NCBI RefSeq assembly: GCF_000687875.1 | Contig: NZ_JHYG01000009.1 | Span: 33,634-57,633, forward strand | Direction: 5' to 3' | Source: Acidocella facilis ATCC 35904 | Lineage (GTDB): Bacteria > Pseudomonadota > Alphaproteobacteria > Acetobacterales > Acetobacteraceae | DNA length: 24,000 bases | Shown: positions 1-24,000 of the stretch, in pieces | Numbering within the stretch: the stretch's first letter is position 1 | Layout: each line of letters begins with the position of its first letter | Notes under the pieces: model-generated | Told to the model about the DNA's origin: nothing | The model's input: only the letters and a program-made list of their open reading frames with translations | The model's database searches: none | Made by a program: the position numbers and the translations under genes

Positions 1-688
1 CGCGCCGGCGGCGCACGATCGGCGGGTAGGCCGCCAGGAAGGCCTGGCCGACATCGCGGGTGAAGGCGAAATCCGCCGCGACATCGCCACTATCGAGATA
101 ATCATAGAAAATCCCGCCGGCGCCGCGTGGTTCATTGCGATGCGGGAGGTAGAAATATTCATCGCACCAGGCTTTGAATTTTTCATAATAGCCGGGATCG
201 TGCGCATCGCAGGCGGCCTGATAGGCGGCGTGGAAGAAGGCGGCATCCTCGGTGGCTTCCGGCGTGCCGGGCTGCAGCGGGGTGAGATCCCCGCCGCCGC
301 CGAACCAGCCCTTGGCGGTGACGATCATGCGGGTGTTCATATGCACCGCCGGGATTTTCGGGCTGCGCGGATGCACGACCAGCGAAATCCCCGCCGCCCA
401 GAACGCAGCACCTGCCTCGGTGCCGGGAATTTTCGCGGCGAAATCCGGGCTCAGCGTGCCATCCACCACCGAGATATTCACCCCGGCCTTCTCGAATACC
501 TGGCCGCGCAGCACGCTCATCGTGCCGCCGCCGCCGCCCGGGCGCTCCCAGCTGGCGCGCTGGAACCGGGCAGCGCCGCCGGCTTCCTGCTCGATCGTCT
601 CGAATTCGGCGCAGATCCGGTCGCGCAGGGCGGCGAACCAGGTGGCGGCGTCCTGTTTCAGGGCGGCATGGGGGGGCGGGCTGGTCAT
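1..688 (-). CDS. hemF: Oxygen-dependent coproporphyrinogen III oxidase, 5' part (3' end runs off the window)
   Basis: Manual minus-strand translation from the ATG at 688-686 gives MTSPPPHAALKQDAATWFAALRDRICAEFE...RPGGGGGTMSVLRGQVFEKAGVNISVV...AGISLVVHPRSPKIPAVHMNTR...GWFGGGGDLTP...HRNEPRGAGGIFYDYL. These are typical HemF motifs. The ORF is missing from the supplied track because it is open at the window edge. Confidence 0.85.
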   Translation of the reverse strand, partial: MTSPPPHAALKQDAATWFAALRDRICAEFETIEQEAGGAARFQRASWERPGGGGGTMSVLRGQVFEKAGVNISVVDGTLSPDFAAKIPGTEAGAAFWAAGISLVVHPRSPKIPAVHMNTRMIVTAKGWFGGGGDLTPLQPGTPEATEDAAFFHAAYQAACDAHDPGYYEKFKAWCDEYFYLPHRNEPRGAGGIFYDYLDSGDVAADFAFTRDVGQAFLAAYPPIVRRRR

Positions 689-797
689 GGCGCCTGCTTA
701 AGCCATGCCCGGCCATCGATCCACACTTGAAATTTTTTCATTGCCTTGCCACGCTGCAACCAAGGGAGGAGACTTAACTCCTCCAGGGAGCGAACAC

Positions 798-1355
798 ATG
801 GCTGAACCAACAGCGGATGCGCTTGCGGCGCATGGGACCGAGACCCGGCGCGACTTCCTGAGGCTTCTGGCCGTGGCGGGCGGCGCCATCGGGGTGGGGG
901 CGATCGCCTGGCCGCTGATCGAAGCGCTGAACCCGGACGCGGCGGGGCTGGAAGCGGCCCGGCCGGTGGTGCTGGTTTCCGATATTGCCGAAAATGCCAC
1001 CAAGACGGTGCAATGGGGCGGGCAGACCATCCTGATCCGCCGGCTGACCGACCAGCAGCTCGCCGCCGCCCAGATTGTGCCGATGAGCGCGCTGGTGGAC
1101 CCGCAGGAGGTCTCCGAACGGGTGGCGCCAGATGATGGGCATATCGTCGTGGTGATCGGCATGAATACCGGCGCGCCCTGCGCCTTGCAGGGGAGTGCGC
1201 CGGGCGATCCGCGTGGCGATTATGGCGGCTGGGTCAGCCCCTGCGATGGCAGCGAATATGACGCGCTGGGGCGGGTGCGGGCCGGGCCGGCGCCGCGAAA
1301 CCTGGCCATCCCGCGCTTTCGCTTCATCGATAAACACCAACTCCAGCTGGGTTAG
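798..1355 (+). CDS. petA: Rieske-fold ubiquinol-cytochrome c reductase iron-sulfur subunit homolog (PetA-like) lacking all four 2Fe-2S ligands
   Basis: The ATG at 798 is preceded by GGGAG 8 nt upstream. A Tat-like motif (TRRDFL) is followed by a TM helix. The C-terminus aligns colinearly to canonical PetA (GGWxxPCxGSxYDxxGRxRxGPAPRNLxIP). Box I reads NTGAPC instead of CTHLGC, and box II reads SPCDGS instead of CPCHGS. Confidence 0.8.
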   Translation: MAEPTADALAAHGTETRRDFLRLLAVAGGAIGVGAIAWPLIEALNPDAAGLEAARPVVLVSDIAENATKTVQWGGQTILIRRLTDQQLAAAQIVPMSALVDPQEVSERVAPDDGHIVVVIGMNTGAPCALQGSAPGDPRGDYGGWVSPCDGSEYDALGRVRAGPAPRNLAIPRFRFIDKHQLQLG

Positions 1356-1364
1356 GACGCGCCA

Positions 1365-2423
1365 ATGCAATCGGAGGCGAAACAGGGCGTTGCCTGCCCC
1401 TATCTGATCAAGGATCGCGCGCCGGGCGGGGCCTGGCATGCGACCTTGCCAACGCTGCTGGGGGCGCTGCTGGCGCTGCTGCTGGCCTCGGGCGCGGTGC
1501 TGGCGGTGTATTATAATCCGCGCGACGCCTATGGCGCGGTGCAGATGATCAATCGCGAGGTGAATGGCGGCTGGCTGGTGCTGGGCTACCATAATACCGG
1601 CGCGTCTTTGGCGTTTCTGGCGCTATATGCGCAGCTGTTCCGGCTGTTGCTGACCCGCGGCTACCGTGGCCCGGCGCGGTTTGCCTGGATGCTCTGGGTG
1701 AAGCTGCTGGCGGTGCTGCTGCTCTCCGGCTGGCTGGGCTTCGTGCTGCAGGGCGGGGCAGGGGGCGCGCTCTCGCTCACCCATGCCAGCGATGCCGCGC
1801 TGACCCTGCCGGGCTTTCCCGGCGCGGTGGCGCTGTGGATTTTCGGTGGCCCGTCCGGCCCCGGCACGTTGGCTCGGCTGCTGGTGTTCCATGTGCTGCT
1901 GGCGGCTTGCCCGGTTTGGGTGATCTGCTGGGCGCGCTGCGCGGCACGGCGGGCGCGGCCGGCGCCGGAGGGCCGGGCGGTGGCGTTCTGGCCGGTCTAT
2001 GCGTCGCAATATTTCGCGGCCTTGGCGGCGCTGGCGCTGTTCTTCACGCTGCTGCTGGCCTTCGCCCCGCATTGGGGGCAGAGCGCCCAGGCCATGCTGC
2101 CGGGCGATGTGCTGCCGATGGTAATCTCCTATCCCTGGTATTTGCAGCCGGTGGCGCATCTTGCCGGGCTGATCCCGGGCGATGGCGGGGCGATTTTGGT
2201 GGTGATTCTGGCTGCGGCCACGCTTTACGCGCTGCCCTGGCTAGATCGTTCCAACGGCGCCCCACCCGGCCGGCTCTATCGCGGGCTGACGCTGCTGCTG
2301 GGGCTGGATGTGCTGGCTCTGGGCTGGGCCAGCGCGCCGGTGCTGCAGATCATTTTCGGCATCTGGTTTTTCATCCATTTCCTCGTGCTCACCCCCCTCG
2401 TCACCGCCGCGGAGGCCAAATAA
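1365..2423 (+). CDS. petB: Cytochrome b homolog (PetB-like), short (352 aa) and divergent, with two of four heme His ligands substituted
   Basis: Recognisable cytochrome b blocks are present (REVNGGW, YHNTGASLAFLALY, LLVFHVLL, AFWPVY, PWY). It is polytopic and hydrophobic and sits between petA and petC. Its stop overlaps the petC start (TAATG). Confidence 0.75.
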   Translation: MQSEAKQGVACPYLIKDRAPGGAWHATLPTLLGALLALLLASGAVLAVYYNPRDAYGAVQMINREVNGGWLVLGYHNTGASLAFLALYAQLFRLLLTRGYRGPARFAWMLWVKLLAVLLLSGWLGFVLQGGAGGALSLTHASDAALTLPGFPGAVALWIFGGPSGPGTLARLLVFHVLLAACPVWVICWARCAARRARPAPEGRAVAFWPVYASQYFAALAALALFFTLLLAFAPHWGQSAQAMLPGDVLPMVISYPWYLQPVAHLAGLIPGDGGAILVVILAAATLYALPWLDRSNGAPPGRLYRGLTLLLGLDVLALGWASAPVLQIIFGIWFFIHFLVLTPLVTAAEAK

Positions 2424-3115
2424 TGCGCGTTTTGCTGATGTCGGGCTTAGCACTCGGGCTGCTGGCGGGTGGGGCGGCGCAGGCGCAGACCCCGTCTTTC
2501 CCCTCCTCCGGCGCCTTCGGGCATATCGATGATGAAGCCGCCCAGCGCGGGCTGGCGGTGTATCAGGGCGTGTGCGCCAGCTGCCACAGCCTCAACCAGC
2601 TACATTACCGGGATCTTGCGGGAATCGGGCTGGATACGGCGCAGATCGCCGGGCTTGCCAATGCGGTGAAGCTGGCCACCGGCCAGCCCGCCACCCCGGA
2701 TGATGTGTTCAAGGCCCCCGCGGCGATGAGCATGGGCGGGGCGGTGCCGCCGGATCTCTCCAGCATCGTCGCCCAGCGCCGCGATGGCACGCGCTATATT
2801 TACCGCTTCCTCACCGGCTTCGCCCCGGCCCCGGCCGGGGTGACGATGTTGCCAGGGCATTATTACAACCGCGCTTATCCGGGCGGGCAGGTTGCCATGC
2901 CGCCGGTGCTGCGGGACAATGCGGTGACTTACGCGGACGGGACCAAGGCCACACAGGCGCAGGAAGCCGCGGATGTCGCGGAGTTTCTGACATGGGCGTC
3001 CGATCCAAACCTCACCGCCCGGCATGTTCTGGGGATCAGGGCGGGGATCTTCTTCGCCTTCCTGACGCTGGTGGCGCTGGCGACCAAAAGGCGGATCTGG
3101 AAGCAGGAGGGCTGA
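2423..3115 (+). CDS. petC: Cytochrome c1 (PetC), apparently intact
   Basis: The ATG at 2423 overlaps the petB stop. Signal peptide MRVLLMSGLALGLLAGGAAQA is present. The heme motif CASCH lies at 2573-2587. PPDLS, YIY, AMPP (Met ligand) and VTYADGTKAT..DV.EFL.WA..P blocks are conserved, and there is a C-terminal TM anchor. Confidence 0.85.
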   Translation: MRVLLMSGLALGLLAGGAAQAQTPSFPSSGAFGHIDDEAAQRGLAVYQGVCASCHSLNQLHYRDLAGIGLDTAQIAGLANAVKLATGQPATPDDVFKAPAAMSMGGAVPPDLSSIVAQRRDGTRYIYRFLTGFAPAPAGVTMLPGHYYNRAYPGGQVAMPPVLRDNAVTYADGTKATQAQEAADVAEFLTWASDPNLTARHVLGIRAGIFFAFLTLVALATKRRIWKQEG

Positions 3116-3669
3116 GCGGCGTCGCGGCTTCGGCGCGGGCCTGCCGCGTCTGCCATGACATCTTGCCGCTGGGGGCGCGGCCGGTGTTCCGGGTCTCGCC
3201 CACCGCGAAGCTGCTGGTGATCTCGCAGGCGCCGGGCACCAAGGTGCATGCCAGCGGCCTGCCGTTCGACGATGCCTCCGGCGATCGGCTGCGGCATTGG
3301 ATGGGGATTGGCCGGGAGGTTTTCTACGATGAAACCCGGCTGAATTTCATGCCAATGGGCTTCTGCTATCCCGGCCGGCTGCGCAATGGCGGCGATGCCC
3401 CGCCGCGCCCGGAATGCGCGCCGCTCTGGCATGAGGCGCTGTTGCGCCATCTGCCGCAGCTTGAGCTGATCCTGCTGGTCGGCGGCTATGCGCAAAGGCG
3501 CTATCTGGGCAAGGGCAGCATGACGCAGAGGGTGCGCGCGCAGGCGCCGGGGCGGTTTCTGCCGCTGCCGCACCCCTCCTGGCGGACCACCGGGTGGGAG
3601 AAGAAAAACCCTTGGTTTGGTGAGGAGATTTTGCCGAAATTGCGGGCGGAGGTGGCGCGGCTGACGTGA
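2992..3669 (+). CDS. Uracil-DNA glycosylase superfamily protein (start uncertain)
   Basis: Motifs ISQAPG (motif A-like) and HPSWRT (motif B-like) are present, with a CRVC near the N-terminus. The only in-frame ATG (2992) overlaps petC by 124 nt. A CTG at 3112 overlaps the petC stop (CTGA). A TTG at 3163 is a further option. Confidence 0.6.
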   Translation: MGVRSKPHRPACSGDQGGDLLRLPDAGGAGDQKADLEAGGLSGVAASARACRVCHDILPLGARPVFRVSPTAKLLVISQAPGTKVHASGLPFDDASGDRLRHWMGIGREVFYDETRLNFMPMGFCYPGRLRNGGDAPPRPECAPLWHEALLRHLPQLELILLVGGYAQRRYLGKGSMTQRVRAQAPGRFLPLPHPSWRTTGWEKKNPWFGEEILPKLRAEVARLT

Positions 3670-3750
3670 TCGTCATCATCGCGCCGGGTTGAATTTTCGC
3701 CGGGCTGCCCAAGCTGTTGCAACATAGATGTTACAGCGAAGGAGGCGCGG

Positions 3751-4440
3751 ATGGTTCCGGCCTGGCTCAATGATCTGGCGATGCTGTCCCTGGCCGCCGC
3801 GTTCATCAGTGCGCTGATTATTTTGTGGGATCTGCGTGCCCGCCCGCAGGCGATGGCGGTGATGAACCCGGTCTGGCCGGTCACCGCCTTATATTTCGGG
3901 CCGCTCGGGCTCTGGGCCTATTGGCGGCTGGGGCACGCGGCGCCGGCATCGCATCACGCGCATAATCACCATCATCATCACGGCGATGACAAACCGTTCT
4001 GGGTGCAGGTCTTCGCCGGCACCACCCATTGCGGGGCGGGCTGCACGCTGGGCGATATTGTCGCGGAATTTCTGGTGTTTTTCTCAGGGCTGGCGATCGC
4101 CGGCTCGGTGTTCGCGGGGCAACTGGTGCTGGATTATGCCTTCGCCTTCCTGCTCGGCATCGTCTTTCAATATTATTCCATCGTGCCGATGCGCGGGCTG
4201 CAGCCGGCCGAGGGCATCAAGGCGGCGGTGAAGGCGGATTTCTGGTCGCTCACCGCCTTCGAGGTCGGGCTGTTCGCCTGGATGGCGCTCACCCGCTTCG
4301 TGTTTTTCGGCCCCAGCCTGCAGCCGGACAGCGCCACCTACTGGTTCATGATGCAGATCGGCATGATCATCGGCTTCGCCACGGCGTTTCCGATGAACTG
4401 GCTGCTGATCAAATCCGGGGTGAAGGAGCCCTGCATGTAG
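3751..4440 (+). CDS. DUF4396-like integral membrane protein with a His-rich loop
   Basis: AGGAGG lies upstream of the ATG at 3751. The protein has multiple TM helices, the motif THCGAGCTLGD, and the loop HHAHNHHHHHGDD. Confidence 0.7.
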   Translation: MVPAWLNDLAMLSLAAAFISALIILWDLRARPQAMAVMNPVWPVTALYFGPLGLWAYWRLGHAAPASHHAHNHHHHHGDDKPFWVQVFAGTTHCGAGCTLGDIVAEFLVFFSGLAIAGSVFAGQLVLDYAFAFLLGIVFQYYSIVPMRGLQPAEGIKAAVKADFWSLTAFEVGLFAWMALTRFVFFGPSLQPDSATYWFMMQIGMIIGFATAFPMNWLLIKSGVKEPCM

Positions 4441-4447
4441 GCGCGTG

Positions 4448-4553
4448 TTAGAGCAATATGTGTTTAGGTTGACGCGCCAGCGTCAAGAAAAACACATGAA
4501 ATTGCTCGCTAAAACAAAACTTAGAGCATCAAGCTAAAAGCTTGATGCTCTAG
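4448..4553 (-). mobile_element. MITE-like TA-flanked dual-hairpin repeat, copy 1 (strand given as the orientation in which the terminator hairpin comes first)
   Basis: It is 103/106 identical to the reverse complement of 13605-13710. It has a perfect 14-bp stem (4522-4535 / 4539-4552, loop AAA), followed on the minus strand by GTTTTGTTTT. It also has a long imperfect hairpin at 4451-4507 with apex TTGACGC-GCCA-GCGTCAA. The GAGCA..TGCTC termini are flanked by TA on both sides. Confidence 0.8.
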
Positions 4554-5227
4554 CCGCGCAGCTCTTTCAGTGATTTGATCGCATTGCCCTGCGCATCGAA
4601 ATTCGCCTCATCCAGCCAGGCGAGAATCGCATCGCGCTGTTGCGGCCATTCATGCCCGAGCATCGCATACATCGCGGTGTCGCGCTCGCGCCCCTTCACC
4701 ACCATATGCGCGCGCAGCGTGCCCTCATAGGAAAAGCCCAGGCGCAGCGCGGCACGTTTGGAAGGCTCGTTGAGCGCGTTGCATTTCCAGACCAGCCGGC
4801 GATAGCCGAGATCCTCCGCCGCGTGGCGCAGCATCAGGAACATCGCCTCGGTCGCGGCACGGGTGCGGCGCAGCTCCGGGCCCAACCAGATATTGCCGAG
4901 CTCGATGGCGGCATTCTTTGGCTCGATATTCATCAGCGACAGAAAGCCGGAGACACGGCCGATGGTGGTCGGCCGCACCGCCCAGAAGGCGGCCAGCGGG
5001 TCGGCGTAAAAGCCGGCAATCAGCGCTTCCACCTCGGCCACACTCTTCCACGGGCCGAAGGACATATAGGTGAAACTGTCCTCGGCGAATTGCGAGGCCT
5101 CGAACAGTTCCAGCGCATGGCGGCGGGTGAGTGGCTCCAGGCTGACGCGCGCGCCCAGAAATTTCTGCCGGGCGGGCAGCGGGCGCGGCCAGGTATCGAC
5201 CTCGGGGCCGAGGGGAAGCTTGGTCAT
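4550..5227 (-). CDS. GNAT family N-acetyltransferase (RimJ/RimL-like)
   Basis: The 225-aa ORF shows a GNAT core pattern (IELGNIWLGPELRRTRAATEAMFLMLRHAAEDLGYRRLVWKCNALNEPSKRAALRLGFSYEG). It lies 3 nt downstream of hldE on the same strand. Confidence 0.75.
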   Translation of the reverse strand: MTKLPLGPEVDTWPRPLPARQKFLGARVSLEPLTRRHALELFEASQFAEDSFTYMSFGPWKSVAEVEALIAGFYADPLAAFWAVRPTTIGRVSGFLSLMNIEPKNAAIELGNIWLGPELRRTRAATEAMFLMLRHAAEDLGYRRLVWKCNALNEPSKRAALRLGFSYEGTLRAHMVVKGRERDTAMYAMLGHEWPQQRDAILAWLDEANFDAQGNAIKSLKELRG

Positions 5228-5230
5228 GGC

Positions 5231-6706
5231 TCAGCCCCTCAGCCGGGCGAGGGTGGCGGTGGTGGAATGGCCGGGCAGCAGCTGGGCCAGCGCTACACTG
5301 CCGCCCCAGCTCTCCACCAGATCCGCGCCGACGACGGTTTCGCGGGTATAATCCGCGCCCTTGATCAGCACGTCCGGCTTGATCAGCTTGATCAGCTCGA
5401 TCGGGGTATCTTCCTCGAACAGACAGACCAGATCGACCGAGGCGAGCGAGGCTAGCACGGCGGCGCGGGCCGCCTCGCCCTGGGCCGGGCGGGTCGGGCC
5501 TTTCAGGCGCTGCACCGAGGCATCGGCATTGATGCCGACGATCAGCCGGTCGCACATCGCCCGGCATTGCTCCAGCAGATGCACATGGCCCGGATGCAGC
5601 AGATCAAAACAGCCATTGGTAAAGCCGACCTTATAGCCGCGCAGGCGCCAGCGCTCGGCCATCTCGGCGGCGGCGGACGGGGTGACGATTTTCTGCAGCG
5701 CCCCGGTGGCGGGGGCGATATGGGCGAGAAGATCCGCCGGGCGGGCGACAGCGGTGCCGACCTTGGCGACGACGATGCCGCCGGCGATATTGGCCAGCCT
5801 TGCAGCCTCCACCAGCGGCACCTCGGCGGCGATGCAGGCGGCCAGGGCCGCCACCACCGTATCCCCGGCGCCGGAGACGTCGTAGACTTCCCGCGCCTCG
5901 CCGGGGAAATGATGCACCTCCTCGGCGGTGATCAGGCTCATCCCGTCCTCGGAGCGCGTCACCAGCACCGCGCCGAAGCCATACCAGGCGAGCAGCGCCT
6001 TGGCGGCGGTGACGATCTGCGCCTCGCTCTCCACCGGCATGTTGGTGGCCTCGGCCAGTTCCTTGCGGTTGGGGGTGAGGATGTCCGCGCCCTTATAACG
6101 GGCATAGTCGCGGCCCTTGGGGTCGACGATGATCTTGCGCCCGAGTTTTTGCGCGCCTTCGATCAGGGCGGCGCAGACCGGGGCGCTGAGCACACCTTTA
6201 TTATAGTCCGAGAGCACGGTGACAGTCGTGGCCGCCATCGCATCCAGGGCGATCTTCAGCAGCCGCTCGCAGAGCTTCTCCGGCAGGGCGATGCGCTCCT
6301 CGCGGTCGGCGCGGATCAGATGCTGGCCTTGCGCGATATAGCGGGTCTTCATCGTCGTGGTGCGGCCATTCTGCACCAGCAGCCAGGGTTCCACGCGCTC
6401 CTGCCCGCCGATCAGCCCGGTCAGGTCCGAGCCGGCCTGGTCATCGCCGACGACCGAGACGAAGGCCGCCGAGGCGTCGAGCGCGATCAAATTGCGCACC
6501 ACATTCCCAGCCCCGCCCGGCATCGCCACCTCGCGGGTGACGGTGAGGATGGGCACCGGCGCTTCCGGGCTCACCCGGGTCACTTCGCCATAGGTGTAAC
6601 GGTCGAGCATCGCGTCGCCCACCACGAGCACGCTGGCGCGGGCGAGTTTCTTCACATAGGCGCCGAGGTCGGCGCAGGAGGGGGCGGCAGAGGAGTCGTT
6701 GGCCAT
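5231..6706 (-). CDS. hldE: Bifunctional D-glycero-beta-D-manno-heptose-7-phosphate kinase / heptose-1-phosphate adenylyltransferase
   Basis: The 491-aa protein has an N-terminal ribokinase-like domain (GGAGNV, GAGDT). The C-terminal cytidylyltransferase domain carries the motif FTNGCFDLLHPGH. Confidence 0.9.
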   Translation of the reverse strand: MANDSSAAPSCADLGAYVKKLARASVLVVGDAMLDRYTYGEVTRVSPEAPVPILTVTREVAMPGGAGNVVRNLIALDASAAFVSVVGDDQAGSDLTGLIGGQERVEPWLLVQNGRTTTMKTRYIAQGQHLIRADREERIALPEKLCERLLKIALDAMAATTVTVLSDYNKGVLSAPVCAALIEGAQKLGRKIIVDPKGRDYARYKGADILTPNRKELAEATNMPVESEAQIVTAAKALLAWYGFGAVLVTRSEDGMSLITAEEVHHFPGEAREVYDVSGAGDTVVAALAACIAAEVPLVEAARLANIAGGIVVAKVGTAVARPADLLAHIAPATGALQKIVTPSAAAEMAERWRLRGYKVGFTNGCFDLLHPGHVHLLEQCRAMCDRLIVGINADASVQRLKGPTRPAQGEAARAAVLASLASVDLVCLFEEDTPIELIKLIKPDVLIKGADYTRETVVGADLVESWGGSVALAQLLPGHSTTATLARLRG

Positions 6707-6773
6707 GGGAAACCGCTAACCCTCTCCCGGGCTTGTGGCAACGGGGCGAAAACATGCTTATTTGGGACACATC

Positions 6774-7736
6774 ATGACAGAGCTGCCCGCGTTTCTTGAT
6801 TCCACCCGCCCGCAAGTGCCGGATCTTTCCGTGCCGCGCGGCGTCACTCCGTTTTATCTGCCCGAGCGCCCGGTGCGCGGCCGGCTGGTGCGGCTGGGGC
6901 CGCTGGGGGCGACGCTGCTCTCCCGGCACCAGCATCCCGCCCCGGTGCGCGCCTTGCTTGGCCAGGCCCTGGCGCTGGCGGCGGGGCTCTCCACCGCGTT
7001 GAAATTCAAAGGCTCCTTCTCCATCCAGATTCGCGGCGACGGCCCGGTGCCGATGCTGGTGGTGGATTGCACCGAGGCCGGGGCGCTGCGCGGCTATGTG
7101 CGGGTGGAGGCGGGGGCTGAGATCCCGCCGGAGGCTACCGCCCGCCAGCTCTTCGGCAATGGCTATATCGCCTTCACCGTCGATCAGGGGCTGGACAAGG
7201 ACCCGAGCCAGGGCATCGTCGCCATCGAAGGCGAGAGCCTGACCGAGATGGCGGAGTATTATTTTTCCACCTCCGAGCAGCTGCCGGCGCGGATTTTCCT
7301 GGCGGCGGCGGAAGGCGAGGGGGGCTGGCGCGCCTCGGCTCTGGTGATGGAGCGTGTCGCCGGGGCCGGCGGCGTGGGCCCGGAGATATCCGAGGGCGAG
7401 CAGGAGGAAGCCTGGCGCACCGCCTGCATCCTGGCCGAGACGGTGACGCAGGAGGAGTTGCTGGATGATGCGCTCTCGCCCGAGCGGCTGCTCTACCGGC
7501 TGTTCCATGGCGAAGGCGCGGCGGTTTCCAAGCCGCGCGCTCTCTCCTTCGGCTGCCGCTGCTCGCGCCAGCGCCTGGGCGGCATTCTGGAAGGGTTCAA
7601 CCAGGAGGATCTCGACCATATGGCCGTCGAGGGCCAGATCGTGATGACCTGCGAATTCTGCAATTTCGATTTTTGTTTCGCCCGCGCGGATGTCGCCGGG
7701 CGCCCGCCCCAAACCGACCTTGGAGCCCCCGAATGA
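6774..7736 (+). CDS. hslO: Hsp33 family redox-regulated chaperone
   Basis: The C-terminal zinc centre is present (CRCSRQR and CEFCN). Overall length and pattern fit Hsp33. The ATG at 6774 is preferred over the GTG at 6735. Confidence 0.8.
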   Translation: MTELPAFLDSTRPQVPDLSVPRGVTPFYLPERPVRGRLVRLGPLGATLLSRHQHPAPVRALLGQALALAAGLSTALKFKGSFSIQIRGDGPVPMLVVDCTEAGALRGYVRVEAGAEIPPEATARQLFGNGYIAFTVDQGLDKDPSQGIVAIEGESLTEMAEYYFSTSEQLPARIFLAAAEGEGGWRASALVMERVAGAGGVGPEISEGEQEEAWRTACILAETVTQEELLDDALSPERLLYRLFHGEGAAVSKPRALSFGCRCSRQRLGGILEGFNQEDLDHMAVEGQIVMTCEFCNFDFCFARADVAGRPPQTDLGAPE

Positions 7737-8512
7737 AGAAGCTGCTTCTCGCTTTGCCGCTGCTGGCGCTTGCCTCCTGCGGCTCGACGCCACCGGCCCC
7801 GGTGCTGAAACCGCTGGATTATTCCTACCTGCCGCCGATCCTGTTGAAGGTGGCGCAGGTGAATGTGGTGACGAATTTCGTGCCCAGCCCGTCCCAGCAG
7901 CTGGCTGCGAGCCAGGACCCCGCCCCCCCGGCCGAGACGCTGGAGACGATGCTGCGCCAGCGCCTGCAGCCCGCCGGCCAGCCCGGCACCGCGACGGTGA
8001 CGGTCACCAACGCCTCGGTTGATAATGTCAGCGGCAATTTGGTCGGCGCGATGACGGTGGATGTGAATCTGGCCAGCGCCGATGGCCGCTCCACCGGCTT
8101 CACCGAGGCCAGTGTCGGCGCCACCCATAGCGCGCCGGATTCCGGCAATCCGGAGGATCTGCGCGTGGCCTATTACGACCTGACCAAGCAGCTGATGACG
8201 CAGATGAATGTGCAGCTGCAGTACCAGATCCAGAAAAACCTGCCGAACTGGATTTCCTGGACCAGTGACGGCGGCGCCGCTGCCCCGGCGGCGGCCTCCC
8301 CCGATGCCGGGGGCGGGGTGATCCAGGCGGCGCCGCTCGCGGCCCCGCCGGGGGTGGGCACCGCCCCTGGCATGGCCACCAGCACGACCACGACGACGAC
8401 CACCGCCCCCGTGGCGCCGGCGGCGCCGGTGCCCGGCCAGCTCAACACCAATGGCGCCGTGCCTGGCTATCTGCCTGGGGCGGGCCCGGCGGCCTTGGGG
8501 GCGCAGCCATGA
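7733..8512 (+). CDS. Hypothetical lipoprotein with a Pro/Ala/Thr-rich C-terminal tail
   Basis: MKKLLLALPLLALASCGS contains a lipobox (LASC). The start overlaps the hslO stop (ATGA). A poly-Thr tract (TSTTTTTTT) is encoded near 8380-8405. Confidence 0.65.
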   Translation: MKKLLLALPLLALASCGSTPPAPVLKPLDYSYLPPILLKVAQVNVVTNFVPSPSQQLAASQDPAPPAETLETMLRQRLQPAGQPGTATVTVTNASVDNVSGNLVGAMTVDVNLASADGRSTGFTEASVGATHSAPDSGNPEDLRVAYYDLTKQLMTQMNVQLQYQIQKNLPNWISWTSDGGAAAPAAASPDAGGGVIQAAPLAAPPGVGTAPGMATSTTTTTTTAPVAPAAPVPGQLNTNGAVPGYLPGAGPAALGAQP

Positions 8513-8853
8513 GCCGGCTGGTGCAGCTGCCGCCCGCCGGGGTGGCGGAATGGAGTCCGATCGCGCCGGAAAAAGTGATTTCCGGCGAACCGATGGCGCG
8601 CACGATCGTGCTGTATGAGAACCCGGCACGCGGACTCGCCGCCGGGGAATGGGAAGCCAGCCCCGGCAAATGGCGGATCGCCTATACCGAGTGGGAATAT
8701 ATGGAGATCATCTCCGGCGCCTGCGTGGTGGAGGGCGATGATGGCCGGCGGATCGAGGCGGGGCCTGGGGATAAATTCGTGATCGAGCCCGGCTTCACCG
8801 GCACCTGGGAGGTGCTCTCGGCGCTGCGCAAGAGCTGGGTGATCCAGGAATAG
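8509..8853 (+). CDS. Cupin domain protein (DUF861/EutQ-like)
   Basis: The 114-aa ORF starts with an ATGA overlap onto the upstream gene. It has a cupin-like beta pattern (WEYMEIISGACVVEGDDG..IEAGPGDKFVIEPGFTGTWEV). Confidence 0.65.
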   Translation: MSRLVQLPPAGVAEWSPIAPEKVISGEPMARTIVLYENPARGLAAGEWEASPGKWRIAYTEWEYMEIISGACVVEGDDGRRIEAGPGDKFVIEPGFTGTWEVLSALRKSWVIQE

Positions 8854-8872
8854 CTGAAATTAGCGGAAGTGC

Positions 8873-8901
8873 TTGACGCGGCCCCTTGGGCGGTCTAGAC
8901 G
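8873..8901 (+). promoter_or_regulatory. Candidate sigma70-type promoter of rpsT
   Basis: TTGACG (8873-8878), a 17-nt spacer, then TAGACG (8896-8901), about 40 nt upstream of the rpsT ATG. The -10 element is weak. Confidence 0.3.
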
Positions 8902-8939
8902 GCGCGCTCCATTACACACACCTTTTTTGTTCGGATAAC

Positions 8940-9209
8940 ATGGCCAATATCGCATCTGCCCAGAAACGCATCCGCCAGACGCTGAAGCGCACGGCGCGCA
9001 ACAAGGCGCGCAAGTCCCGCGTCCACACCTTCATCCGCAAGGTTGAAGAGGCCGTGGCGGCTGGCGACAAGGCAGCCGCGCAGGCTGCGTTGATCGCTGC
9101 CCAGCCGGAGCTACAGCGCGCGGCTGGCAAGGGCGTGCTGAAGGCGAATGCGGTTGCCCGCAAGATCTCCCGCCTGTCAGCCAGCGTGAAGGCCGTCGCC
9201 GCCGCTTAA
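8940..9209 (+). CDS. rpsT: 30S ribosomal protein S20
   Basis: [38 protein letters not shown]... is a canonical bS20 N-terminus. The protein is 89 aa. Confidence 0.95.
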
Positions 9210-9260
9210 TGCGCCGGTTGGGATAATCCTCCGGGTTGTCCCAAAAAATATACGTTTTTG

Positions 9261-9308
9261 AACCGCCGTCATCTTGTTGTAATGGCAAGATACGGCGGTT
9301 TTCTATTC
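9261..9308 (+). terminator. Rho-independent terminator of rpsT
   Basis: AACCGCCGTCATCTTG / CAAGATACGGCGGTT forms a stem with one bulge and is followed by TTTTCTATTC. Confidence 0.7.
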
Positions 9309-9650
9309 TTGGTTGCAAGCCCAGGCTTTTGCTATGGCAAGTAGGTAGGCGCAAAGAAAGTTTTTTATTTGTAGTCTTTTGAATTTAAACGTTTTTTTCG
9401 AAGTGTCAGCAGCTTGTTCGCAAAGCTGTCGCATTTGTCGGCTTGCTTCGGCGAGGCGTTTAGACCTAATGTCCAAGCCTCAATTGACTGTTCAGGACTG
9501 TCTCATTTCTGAGAAGGCGCCCTTTTCCCAAGGGTTTGCTTTGCGGAATCGGTCCTTTGCGGCGCTGTGTTCGGGGTTAGGCAAAGCAGAATGGGTATCA
9601 ACCTAGAGATCAATTCCTCTGGTCAGGGCGGCGCTGCGCTGCAAACCTCC
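9309..9650 (+). promoter_or_regulatory. Low-GC dnaA upstream/leader region with an AT-rich tract
   Basis: By direct count, 9361-9400 is about 20% GC and 9361-9420 is 30% GC, against a high-GC background. Direct repeats are present: GACTGT x2 (9486-9501) and CTTTGCGG x2 (9539-9562). Confidence 0.4.
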
Positions 9651-11036
9651 ATGATATGGAATGAAGAGGCACGGCTGGCTGAGCAATGGGGCCGCGTGCG
9701 CGCCCGGCTGCAGGCGGAAGTGGGTGAGGTCGAATATCGCACCTGGCTGAAGCAGGTGAGCTTTGGCGGTGTTGCCGGCGACGAGGCGGTGGTGCTGCTG
9801 CCGACCCGCTTTCTGCGCGACTGGGTGAACAAGGAATATGGCGAGCTGATCGCCTCCTTCTGGCAGGCTGAGAATCCGGGCGTGAAGCGGGTTGAGTTCC
9901 GCACTGGCGCGCCCTCCGCGCGTCCGGCCGCGCCGGATCTGGCCGAGCCGGCCGCGCGGCCGGTGGCCGGGCAGGCGGCGATGCCGGCGCCGCGCCAGGA
10001 GAACATGGCCGGGCTGGACCAGCGTTTTACCTTCGAGACCTTCGTCGTCGGCAAGCCGAACGAGTTCGCCTATGCCTGCGCGCGGCGGGTGGCCGAGAGC
10101 CCGGCGACGCCGGGCTTCAACCCGCTGTTCCTTTATGGCGGTGTCGGGCTGGGCAAGACCCATCTGATGCACGCCATCGCCTGGGAGCTGTCCACCAATG
10201 CGCGCGGCGGGCGGCCGGTCTCGGTGGCCTATATGTCCGCCGAGCGCTTCATGTACCGCTTCATCAACGCGCTGCGCTCGCAATCCACGCTGGAATTCAA
10301 GAACGAGCTGCGGTCCGTCGACGTGCTGATGATCGACGATCTGCAGTTCCTGATCGGCAAGGACAACACCCAGGAAGAATTCTTCCACACCTTCAACGCG
10401 CTGGTGGATGCGGGCAAGCAGATCGTCATCTCCGCCGACAAATCCCCCTCCGACCTCTCGGGGCTGGAGGACCGGCTGCGTACCCGCCTGGGCTGCGGCA
10501 TCGTCGCGGATCTGCACGCCACCACATTCGAGCTGCGCTATTCCATTCTGGAGGCCAAGGCGCAGCGCGCCGGGGTGGAGGTGCCGCCGAAGGTGGTGGA
10601 ATTCCTCGCCCGCAAGATCACCAGCAATAACCGTGAGCTGGAAGGCGCGCTGAACCGCCTCGTCGCGCATGCCAATCTGTTCAACCGGCAGGTGACGCTG
10701 GATACCGCGCATGAGGTGCTGCACGATGTGCTGAAGGCGCATGACCGCAAGATCTCCATCCAGGAAATCCAGAAGCGCGTCTGCGAGCATTATAATATCC
10801 GCATCGCCGAGATGAGCTCCGCCCGGCGGGCGCGCAACATCGCCCGGCCGCGCCAGGTGGCAATGTACCTGGCCAAGCAGCTGACCTCGAAGAGCCTGCC
10901 CGATATCGGCCGGCATTTCGGCGACCGCGACCATACCACCGTCATGCATGCGGTCTCGCGGGTGACCGAGCTGATCGGCCAGGATGCCGCTTTCGCCGAG
11001 GATGTCGAGCTGCTCAAGCGCATGCTGGAGAACTGA
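9651..11036 (+). CDS. dnaA: Chromosomal replication initiator protein DnaA
   Basis: Walker A GGVGLGKTHL, the box VII region, and the C-terminal DNA-binding helix (RPRQVAMYLAKQLTSKSLPDIGRHFGDRDHTTVMHA) are present. The start at ATG 9651 was chosen by N-terminal similarity (WGRVRARLQAEVGE..Y.TWL). GTG 9567 and ATG 9591 are alternatives. Confidence 0.92.
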   Translation: MIWNEEARLAEQWGRVRARLQAEVGEVEYRTWLKQVSFGGVAGDEAVVLLPTRFLRDWVNKEYGELIASFWQAENPGVKRVEFRTGAPSARPAAPDLAEPAARPVAGQAAMPAPRQENMAGLDQRFTFETFVVGKPNEFAYACARRVAESPATPGFNPLFLYGGVGLGKTHLMHAIAWELSTNARGGRPVSVAYMSAERFMYRFINALRSQSTLEFKNELRSVDVLMIDDLQFLIGKDNTQEEFFHTFNALVDAGKQIVISADKSPSDLSGLEDRLRTRLGCGIVADLHATTFELRYSILEAKAQRAGVEVPPKVVEFLARKITSNNRELEGALNRLVAHANLFNRQVTLDTAHEVLHDVLKAHDRKISIQEIQKRVCEHYNIRIAEMSSARRARNIARPRQVAMYLAKQLTSKSLPDIGRHFGDRDHTTVMHAVSRVTELIGQDAAFAEDVELLKRMLEN

Positions 11037-11058
11037 ACCCGCCTTTGCCGGCGGTGAG

Positions 11059-11088
11059 AAAGGGGCCCGCGGGGCCCCTTTTCTTTGG
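11059..11088 (+). terminator. Rho-independent (potentially bidirectional) terminator after dnaA
   Basis: A perfect 10-bp stem (AAAGGGGCCC-GCG-GGGCCCCTTT) is followed by TCTTT, with an A-run on the 5' side. Confidence 0.75.
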
Positions 11089-11186
11089 CCGAATCCCTGG
11101 CTTTGCAAGCCCCTGGTCAGCTTGCTACTCTAAGGCCCGAATCGCGCCGCAAACCAAGTGATTCGATCGCAGTCTGGAAGGGTATC

Positions 11187-12314
11187 ATGAAGTTCAAGGC
11201 CGATCGCGCCACGCTGATGAAGTCGCTCGCTCACGTGCAGAACGTGGTGGAGAAGCGCAATACCATTCCCATTCTCGCCAACGTGCTGCTCTCGGTGCAG
11301 AATGGCCGGCTTTCCATCGCCGCGACCGATCTGGAGATCGCGCTGGTGGAAGAGGTGGCGGCGGAGACGCTGCGCGACGGCGCCATCACCGTGCCGGCGG
11401 CGACCTTGTATGAGATTGTCCGCCGCCAGCCGGAGAATGCGGTGATCGAGCTCGATCATCCGGGCGGGGACGCGCCGCTGGCGCTGCGCGCCGGGCGCTA
11501 TTCCACCAGCCTGGTGGCGCTCTCGGTCGAGGAATTCCCGAAGCTCGATGCCGGCAAGCTCTCGCACAGCTTCGTGCTCTCGGCGATCGAGCTGCGCGGG
11601 CTGATCGACCGCACCCGCTTTGCCATCTCCACCGAGGAGACGCGCTATTATCTCAACGGCATCTATCTGCACGCCGCCGAGGGCCAGGACGGCCCGGTGA
11701 TCCGCGCGGTGGCGACGGACGGGCATCGTCTGGCGCGCGTTGAGGAGCCGCTCCCGAGCGGGGCGGCTGGTATGCCCGGCATCATCGTGCCGCGCAAGAC
11801 CGTGACCGAGCTGCGCAAGCTGCTGGATGAGGCGAGCGGCGAGGTGGAGGTGGCGCTTTCCGAGACGCGCATCCAGTTCACCATCGGCACCATGCGCCTG
11901 ACCAGCAAGCTGATCGATGGCACCTTCCCGGATTATGACCGCGTGATCCCGCGGGGGAATGACAAGATCCTGCGGGTGGACAAGAAGGATTTCAACGATG
12001 CGGTCGGCCGCGTCTCGGCGATTTCGGCGGAGAAGCACCGGCCGGTGAAGCTCTCGCTGGCGAAGGAGCTGCTGGTGATCTCGGCGGCCTCCGCCGAGCA
12101 GGGCTCGGCCTCCGAGGAGCTAGGCGGGGATCTGGTGGATTACCAGTCCGGGCCGTTGGAAATCGGCTTCCAGGCGCGCTATCTCTCGGATGTCACCGAC
12201 CAGATCAAGTCCGGCAAGGTGGAATTCGCCTTCGCTGACGGCGCCGCGCCGACGCTGGTGCGTGAGGAGAATGACAGCTCGGCGGTTTATGTTTTGATGC
12301 CGATGCGGGTGTGA
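11187..12314 (+). CDS. dnaN: DNA polymerase III beta sliding clamp
   Basis: MKFKADRATLMKSLAHVQNVVEKRNTIPILANVLL is a typical DnaN N-terminus. GGAAGG lies upstream of the ATG at 11187. The protein is 375 aa. Confidence 0.92.
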   Translation: MKFKADRATLMKSLAHVQNVVEKRNTIPILANVLLSVQNGRLSIAATDLEIALVEEVAAETLRDGAITVPAATLYEIVRRQPENAVIELDHPGGDAPLALRAGRYSTSLVALSVEEFPKLDAGKLSHSFVLSAIELRGLIDRTRFAISTEETRYYLNGIYLHAAEGQDGPVIRAVATDGHRLARVEEPLPSGAAGMPGIIVPRKTVTELRKLLDEASGEVEVALSETRIQFTIGTMRLTSKLIDGTFPDYDRVIPRGNDKILRVDKKDFNDAVGRVSAISAEKHRPVKLSLAKELLVISAASAEQGSASEELGGDLVDYQSGPLEIGFQARYLSDVTDQIKSGKVEFAFADGAAPTLVREENDSSAVYVLMPMRV

Positions 12315-12321
12315 AGGTTTT

Positions 12322-12347
12322 GTGGCCCTTTTTGAAAAAAGGGCCAC
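12322..12347. repeat. Palindrome GTGGCCCTTTTT-G-AAAAAAGGGCCAC
   Basis: A perfect hairpin lies 8 nt after the dnaN stop. The A/T runs are inside the stem rather than flanking it. Confidence 0.6.
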
Positions 12348-12484
12348 GCCCTCCGGCGGCTTTCCAGCACCGCTTCGCGATGCTGGAACCTTGGCCGCCT
12401 GCGCCCAAAAACGTTTGCGCCTGGGTGCTGGGGGTTTTCCACGCCGTTGCCAGGGCTTCACCGCCCGTGAGCAAAAGTTTTTGC

Positions 12485-12508
12485 TGCCGCTTTTTTCAAA
12501 AAGCGGCA
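12485..12508. repeat. Palindrome TGCCGCTTTTT-TC-AAAAAGCGGCA
   Basis: A perfect hairpin lies 17 nt before the recF start. Its 12-nt core is the reverse complement of the core at 12322-12347. Confidence 0.6.
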
Positions 12509-12524
12509 AAGGACCGCCGTCATA

Positions 12525-13637
12525 TTGCTATCCCGCCTGACGCTCACCGATTTCCGCTCCTACGCCACGCTGCGCTTTGAGGCGCCGGCGCGGCGCCTGG
12601 TGTTCACCGGCCCGAACGGCGCGGGCAAGACCAATCTGCTGGAAGCGGCCTCGCTGCTGGTCCCTGGGCGCGGCCTGCGCGGGGCAAAATTCGCCGAGCT
12701 GGCGCGCCAGGGCGGCGCCGGGGGCTGGGCGGTGGCCGCACAGTTTTCCAACGGGCTGGAGATCGGCACCGGGGCGGTGGAAGGGGCGCCGGAGCGGCGG
12801 GAATTCCGCCTCAACGGGGTGAAGCCCCGGGCGCAATCGGATGTCGCGGAGCAGCTCGCCGCTGTCTGGCTGACCCCACAGATGGACCGGCTGTTCACGG
12901 ATACCGCCTCCGGCCGACGTAAATTCCTGGATCGCCTGGTGATCGCGCTGGAGCCGTTCCATGCGCGCGAGATCGCGGCCTTCGAGAGTGCCTCCGCCCA
13001 GCGCAACCGGCTGCTGGCCGAGCCGCGTTACGACCCTGCCTGGGTGGCGGGGCTGGAGGATGCGATGGCCCGCCATGCCGTCGCCGCCACGGCGGCCCGG
13101 CTGGGGCTGATCGCGCGGCTGAATGCGAGCCTGGAGGCGGGCGCGGCGGACCCGTTTCCGCGGGTGACACTGGGGTTGGCCTGCCCGATCGCGCAGCTTC
13201 TGGACGCGGCTGCGGCGCTGGATGTGGAAGACTGGCTGCGCGGCGCGCTGGCGGCCTCGCGCGCCACCGATGCGGCGGTGAAATCCTCAGGCTACGGCCC
13301 GCAGAAGGCCGATCTGCTGATTGCCGATGCCCAGGCCGGCCGCCCCGCCGCGCTCTCCTCCACCGGCCAGCAGAAGGCGATGCTGATCGGCATCGTGCTC
13401 GGCCATGTCGCTTTGATTACCGCGCTGCGGGGCGCCCCGCCGCTGCTGCTGCTGGATGAGCCGCTGGTGCATCTGGATGCGCAGCGGCGCGGCGCCTTGT
13501 TCGCTGCCCTGGCCCGGATGGACGCGCCGGCCTGGCTGACCGGCACGGATCAGGAGCTGTTCGCGGGGCTGGACGCCGCGCGTCTGGCCGTGCGCGAGAG
13601 CCTCTTAGAGCATCAAGCTTTTCGCTTGAGGCTCTAA
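12525..13637 (+). CDS. recF: DNA replication and repair protein RecF
   Basis: TTG start. LTLTDFRSY, Walker A GPNGAGKTNLLEA, the signature STGQQKA and Walker B LLLLDEP are present. The last 10 codons and the stop lie inside repeat copy 2. Confidence 0.9.
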   Translation: MLSRLTLTDFRSYATLRFEAPARRLVFTGPNGAGKTNLLEAASLLVPGRGLRGAKFAELARQGGAGGWAVAAQFSNGLEIGTGAVEGAPERREFRLNGVKPRAQSDVAEQLAAVWLTPQMDRLFTDTASGRRKFLDRLVIALEPFHAREIAAFESASAQRNRLLAEPRYDPAWVAGLEDAMARHAVAATAARLGLIARLNASLEAGAADPFPRVTLGLACPIAQLLDAAAALDVEDWLRGALAASRATDAAVKSSGYGPQKADLLIADAQAGRPAALSSTGQQKAMLIGIVLGHVALITALRGAPPLLLLDEPLVHLDAQRRGALFAALARMDAPAWLTGTDQELFAGLDAARLAVRESLLEHQAFRLRL

Positions 13638-13710
13638 GTTTTGTTTTAGCGAGCAATTTCATGTGTTTTTCTTGACGCTGGCGCGTCAACCTAAACACAT
13701 ATTGCTCTAA
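13605..13710 (+). mobile_element. MITE-like TA-flanked dual-hairpin repeat, copy 2 (inverted relative to copies 1 and 3)
   Basis: Its reverse complement is 103/106 identical to 4448-4553. The terminator-like hairpin at 13606-13636 has two mismatches and is followed by GTTTTGTTTT (13638-13647). TA flanks are present at 13606-13607 and 13708-13709. Confidence 0.8.
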
Positions 13711-13796
13711 CCTCCGGCTGAAGCTTTCTCCACCTGCCGGCATTCGCCCGTGCCCGCGCCTAAATCGCGGGGAGCAACCGCAGAACGGGAGAAGCC

Positions 13797-14789
13797 ATGA
13801 GCAAGATCGTTGTTGTCACCGGCGCTGGCGCCGGGGTGGGCCGGGCCACCGCAACCATGTTCGCCAAGGCGGGCTATGATGTGGCGTTGCTGGGGCGCGA
13901 TGAGGGCCGGCTGCAGGCCGCCGCCGCCGAAATTCAGGGGCTGGGGGCGCGTGCCGTCTGGCATTCGGTGGACGTGGCCGATGCCGATGCCGTCTCCCAG
14001 GCCGCCCAGGCGATCGAGCAGGAATTCGGGCCGATCAGCGTCTGGGTCAATAACGCCATGGCCACCGTGTTCGCGCCAGTGACCAAGGTGACACCGGAGG
14101 AATTCCGCCGCGCCACGGAAGTGACCTATCTCGGCACCGTGCATGGCTGTCTGGCGGCGCTGGCGGCGATGCAGAAACGCGGTGCCGGCACCATCATCAA
14201 TGTCGGCTCGGCTTTGGCCTATCGCTCGGTGCCGCTGCAATCGGCTTATTGCGGGGCGAAATCCGCCATTCGTGGCTTCACTGACAGTCTGCGCAGCGAG
14301 CTGATCCATGATCGCAGCCAGATCAAGCTCTGCATGGTGCATCTGCCGGCGGTGAACACGCCGCAATTCAACTGGGCGCTGAACAAGATGGGCCGCCGGC
14401 CGATGCCGGTGCCGCCGGTCTATGCGCCGGAGGTGCCAGCCCGGGCGATCCTGTTCGCGGCCGAGCATCCGCGCCGGGAGCTCTGGGTCGGGTTCCCGAC
14501 GGTGAAGGCCATTCTCGCCAACCGCATCGCGCCGGGCTTTGCCGATTGGGTGCTGGCCAGGCAGGGCTATTCCGGCCAGCTGACCAGCGAGCCTGAGCCG
14601 GAGGACCGCCCGGCCAATTTGTTCAAGCCGGTGCCTGGCGATGAAGCGGCGCATGGGCGGTTCGACGGTGTCGAGCGCGAGGTTAGCTGGGAGATGTTCT
14701 CCGGCCGGCACAAGGCGGCCGCCTATGCCGGGCTGCTGGCGCTGGGGCTCGGCGCCGCGTTGGGGCTGCGGCGCTTAAAGCAAGGCTGA
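13797..14789 (+). CDS. Short-chain dehydrogenase/reductase family oxidoreductase with a C-terminal membrane anchor
   Basis: TGAGAGVG Rossmann motif, NNAM, catalytic YCGAK, and a hydrophobic C-terminal segment (AAAYAGLLALGLGAALGL). Confidence 0.8.
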   Translation: MSKIVVVTGAGAGVGRATATMFAKAGYDVALLGRDEGRLQAAAAEIQGLGARAVWHSVDVADADAVSQAAQAIEQEFGPISVWVNNAMATVFAPVTKVTPEEFRRATEVTYLGTVHGCLAALAAMQKRGAGTIINVGSALAYRSVPLQSAYCGAKSAIRGFTDSLRSELIHDRSQIKLCMVHLPAVNTPQFNWALNKMGRRPMPVPPVYAPEVPARAILFAAEHPRRELWVGFPTVKAILANRIAPGFADWVLARQGYSGQLTSEPEPEDRPANLFKPVPGDEAAHGRFDGVEREVSWEMFSGRHKAAAYAGLLALGLGAALGLRRLKQG

Positions 14790-14829
14790 GCGGCTTTGTT
14801 TCAGGCAAGGGAGCCCTTATACCGCTCCC

Positions 14830-15645
14830 ATGCGTATTCTTCTGCTCGGCGACCTGCTCGGCCGCTCCGGCCGCGAGGCGGCTCTCAAACATATTCCTGA
14901 GCTGCGCGCGGCGCTGAAACTGGATTTCGTCGCGGTGAACGCCGAGAATGCCAGCCATGGTTTCGGGCTGGGGCCGGACATGGCGCAGGCGCTCTTCGCC
15001 GCCGGGGCGGATGTGATCACGCTGGGCAACCATGCCTGGGACCGCCGGGAGATCATCCCCTACATCGCCAGCGAAAAACGCTTGATCCGCCCGATCAATT
15101 TCCCGCCCGGCACGCCGGGTGCGGGGGCCTGCCTGGCAACGTTGCCGGATGGGCGCAAGGTGCTGGTGGCGCAGGCGATGGGGCGGCTCTACATGGAGGC
15201 GATGGATTGCCCGTTTCGCGGCATCGATGAGCTGCTCACCCGCCATAAGCTCGGCATCACCGCCCATGCCATCCTGATCGACATCCATGCCGAGGCGACG
15301 TCGGAGAAAATGGCGTTCGGCCATGCCTTCGATGGCCGCGTCACCGCCGTCACCGGCACCCACACCCATATCCCCACCGCCGACCACCAGATCCTCCCAG
15401 GCGGCACCGGCTTCGCGACGGATCTGGGCATGTGCGGGGATTATGATTCGATCATCGGCATGCAGAAGGCCCCGGCGCTGAACCGGTTCATCCGCAAGAT
15501 GCCGGGTGAGAAGCTGAGCCCGGCGGAGGGCCCGGCGACCCTGTGCGGCGCTTTCGTGGAGACGGATGACGCCACCGGGCTGGCCAAACGCATCGAGCCG
15601 GTGCGGCTGGGCGGACGTTTGGCGCCGGCCATGCCCTCGGCGTAA
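14830..15645 (+). CDS. YmdB-like (TIGR00282 family) metallophosphoesterase
   Basis: MRILLLGDLLGRSGREA, VNAENASHGFG, GNHAWD and GTHTHIPTAD are motifs typical of the YmdB family. Confidence 0.8.
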   Translation: MRILLLGDLLGRSGREAALKHIPELRAALKLDFVAVNAENASHGFGLGPDMAQALFAAGADVITLGNHAWDRREIIPYIASEKRLIRPINFPPGTPGAGACLATLPDGRKVLVAQAMGRLYMEAMDCPFRGIDELLTRHKLGITAHAILIDIHAEATSEKMAFGHAFDGRVTAVTGTHTHIPTADHQILPGGTGFATDLGMCGDYDSIIGMQKAPALNRFIRKMPGEKLSPAEGPATLCGAFVETDDATGLAKRIEPVRLGGRLAPAMPSA

Positions 15646-15721
15646 GCGGCGCTTCATCCCCCGTTAACATGAGGCGTGGCAGACTCATGTTTATCTTCCA
15701 ATCTTGCAAAAGCGGGGTGTG

Positions 15722-16114
15722 ATGTCCTCTCTGGTCCTGGAATTGAAGCAGGGTGAATCGATGATCCTCAATGGGGCGGTCATCCGGTTCAAAACCCGCA
15801 CGCGGCTGGAGCTGAACAGCCATGCGCGCTTTCTCTTCGGCAAGCAGATCATGCCGGCGGAGGAAGCCACCAGCCCGCTGCGCCAAGCCTATTTCGCCTT
15901 GCAGCAGGCTTATATCAGTGATGAGGAGGAGCGGCCGGAGGCGCTGCAGCGCGCCCGCGACAATATTCGCCGGCTGATGGGCGAGGCGCCGGAGGCGCAG
16001 CGCGAGGACTGGTCCGCGCTGCTGCGCCTGACCAGCGAGGAGACCGTGCTGGATGCGCTCAAGCGCGCCCGGCAGATGATCCGCGCGGCGGAGTCGGCAC
16101 CGCAAGGGAATTGA
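15722..16114 (+). CDS. flbT: FlbT-family flagellar biosynthesis repressor homolog
   Basis: MSSLVLELKQGESMILNGAVIRF...RLEL..HARFLFGKQIM...ATSPLRQAYFALQQAY aligns by eye to the Caulobacter FlbT N-terminal region (LKPGEKFVLNGAV...LREKDIM...TPARHIYF). Confidence 0.65.
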   Translation: MSSLVLELKQGESMILNGAVIRFKTRTRLELNSHARFLFGKQIMPAEEATSPLRQAYFALQQAYISDEEERPEALQRARDNIRRLMGEAPEAQREDWSALLRLTSEETVLDALKRARQMIRAAESAPQGN

Positions 16115-16121
16115 TGTTTGC

Positions 16122-16153
16122 GTTGAGCCGGGCGTGGTTATGTCCGGCTCAAC
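16122..16153 (+). terminator. Hairpin after flbT (possible terminator, no U-tract)
   Basis: GTTGAGCCGG / CCGGCTCAAC form a 10-bp stem with a 12-nt loop. The hairpin is followed by GTAATGG. Confidence 0.35.
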
Positions 16154-16168
16154 GTAATGGGATTTGGT

Positions 16169-16254
16169 TTAGAGCAATATGTGTTGAGGTTGACGCGCCA
16201 GCGTCAAGATAAACACACGAAATTGCTCGCTAAAACAAAAGCTTGATGCTCTAG
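16169..16254 (-). mobile_element. MITE-like TA-flanked repeat, copy 3 (20-bp internal deletion removes one arm of the terminator hairpin)
   Basis: It is colinear with copy 1 apart from three substitutions in the long hairpin and the loss of the 20-nt segment between two TTTT runs. TA flanks are present at 16170-16171 and 16252-16253. Confidence 0.75.
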
Positions 16255-16802
16255 CCGCGCAGCTCTTCCAGCCGTGCCAGCAGGGCCGGCATGTCCGGCT
16301 GTACCTCAAACAGATCGCGCACCTCCGGCCTGGCGAAGCCGCGCTTGATCGTCTCGTCGATCATCGCGATGAACGGGTCGGCCCAGCCGAGAATATTCAC
16401 CAGAATGATCGGCTTGGCGTGCTGGCTGAGCTGCTTCCAGGTCAGGATCTCGAAGGTCTCGTCATAGGTGCCCAGCCCGCCGGGCATCACCACGAACACA
16501 TCGCCCAGCGCAAACAAGCGGCGCTTGCGGGTATGCATCGAATCGGTGACGATCAGCTCGGTCAGGCCCTGGAACTCCACCTCGCGCTGGCGCAGGAAAT
16601 CCGGGATGATGCCGGTCACCTCGCCGCCCGCGCCCAACGTCGCGCCGGCGGTGATGCCCATCAGCCCGACATTGCCGCCGCCGAACACTAGGCGCATGCC
16701 GCGCTTGCCCAGCCCTTCACCCAAGGATGTGGCCGCCGCCGCATAGGCCGGATCCACCCCCGGGTTGGAGCCGCAAAATACGGTGACGGAAAAACTAGCC
16801 AT
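16251..16802 (-). CDS. LOG family (TIGR00730) nucleotide phosphoribohydrolase-like protein
   Basis: FCGSNPG, VFGGGNVGLMG and PGGLGTYDETFE (PGGxGTxxE) motifs are present. The ATG at 16802 is preferred over the longer ORF starting at 16883. Confidence 0.8.
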   Translation of the reverse strand: MASFSVTVFCGSNPGVDPAYAAAATSLGEGLGKRGMRLVFGGGNVGLMGITAGATLGAGGEVTGIIPDFLRQREVEFQGLTELIVTDSMHTRKRRLFALGDVFVVMPGGLGTYDETFEILTWKQLSQHAKPIILVNILGWADPFIAMIDETIKRGFARPEVRDLFEVQPDMPALLARLEELRG

Positions 16803-16855
16803 CTCACTCTGCCTCGCTTCCAGTTCTGCCCCGTTCGTGGCAGGCTGAAGCGGCC

Positions 16856-17836
16856 ATGGCAAGCAACGACACTCTTGAGACACCGGTGCGCAAGCGCACC
16901 CCTCTGCGGCTGATCATCCTTCTCGTGCTGGTCATCCTGGCGCTGGGGGATGCGGCGCTGCTCTTCTATCTGCATCACGGTCGCCACGGCGCGCCGGCCC
17001 CGGCCGTGCCGGTAGCACCCAGCGCTCCGGCGACGCCGCAGGCGGCCGCCGGCCCCGCCGTGCCGAGCTTCGACATCGTCCGCGTCGACCCGCAGGGCAA
17101 TGCGGTGATGGCCGGCCGTGCCGTGCCGGGGGCCACCGTGACCGTCAAGGATGGCGACAAGGTGCTGGGCACCGCGACCGCGGATGCGCAAGGCGCCTTC
17201 GTGCTGATCCCGGCCAGCCCGCTGCCCCCCGGTTCGCATGAGATCACGTTGTCCGAGGCGCTGCCCGGCGGGCAGGTGGTGCAGGGCCAGCAAAGCGCCT
17301 CGATCAATCTGCCCGGCAATGGCCAGCCGGCGCTGGCCGTGGTCTCCGGGCCGGATGGCAGCAAGGTTGTCACCGGCCAGGGGCCGCAGCCCGGCCAGCT
17401 CGGCATGGGGGCGGTGGATTACGACGCGCAGGGCCATGCCATATTCAGCGGCACCGCTCCGGCGGGGGCGCAGGTCACGGTCAATGTCGGCGGCAAGGAT
17501 CTCGGCACCGCCAAGGCGGATGCCTCCGGCCATTGGCATCTGCAGGCATCGGTGCCGACGGCGCCTGGCATGGTCACGCTGAACGCCACCGGCCCGGATG
17601 GCCAGGCGCTCCCACCGGTGACCGCGCCTTTTGCGCCGGAAGCTCTGACCAAGGCGCTGCAGGACGGCCATGTGCTGATCGCCCCCGGCGATAATCTCTG
17701 GATGATCGCGCGCCGGGTTTATGGGAAAGGCACCTTGTATACGCTGATCTATTCCGCCAATGCGGGGCAGATCCACGACCCCAACCTGATTTTCCCCGGC
17801 CAGGCCTTCGCCCTGCCGCAGACTCAGGCGCACTGA
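16856..17836 (+). CDS. LysM peptidoglycan-binding protein with an N-terminal TM anchor and Ig-like repeats
   Basis: The TM segment is LRLIILLVLVILALGDAALLFYL. There are two repeated modules (G.AVPGATVTVKDGDKVLGTATADAQGAF and GTAPAGAQVTVNVGGKDLGTAKADASGHW). The C-terminal LysM region reads IAPGDNLWMIARRVYG...YTLIYSANAGQIHDPNLIFPGQ. Confidence 0.75.
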   Translation: MASNDTLETPVRKRTPLRLIILLVLVILALGDAALLFYLHHGRHGAPAPAVPVAPSAPATPQAAAGPAVPSFDIVRVDPQGNAVMAGRAVPGATVTVKDGDKVLGTATADAQGAFVLIPASPLPPGSHEITLSEALPGGQVVQGQQSASINLPGNGQPALAVVSGPDGSKVVTGQGPQPGQLGMGAVDYDAQGHAIFSGTAPAGAQVTVNVGGKDLGTAKADASGHWHLQASVPTAPGMVTLNATGPDGQALPPVTAPFAPEALTKALQDGHVLIAPGDNLWMIARRVYGKGTLYTLIYSANAGQIHDPNLIFPGQAFALPQTQAH

Positions 17837-17852
17837 ATAAAGGCAGAGTTCC

Positions 17853-18542
17853 ATGAATATTGCTGAGACGATCAAATCGGTGATGAGCCCGCCGCACAAG
17901 GCCGGCTATCCGTTCATCATCGGCGGCATCGTGGTCGCCCTGATCGGGCTGGTGGTCTGGCACCCGCTGGCCTGGATCGGGCTGCTTTTCACCCTGTTCT
18001 GTCTGTATTTCTTCCGCGACCCGGAACGCGTGCTGCCGCCGCGCCCCAACGTGTTCGTCGCCCCCGCCGACGGTCTGGTGGTGAGCATCGAACAGGCGAT
18101 CCCGCCGGCGGAGCTCGGCTTGCCGCCGGTGCCGCGCACCCGTGTCGCCATCTTCCTCTCGGTGCTGGACGTGCATGTGAACCGCGCCCCGATCGCCGGC
18201 ACGGTGCAGAAGATCGCCTATCATCCCGGCCTGTTCCTCTCCGCCGCCGAGGACAAGGCGAGCGACGATAATGAGCGTAACTCGATGCTGCTGCGCACCG
18301 TCGATGGGCGCGAGGTGGTGGTGGTGCAGATCGCCGGGCTGATCGCGCGGCGGATTCTCTGCGAAGTGACCGAGGGCCAGGCGCTGCTCGCCGGCCAGCG
18401 TTTCGGCATCATCCGCTTCGGCTCGCGCACCGATCTCTATCTGCCGGAAGGCTGCCTGCCGCTGGTCGCGGTCGGCCAGCGCATGCTCGGCGGTGAGACG
18501 GTGATCGCCGAATTGCCGCCCGTGCTCAGCACCTTCCCGTGA
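17853..18542 (+). CDS. psd: Phosphatidylserine decarboxylase proenzyme (short alphaproteobacterial type)
   Basis: The 229-aa protein has N-terminal TM helices. The self-cleavage-site region is FGSRTD, and the HVNRAP motif is present. Confidence 0.85.
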   Translation: MNIAETIKSVMSPPHKAGYPFIIGGIVVALIGLVVWHPLAWIGLLFTLFCLYFFRDPERVLPPRPNVFVAPADGLVVSIEQAIPPAELGLPPVPRTRVAIFLSVLDVHVNRAPIAGTVQKIAYHPGLFLSAAEDKASDDNERNSMLLRTVDGREVVVVQIAGLIARRILCEVTEGQALLAGQRFGIIRFGSRTDLYLPEGCLPLVAVGQRMLGGETVIAELPPVLSTFP

Positions 18543-19387
18543 TGCGGCCGCGTCGGCTGCCGCGCCGGCAGCGTTTTTCCGGGCAGAGTTTCAACCGGAT
18601 GCTGCCCAATCTGATGACGCTGCTGGGGCTCTGCGTCGGGCTGTCCTCGATCCGGCTGGGGCTGGAGGGGCGCTTCGGCGCCGCCGTGCTGGCCATCGCG
18701 GTCTCGGGCGTGATCGACGGGCTGGATGGGCGGCTGGCGCGGATGCTGAAGGCGACCTCGCGCTTCGGCGCCGAGTTCGACAGCCTGGCGGATTTTCTCT
18801 GCTTTGGCATCGCCCCGGCGCTGCTGCTTTATATGTGGTCGCTGCAGCCCTGGGGGGCGATCGGCTTTCTGCCGCCTTTGATGTTCGCCGCCGCCATGGC
18901 GCTGCGTCTGGCGCGCTTCAACGCGGCGCTGGATTCCGCGCCCAAGGCCGCCTTCGCCTATAATTTCTTCACCGGCGTGCCGGCTCCGGCTGGCGCGGGG
19001 CTCGCTCTGTTTCCGCTCTTCATCGGTCTGGCGGCGAATGAGCATGACCAGTTCTGGCTGCAGGATGTGGTGAGCTACCCGCTTTTCACCGGCGCGGTGC
19101 TGGCCATGGTGGCGGTGCTATGCGTCTCCACTTTGCCGGTCTGGAGCTTCAAGAATTTCAAGATCCCCACCGCCGGCATCCTGCCGCTGCTGCTGGGGGT
19201 GGTGGTCTTCGCGGCTTTGATCTTCGCCGACCCCTTCATTGCCGGCGCGATGGCCGGGCTCGCCTATATCATCATGCTGCCGTTTTCGCTGCGCAGCTAT
19301 CGCAAGCTGGCCCGCGAGGCGAAGGCGCGGCGCGAAGCGTCTGTGGTGATCGATGATGAACAGGTCGTGACGCAACCTGAGGTTTGA
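18539..19387 (+). CDS. pssA: CDP-diacylglycerol--serine O-phosphatidyltransferase
   Basis: The CDP-alcohol phosphatidyltransferase motif DGLDGRLAR...G.EFDSLAD is present. The GTG at 18539 overlaps the psd stop, and the ATG at 18542 is an alternative start. Confidence 0.85.
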   Translation: MMRPRRLPRRQRFSGQSFNRMLPNLMTLLGLCVGLSSIRLGLEGRFGAAVLAIAVSGVIDGLDGRLARMLKATSRFGAEFDSLADFLCFGIAPALLLYMWSLQPWGAIGFLPPLMFAAAMALRLARFNAALDSAPKAAFAYNFFTGVPAPAGAGLALFPLFIGLAANEHDQFWLQDVVSYPLFTGAVLAMVAVLCVSTLPVWSFKNFKIPTAGILPLLLGVVVFAALIFADPFIAGAMAGLAYIIMLPFSLRSYRKLAREAKARREASVVIDDEQVVTQPEV

Positions 19388-19455
19388 TTTTTATTGATTT
19401 GATTAACCTGTCGTTTTAAATCTGATTCCGGAATAATCGCGCGGAGAAGCGTTTG

Positions 19456-22230
19456 ATGTCCGGCTTGACGCAAGGCGGCCCGATCTTGCTGGGAACGGCA
19501 ACCCCCGCCTCGTTGAGCCTGGCGAGCGGACTTTCCCTCACCTTGGCCGGCCAGGCGGCAACAGACAGCCCGGCGCTGGTCAGCGGGCTTTATGGCGATC
19601 AATCCTCGAACTGGACCATCGCGACCAGCGCCACGCTGGTCGCGGAGCTGACGCTGGCCAGCGGCGCGGCTGTCGGGGTGGGGCTCGAACTGGCCGGGGC
19701 CGGCACCATTGATAATGCTCTGGGTGGGACGCTGTCCGGCAATCTGGAAGGGGTGGTGCTGGCTTCGGGCGGGATCCTGGTCAGCCAGGGGCTTATCGAA
19801 GGGGGCGTTGCGGGCGGGGTAGGCTTGCAGCGGATCGGCGTGCGCATGGCCAGCGGCGCGCTGGAGAACGACGCGACCGGGACGATCACTGGTGGCGCCT
19901 ATGGTGTCAGCCTCGGCGGAGGTGGTGTGGTCAGCAATGCGGGCAGCATTTCCGGCGGGTTGGCGGGGATGGTGCTGGGTGCCAGCGGGCTGTTGGAAAA
20001 TCAGGCAGGCGGGGTGGTGCAAGGCGGGCTGGCCGGGCTGGTGCTGGGCGGCGGCGCCAGCCTGGTCAATCAGGGCGAGGTCCAGGCCACGAGCATCGCC
20101 GCCGGGCATGACGGGGTGATTTTGAGCGCCGGCGCCTATCTCGGCAATGCGGGGGTCATTGCGGGGTTCGATGCGGCTTATGCCGGGGCGGGTCCGGTGC
20201 GGCTGAATAATGGCGGCACCATGCTGGGCGGCGGGAGCATCGCGCTGGCCTTCCCGGCGAGCGGCTATGGCTTCACCACCGGTGCCGCGGTGGCGCTGGC
20301 GGCGGGGCAGGTCCAGAATACCGGGCTGATTGAGGGCGCCAGCGCGCCGTCCGGTTCCGTCTTGCGGCAGGGCACGGCGGGAGCCGGCATGGTGCTCGGC
20401 GCTGGCACATTGGTGAATGGCGGCGTGATTGCCGGAGGCGGCGGAGGCTCTGCCGGGTTCGGCGGCGTTGGCCTGTCCGGCGGGGCGGGGCTGGTTGCCA
20501 GCAATGATGGCACGCTGCTGGGCGGTGGCGGCTTCTATGGCGGGGCCGCGGCGATGCTGGCCGGCGCCACCTTGGTCAATCGCGGTTCGATCGCCGGCGG
20601 CAGCGGGACGCAGACCGGCGGCAACGGTGTGGTGCTGATGAACGATGCCCTGCTGGTGAATGCGGGCAGCATCCAGGGCGGGGCCGGGACGCGCTATGGC
20701 TGGGGCGAAGGGCTGGGGGCGGGGGTGGCGCTCTATACCGGCACGGTGCTCAATCAGGGGCTGCTCTCGGGCGGCGGCGGCGCCTTTATCGGGCTCTGGA
20801 TGGGCGGGGGCAGCGTGCAGAATATCGGCACCATCCTCGGCCATGCGGCGCTGGCGATGCAGGGGGGCAGCTTCACCAATGGCGGGCTGGTCGAGGGCGC
20901 GGCGGTGGCGCTGGACCTGGCCGGGGGGGCTTTCACCAATGCCGGCACGCTCGCCGGCAGCTTCGCCGCCTATATCAGCGAAGCCAGCCCCAGCCTCACC
21001 GTCGCCCCGGGCGGCGTGTTCGAGGGGAGGGTGACGGCCGTGAGCGGCGGCGGCACGCTGCTGCTCTCCGGCAGCCATGGCACATTGGATATGGGGGCAA
21101 GCTTTTCCGGCTTTTCCGAGATCTCCTTCGCCGGCACGGGCTGGATGCTGGCCGGGGCGGTGGCCGAGCTTGCCGGCGGCCAGACCCTCGCCGGGTTCGG
21201 TGCGGGGGATGTTCTGCGCCTGGACGGGGTGAGTGCCAGCAGCGCCAGCCTCGTCGCCGGGACCGGGCTGGTGCTGAGCGGGGCCAGCGGGACGGAAACC
21301 ATCGCCCTGGCCGGTTTCGATCAGGCCGGGCCGGTGACGCTCAGCCAGACCGCAGGCGGTGCCGAGATCGTCATCTGCTACCGGCGCGGGACCATGATCC
21401 AGACCGTGGAGGGCGAGCGCGATGTCGTGTCGCTGCGCATTGGCGATGTGCTGCCGACGCGCTTTGGCGGCCGCCAGCCGATTCGCTGGATCGGCCGCCA
21501 GCGTTTCGGGCCGGAGGCGCTGCGCGGCCAGCGCGCGCGCTGGCCGGTTTGTATCCAGAAGGGCGCGCTCGGCATGGGCCTGCCGCGGCGCGATCTGTTC
21601 GTCTCCCCGGGCCATTCCCTGCTGCTGGGCGGGGTGCTGGTGTTGGCGGAGGCGCTGGTCAACGGCGTCACCATCACCCAGCCAGAGCCGGCAGAGGCGG
21701 TTGAGTATGTCCTGCCGGAGTTTGAGCGTCATGATTGCCTGCTGGCGGAAAGCGTCTGGGCCGAGAGCTTTGCCGACGGGCCGGACCTGCGCGCGCAGTT
21801 TGACAATGGCGCGGCGTTTCTGGCGGCCCATCCGGGCTGGCAGGCGCCGTCCGCGCTCAGCTTGTGCGCCCCGCGCTTCCTCGCCGGCCCCCGCCTGGCC
21901 GCCGCGCTGCGCCCGTTTCTGCCGCCGCCGCCGGGCTTCGGGGCGCTGCGTGGCTGTATCGACATTGCCGATGGGCGCATGGTCTCCGGCTGGGCGCAGG
22001 ATATCGCCTCACCGCTCTGGCCGCAGATGCTGGAGATCTATGCCGGACGAACCAGGCTGGGCACGGTGCTGGCCTGCGACCATCGGCCGGATCTCGAACA
22101 AGCCGGCATCGGCATCGGCCGCGCCGGTTTCAGCTTCAGGGCGCCGCGCCGTTACAACCCGGCGCGGTTGCGCATTTCCCGTGTGGGGGACGGCGCTTCG
22201 CTCCCCGTTCCGGTGCGCCGCGCCGCCTGA
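19456..22230 (+). CDS. Large Gly-rich beta-helix repeat protein with a C-terminal Hint (Hedgehog/intein-like, Hint_2-type) domain
   Basis: GGAGA lies 8 nt upstream of the ATG at 19456, and a TTG at 19453 is also in frame. About 640 aa consist of degenerate ~20-25-aa repeats (G..L.N.G.I.GG..G..L). The Hint block then begins at the Cys codon 21376-21378: CYRRGTMIQTVEGERDVVSLRIGDVLPT..GGRQPIRWIGRQ...GALGMGLPRRDLFVSPGHSLLL. Confidence 0.8.
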   Translation: MSGLTQGGPILLGTATPASLSLASGLSLTLAGQAATDSPALVSGLYGDQSSNWTIATSATLVAELTLASGAAVGVGLELAGAGTIDNALGGTLSGNLEGVVLASGGILVSQGLIEGGVAGGVGLQRIGVRMASGALENDATGTITGGAYGVSLGGGGVVSNAGSISGGLAGMVLGASGLLENQAGGVVQGGLAGLVLGGGASLVNQGEVQATSIAAGHDGVILSAGAYLGNAGVIAGFDAAYAGAGPVRLNNGGTMLGGGSIALAFPASGYGFTTGAAVALAAGQVQNTGLIEGASAPSGSVLRQGTAGAGMVLGAGTLVNGGVIAGGGGGSAGFGGVGLSGGAGLVASNDGTLLGGGGFYGGAAAMLAGATLVNRGSIAGGSGTQTGGNGVVLMNDALLVNAGSIQGGAGTRYGWGEGLGAGVALYTGTVLNQGLLSGGGGAFIGLWMGGGSVQNIGTILGHAALAMQGGSFTNGGLVEGAAVALDLAGGAFTNAGTLAGSFAAYISEASPSLTVAPGGVFEGRVTAVSGGGTLLLSGSHGTLDMGASFSGFSEISFAGTGWMLAGAVAELAGGQTLAGFGAGDVLRLDGVSASSASLVAGTGLVLSGASGTETIALAGFDQAGPVTLSQTAGGAEIVICYRRGTMIQTVEGERDVVSLRIGDVLPTRFGGRQPIRWIGRQRFGPEALRGQRARWPVCIQKGALGMGLPRRDLFVSPGHSLLLGGVLVLAEALVNGVTITQPEPAEAVEYVLPEFERHDCLLAESVWAESFADGPDLRAQFDNGAAFLAAHPGWQAPSALSLCAPRFLAGPRLAAALRPFLPPPPGFGALRGCIDIADGRMVSGWAQDIASPLWPQMLEIYAGRTRLGTVLACDHRPDLEQAGIGIGRAGFSFRAPRRYNPARLRISRVGDGASLPVPVRRAA

Positions 22231-22470
22231 TCAGCCCTTCACATCCGTCTGCGGGCGGTCGATCCCGAGCGCCTCTTCCGTGTGCCAGGCGCCATCCTCG
22301 CTCTGATACTGGATCAGCCTGGTCTCGCCGGGCACACGCTGCTCCTGCGCGGCGCGGCGGGCGGCTTTCAACGCCGCCTCATGGGTCTTGAAGCTCTCGG
22401 AGAAACTGCCATCCAGCGTGTAGGCGAAGCCGCCATCGTGCGGGACGATTTTGTAATGCGCGGTGCTCAT
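22231..22470 (-). CDS. DUF2188-like small protein
   Basis: AGGAG lies 8 nt upstream of the ATG at 22470. HYKIVPHDGGFAY...F.THEAALKAARRAA...DGAW...KG resembles the DUF2188 pattern. Confidence 0.6.
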   Translation of the reverse strand: MSTAHYKIVPHDGGFAYTLDGSFSESFKTHEAALKAARRAAQEQRVPGETRLIQYQSEDGAWHTEEALGIDRPQTDVKG

Positions 22471-22503
22471 GCGGGCACTCCTTTCAGCCCTCAATATAAG
22501 GCG

Positions 22504-23532
22504 TCATCGAAGCCGCGCCATGGCCAGTGAGTCGGCATAGGCGCCGCCCCGGAAAATATCCGCGGCGAAACGCCCTTCCACCTCGAAGCCGAAGGATTCG
22601 TAAAGCCGGATCGCATGGTCCTGGTCCGCCAGCACCGCCAGCGCCACCCGGCTGAGGCCCAGCCAGCAATCCGCCAGCTCCAGCACCGCCGAGAGCAAGG
22701 CGCGCCCGATGCCTTGGCCCTGATAGGCATCATGCACCAGCAGCGACTCCACCGTGCCTGCATGCAGATGGCGCCCGCGTCCCGGTGTCAGTACCGCCAG
22801 CCCCGCCACCACCTCGCCGGACAGAGCGAGGATGGCATGCGCCCTGCTCTCCGGCGCGGCGAGATGCGCCACATCCTGCGGCGTCATGAAGGGCCGGCCG
22901 GTGGTGCCAAAGCAGATGCCGGGCAGGCTGCACAAGGCGGCCAGGCCCGGCAGGTCATCCGCGTGCGGCGCGCGCAGGCTGAAGGGGGCGCGCGGCGCCT
23001 GGGGCGGCCGCGGCGGGGCCAAGCTGGCATCGCGCGGCAGGCCCTGGCGCAGCCGCCCCATCGCCAGCGCGTCGCGCAGCACGCCTTCCTGCATCGCCTC
23101 ATGGCGCAGAACCGCCTCGGTGACGAAGCCGAAGCGCTTATAAAGGGCGATCGCGGCCTCGTTGTTGGCGAATACCGTCAGCTCGATCTTGTGCAGATTT
23201 AGCCAGTGATCCGCGAGATCCAGCAGCGCCGCCAGCAAGGCGCTACCAATGCCCTGGCGCTGCGCGGTCTCGTCCACCATGATCCCCAGCGTCGCCGCAT
23301 AAGCCCGCCTTGGGTTGGCTTCGCGGCGCAGGCTGGCTTCGCCCAGCACCTGCCCATCCGCCCCGCAGGCGACGAGCCGGGCATGCGTCGCCGTTTCATC
23401 CGCCAGCACGGCTTGCGTCCGCGCCAGGCTGGTGAAGGGCAGGGCGCAGGTAAAGCGGCGCACGCTGGGCTGGTTATAGATGCGGTTGAGTGCGACGGCA
23501 TCATCCGCGCAGGCGGGGCGGATGCTGATCAT
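22504..23532 (-). CDS. Tandem-GNAT (two acetyltransferase domains) fusion protein
   Basis: There are two paralogous halves, each with a Q/RxxGxG-type motif (QRQGIGSALL and QGQGIGRALL) and each ending in ..D.LAMGRLR / ..DSLAMARLR. They are joined by a Pro-rich linker (PPRPPQAPRAP). Confidence 0.8.
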   Translation of the reverse strand: MISIRPACADDAVALNRIYNQPSVRRFTCALPFTSLARTQAVLADETATHARLVACGADGQVLGEASLRREANPRRAYAATLGIMVDETAQRQGIGSALLAALLDLADHWLNLHKIELTVFANNEAAIALYKRFGFVTEAVLRHEAMQEGVLRDALAMGRLRQGLPRDASLAPPRPPQAPRAPFSLRAPHADDLPGLAALCSLPGICFGTTGRPFMTPQDVAHLAAPESRAHAILALSGEVVAGLAVLTPGRGRHLHAGTVESLLVHDAYQGQGIGRALLSAVLELADCWLGLSRVALAVLADQDHAIRLYESFGFEVEGRFAADIFRGGAYADSLAMARLR

Positions 23533-23717
23533 GGCATGGCCTCCTCGGCACAGGCCGGAATCTGCGCCTTGCCGCCTTCAATCACCACCGGGCGAAAGCC
23601 GCGCGGCGGCGGCTCGGCCGGCCGGCGCGCCAGCATGCGCGCCCGCGCATTGGCCGCGGCAAAGCCGAGCGCAGCGGCACAGAGGGACAGAAACGGCAGC
23701 CAGGCCAGGGGCGACAT
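23529..23717 (-). CDS. Small (62-aa) predicted membrane protein, translationally coupled to the tandem GNAT
   Basis: AGGAG lies 8 nt upstream of the ATG at 23717. The N-terminal hydrophobic segment is MSPLAWLPFLSLCAAALGFAAA. The stop overlaps the GNAT start (ATGA at 23529-23532). Confidence 0.5.
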   Translation of the reverse strand: MSPLAWLPFLSLCAAALGFAAANARARMLARRPAEPPPRGFRPVVIEGGKAQIPACAEEAMP

Positions 23718-23754
23718 GGAAAAGCTCCTCTTGGGTTGGGAGGCAGGGCGTTTT

Positions 23755-23789
23755 CCAGAAAAAACCCCGCCTTGCGTGTGGGCGGGGTT
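23755..23789 (-). terminator. Rho-independent terminator (minus strand)
   Basis: On the minus strand, AACCCCGCC-CACACGCAA-GGCGGGGTT forms a 9-bp GC-rich stem followed by TTTTTTC. Confidence 0.7.
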
Positions 23790-23815
23790 GGGGACGGTCG
23801 GGGTTGGGAAGCCCG

Positions 23816-23905
23816 CTAACCGTGCCGCGCCCGCGCGCGCATACGCACGCCGCCAATAATATTGGCGGCTACGATGGTCATCGCGCGGGTGAGTGGTTTC
23901 GTCAT
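23816..23905 (-). CDS. Candidate small ORF (29 aa), or the 3' end of a gene entering from beyond the window
   Basis: The minus frame is open from the window edge to the TAG at 23818-23816, 26 nt upstream of the terminator. Candidate ATGs lie at 23905, 23932 and 23956. No convincing SD was found. Confidence 0.25.
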   Translation of the reverse strand: MTKPLTRAMTIVAANIIGGVRMRARARHG

Positions 23906-24000
23906 GGGCGCTGACGCTAACGAGGAAATCATGTTTTGCCAAGCTCTTATTCGCATGCGCCTCTTGTGCCGCCCGGCGTTCGGGGCCTTTTCTATGGCGG

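Follow-up and report, generated by a model that had tools for sequence, protein, structure and literature searches.

Background

Can a core catalytic subunit of Complex III be retained once the ligands of its cofactor are gone, and if so, what would it be retained for? This question is raised by a petA-like gene in the window, which is the whole 24,000-nucleotide stretch of the Acidocella facilis ATCC 35904 genome analyzed here (contig NZ_JHYG01000009.1, positions 33,634 to 57,633). A preliminary description of this DNA had proposed that the encoded Rieske subunit homolog has all four 2Fe-2S ligands substituted, keeps the disulfide cysteines, the Tat-type signal and the membrane anchor, and is a maintained protein rather than a decaying pseudogene.

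A cluster-less Rieske subunit of Acidocella has in fact been known since 2023, and each statement at the sequence level is reproduced here. Degli Esposti et al. (2023, Microbiol Spectr 11:e00575-23; PMC10715153, Fig. 7 and Fig. S8C) described a "deranged" bc1 complex in Acidocella, in which the iron-sulfur protein (ISP) is without three or four of the Fe2S2 ligands, the disulfide cysteines are kept and the petABC operon is retained. The same authors reported that cytochrome b of acidophilic Acetobacteraceae is without the bH histidines, that cytochrome c1 is intact, and that petA has been lost altogether in Acidiphilium. They take this operon to be the bc1 of Acidocella, ask why COX was kept "while having a deranged bc1 complex", and propose, by inference, a structural role in the stabilization of Complex I together with a Cyc2/Cyc1 bypass that feeds COX.

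A core catalytic subunit of Complex III that has long been kept without its cofactor amounts to a natural "pseudo-enzyme" experiment. It could separate the parts of a Rieske protein on which assembly, Tat insertion and supercomplex stability depend from those that electron transfer requires, and it could make clear by what route acidophilic Acetobacteraceae supply cytochrome oxidase in the absence of a Q cycle. Since the finding has already been published at the level of sequence, the remaining value of the system lies in experiments and not in observation. Our literature search found no experimental follow-up of the deranged Acidocella bc1, and a search for other cluster-less Rieske proteins returned nothing relevant.

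Results

The petA-like gene and its product

Coordinates of the gene, its motifs and its neighbors are collected in Table 1. The enclosing open reading frame contains no internal stop, in line with the earlier claim of a frame free of stops and frameshifts. The probable petA start is the ATG at position 798, with a Shine-Dalgarno-like motif (GGGAG) 8 nt upstream; a hairpin in the leader was not significant (z = -1.8). GC3 is 0.80 in petA and 0.80-0.84 over petA, petB and petC, which is normal for coding sequence in a 67% GC genome.

Table 1. Features of the petABC locus, in coordinates of the window
Feature	Position	Strand	Description or basis
hemF 5' part (oxygen-dependent coproporphyrinogen oxidase)	1..688	-	Divergent from petA; exits the left end
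ORF enclosing petA	705..1355	+	No internal stop
petA leader hairpin	765-784		Not significant
petA-like gene	798..1355	+	185-aa Rieske-fold subunit without cluster ligands; stop TAG at 1353-1355
Twin-arginine motif TRRDFL (aa 16-21)	843..860	+	PF10399, TIGR01409, clade invariance
Membrane anchor helix (aa 22-44)	861..929	+	AF2 helix at residues 17-44
Neck/hinge equivalent DAAGLEAARP (aa 47-56)	936..965	+	Canonical xADVLALxS gone; variable in the clade
Box I equivalent NTGAPC (canonical CTHLGC)	1164..1181	+	Ligand Cys to Asn, ligand His to Gly; disulfide Cys128 kept
Box II equivalent SPCDGS (canonical CPCHGS)	1236..1253	+	Ligand Cys to Ser, ligand His to Asp; disulfide Cys149 kept
petB-like cytochrome b, 352 aa	1365..2423	+	Pfam Cytochrome_B, PDB alignment, clade tally
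Heme bL ligand H76	1590-1592		Kept
Heme bH position Q90	1632-1634		Histidine lost
Heme bL ligand H176	1890-1892		Kept
Heme bH position A190	1932-1934		Histidine lost
SYPWY of cytochrome b	2127-2141		PEWY to YPWY
petC cytochrome c1, 230 aa, intact	2423..3115	+	Pfam Cytochrom_C1, 200.7 bits
Heme motif CASCH of cytochrome c1	2573-2587		
Met159 ligand of cytochrome c1	2897-2899		

Colinear homology to PetA, also proposed earlier, was recovered with TIGR01416 (Rieske_proteo), whose cutoff of 97.4 bits is exceeded (119.3 bits, E 1.7e-34) and which aligns residues 16-185 to model positions 2-176, and with the PDB PetA chains of Rhodobacter and Paracoccus (E ~1e-30). The Pfam Rieske domain PF00355 scores 16.6 bits, under its cutoff of 20.3, as expected where the ligand boxes are gone. 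Retention of the Tat-type signal and the transmembrane anchor agrees with matches of the N-terminus to PF10399 (UCR_Fe-S_N; 47.6 bits) and TIGR01409 (27.3 bits) and with the helix in the AF2 model. Within the twin-arginine motif, R17, R18, F20 and L21 are invariant across the clade of variant homologs described below, and the W38-P39 pair of the anchor is invariant in variant and canonical sequences alike.

The head domain was modeled by AF2 with a pLDDT of 93-98. In Foldseek searches the best soluble-domain match of the predicted head was the bovine ISP 1rie (target-normalized TM 0.94, rmsd 1.4 A), and 2nuk was matched with a TM of 0.84; retention of the Rieske fold in this model is partly built in, because the AF2 input alignment took in canonical Rieske proteins.

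Substitution of the four cluster ligands

The window PetA was aligned with 22 variant homologs and 9 canonical alphaproteobacterial PetA proteins (32 sequences). No indels occur between the two boxes, and the canonical pattern G-[VI]-CTHLGC...W-F-CPCHGS matches G-M-NTGAPC...W-V-SPCDGS column for column, with neither Cys nor His at any ligand-equivalent position. Substitution of all four ligands thus stands as first described, and both boxes and the TRRDFL motif fall on translation exactly where they had been placed. A pairwise HMMER alignment against R. capsulatus PetA put box I five residues out of step, with C128 opposite the first ligand Cys. This register was overruled by the multiple alignment: the shift arises from an insertion just upstream in R. 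capsulatus PetA, and the gap-free alignment with insertion-free relatives shows the register Cys to Asn, His to Gly, Cys to Ser and His to Asp to be right.

The predicted disulfide pair, C128 and C149, is invariant in 32/32 aligned sequences and in all Acidocella-type loci, which bears out the claim that these cysteines are retained. They are the only two cysteines of the whole protein, and its three histidines (residues 12, 115 and 180) all lie outside ~10 residues of either box. Two cysteines and no nearby histidine make a 2Cys/2His Rieske cluster impossible under any register. To judge from its residues, then, the window PetA cannot carry such a cluster, and the prediction is that it has no redox-active [2Fe-2S] cluster, with its EPR signal at g about 1.90, and no quinol:cytochrome c reductase activity.

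A ligand-less clade in Acidocella and acidic habitats

A search of genome contigs with the window PetA yielded five loci, the best matches being those of an uncultured Acidocella sp. MAG (locus L001; 98% amino acid identity) and of Acidocella aminolytica DSM 11237 (L002; 66%). Of the matches in the protein database, the top 22 clusters (52-98% identity) carry PF10399 only, and from ~48% identity downward all carry PF00355 too; the named members among these 22 are Acidocella sp. or "Rhodospirillales bacterium" MAGs. A metagenome scan yielded 74 related loci, of which most came from samples of acidic peat and moss.

About 70 independent loci, drawn from genomes of Acidocella and from metagenomes of acid peat or moss, combine NT[GA]xxC with [CS]PCDGS in an intact petABC operon. 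In the Acidocella-type loci, box I always reads NT[GA]x[PSAT]C and box II reads [CS]PCDGS, with SACDGS at one locus; one further locus misaligns at box I, and three canonical control loci read CTHLGC/CPCHGS. None of the about 70 variant-clade loci has CTHLGC/CPCHGS, and none has a frameshift or stop in petA, at divergence to ~50% identity. Box II is CPCDGS in most clade members, which therefore lose three ligands only; the window represents a four-ligand-loss subtype with SPCDGS. The window's pair of boxes, NTGAPC with SPCDGS, is repeated without change in L001 and L006, two independent assemblies, and sequencing error at this locus is thereby excluded.

Clade members are 50-70% identical among themselves, as compared with 75-80% for canonical Acetobacteraceae PetA (120 best matches), and the identity between clade and canonical proteins is about 42-48%. 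The three-ligand loss in most members, the degenerate cytochrome b described below and the prior publication all go beyond the preliminary description.

A second ligand-less clade

A separate group of ligand-less PetA proteins (P0239-P0274; loci L072-L074 and L080) is only 36-41% identical to the window PetA. Its box I reads G-[PAST]-[DA]-G-C (for example G-P-D-G-C), with a one-residue deletion, and its box II is SPCDGS as in the window. Most members have both disulfide cysteines, although some side branches are also without them (CGRDGG/CPMDGS and CDRNGI/CPT[TN]GS). The Tat-anchor domain is the sole Pfam domain detected in these proteins. The accompanying cytochrome b is closer to canonical than that of the window: it has about 400 aa and PQWY, and only the first bH His is lost. 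Synteny of hemF-petABC-PNP is common to this clade and a canonical relative (L081).

In a neighbor-joining tree with the boxes masked, each ligand-less clade received 100% bootstrap support and their sisterhood 64%, with long-branch attraction possible. At this last value the ligands may have been lost once or in two convergent events, and the second clade may have reached SPCDGS independently.

Selection on the petABC genes

All three genes, petA, petB and petC, are under purifying selection. Estimated by the Nei-Gojobori method (NG86), which loses precision when dS approaches 1 in a genome of 67% GC, dN/dS for petA is 0.05 between the window and its closest relative L001 (dS 0.14), 0.29 between the window and A. 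aminolytica, and 0.28 as the median of 2107 pairs in the clade; the medians for petC and petB are 0.25 and 0.44. These values, the frames that are intact in the window and at about 70 loci, and the GC3 of 0.80 rule out a pseudogene, and the earlier view of a maintained rather than decaying protein is upheld.

Constraint is unevenly distributed along petA. The most constrained part is the former cluster-binding subdomain (aa 117-172), with a dN/dS of 0.17, the anchor and the base having 0.31 each. The column entropy of this subdomain in the clade (0.55 bits) equals the value in canonical proteins (0.50 bits), and residues N123, T124, L130, D150 and L157 are invariant or nearly so in the clade. 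The hinge behaves in the opposite way: at positions 49-53 (AGLEA in the window) entropy is 1.6-2.6 bits in the clade versus 0-0.8 bits in canonical proteins, so that a motif almost invariant in canonical ISP is, in the variant clade, the stretch that varies most.

Partner genes and neighborhood

The petB product matches Pfam Cytochrome_B (PF00033) with just 64 bits. Both heme bL histidines are kept in the window cytochrome b and both heme bH histidines are lost (Table 1). The PEWY glutamate is lost as well, and the cd1 Qo motif is remodelled from the canonical LPWGQMSYWGATVIT to LQGGAGGALSLTHAS. The clade as a whole shows no variation at the bL histidines; nearly all members are without the first bH His, and none has kept the PEWY Glu.

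The start ATG of petC overlaps the stop of petB (TAATG coupling), and the order petA-petB-petC is kept in every locus long enough to display it. The divergent gene at the left end, whose translation starts MTSPPPH, we take from its sequence to be hemF. PF01218 (Coprogen_oxidas) is found at the equivalent position in L080 and L081, and hemF is a conserved neighbor of petABC. Beyond this locus the window consists of housekeeping chromosome in the vicinity of the origin genes dnaA, dnaN and recF; a DnaA-box scan upstream of dnaA gave 1 match, with 1.16 expected.

Discussion

A probable structural subunit without redox function

By its sequence, the window PetA is the Rieske homolog encoded in the "deranged" petABC operon that characterizes Acidocella. 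The account that we favor, and consider probable, is twofold: the Q cycle would be dead, and PetA would persist as a non-redox structural subunit that keeps a b(L)-c1 complex assembled. The first half is almost certain, as quinol oxidation by the Q cycle would be precluded where the cluster is missing and the Qo and bH determinants are lost. The second half, a scaffold role for PetA, which is inferred both here and in PMC10715153, has about an even chance of being correct.

The proposed mechanism may be outlined as follows. PetA would be inserted by the Tat pathway and would act as a pseudo-enzyme. Its head would sit on cytochrome b, probably statically, given that the hinge motif has lost its constraint, and its role would be to hold the b(L)-c1 complex together. 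That complex could in turn serve as a membrane-anchored cytochrome c1, as a scaffold for respiratory supercomplexes with Complex I and cytochrome oxidase, or as both, and electrons would reach the c-type cytochromes via other routes.

Alternative explanations

Conservation of the loops that once held the cluster, where Asn123 and Asp150 are invariant, exceeds the obvious needs of a passive scaffold and might reflect a new and specific function. The former pocket might bind another metal or cofactor, or might plug or gate Qo, with the b(L)-c1 complex newly catalytic or regulatory; candidate ligands would be Asp150, Cys/Ser147, Asn123, or the two "disulfide" cysteines in a reduced state. Such a function would account for the ex-cluster loops being the most constrained part of the protein, for the fixation of the replacement residues, and for the strict retention of the heme bL ligands and c1; most clade members even offer three Cys plus Asp (CPCDGS together with C128). 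However, C147 is freely exchanged with Ser, the window included, position 125 is either Gly or Ala, and Asn binds metals poorly. Only two Cys and no known cofactor motif are present in the window protein, and in side branches of the related clade the cysteines are lost too. We regard neofunctionalization of this kind as unlikely.

A more specific version can be stated, and it too seems improbable. The former pocket (Asn123, Thr124, Cys128-Cys149, Asp150, Gly-Ser and Tyr154, all invariant or nearly so) is the most strongly selected part of petA, and the hinge has lost its constraint, a combination which suggests that the head might be permanently docked with a new specific role. Sitting on the remodelled Qo site, it would act as a gate or plug or would hold another ligand or metal, with bL and c1 forming an electron-entry or relay module. 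If so, the operon would encode a neofunctionalized module of this type for cytochrome oxidase in acidophiles.

It is likewise doubtful that petA is a relic under relaxed selection, in a respiratory chain that has switched to ubiquinol oxidases and to other means of cytochrome c reduction, with the operon kept only for a useful cytochrome c1 downstream through polar or translational coupling. The TAATG coupling of petB and petC would fit this idea, as would the highest dN/dS of the three genes in petB, the faster evolution of the clade relative to canonical PetA (judged by within-group identity) and the complete absence of petA from Acidiphilium (PMC10715153). A relic would not, however, be expected to keep its frame intact in about 70 loci at ~50% identity, to show a petA dN/dS as low as that of petC, or to hold specific replacement residues and the Tat motif invariant.

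That the window operon is a specialized paralog, an accessory copy with a divergent role next to a canonical petA/bc1 elsewhere in the genome, is very unlikely. Two pet operons do occur in some bacteria, such as petI and petII of Acidithiobacillus, which counts in favor of a second copy. Against it, the ancestral hemF-petABC synteny is common to the canonical relative L081, and dnaA is nearby, so that the locus looks vertically inherited. No Acidocella-named canonical PetA occurs among the 120 best matches to a canonical Acetobacteraceae PetA, all of which are canonical and few of which are named, or among the 98 canonical matches to the window protein, where named entries are again few and the evidence is correspondingly weak. 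The deranged operon is, moreover, treated as the bc1 of Acidocella in PMC10715153.

Finally, a sequencing or assembly error or a misregistered alignment that mimics ligand loss has a negligible probability: the HMMER shift shows that the register of box I can be ambiguous, but the same boxes in L001 and L006, the motif class in about 70 loci, the gap-free multiple alignment and the Cys and His content of the protein under any register all speak against it.

Comparison with known systems

Retention of PetA as a non-redox structural subunit, the account favored here, may be set against three known systems. With canonical proteobacterial PetA (TIGR01416; PDB 1zrt_E, 2yiu_C and 1rie), the window protein shares full-length colinear homology, the Tat signal-anchor, the predicted fold, the disulfide pair, the GxWxCPCxGSxYDxxGRxxxGPAxxNL framework and an operon with cytochrome b and c1. 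It differs in that both Cys and both His ligands are gone, the hinge motif ADVLAL is absent, and Ser157, a cluster H-bond donor (bovine Ser163), is replaced by Leu.

The deranged COX1-like CtaD of Acetobacter (Matsutani et al. 2014, cited in PMC10715153) offers a parallel. As it is described in PMC10715153, on which our comparison is based, CtaD is likewise a respiratory catalytic subunit of Acetobacteraceae that is without its metal ligands and yet retained, presumably in a structural role, although it belongs to another protein family and another complex.

The closest system is the deranged bc1 of Acidocella itself (PMC10715153), which agrees with the window in taxon, ISP, cytochrome b, c1 and operon and from which there is no essential difference. 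To that published picture the present analysis adds selection statistics, the loss of constraint on the hinge and the environmental breadth of the clade, all absent from that paper, together with a second ligand-less clade.

The hinge and a second clade of ligand-less PetA

Canonical Rieske subunits carry a nearly invariant hinge/neck motif, xADVLALxS. In the clade of PetA proteins without 2Fe-2S ligands, this motif is replaced (amino acids 47-56 of the window protein; window 936-965), and the stretch is the most variable of the clade. Such a change fits a head freed from the need to swing.

A second clade of PetA homologs lacking cluster ligands (proteins P0239-P0274) shares 36-41% identity with the window PetA. 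Its ligand motifs read G-[PAST]-[DA]-G-C at box I, with one residue deleted, and SPCDGS at box II. In a few side branches of this clade the disulfide cysteines are also absent (CGRDGG/CPMDGS and CDRNGI/CPT[TN]GS). A sister relationship between the second clade and the Acidocella clade, which contains the window protein, received only 64% bootstrap in a neighbor-joining (NJ) tree.

Positions of second-clade petA genes and of other genes in the window
Feature	Sequence	Position	Strand
Second-clade petA	L072	1-511	
Second-clade petA	L073	685-1237	
Second-clade petA	L074	2797-3349	
Second-clade petA	L080	10001-10627	
DUF4396 membrane protein gene	window	3751-4440	+
dnaA	window	9567-11036	
dnaN	window	11085-12314	
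recF	window	12525-13637	
925-aa ORF, C-terminal Hint_2 (intein-like/Hedgehog-type) domain	window	19453-22230	+

Genomic neighborhood

Window 1-688 (minus strand) holds what we take, by sequence recognition, to be the 5' part of hemF (coproporphyrinogen III oxidase), transcribed divergently from petA. The same hemF-petABC arrangement occurs in L080, a second-clade locus, and in L081, a canonical relative. The petA leader contains a perfect 7-bp hairpin (GGAGGAG-ACTTAA-CTCCTCC; 765-784) directly upstream of the ribosome-binding site, which is possibly a chance occurrence given a folding z-score of only -1.8.

The DUF4396 gene closely follows the pet operon and a gene of the UDG family. A histidine-rich stretch, HHAHNHHHHHGDD, precedes the domain in its product, and the protein or this stretch may be metal-related. 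Window 8630-13637 is a replication-origin neighborhood containing dnaA, dnaN and recF; the intergenic region that precedes dnaA measures 0.9 kb. A search for E. coli-type DnaA boxes upstream of this gene returned one near-match (8766-8774), no more than expected by chance. The 925-aa ORF had no Pfam match other than Hint_2.

The petB-petC junction and cytochrome b

The petB stop overlaps the petC start (ATG at 2423) in a TAATG at window 2421-2425, an overlap that suggests translational coupling of the two genes. In L074, a single uninterrupted open frame of 647 aa (3435-5376) spans cytochrome b and cytochrome c1 and is an apparent b-c1 fusion, whereas the two genes are separate in the related L080 and overlap by 1 base.

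The window cytochrome b (1365-2423) has lost the PEWY glutamate in addition to the bH histidines, reading YPWY at a position where the clade consensus is PPWY. The cd1-helix Qo motif is likewise lost (LPWGQMSYWGATVIT to LQGGAGGALSLTHAS). Canonical bacterial cytochrome b exceeds the 352 aa of this protein by about 50-90 residues.

Follow-up and report, generated by a model that had tools for sequence, protein, structure and literature searches.

We found that the petABC operon in the window (the whole 24,000-nt stretch of Acidocella facilis DNA that was analysed) is an Acidocella-type deranged bc1 complex, with no 2Fe-2S cluster ligand left in the homolog of the Rieske subunit (iron-sulfur protein, ISP), no heme bH ligand left in the cytochrome b homolog, and a canonical cytochrome c1. 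The sequence evidence supports reading it as a conserved bc1 derivative that would be unable to run the Q cycle, and neither as an artefact nor as a strain-specific lesion. The central observation is already known, because a "deranged bc1 complex" was published in 2023 for Acidocella and Acidiphilium (Degli Esposti et al. 2023, Microbiol Spectr 11:e00575-23; PMC10715153). Hence, the original prediction, which was aware of no described bc1 variant of this kind, is wrong on this point, as that paper describes it explicitly.

Gene layout and neighborhood

The three genes are co-oriented on the + strand: a petA-like gene (798..1355; 185 aa) for a bc1-type Rieske subunit homolog without cluster ligands, a petB-like gene (1365..2423; 352 aa) for a cytochrome b homolog with heme bL ligands only, and petC (230 aa) for a canonical membrane-anchored cytochrome c1. 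Direct reading of the sequence gives a TAATG overlap of petB stop and petC start (2421..2425, + strand), in which the last A of the petB TAA (2421-2423) is the first base of the petC ATG (2423-2425), and therefore petC spans 2423..3115. A T(A/G)ATG junction is common to the 24 family loci in which the petB/petC junction was resolved. Hence, the petA-petB-petC order and tight coupling proposed at the outset hold. Upstream, the sequence AGGGAG lies at 785-790, 7 nt 5' of the petA-like ATG. A promoter and terminator scan of positions 500-3800 gave no signal above shuffle expectation, and an Rfam scan of the whole window matched no RNA family.

The neighborhood is conserved in 19 related loci, with hemF upstream and UDG, GNAT, hldE and hsp33 downstream, and dnaA lies 6.4 kb from the operon. 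No canonical Acidocella cytochrome b is found among the best 80 of 458 matches, and Table S2 of PMC10715153 notes no extra PetA/B/C orthologs for the Acidocella rows present in a text version that lacks the color coding. Judged from its sequence context, the operon looks like a vertically inherited copy; the earlier suggestion of a paralog undergoing neofunctionalization finds no support in a neighborhood that these 19 loci share.

Cofactor ligands in the three subunits

The PetA-like protein matches Pfam UCR_Fe-S_N (1e-12) and the R. capsulatus ISP (1e-30, phmmer against PDB), and its score for the Pfam Rieske domain falls below the cut-off (16.6 vs 20.3). Near its N-terminus it carries the twin-arginine motif RRDFL (residues 17-21; 846..860, + strand; TAT_signal and TIGR01409 matches), followed by a membrane anchor, and R17, R18, F20 and L21 show little or no variation across the family. 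An AF2 model made with database homologs gives a head domain with pLDDT >90, which superimposes on bovine 1RIE with a TM of 0.93 and an rmsd of 1.4 Å.

We found all four 2Fe-2S ligands of the PetA-like protein replaced (C to N123, H to G125, C to S147 and H to D150). The ungapped family/canonical alignment shows a box 1 remnant of NTGAPC (1164..1181, + strand) at canonical CTHLGC, and the family/canonical alignment shows a box 2 remnant of SPCDGS (1236..1253, + strand) at canonical CPCHGS. Among family ISPs, N123 and D150 are each present in 42/42, and so is each of the Rieske disulfide cysteines C128 and C149, which the window retains; position 147 varies (C, 28; S, 13; A, 1). The family pattern is N-G/A-C followed by C/S/A-C-D, in comparison with C-H-C followed by C-C-H in canonical ISPs, where C and H occupy the ligand positions in 33/33 comparators. 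An HMMER alignment to the R. capsulatus ISP had placed C128 as the first ligand cysteine; the ungapped alignment identifies it as a disulfide cysteine, in agreement with PMC10715153. Similar ligand-altered Rieske subunits with CPCCGS-type boxes occur in unrelated metagenomic lineages.

Despite this loss, the PetA-like protein scores 119.3 bits against the NCBIfam TIGR01416 equivalog (ubiquinol-cytochrome c reductase iron-sulfur subunit), above the cut-off of 97.4. Since that model needs no ligands, automatic annotation labels the protein a normal ISP, and its sources name it a normal iron-sulfur subunit.

The PetB-like protein matches Pfam Cytochrome_B (2e-17) and has a best PDB phmmer match of 1.5e-25, and its AF2 model (pLDDT 86.6) aligns with complex III cytochrome b at a Foldseek TM of 0.85 and ~25% identity. 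Both heme bL ligands are kept: H76 (1590..1592, + strand; bovine H83 equivalent) is His in 76/76 protein-database relatives and 42/42 genomic loci, and H176 (1890..1892, + strand; bovine H182 equivalent) is His in 76/76 and 41/42, respectively. Both heme bH positions are lost, the first to Q90 (1632..1634, + strand; bovine H97) in the family/canonical alignment and the second to A190 (1932..1934, + strand; bovine H196), which is variable in the family. Position 90 is L, H, Y, Q, A or K across the family, and no family member has the two bH histidines together, whereas canonical cytochrome b has His in 37/37 at both positions. At the Qo site, the same alignment shows YPWY (2130..2141, + strand) for PEWY, with Pro replacing Glu; xPWY replaces PEWY throughout the family, with P257 in 42/42 vs E in 36/37 canonical sequences. 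The WGQMS motif of the Qo cd-helix and the Qi Lys/Asp pair are also replaced. Hence, of the pair that the original prediction called ligand-less, the PetA-like protein does lack all its cluster ligands, but PetB is not ligand-less, as only its bH pair is lost; to suggest that no heme but the c-type one is functional goes too far, given the near-invariant bL histidine pair.

PetC matches Pfam Cytochrom_C1 over the whole profile (3.5e-59) and has a best PDB match of 1.4e-42. The motifs named in the original prediction are all present: the CASCH heme-attachment motif at the stated position (2573..2587, + strand), the methionine of AMPP, and the PPDLS, YIY and VTYADGT blocks. The C..CH signature is present in 40/40 family c1 sequences covering the site (40 of the 41 aligned) and in 32/32 canonical comparators, and Met159 of AMPP (2897..2899, + strand), the sixth ligand of the c1 heme, is M in 41/41 family sequences. 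PetC also has a C-terminal membrane anchor.

Of the sequence features that a competent bc1 complex needs, the window has the full set for c1 only: the cluster ligands of the ISP and the Qo and Qi residues are lacking, and of the four histidines of cytochrome b the bL pair is present and the bH pair absent. Since the 2Fe-2S ligands, the bH site, the Glu and cd-helix motif of Qo and the Lys/Asp pair of Qi are all missing, quinol oxidation by the Q cycle is predicted to be impossible.

Conservation and selection in the family

The same operon and ligand pattern is present in at least 41 related loci among the best 80 of 458 matches; loci with the operon come from Acidocella aminolytica, A. aromatica and A. 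aquatica, among others, and from many MAGs. Within this set of 80, the closest locus, at 94-98% amino-acid identity, belongs to the MAG of an uncultured Acidocella. The top genomic matches come from Acidocella MAGs and type strains, with identity running from 94% down to 42%. Canonical ligands were sought in the orthologs and are absent, the same substitutions being found in their place; so the feature is real and not specific to this strain.

The window and its closest relative (L001) represent the most reduced end of the family. Both have S for the C that the nearest clade retains as the last residual ISP ligand, and both have Q for the residual bH histidine that this clade keeps; the PetB of the window, at 352 aa vs 365-369 aa, is slightly shorter.

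Divergence from canonical complexes is uneven among the subunits. The family has lost 9 canonical-invariant residues in the ISP, 34 such residues in cytochrome b and none in c1, and median family-canonical identity is 37% for the ISP, 30% for cytochrome b and 38% for c1, vs 53%, 62% and 44%, respectively, between canonical sequences. Canonical alphaproteobacterial cytochrome b shares only 25-31% identity with the PetB-like protein. Within the family, c1 has the highest median identity (65%; the other two have 61% and 52%). Hence, the proposed asymmetry between PetA/PetB and PetC is borne out by the count of lost invariants, with the qualification that the bL pair and the Rieske disulfide are kept.

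Using the NG86 method, we found dN/dS between the window and L001 of 0.05 for petA, 0.15 for petB and 0.05 for petC; among the listed pairs with dS(petB) <0.5, the ranges are 0.05-0.28, 0.09-0.39 and 0.02-0.27, respectively. These sequence-based estimates indicate that all three genes are under purifying selection, where accelerated neutral evolution in relatives had been raised as a sign of decay. The window and at least 41 related loci have uninterrupted reading frames, and dozens of residues are invariant in the family, N123 and D150 being its own invariant replacements. The PetA-like and PetB-like proteins nevertheless outpace their neighbors: where HldE is 88-89% identical, PetB is 61-74% identical. 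Hence, constraint is relaxed relative to a catalytic cytochrome b.

The window matches the Acidocella complex of PMC10715153 in the following features: a contiguous petABC, an ISP that lacks three to four cluster ligands (here all four) and keeps the disulfide cysteines (C128/C149), a cytochrome b without bH histidines (Q90 and A190 here), an intact c1, and the same genus-level lineage, which the best genomic matches and the syntenic flanking genes support. No essential difference was seen against that description. The Acidiphilium petBC described there likewise has a cytochrome b without the two bH histidines and belongs to the same acidophilic Acetobacteraceae clade, but it reportedly has no ISP gene, whereas the window has a conserved ISP-like gene. 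The bc1 of acetous Acetobacteraceae (Acetobacter, Gluconobacter) is similar in that its function is questionable in a related lineage that uses quinol oxidases, according to the same paper; unlike the window, Acetobacter loci L066, L073, L076 and L078 have all ligands (CHC and CCH, HHHH, PEWY) and place petA downstream of petBC. Canonical alphaproteobacterial bc1 complexes (for example, Rhodobacter capsulatus 1ZRT and Paracoccus 2YIU) share the gene order, the three subunit folds, a Tat-anchored ISP and a C-terminally anchored c1 with the window, which differs from them by lacking the 2Fe-2S and bH ligands, the Qo Glu and WGQMS, and the Qi Lys/Asp pair. A parallel from another enzyme family is the Acetobacter COX1-like protein without cofactors described in PMC10715153, in which metal ligands are lost, the subunit is retained and a structural role is proposed.

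Possible roles of the complex

On balance, we favor, with some reserve, a single vertically inherited petABC in a deranged state whose products form an assembled complex that is non-catalytic or only partly redox-active. All three proteins retain their folds and membrane anchors, and the Tat signal and the close coupling of the genes are kept as well; the three subunits would still assemble into a membrane complex shaped like complex III, whose value to the cell would be non-catalytic or at most partly redox. It may serve as a structural partner in respiratory supercomplexes, stabilizing Complex I and/or docking cytochrome oxidase, by analogy with other systems; alternatively, the membrane-anchored c1 heme may take up electrons from donors in the periplasm (Cyc1/Cyc2-type cytochromes, HiPIP) and pass them on to cytochrome c oxidase. 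The structural role is modeled on Paracoccus and mitochondria, and the argument for it in PMC10715153, which proposes such a role for the deranged complex with its intact c1, leans on Stroh et al. 2004 (Paracoccus). Hence, the earlier idea of a scaffold or repurposed complex coincides with a hypothesis that has been published on this clade. A pure scaffold gives no obvious reason for the bL pair and N123/D150 to be nearly invariant. Literature searches yielded no expression, proteomic, assembly or activity data for the Acidocella or Acidiphilium bc1.

A functionless, decaying remnant is hardly credible: although the operon has lost cofactor ligands as well as both quinone sites, and its proteins evolve faster than neighboring housekeeping genes, dN/dS lies far below 1 in each of the three genes, so the operon is not a decaying pseudogene, and intact frames and family-invariant residues also argue against decay. 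One related contig, L059, was considered as a natural pseudogene, since its petA and petB are frameshifted and its petC is intact; however, the flanking genes on that contig are likewise frameshifted, so this is assembly error and not decay of the operon. It is also unlikely that c1 alone matters, as a membrane carrier to cytochrome oxidase, with the PetA-like and PetB-like proteins as its assembly or anchoring partners. In agreement with such a role, c1 has lost no canonical invariant and is better conserved in the family than the other two subunits, its synthesis is tied to petB by the conserved stop/start overlap, and PMC10715153 reports for Acidocella an apparently functional COX and alternative routes of c-cytochrome reduction. 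However, c1, which carries a membrane anchor itself, could in principle work alone, the ISP-like protein is as constrained as c1, seemingly beyond what an assembly helper needs, and Acidiphilium dispenses with petA altogether, as that paper describes.

We likewise give only a small chance to a neofunctionalized redox module, that is, a new kind of electron-transfer enzyme that would combine hemes bL and c1 with a Rieske-fold head lacking the cluster or metallated differently, and might provide, for example, a linear path from quinol to c1 or a periplasmic redox relay or sensor. The near-invariant bL histidines, the invariant N123 and D150 at former ligand positions, the retained disulfide, a dN/dS as low in the ISP-like gene as in c1, and a predicted head that keeps the Rieske fold are all consistent with such a module. 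Against it, the Qo site has lost its catalytic elements (ISP His, PEWY Glu and WGQMS), and in established bc1 structures the distance from heme bL to heme c1 is too great for direct transfer without the mobile FeS head. Variation of position 147 among C, S and A argues against a new fixed metal site, and PMC10715153 likewise sees "back door" quinol oxidation closed by the combined ISP and bH losses. The bolder form of this idea, in which the complex is no passive scaffold and a bL-only cytochrome b, c1 and a cluster-free Rieske-fold head with invariant Asn/Asp replacements would perform an electron-transfer or sensing reaction that no complex III relative is known to carry out, is distinctly improbable. 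If the neofunctionalized reading were true, the CPCCGS-type Rieske subunits of other lineages would be further examples.

Beyond the 2023 description, the present analysis contributes dN/dS estimates for petA, petB and petC, shows that gene coupling and synteny are conserved, and finds the bL pair and N123/D150 nearly invariant across 40-76 sequences. For Acidocella, a cytochrome c oxidase is kept and the bc1 complex is predicted to be unable to oxidize quinol, so electrons would reach cytochrome c by another route. Because the ISP-like protein scores above the NCBIfam threshold, metabolic models based on annotation will wrongly credit Acidocella with a working bc1 complex. More broadly, a central respiratory enzyme can apparently shed its chemistry yet remain under selection; hence, this family may offer a natural way to test what complex III does apart from catalysis, for example in supercomplex assembly or Complex I stability.

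Operon layout and subunit folds

We found three co-oriented ORFs on the + strand at 798-3115: a petA-like gene for a homolog of the Rieske iron-sulfur subunit (ISP) (798-1355; 185 aa; AGGGAG 7 nt upstream of the ATG), a petB-like gene for a cytochrome b homolog (1365-2423; 352 aa), which starts 9 nt past the petA end, and petC for cytochrome c1 (2423-3115; 230 aa), whose ATG shares its A with the petB TAA (TAATG). The original prediction had claimed both the petABC order and this overlap, and both are seen in the window sequence; an overlap of the petB stop with the petC start could be read in 24 loci.

By Pfam, PetC is a full-length match to Cytochrom_C1 (3.5e-59), PetB-like matches Cytochrome_B (2e-17), and PetA-like matches UCR_Fe-S_N (1e-12) with a sub-threshold Rieske domain (16.6 vs 20.3 bits). 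Each of the three proteins has a match among bc1 subunits of solved structure (ISP 1e-30, cytochrome b 1.5e-25, c1 1.4e-42). The AlphaFold model of PetB-like (pLDDT 86.6) has a TM score of 0.85 to complex III cytochrome b, and that of the PetA-like head (pLDDT >90) superposes at 1.4 Å on the bovine Rieske fragment 1RIE. The ligand-less PetA-like protein exceeds the NCBIfam TIGR01416 equivalog cut-off, and public sources label the database proteins P0234, P0237, P0250 and P0251 "ubiquinol-cytochrome c reductase iron-sulfur subunit". Hence, automatic annotation hides the loss of function.

Cofactor ligands and quinone sites

Ligand positions were read from an alignment of 41 related and 33-37 canonical bc1 loci. 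In PetA-like, the Rieske boxes CTHLGC and CPCHGS have become NTGAPC and SPCDGS; 4/4 cluster ligands are replaced (C→N123, H→G125, C→S147, H→D150), and the disulfide cysteines C128 and C149 are kept. PetB-like keeps H76 and H176, which align with bovine H83 and H182, the heme bL ligand pair of established bc1 structures. Its bH positions (bovine H97 and H196) are Q90 and A190, YPWY stands in place of PEWY, and neither WGQMS in the cd-helix nor the Lys/Asp pair of Qi is retained. Hence, the predicted degeneracy of PetA and PetB is borne out for PetA but is too broad for PetB, where the heme bL ligands remain. The predicted c1 features are all in place: CASCH at 2573-2587, the AMPP Met at 2897-2899, PPDLS, YIY and VTYADGT.

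Across the family (the window and the 41 related loci), the ISP ligand pattern is N-G/A-C then C/S/A-C-D in 42/42 sequences. The bL histidines are present in 42/42 and 41/42 family loci and in 76/76 database proteins, both bH histidines together occur in 0 family members, and the Pro of xPWY never varies. Invariance extends to the Tat motif, N123, D150 and many further residues, and the c1 CxxCH and Met are present throughout. Canonical comparators have CHC then CCH, HHHH and PEWY, bar three single-position exceptions, all outside the family. With the FeS ligands, heme bH, Qo and Qi all lost, no Q cycle can run.

Of the 150 best PetA-like matches, about 20 have neither Rieske box and a further 10 have only one (P0081, P0106, P0114, P0116, P0122, P0128, P0130, P0140, P0156, P0172, P0205, P0222, P0223 and P0227 are altered or box-less). 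A few have obvious frameshifts, and many others are apparently full-length ISP homologs of the bc1 type whose boxes have changed: CTF..C with CPCCGS (His to Cys), CHCCGS, DPCRGA, and, in P0081, SPCDGS as in the window. Ligand-altered complex III Rieske subunits may occur in other lineages too.

Distribution and genomic setting

About 75 protein clusters matched PetB at 42-94 % identity, those with an organism name being from Acidocella or Rhodospirillales; canonical cytochrome b came up only at about 25 %. The PetA search divided sharply: the 22 best matches (at least 51 % identity) lack the Pfam Rieske domain, and every weaker match has it. At least 41 reduced loci were among the best 80 of 458 genome-scan hits (A. 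aminolytica, A. aromatica, A. aquatica, strain KAb 2-4 and many MAGs), the closest among the matches listed being an uncultured Acidocella MAG (94-98 % amino-acid identity). The order petA-like, petB-like, petC holds in every locus with enough sequence. A canonical ligand set in orthologs, which the original prediction had taken as the sign of a strain-specific artefact, is absent, and the reduced pattern is uniform; judged by sequence, the reduced operon is a family trait and no accident.

Compared with the nearest clade (L002-L010, L012 and L023, including A. aminolytica), the window and related locus L001 have S, not C, at ISP 147, Q at cytochrome b 90 where most of that clade have H, and a PetB 13-17 residues shorter. 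Their lineage is, by this alignment, the most reduced of the A. aminolytica-containing clade, its last residual ligands gone. MAG DATJXU01 (Acidocella sp. SMAG_U15134) has two reduced copies (L003 and L016) that belong to separate subclades; their PetB proteins share 68 % and 53 % identity with that of the window, and the second copy lies on a contig of 2.5 kb. Either the bin is mixed or the operon is truly duplicated. A MAG labelled Rhodovastum atsumiense (JAMFSE01, L038) carries a reduced Acidocella-type operon (NGC then CCD, HLHL); Rhodovastum is listed among taxa with functional bc1 in PMC10715153, and the label is probably wrong.

Upstream, hemF (oxygen-dependent coproporphyrinogen III oxidase, heme biosynthesis; 1-688, - strand, cut by the left window edge) is divergent from petA across 109 bp, an adjacency shared by L001, L004, L007 and L009. 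Downstream of petC lie a UDG-family gene, DUF4396, GNAT, hldE and hsp33, then a lipoprotein gene, a cupin gene, rpsT and dnaA-dnaN-recF; the order petABC, UDG, GNAT, hldE, hsp33 is common to 19 family loci. Since rpsT, dnaA (9567-11036), dnaN (11085-12314) and recF (12525-13637) lie within 8940-13637, the window lies at the chromosomal replication-origin region, and this core position argues for an ancestral copy, not an acquired paralog. GC falls to 0.60 at 9001-10000, and a search of the window for DnaA boxes gave one near-consensus box, not above chance. From its first ATG, the UDG-family ORF (2992-3669, +) would share 124 nt with the 3' end of petC; its true start is probably further downstream, because the Pfam domain begins at residue 69. 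A 925-aa ORF (19453-22230, +) has a Hint_2 domain (2e-37, residues 641-776) and no Pfam match outside it; nowhere else in the window are GC content (0.72) and GC skew (up to 0.19) as high.

Selection and proposed role

Canonical-invariant residues lost in the family number 9 in ISP, 34 in cytochrome b and 0 in c1, and median identities (family-canonical vs canonical-canonical) are 37/53, 30/62 and 38/44 %, respectively. Within the family, identity is 65 % for c1, 61 % for ISP-like and 52 % for cytochrome b-like; hence, the usual conservation order is inverted, with c1 highest. For the window vs L001, dN/dS (NG86) is 0.05 for petA, 0.15 for petB and 0.05 for petC; in the listed pairs with dS(petB) < 0.5 it is 0.05-0.28, 0.09-0.39 and 0.02-0.27. 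In pairs with 88-89 % HldE identity, PetB (61-74 %), PetA (60-76 %) and PetC (72-85 %) are all more diverged than HldE. The constraint on the operon is real, yet below that of a working cytochrome b. Selection maintains these genes, whose folds, anchors and coupling are intact, and decay of the operon into pseudogenes is highly improbable. One candidate pseudogene, L059 (CAVTSC01, MFD09495.bin.2.33), was rejected: its petA-like and petB-like genes are split over several reading frames and petC is intact, and the frameshifts are most likely assembly errors because flanking genes on the contig are frameshifted too.

The original prediction knew of no such bc1 variant, and its central finding is already known: Degli Esposti et al. 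2023 (PMC10715153) describe exactly this variant, a "deranged" bc1 of acidophilic Acetobacteraceae in which the bH histidines are missing from cytochrome b and the c1 structure is intact. Table S2 there treats bL and bH separately for PetB, so bL retention had been recognised too. The authors propose, with reference to Stroh et al. 2004, that the complex is kept for a structural role in which it stabilises Complex I, and also that c-type cytochromes are reduced by Cyc2/Cyc1-type iron-oxidation components for the retained cytochrome oxidase; the predicted scaffold coincides with this hypothesis. Our literature searches found no expression or biochemical data for the Acidocella/Acidiphilium bc1.

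A pure scaffold does not account for the near-invariant bL histidines and N123/D150, which leave room for a neofunctionalised redox role, a reading we consider unlikely. We favor instead a model in which the three subunits would assemble into a complex-III-like body whose role would be structural, as a supercomplex partner, or that of a platform carrying a redox-active c1, or both.

Follow-up and report, generated by a model that had tools for sequence, protein, structure and literature searches.

A cytochrome b-like protein of Acidocella facilis with a predicted haem bL site and no bH ligands: the PetB subunit of a 'deranged' bc1 complex and its probable role as a scaffold for cytochrome c1

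The window analysed here, a stretch of 24,000 nucleotides from Acidocella facilis ATCC 35904 (contig NZ_JHYG01000009.1, positions 33,634 to 57,633), contains a three-gene petABC-like operon whose middle gene encodes a divergent homologue of cytochrome b. Its features are listed below by position in the window; family counts are over 42 sequences, i.e., the locus under study and 41 related loci.

798..1355, + strand: petA-like gene, Rieske-fold protein without 2Fe-2S ligands, 185 aa (TIGR01416 119 bits, Pfam Rieske 16 bits)
843-860, + strand: twin-arginine motif TRRDFL in the petA-like gene, kept in 41/42 family sequences
1164-1181, + strand: Rieske-like box I, NTGAPC (canonical CTHLGC), from the profile alignment
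1236-1253, + strand: Rieske-like box II, SPCDGS (canonical CPCHGS), from the profile alignment
1365..2423, + strand: petB-like gene, 352 aa, cytochrome b homologue with 8 helices
1590..1592, + strand: His76 in helix B, ligand of haem bL (bovine H83), kept; His in 42/42 family sequences
1632..1634, + strand: Gln90 in helix B, at the position of a haem bH ligand (bovine H97); in the family Leu (17), His (11), Tyr (9) and others
1746..1775, + strand: LQGGAGGALS where canonical proteins have the cd1 Qo block LPWGQMSFWG, from the alignment
1890..1892, + strand: His176 in helix D, ligand of haem bL (bovine H182, yeast H183), kept; His in 41/42
1932..1934, + strand: Ala190 in helix D, at the position of a haem bH ligand (bovine H196, yeast H197); in the family Ala (13), Leu (12), His (7) and others
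2130..2141, + strand: YPWY in place of PEWY; Glu replaced by Pro in 42/42, Trp in 42/42, Tyr in 39/42
2423..3115, + strand: petC gene, intact cytochrome c1, 230 aa (Pfam Cytochrom_C1 200 bits)
2573-2587, + strand: cytochrome c1 motif CASCH
2747-2761, + strand: cytochrome c1 motif PPDLS
2894-2911, + strand: cytochrome c1 Met ligand in the motif AMPPVL

The three genes are tightly packed. The maximal ORF of the petA-like gene spans 705-1355 and its likely start is the ATG at 798, which has GGGAG just before it, while its stop lies 9 nt ahead of the ATG of the petB-like gene; the TAA of the petB-like gene and the ATG of petC in turn share a single base (TAATG).

The petB-like ORF is a real gene with at least 75 homologues and not a chance reading frame: in a protein search 75 close homologues stand out (314-387 aa, 42-94% identity), after which the scores fall from 197 to 55 bits. 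Its product scores 64 bits against the Pfam profile Cytochrome_B (cut-off 27) and 21.9 bits against Cytochrom_B_C (cut-off 20.7), and phmmer searches against solved structures align it over its full length (E = 1e-25 to 1e-13) to the cytochrome b of bc1 complexes. An AlphaFold model computed from 28 family sequences (pLDDT 80, pTM 0.82) has its helices as expected, and Foldseek matched this model only to cytochrome b from bc1 complexes, at TM-scores between 0.73 and 0.80. As modelled, the protein retains the cytochrome b fold. A first-pass annotation, made from the letters of the sequence, had described it as a polytopic and uninterrupted cytochrome b homologue and had proposed alignment to both Pfam profiles as a check; the unbroken 352-aa ORF with its 8 helices, the two profile matches above cut-off and the structural matches bear this description out. 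The same annotation had put the protein at 80-100 aa shorter than typical alphaproteobacterial cytochrome b. It is indeed shorter, and the figure is roughly right: most canonical ORFs in the fetched loci have about 400-440 aa, which leaves a deficit of about 50-90 aa. Most of the missing length is accounted for by the two termini and by the de loop of the Qi region, and compared with most family members the A. facilis protein has an 11-residue N-terminal deletion.

In cytochrome b, helices B and D cross the membrane in parallel, from the P side to the N side, and the first His of each binds haem bL whereas the second binds haem bH; in the bovine protein H83 and H182 are the bL ligands and H97 and H196 those of bH. 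Helix B of the petB-like protein reads YH76NTGASLAFLALYAQ90LFR and helix D reads VFH176VLLAACPVWVICWA190R. Residues were matched by phmmer alignment to solved cytochrome b chains, in which YHNTGASLAFLALYAQLFR of the petB-like protein stands opposite MHANGASMFFIVVYLHIFR and FHVLLAACPVWVICWAR opposite LHYLLPFILVGASLLHL, and by alignment to 37 canonical alphaproteobacterial sequences. Q90 thereby takes the place of the second conserved His in helix B and A190 that in helix D, while P257 stands opposite the Glu of PEWY and QGGAGGAL opposite the canonical PWGQMSFW. Re-reading of the ORF at 1365-2423 reproduced every string, residue and codon that the first-pass annotation had quoted (H76, Q90, H176, A190, LQGGAGGALS, YPWY), and its statements that the protein has only two of the four canonical His, that the Glu of PEWY has become Pro and that the LPWGQMSFWG block is lost hold in the alignments.

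What did not survive is its reading of the haem sites, according to which each b haem keeps one of its two ligands. Such a dihaem cytochrome b, with both haems five-coordinate on a single His, is suggested by the fact that one canonical His is missing from each of the helices B and D. However, since these helices run in parallel from the P to the N side, the first pair of His ligates bL and the second pair bH, so that both kept residues belong to bL and both missing ones to bH. The packing glycines follow the same division, if those equivalent to bovine G48 and G130 are assigned to bL and those equivalent to G34 and G116 to bH, an assignment which we take to be established from bc1 structures: the bL positions are Gly in 41/41 (G48) and 42/42 (G130) family sequences, whereas G34 is replaced by Pro in 40/42 and G116 is variable. 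The Qi loop has gone too, whereas the bL markers are invariant, and the other His of the protein (25, 140, 236, 265 and 338) are either non-conserved or lie outside helices B and D. In yeast cytochrome b, H183 is the bL ligand and H197 the bH ligand (PMC4033779), and the legend of Fig. S1B in PMC10715153 gives the same assignment. We therefore regard the dihaem model as extremely improbable. Judged from these alignments, the bis-His site for haem bL is complete and both ligands of bH have been lost; none of the 42 family members has His at both bH positions. One haem is still bound at the bL site of the yeast bH-ligand mutant H197F (PMC4033779), which makes a single-haem protein plausible here as well.

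All histidines of the protein (25, 76, 140, 176, 236, 265, 338) were also listed as candidates for alternative ligands, and helices B and D were found to hold only the bL ligands 76 and 176. Neither H25 nor H140 is conserved among family members; His236 in the ef loop and His338 in helix H are invariant within it and specific to it.

The quinone sites are altered together with the bH site. The de loop that contributes to the Qi site (canonical H..GSNNP...D) is shortened, and at this site the His is replaced by Arg or Lys, the Asp by Arg, Lys or Asn, and the N-terminal Trp by Ala. Compared with what characterises a functional PetB, the protein lacks the full set of four His, the Qi site and the Qo motifs (cd1 and PEWY/PDWY/PVWY), and it has no partner Rieske protein with the cluster ligands CxH...CxxH.

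The loss of cofactor ligands extends to the petA-like gene, a point on which the first-pass annotation was silent, as it was on the intact c1 and on the published Acidocella pattern discussed below. The Rieske-like protein is recognised by TIGR01416 (119 bits), and its 16 bits against Pfam Rieske are below the cut-off. The ligands were mapped by profile alignment to 28 canonical Rieske proteins (hmmalign, hhalign), which gives, in bovine numbering, C139 replaced by N, H141 by G, C158 by S and H161 by D, with C144 and C160 kept and a five-residue insertion after box I; by this profile alignment all four cluster-ligand positions are replaced (N, G, S, D) and the disulfide pair C144 and C160 is kept. 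Single-sequence phmmer instead put the Cys of box I on the ligand Cys, where MAFFT, hmmalign and hhalign put it on the disulfide Cys, and both His ligands are missing in either alignment. We adopted the profile-based reading, in which the disulfide Cys would be the one kept, and which agrees with PMC10715153. The protein also retains its Tat signal-anchor. Across the family, box II contains PCDGS in 42/42 loci and box I has the form N-T-x-x-P-C, while the C158 position holds Cys, Ser or Ala; no metal- or cofactor-binding motif in place of the Rieske cluster was found in the Rieske-like sequences of the family. Cytochrome c1, by comparison, has its CxxCH, PPDLS and Met ligand in every family locus covering them, and the three genes of the operon are unequally preserved, with 200 bits for c1 against 64 and 21.9 bits for the b-like protein and 16 bits for the Rieske-like protein in their Pfam profiles.

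In a genome scan with one genome per species, from which the best 80 of 463 loci were taken, 41 loci (L001-L041) belong to the same family. Those 41, among the best 80 of 463, come from Acidocella (including A. aminolytica, A. aromatica, A. aquatica and strain KAb 2-4), from other Acetobacteraceae or from unclassified proteobacterial MAGs; the nearest among the best 80 is in the Acidocella MAG CAMIIE01 (94% identity), and A. aminolytica stands at 62%. In these 41 loci, as far as the contigs extend over them, the Rieske-like, b-like and c1 ORFs are intact and follow one another in the same order, down to 42% identity. Forty columns of the b-like protein are invariant within the family, the bL site among them. 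The first-pass annotation had suggested a survey of whether the variant forms a clade separate from canonical PetB, and it does: in a neighbour-joining tree from Kimura distances the family is monophyletic in 40/40 bootstraps, and its stem, at 0.63 substitutions per site, is the longest internal branch (median 0.04).

A separate lineage of this kind could also be a divergent paralogue standing beside a normal petABC operon elsewhere in the genome, in which case an ordinary complex III would be retained. One MAG does carry two family-type loci (L003, L016), so that duplication or bin mixing occurs, but the genome scan returned no canonical locus from Acidocella among the best 80 of 463, and PMC10715153 calls the Acidocella bc1 complex 'non-functional yet present'; in the text copy of Table S2 of that paper, which does not carry the colour coding, the Acidocella rows have no entry for a multi-copy PetB. 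On this evidence a paralogue beside an intact operon seems distinctly improbable.

To what extent selection still acts on the operon was estimated from dN/dS (Nei-Gojobori on HSP regions) in 14 close family pairs and, per gene, in 5-7 usable canonical pairs out of 8, among them pairs of Acetobacter, Sneathiella and Rickettsiales loci. Median values are 0.22 for the b-like gene against 0.03 for canonical petB, 0.14 for the Rieske-like gene against 0.03 for canonical petA, and 0.16 for c1 against 0.08 for canonical petC; with a simple Nei-Gojobori estimate on high-GC genes the absolute values are rough, and the contrasts with c1 and with the canonical pairs are internal ones. Family ratios of 0.1-0.3 are thus well under 1 and at the same time ~4-7 times the canonical petA and petB values, which points to relaxed but real purifying selection on genes that do not look like pseudogenes, with selection on the two cofactor-depleted subunits (b-like and Rieske-like) apparently relaxed several-fold. 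One pair stood out: L022 against L034 gave a ratio of 1.75 for the Rieske-like gene, probably owing to a frame problem in one MAG.

The elevated ratios, the loss of catalytic residues in two of three subunits and an apparent frameshift in the related MAG locus L060 are also what would be seen if the three genes were decaying pseudogenes of an unused operon heading for loss. Yet dN/dS remains far under 1, 41 loci keep three intact, ordered ORFs down to 42% identity, the b-like protein has 40 invariant columns including the bL site, the twin-arginine motif of the Rieske-like protein is kept in 41/42 sequences and the fold is predicted confidently. We consider ongoing decay very unlikely.

Constraint is also distributed differently from that in ordinary bc1 complexes. 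Within the family the median identity is highest for c1 (62.6%), followed by the Rieske-like (58.5%) and b-like proteins (51.6%), and this order is the reverse of that among canonical alphaproteobacterial subunits (b 63.2%, Rieske 56.0%, c1 46.8%). Along the b-like protein, conservation was expressed for each segment as the mean top-residue fraction in the family and in canonical sequences. The least conserved parts are the de loop (Qi; 0.50 in the family, 0.82 in canonical sequences), the N-side half of helix D (0.44, canonical 0.65), and the ef (0.62, canonical 0.82) and cd loops (0.66, canonical 0.80), and the most conserved are helices C, E (0.74, canonical 0.68) and H (0.74, canonical 0.63); helix G has 0.67 in the family and 0.56 in canonical sequences. 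The weight of constraint appears to have shifted away from the catalytic sites, towards c1 and the membrane scaffold.

These features correspond to a pattern that is already known. A 'deranged' bc1 complex has been described from acidophilic Acetobacteraceae (Degli Esposti et al. 2023, Microbiol Spectr 11:e00575-23, PMC10715153), in which cytochrome b of Acidocella and Acidiphilium lacks the His ligands of bH, the iron-sulfur protein of Acidocella has lost 3-4 cluster ligands and kept the disulfide pair, and c1 is intact. According to these authors, bH mutations are always joined by mutations of the iron-sulfur protein, so that even linear quinol oxidation is excluded. Our analysis independently reproduces their description, and the petB-like gene almost certainly encodes the PetB subunit of this Acidocella-type complex: the genus-level clade, the petABC order, the loss of the bH histidines, the kept disulfide pair and the intact c1 are all shared, and nothing essential differs, the locus in A. 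facilis being a case of complete loss with Gln and Ala at the bH positions and four Rieske positions replaced. The bc1 remnant of the sister acidophilic genus Acidiphilium likewise has a cytochrome b without the two bH histidines; its iron-sulfur protein gene is, however, reported absent (PMC10715153), whereas here the Rieske-like gene is kept at a dN/dS of ~0.14. When the literature was searched for the expression or biochemistry of the Acidocella bc1 complex, only comparative-genomics papers came up.

How could such a complex be of use? With the Rieske cluster absent, the first electron of quinol at the Qo site would find no acceptor, and with bH and the Qi site absent the second electron would have no outlet; since both routes would be closed, neither a Q cycle nor a linear reaction from quinol to c1 would be possible. 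We suggest instead that the cytochrome b-like core, probably with a single haem, and the Rieske-like subunit assemble and anchor cytochrome c1, and that the operon may be retained under relaxed purifying selection as a membrane scaffold. Cytochrome c1 would in that case serve as a c-type relay bound to the membrane, passing electrons from periplasmic donors to cytochrome oxidase. Acidocella species retain cytochrome c oxidase and need a way to reduce c-type cytochromes, which may receive electrons via Cyc2 and Cyc1 instead (PMC10715153). Stabilisation of further respiratory complexes, for instance Complex I, may be another task of the scaffold, in keeping with the proposal in the same paper that the deranged complex is kept for Complex I stabilisation (citing Stroh et al. 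2004). Taken together, the identity as PetB of the deranged complex and the scaffold explanation are in our view likely to be right; for the mechanism itself, a redox-dead membrane scaffold holding c1, our preference is a more cautious one. Catalytic inactivity and a structural role are what we infer from the pattern of lost and conserved residues.

The same residues can be read in another way. The replacements are fixed and not random (Rieske H161 to Asp in 42/42, PEWY Glu to Pro in 42/42, G34 to Pro in 40/42), the bL site and c1 are fully conserved, and with a cytochrome c oxidase retained some route for reduction of c-type cytochromes is needed (PMC10715153), all of which would suit a repurposed redox enzyme, i.e., a single-haem b/c1 complex with a new electron-transfer reaction. 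Reduction of c1 by a periplasmic donor at the altered Rieske-like head, or a Qo-type quinol reaction using bL only, would be examples. Against this, the Rieske cluster has no substitute cofactor motif and its C158 position varies, and within the family protein the two Qo loops rank with the less conserved segments. In bc1 structures, moreover, the distance from bL to c1 is too great for direct electron transfer. Repurposing of this kind seems unlikely to us. The replacements in PEWY, at the Rieske His and at G34, together with the invariant His236 and His338, could nevertheless mean a new function beyond structure. One conceivable form is a machine with one b haem and one c1 haem in which the invariant replacements would create a new binding or redox function, e.g., a site where periplasmic electrons, such as those of Fe(II)-oxidising cytochromes, dock and enter on their way via c1 to the oxidase in acidophiles; we would rate it as unlikely as well, and if anything a shade more so.

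The operon is a natural case in which complex III has lost the cofactors of two among its three catalytic subunits and the genes have nevertheless been retained over a long evolutionary time. It bears on non-catalytic roles of respiratory complexes (assembly, supercomplex stabilisation, anchoring of c1) and on how c-type cytochromes are reduced in acidophilic Acetobacteraceae that still have a cytochrome oxidase. Beyond the published pattern, the present analysis adds the corrected haem assignment, a census of 42 sequences with bL invariant and bH lost, dN/dS ratios that speak for relaxed purifying selection, and the reversed order of conservation (c1 > Rieske-like > b-like).

With canonical PetB of alphaproteobacteria (Rhodobacter capsulatus 1ZRT, R. 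sphaeroides, Paracoccus) the variant shares the 8-helix fold (TM-score ~0.75), the bL ligands, the PWY residues, the LPWLDRS block and the operon context, but identity is only 25-30%, the bH ligands and the Qi loop are missing, cd1 and PEWY are altered, and the protein is the shorter one by the 50-90 aa given above. A further comparison is with the laboratory bH-ligand mutants (yeast Cytb-H197F, PMC4033779; chloroplast b6, cited in PMC10715153), in which bH is disabled and bL binds haem; unlike them, the natural variant has been maintained throughout a clade, together with partner subunits that have co-evolved with it. Another parallel is the COX1-like protein of Acetobacter that has none of its metal ligands (cited in PMC10715153), which belongs to an unrelated protein family and complex and in which cofactor ligands have likewise been lost while the subunit is retained, presumably for a structural role.

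The features around the pet-like operon are:

1 to ~700, minus strand, open frame read by eye in translation and resembling HemF, truncated at the left end of the window
2992-3669, plus strand, DUF4396 membrane protein, immediately 3' of petC
3751-4440, plus strand, uracil-DNA glycosylase superfamily gene, likewise immediately 3' of petC
9567-11036, plus strand, dnaA, first of three consecutive genes
11085-12314, plus strand, dnaN, between dnaA and recF
12525-13637, plus strand, recF, after dnaN
19453-22230, plus strand, 925-aa open reading frame whose sole Pfam match is a Hint_2 domain (residues 641-776)

Since dnaA, dnaN and recF form a row and GC content falls to 0.60 just 5' of it (positions 9001-10000), the window probably lies at the chromosomal replication origin, about 6.5 kb from the pet-like operon. 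On the other side of the operon, the translation of the leftmost frame, judged by eye, resembles oxygen-dependent coproporphyrinogen III oxidase, and this putative haem-biosynthesis gene, HemF-like, and the operon are divergently transcribed. The DUF4396 membrane protein downstream of petC carries a histidine-rich stretch (HHAHNHHHHHGDD). Across the window, both GC content (0.72) and GC skew (up to 0.19) are highest in the part that holds the Hint_2 frame.

Aberrant cases were encountered in one related MAG locus (L060) and among the loci of the Acidocella type, i.e., those with a b-like protein that keeps the haem bL site and has lost the bH site. The Rieske-like and b-like genes of L060 (CAVTSC010000001.1, MFD09495.bin.2.33, ~3525-5685) could be aligned only partly and their translations lose frame, unlike the cytochrome c1 gene of the same locus, which is intact; this is either a genuinely pseudogenised operon or the product of indel errors in a long-read assembly. 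In helix D of the b-like protein of L033 (JAMFRY010000083.1), leucine replaces the bL ligand His176 (FFLVVL), the sole such replacement in the family; this points either to an error in sequencing or to a protein devoid of haem sites. The Rieske-like genes of L022 and L034 gave a dN/dS of 1.75 with a dN of 1.65, far outside all other pairs, probably because one of the two assemblies has a problem with the frame or the HSP.

Two differing family-type operons, 68% (L003) and 53% (L016) identical to the window protein, were found in a single MAG (DATJXU01, Acidocella sp. SMAG_U15134), representing either paralogues or a mixed bin. Another Acidocella-type operon (L038, JAMFSE010000149.1) was found in a MAG labelled Rhodovastum atsumiense; because Rhodovastum has a functional bc1 according to the literature, this bin is probably wrongly labelled.

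In four Acetobacter loci (L067, L074, L077 and L079, from A. pomorum, A. estunensis and A. pasteurianus) the gene order is petB-petC-petA, with a same-strand Rieske gene with a normal CPCHGS motif immediately 3' of petC, and their cytochrome b has all four histidines and PEWY.

What the first reader, a model, noticed from the sequence alone, without database searches (positions are those of the whole stretch)
4448..4553. Novel ~106-bp TA-flanked dual-hairpin MITE-like element, three copies in 12 kb, always at gene 3' ends
Copies lie at 4448-4553, 13605-13710 (inverted, 103/106 identical) and 16169-16254. Each has GAGCA...TGCTC termini (7-8 nt inverted repeat TAGAGCA) flanked by TA on both sides. 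That pattern is consistent with TA target-site duplication, as in IS630/Tc1-mariner-derived MITEs and Neisseria Correia elements. In the orientation of the adjacent upstream gene, the element begins with a 14-bp perfect hairpin followed by GTTTTGTTTT, which forms an intrinsic terminator. A ~57-nt imperfect hairpin with a TTGACGC-GCCA-GCGTCAA apex follows. In all three copies a gene reads into the terminator end. In a ~68% GC genome TA dinucleotides are scarce, and TAA/TAG stop codons are tolerated targets. That would explain the placement.
Basis: partly seen in the sequence, partly recalled or inferred. Interest (0 to 1): 0.68.

Follow-up and report, generated by a model that had tools for sequence, protein, structure and literature searches.

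The report
IS630-derived TA-inserting MITE family
The three 104-bp repeats belong to a real, recently mobile family of miniature transposons (about 125 copies in this genome) that insert at TA dinucleotides, often in stop codons between converging genes; it is a new member of a well-known kind of element, not a new kind.

Summary
The three window copies belong to a family of about 125 loci in this 3.4-Mb, 64.5% GC alphaproteobacterial genome.

- **Structure.** A full copy is 104 nt, TAGAGCA...TGCTCTA. It has a 57-nt imperfect hairpin A, an A-rich linker and a 31-nt perfect hairpin B.
- **Mobility.** A sister species (G010) lacks window copies 1 and 2 at the orthologous sites. Of 40 G010 copies, 18 have empty sites in this genome; four of these are exactly "TA" and five more keep the TA beside flanking substitutions. 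This shows TA target-site duplication.
- **Target.** The target is YTAR in 73 of 79 copies, against a 19% background.
- **Terminal repeats.** The two ends are true repeats of about 27 nt (20/27 identical). They match the ends of co-resident IS630-family insertion sequences (21/27 to the G010 IS). No RAYT gene and no Rfam match were found.
- **Placement.** Copies avoid genes and promoters: 25 of 35 lie between convergent genes and none between divergent ones. In 13 of 39, the terminal TA+G supplies a gene's TAG stop.
- **Terminator.** Hairpin B plus GTTTTGTTTT looks like a terminator, but copy orientation shows no selection for that role.

Verdict: a new member of a known kind, closest to RUP and Nezha; of modest interest. 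The scan had not seen this element on other DNA.

The parts
4449..4552 (+). Copy 1, a full-length type-1 MITE (104 nt including both TA). Hairpin A is about 4451-4507, the A-rich linker 4508-4521 and hairpin B 4522-4552.
   Evidence: The orthologous site G010:C61 is empty, with about 94% identical flanks.
13606..13709 (-). Copy 2, a full-length type-1 MITE in inverted orientation, inserted inside the last codons of recF. The hairpin-B stem has one mismatch.
   Evidence: G010:C61:13782/13783 is contiguous without the element.
16170..16253 (+). Copy 3, a type-1 MITE with a 20-nt internal deletion that removes the left arm of hairpin B, so no terminator hairpin remains.
   Evidence: The site is empty in G010, G065, G073 and G011. 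G059 has a hairpin-A-only relative there.
4522..4552 (-). Hairpin B, a 14-bp perfect stem with a 3-nt loop. Read on the minus strand it is followed by AGTTTTGTTTT (4521-4511), giving a predicted intrinsic terminator for the GNAT gene.
   Evidence: Consensus terminator scan and fold. Function is not tested.
4550..5227 (-). GNAT acetyltransferase gene whose TAG stop (4550-4552) is made of the terminal TA of the element plus the first base of the flank.
   Evidence: The G010 orthologue ends ...LRGG-TGA without the element.
3751..4440 (+). DUF4396 gene, convergent with the GNAT gene. It ends 9 nt before copy 1 on the hairpin-A side.
12525..13637 (+). recF. Its last residues (EHQAFRLRL) and its TAA stop are encoded by copy 2. 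The G010 orthologue ends ...SLLTSG-TGA.
16251..16883 (-). LOG / lysine-decarboxylase-like gene whose TAG stop (16251-16253) overlaps the terminal TA of copy 3. It is convergent with flbT (15704-16114, plus strand).
   Evidence: The G010 orthologue ends ...LRGKAG-TAA.

Best explanation

A full copy is 102 nt of element DNA (GAGCA...TGCTC) flanked by a duplicated TA. Its two outermost ~27 nt are terminal inverted repeats, roughly TAGAGCA-N5-G-N2-TTTAG-N-TTGA-N-GC, and resemble the ends of IS630-family insertion sequences in the same genus. Each terminal repeat is followed at once by its own inverted complement. The element therefore folds into two hairpins, A and B, joined by an A-rich linker.

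The transposase cuts the element out and pastes it into a TA, with a strong preference for YTAR. The first element base after the TA is G at both ends. Insertion into the TA of a TAA or TAG stop codon therefore recreates a TAG stop for a gene reading in from either side. In a GC-rich genome such sites (codon ending in C or T, then TAA/TAG) are among the few harmless YTAR targets. Purifying selection removes insertions in genes and promoters. The survivors pile up between convergent genes and on stop codons.

Read from the hairpin-B side, the transcript forms a 14-bp hairpin followed by a U-run and probably terminates there. This looks like a by-product, not a selected function.

- Shown: repeat family, structure, TA duplication, target preference, insertion polymorphism, terminal-repeat similarity to IS630 elements, and genomic placement.
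- Inferred: which transposase moves it, that selection explains the placement, and termination.
For: - **Family size.** About 110-125 loci, of which 39-46 are full-length type 1.
- **Window copies.** Copies 1 and 2 are absent from the orthologous G010 sites.
- **Reverse test.** Of 40 G010 copies, 18 have empty sites in G000. Four empty sites are exactly TA (L045, L053, L060, L069). Five more keep the TA with neighbouring substitutions (L078, L074, L059, L046, L064).
- **Termini and target.** TAGAGCA starts 72/79 and GCTCTA ends 72/79 full copies. Flanks are YTAR in 73/79, against 19% of intergenic NTAN.
- **Terminal repeats.** The left end TAGAGCAATATGTGTTTAGGTTGACGC and the right end read inward, TAGAGCATCAAGCTTTTAGCTTGATGC, are 20/27 identical (direct reading).
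- **Match to IS ends.** The right terminal repeat (IRR) of the G010 IS630 element, TATAGTCTTCTGTGATTAGGTTGACGC, is 21/27 identical to the MITE's left end. The IRR of the G000:C29 and G013 elements, TAGAGTCTCTTTCA(C/T)TTAATTTGACGC, is 16/27 identical.
- **Related full-length IS.** The G009 and G006 IS630 elements are 1053 and 1055 bp, TA-flanked, with TAGAGC termini and two ORFs joined at an A-run. The G006 ends match the type-3 subfamily ends.
- **Transposase identity.** The proteins score as NF033545 IS630 family, 157.5 and 150.4 bits against a cut-off of 100.
- **No rival machinery.** No Y1/RAYT transposase in the genome and no Rfam family.
- **Context.** None of 39 copies lies inside a gene. 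25/35 are convergent against about 20-25% expected (p=7e-9), and 0 are divergent. 13/39 form a stop codon.
- **Activity.** Nested and same-site independent insertions occur. G010 copies are near-identical (median 96%), against 89% in G000.
- **Distribution.** Patchy within one genus: 9 of 24 and about 16 of 61 genomes, and none in 16 other families of the class.
Against: - The empty sites for the two window copies are not clean. G010 has TTCAGCC where G000 has CGTGT plus copy 1, and CTGA where G000 has T-[element]-A for copy 2. For these two, the TA duplication is inferred from the family, not shown.
- The only cognate IS630 copy in this genome (C29) lacks a recognisable left end and about the first 10 codons. 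The elements may now be immobile here.
- No IS has ends identical to the MITE ends. The best match is 21/27.
- An IS5-family element also present in the genome typically targets YTAR-like sites (from memory of that family). The target alone therefore does not single out IS630.
- Gene context rests on my own GC3-based gene caller, which finds only 81% coding.
- Association of the MITE with the transposase across the genus is weak: 13/16 against 23/45 genomes, and these are not independent.
- No transcript data exist for the terminator.
Confidence: 0.88

Rival explanations
1. The elements are MITEs, but they are mobilised by a different transposase with a TA/YTAR target, for example the multicopy IS5-family element of this genome, and not by the IS630-family one.
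For: A multicopy IS5-like element abuts the terminal TA of at least 5 copies. The YTAR preference is also typical of IS5-group targets, from memory of that family. The cognate IS630 copy in G000 is 5'-truncated.
Against: The IS5-like end (GGTCGTGTCTGCATTCATC) has no similarity to the MITE ends. IS630-family ends share TAGAG, the internal TTAG and the TTGA(C)GC blocks at the same offsets, with 16-21 of 27 identical. The clean 2-bp TA empty sites fit IS630/Tc1-mariner and not a 4-bp YTAR duplication.
Confidence: 0.06
2. The elements are domesticated. They are kept because they act as portable transcription terminators or RNA-stabilising 3' hairpins for the genes that read into them. This is not exclusive of a MITE origin.
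For: Hairpin B plus the U-run is the best terminator-like site in 13 kb. Both hairpins are kept by compensatory changes: 96% of cells are paired and 20/37 pairs show double changes, against 31-43% paired in slid controls. All three subfamilies keep the same hairpin / A-rich linker / hairpin layout with unrelated stems. 63 of 74 sides face gene 3' ends.
Against: There is no orientation bias. Hairpin A faces a 3' end as often as hairpin B (34/38 against 29/36). In tandem gene pairs the non-terminating orientation is commoner (7 against 3). Copies are insertion-polymorphic between sister species. Copy 3 lost the hairpin and copy 2 carries a mismatch without visible consequence. The complementarity can also be explained if each hairpin is a pair of inverted transposase-binding sites.
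Confidence: 0.15
3. The elements are REP/BIME-type palindromes spread by a RAYT (IS200/IS605-like tyrosine transposase) through single-strand hairpin recognition.
For: The two hairpins are maintained by compensatory change. The location is extragenic, at gene 3' ends.
Against: No Y1_Tnp/RAYT gene is in the 99.4%-complete genome. TA duplication at clean empty sites, true terminal inverted repeats and IS630-like ends are not REP properties.
Confidence: 0.02
4. The sequence is a conserved structured non-coding RNA or a cis-regulatory 3'-UTR element, not mobile DNA.
For: Predicted folding is strong (z of -8.6 to -10), with covariation.
Against: No Rfam family matches. The best sub-threshold hit scores 21.9 bits against a gathering score of 47. 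Copies occur in both orientations relative to neighbouring genes. The element is absent from orthologous sites of sister species and present at non-orthologous ones. Distribution within the genus is patchy.
Confidence: 0.02

Closest known systems
RUP (repeat unit of pneumococcus), the IS630-Spn1-derived MITE of Streptococcus pneumoniae
   Same: Size is nearly the same (107 bp against 104 bp) and so is copy number (108 against about 125). Both insert at TA. In both, terminal repeats resemble a co-resident IS630-family IS that is proposed to mobilise them in trans. Both are mostly intergenic and interact with other IS elements (Delihas 2008, PMC2229807, read).
   Different: The phylum differs (Firmicutes, low GC). 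No sequence comparison with RUP was run here. RUP is reported without further structural or functional motifs. The present family has two separate hairpins kept by compensatory change, a terminator-like module, and G as the first base at both ends, so TAG stops are regenerated.
Correia / NEMIS elements of Neisseria
   Same: Both are 100-155-bp TA-flanked MITEs with TA duplication and long hairpin-forming repeats. Both sit close to genes and are co-transcribed with them (PMC2229807). Effects on transcription and termination are from memory of the Correia literature.
   Different: Correia is a single long foldback with 24-26-bp terminal repeats and an IHF site, and its transposase is unknown. 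The present family is confined to one alphaproteobacterial genus plus a single hit in Limobrevibacterium. It has two hairpins and an identifiable IS630 relative. It is not a member of that family.
Nezha and other IS630-derived MITEs of cyanobacteria, and the ISY100 / IS630 family mechanism
   Same: These are non-autonomous derivatives of IS630-family IS with TA target duplication. ISY100 transposase binds the terminal repeats and alone carries out cut-and-paste into TA (PMC2170065 abstract). Nezha is cited from memory.
   Different: Host, sequence and internal architecture differ. Here each terminal repeat is palindromised into its own hairpin.
REP/BIME elements with RAYT
   Same: Both are extragenic palindromes at gene 3' ends, and both have hairpins kept by compensatory change.
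   Different: The present family has no RAYT gene. It has a TA duplication, true terminal inverted repeats and DDE-transposase relatives.

Membership tests
Bacterial MITE | Small (under about 300 bp), non-coding, multicopy | tested here: met
   104-106 nt, about 125 loci, stops in the reading frames. recF reads only 10 codons into it.
Bacterial MITE | Terminal inverted repeats | tested here: met
   The outer 27 nt of the two ends are 20/27 identical when read inward. Both fit the motif TAGAG-N9-11-T[TA]A-NN-TTGA.
Bacterial MITE | Target-site duplication shown by filled/empty site pairs | tested here: met
   Four empty sites are exactly TA and five more keep the TA with flanking substitutions, among 18 empty sites. 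The two window copies have unclean empty sites.
Bacterial MITE | Related autonomous element with similar ends | tested here: met
   IS630-family IS in G010, G013, G009, G006 and G000:C29 share TAGAG(C/T) termini and the internal TTAG..TTGA blocks, with 16-21 of 27 identical.
IS630/Tc1-mariner-mobilised element | Duplication of a TA dinucleotide at insertion | tested here: met
   YTAR context in 73/79.
IS630/Tc1-mariner-mobilised element | Cognate DDE transposase of the IS630 family present in carrier genomes | tested here: met
   NF033545 scores 157.5 and 150.4 bits against a cut-off of 100. PF13358 hits occur in all 5 carriers tested. Across the genus the link is weak: 13/16 carriers against 23/45 non-carriers.
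IS630/Tc1-mariner-mobilised element | Transposase binds the ends and moves the element in trans | not testable with these tools
   Needs gel shift or footprinting and a mobilisation assay.
Correia/NEMIS | Sequence homology to the Neisseria Correia consensus and occurrence in Neisseria | not tested
   No Correia reference sequence was available in the tools. The family was found only in one alphaproteobacterial genus and Limobrevibacterium, so it is treated as an analogue, not a member.
REP/BIME (RAYT-dependent) | RAYT (Y1 transposase) gene in the genome | tested here: not met
   PF01797 has no match in the 99.4%-complete genome. The control genomes ring.
Rho-independent terminator | Stable stem-loop followed directly by a U-run | tested here: met
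   Copy 1 on the minus strand has 14 pairs (6 GC) and a 3-nt loop, followed by AGTTTTGTTT. Copy 2 has a mismatch and copy 3 lacks an arm.
Rho-independent terminator | Transcripts end at the U-run | not testable with these tools
Any Rfam RNA family | Covariance-model score at or above the gathering threshold | tested here: not met
   No match at gathering threshold in the window. The best E-value hits are AbsR25 at 21.9 bits against 47 and mir-365 at 19.2 against 62.

The most novel reading that the evidence does not exclude
The two-hairpin layout is not an accident of decay but a selected design. Three subfamilies with unrelated stem sequences, and lineages in at least six species, keep the same plan through compensatory changes. 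That plan is a palindromised left repeat, a 3-nt bulge, an A-rich linker and a palindromised right repeat. G is the first base at both ends, which makes insertion into TAA/TAG stop codons harmless from either side. On this reading the family is adapted to live in the shared 3' ends of convergent genes, and it supplies stop codons and a one-way terminator or RNA-stabilising hairpin there. It would be a 'stop-codon-homing' MITE with host-level effects on 3'-end formation.
Probability: 0.15. Interest if true: 0.55.

Novelty: new member of a known kind. Interest (0 to 1): 0.33.

Why it matters
The finding gives a clean, well-documented bacterial case of a MITE tied to its IS630-family parent, and few such links exist outside RUP. 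It has dozens of filled/empty site pairs between sister species. It has a sharply defined YTAR target. It also shows how a TA-inserting element survives in a GC-rich genome, by landing on stop codons and between convergent genes.

For annotation, it explains altered C-termini such as that of recF, recurrent TAG stops, contig breaks, and many 3'-end hairpins that would otherwise be called native terminators. It does not open a new mechanism.

Tried and rejected
- **REP/RAYT model.** Rejected: no Y1 transposase.
- **Known RNA family.** Rejected: Rfam gathering and E-value scans.
- **Parent IS in this genome.** The C16 IS630-like element has unrelated ends (CTAGTACCTCTGCACAGAG). The C29 copy has only its right end.
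- **Ancestral state at the insertion sites.** I tried to recover it from the GNAT, recF and LOG 3' ends of more distant relatives. Their C-termini are too diverged to tell.
- **Naming the organism.** The genome contigs pattern scan returned only Limobrevibacterium gyesilva and one MAG, which is G006. An exact-protein look-up found nothing.
- **Plasmid collection.** No match.
- **Literature.** Two searches found no description of this element.
- **Promoter inside the element.** The consensus scan found none.
- **Orientation bias in favour of the terminator end.** Looked for and not found.

Full report
**1. Observation**

- Copy 1 (4448-4553) and the reverse complement of copy 2 (13605-13710) are 103/106 identical.
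- Copy 3 (16169-16254) matches 69/73 over the first part. It lacks 20 nt, the left arm of the short hairpin.
- The element proper is 104 nt, TAGAGCA...TGCTCTA (4449-4552).
- It folds into a 57-nt imperfect hairpin A with the TTGACGCG-CCA-GCGTCAA apex, a 14-nt A-rich linker and a 31-nt perfect hairpin B. RNA dG is about -50 kcal/mol, with z of -8.6 and -10.1 against dinucleotide shuffles.
- The window is 66.6% GC, the genome 64.5% and the element 40%.

**2. Family in the genome**

The window is G000:C9:33634-57633 of a 3.40-Mb, 48-contig assembly. FlbT and the dnaA-dnaN-recF arrangement point to an alphaproteobacterium.

BLAST and iterated nhmmer find about 110 loci. With three consensi, 125 loci are assigned, about 11 kb or 0.3% of the genome:
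- 76 type 1 (46 near full length);
- 19 type 2 (12 full);
- 30 type 3 (14 full).

The three types share the plan TAGAGC-hairpin A-GCTCGC / A-rich linker / TAGAGC-hairpin B-GCTCTA, but their stem sequences are unrelated. Solo hairpin-A copies of about 60 nt also exist.

**3. Mobility and target**

Nine of 24 same-genus genomes carry the element, and none of 16 genomes from other families of the class does. The sister species G010, whose flanks are 92-97% identical, has at least 44 near-identical copies.

The window copies compare with G010 as follows.
- Copy 1 is missing. G010:C61 runs from the DUF4396 gene straight into the GNAT gene.
- Copy 2 is missing. Positions 13782 and 13783 of G010:C61 are contiguous.
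- These two junctions are not clean. G010 has TTCAGCC where G000 has CGTGT plus the element, and CTGA where G000 has T-[element]-A.

The reverse test settles the matter. I fetched 40 G010 copies and mapped their flanks onto G000.
- 18 sites are empty, 5 are filled and the rest are rearranged.
- Four empty sites are exactly TA where G010 has TAGAGCA..TGCTCTA (L045, L053, L060, L069).
- Five more keep the TA beside flanking substitutions.

The element therefore duplicates a TA. Across 79 full copies of both species the flanking bases give YTAR in 73 cases (TTAA 22, CTAA 18, TTAG 18, CTAG 15). The background among intergenic NTAN is 19%.

Further signs of activity:
- a type-1 copy nested in a type-3 copy;
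- the same TA filled by different subfamilies or orientations in the two species;
- tight G010 copies (median pairwise identity 96%) against looser G000 copies (89%).

**4. Parent transposase**

No Y1/RAYT gene is present.

PF13358 (DDE_3) finds two IS630-family genes in G000, and others in every carrier tested. NCBIfam NF033545 (IS630 family) scores 157.5 and 150.4 bits against a cut-off of 100.

In G009 and G006 there are complete IS of 1053 and 1055 bp. They are TA-flanked, have TAGAGC termini, and carry two ORFs joined at an A-run. The G006 ends, TAGAGCGTATTCC... and TAGAGCATTTTCCGATCAAATTGAC..., match the two ends of the type-3 MITE.

| Sequence | Letters | Identity to MITE left end |
|---|---|---|
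| Type-1 MITE left end | TAGAGCAATATGTGTTTAGGTTGACGC | reference |
| Type-1 MITE right end, read inward | TAGAGCATCAAGCTTTTAGCTTGATGC | 20/27 |
| G010 IS right terminal repeat (IRR) | TATAGTCTTCTGTGATTAGGTTGACGC | 21/27 |
| G000:C29 and G013 IS IRR | TAGAGTCTCTTTCA(C/T)TTAATTTGACGC | 16/27 |

The ends are thus true terminal inverted repeats of IS630 type. Each hairpin is such a repeat followed by its own inverted complement.

The G000 copy of the IS (C29) has an A8 slippery run. It lacks the left end and about ten codons. The family may therefore be at rest in this genome and active in G010.

Across 61 genus genomes, the transposase subgroup occurs in 13 of 16 carriers and 23 of 45 non-carriers. 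This is a weak, non-independent association.

**5. Placement**

I used a GC3-based gene caller of my own: 2654 genes, 81% coding, and it reproduces the window's genes. For the 39 full-length type-1 copies:
- none lies inside a gene;
- 25 of 35 with two called neighbours lie between convergent genes;
- 7 have hairpin A facing a 3' end and hairpin B a 5' end, and 3 the reverse;
- none lies between divergent genes.

Convergent spacers are about 20% of spacers and hold 25% of intergenic TA, giving a binomial p of 7e-9.

In 13 of 39 copies an end overlaps a called gene by exactly the stop codon. In other words, the terminal TA plus the next base (G of the element, or the flank) forms the stop. The expectation is 13% of tolerated YTAR sites (p about 0.001).

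All three window copies follow this pattern.
- GNAT and LOG end in a TAG made with the element's terminal TA.
- recF reads ten codons into copy 2. It ends ...SLLEHQAFRLRL*, where G010 has ...SLLTSG*.

Both ends face 3' ends about equally: 34/38 for hairpin A and 29/36 for hairpin B. There is no orientation preference for the terminator end.

**6. Structure conservation**

I aligned 95 distinct full copies from six species.
- 96.3% of cells in the 37 predicted pairs are standard pairs.
- 20 pairs show changes on both sides.
- Versions with the 3' partner slid by 1-3 columns give 31-43% paired and 5-12 such pairs.

Examples in hairpin B are ATCAAGCT/AGCTTGAT (G000, G010), GTTCAGCT/AGCTGAAC (G012), ATTCAGCT/AGCTGAAT (G006) and ATTCATCT/AGATGAAT (G013).

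Three explanations fit this pattern: selection on a hairpin in DNA or RNA, paired inverted binding sites, or intra-palindrome correction. The data do not separate them, and the copies are related to one another.

**7. Function**

On the strand read from the hairpin-B side, the 14-bp stem followed by AGTTTTGTTTT is the best terminator-like site in 13 kb. Types 2 and 3 also have a T-rich run after hairpin B.

Termination is plausible for copy 1 (GNAT), weaker for copy 2 (recF) and lost in copy 3. The lack of orientation bias argues that it is incidental.

**8. Comparison and verdict**

RUP of S. pneumoniae is the closest analogue: 107 bp, 108 copies, TA target, ends like IS630-Spn1 (PMC2229807). 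Correia and Nezha are further analogues.

No Rfam family, no plasmid match and no paper in two literature searches describes this element. The organism's genus could not be named. The only named hit outside it is Limobrevibacterium gyesilva.

Verdict: a genuine, recently active IS630-derived MITE family, and a new member of a known kind.

Noticed in passing
window 12315-12524 (motifs at 12329 and 12491); genome-wide in G000: A second, more abundant repeat family. It has the motif AAAAGTTTTTGG followed by a variable G+C stem around a TTTTT(T)CAAAAA(A) core. The 11-mer occurs 76+74 times and the 12-mer core 107+109 times, against fewer than 1 expected. Copies often form inverted pairs about 110 bp apart. 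The dnaN-recF spacer is one such unit. In G010, type-1 MITE copies often sit next to these units (flanks).
   Followed up: partly
G000 contig ends C1:1-146, C19:1-146, C13:61665-61810, C24:19084-19229, C12:73234-73379 (outside the window): A multicopy IS5-like insertion sequence, whose end reads ...GATGAATGCAGACACGACC, directly abuts the terminal TA of type-1 or type-3 MITE copies at five or more contig ends. The YTAR sites created by MITE termini seem to be hot spots for it.
   Followed up: partly
G000:C8:40074-40312; G000:C6:263452-263554 against L047; G000:C3:26789-26856 against L048: One type-1 copy is nested in the internal C-TA-G of a type-3 copy. At two orthologous TA sites, G000 and G010 carry different subfamilies or opposite orientations. 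This indicates repeated independent hits on the same TA.
   Followed up: partly
L034 (G059:C8, flbT-LOG spacer, orthologous to window 16115-16250): G059 has a 58-nt hairpin-A-only relative (TAGAGCCTGATCGGTTGAGGTTGATGCGCATGCGTCAACCTCAAGCTATCGCGCTTTA) in the same spacer where the window has copy 3. G010, G065, G073 and G011 have none.
   Followed up: no
window 4536-4570 and 16237-16271: The 17 nt next to copies 1 and 3 (GCCGCGCAGCTCTT(T/C)CAG) are nearly identical. Both genes encode ...ELRG before the stop. G010 has the same ELRG codons in both orthologues without the element, followed by G-TGA and KAG-TAA. The shared flank is therefore ancestral coding sequence and was not carried by the element. 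Both G000 proteins are shortened to end at ELRG.
   Followed up: partly
G000:C29:1-1030 with C14:1-400 (outside the window): The only IS630-family copy related to the MITE is 5'-truncated. It has no left terminal repeat, and ORF1 lacks its start. It sits next to another transposase-like reading frame. An A8 run at 406-413 marks the usual frameshift site.
   Followed up: partly
G000:C46 (1320 bp, outside the window): This whole contig is withheld and reads as N, so it could not be checked for an IS or rRNA.
   Followed up: no
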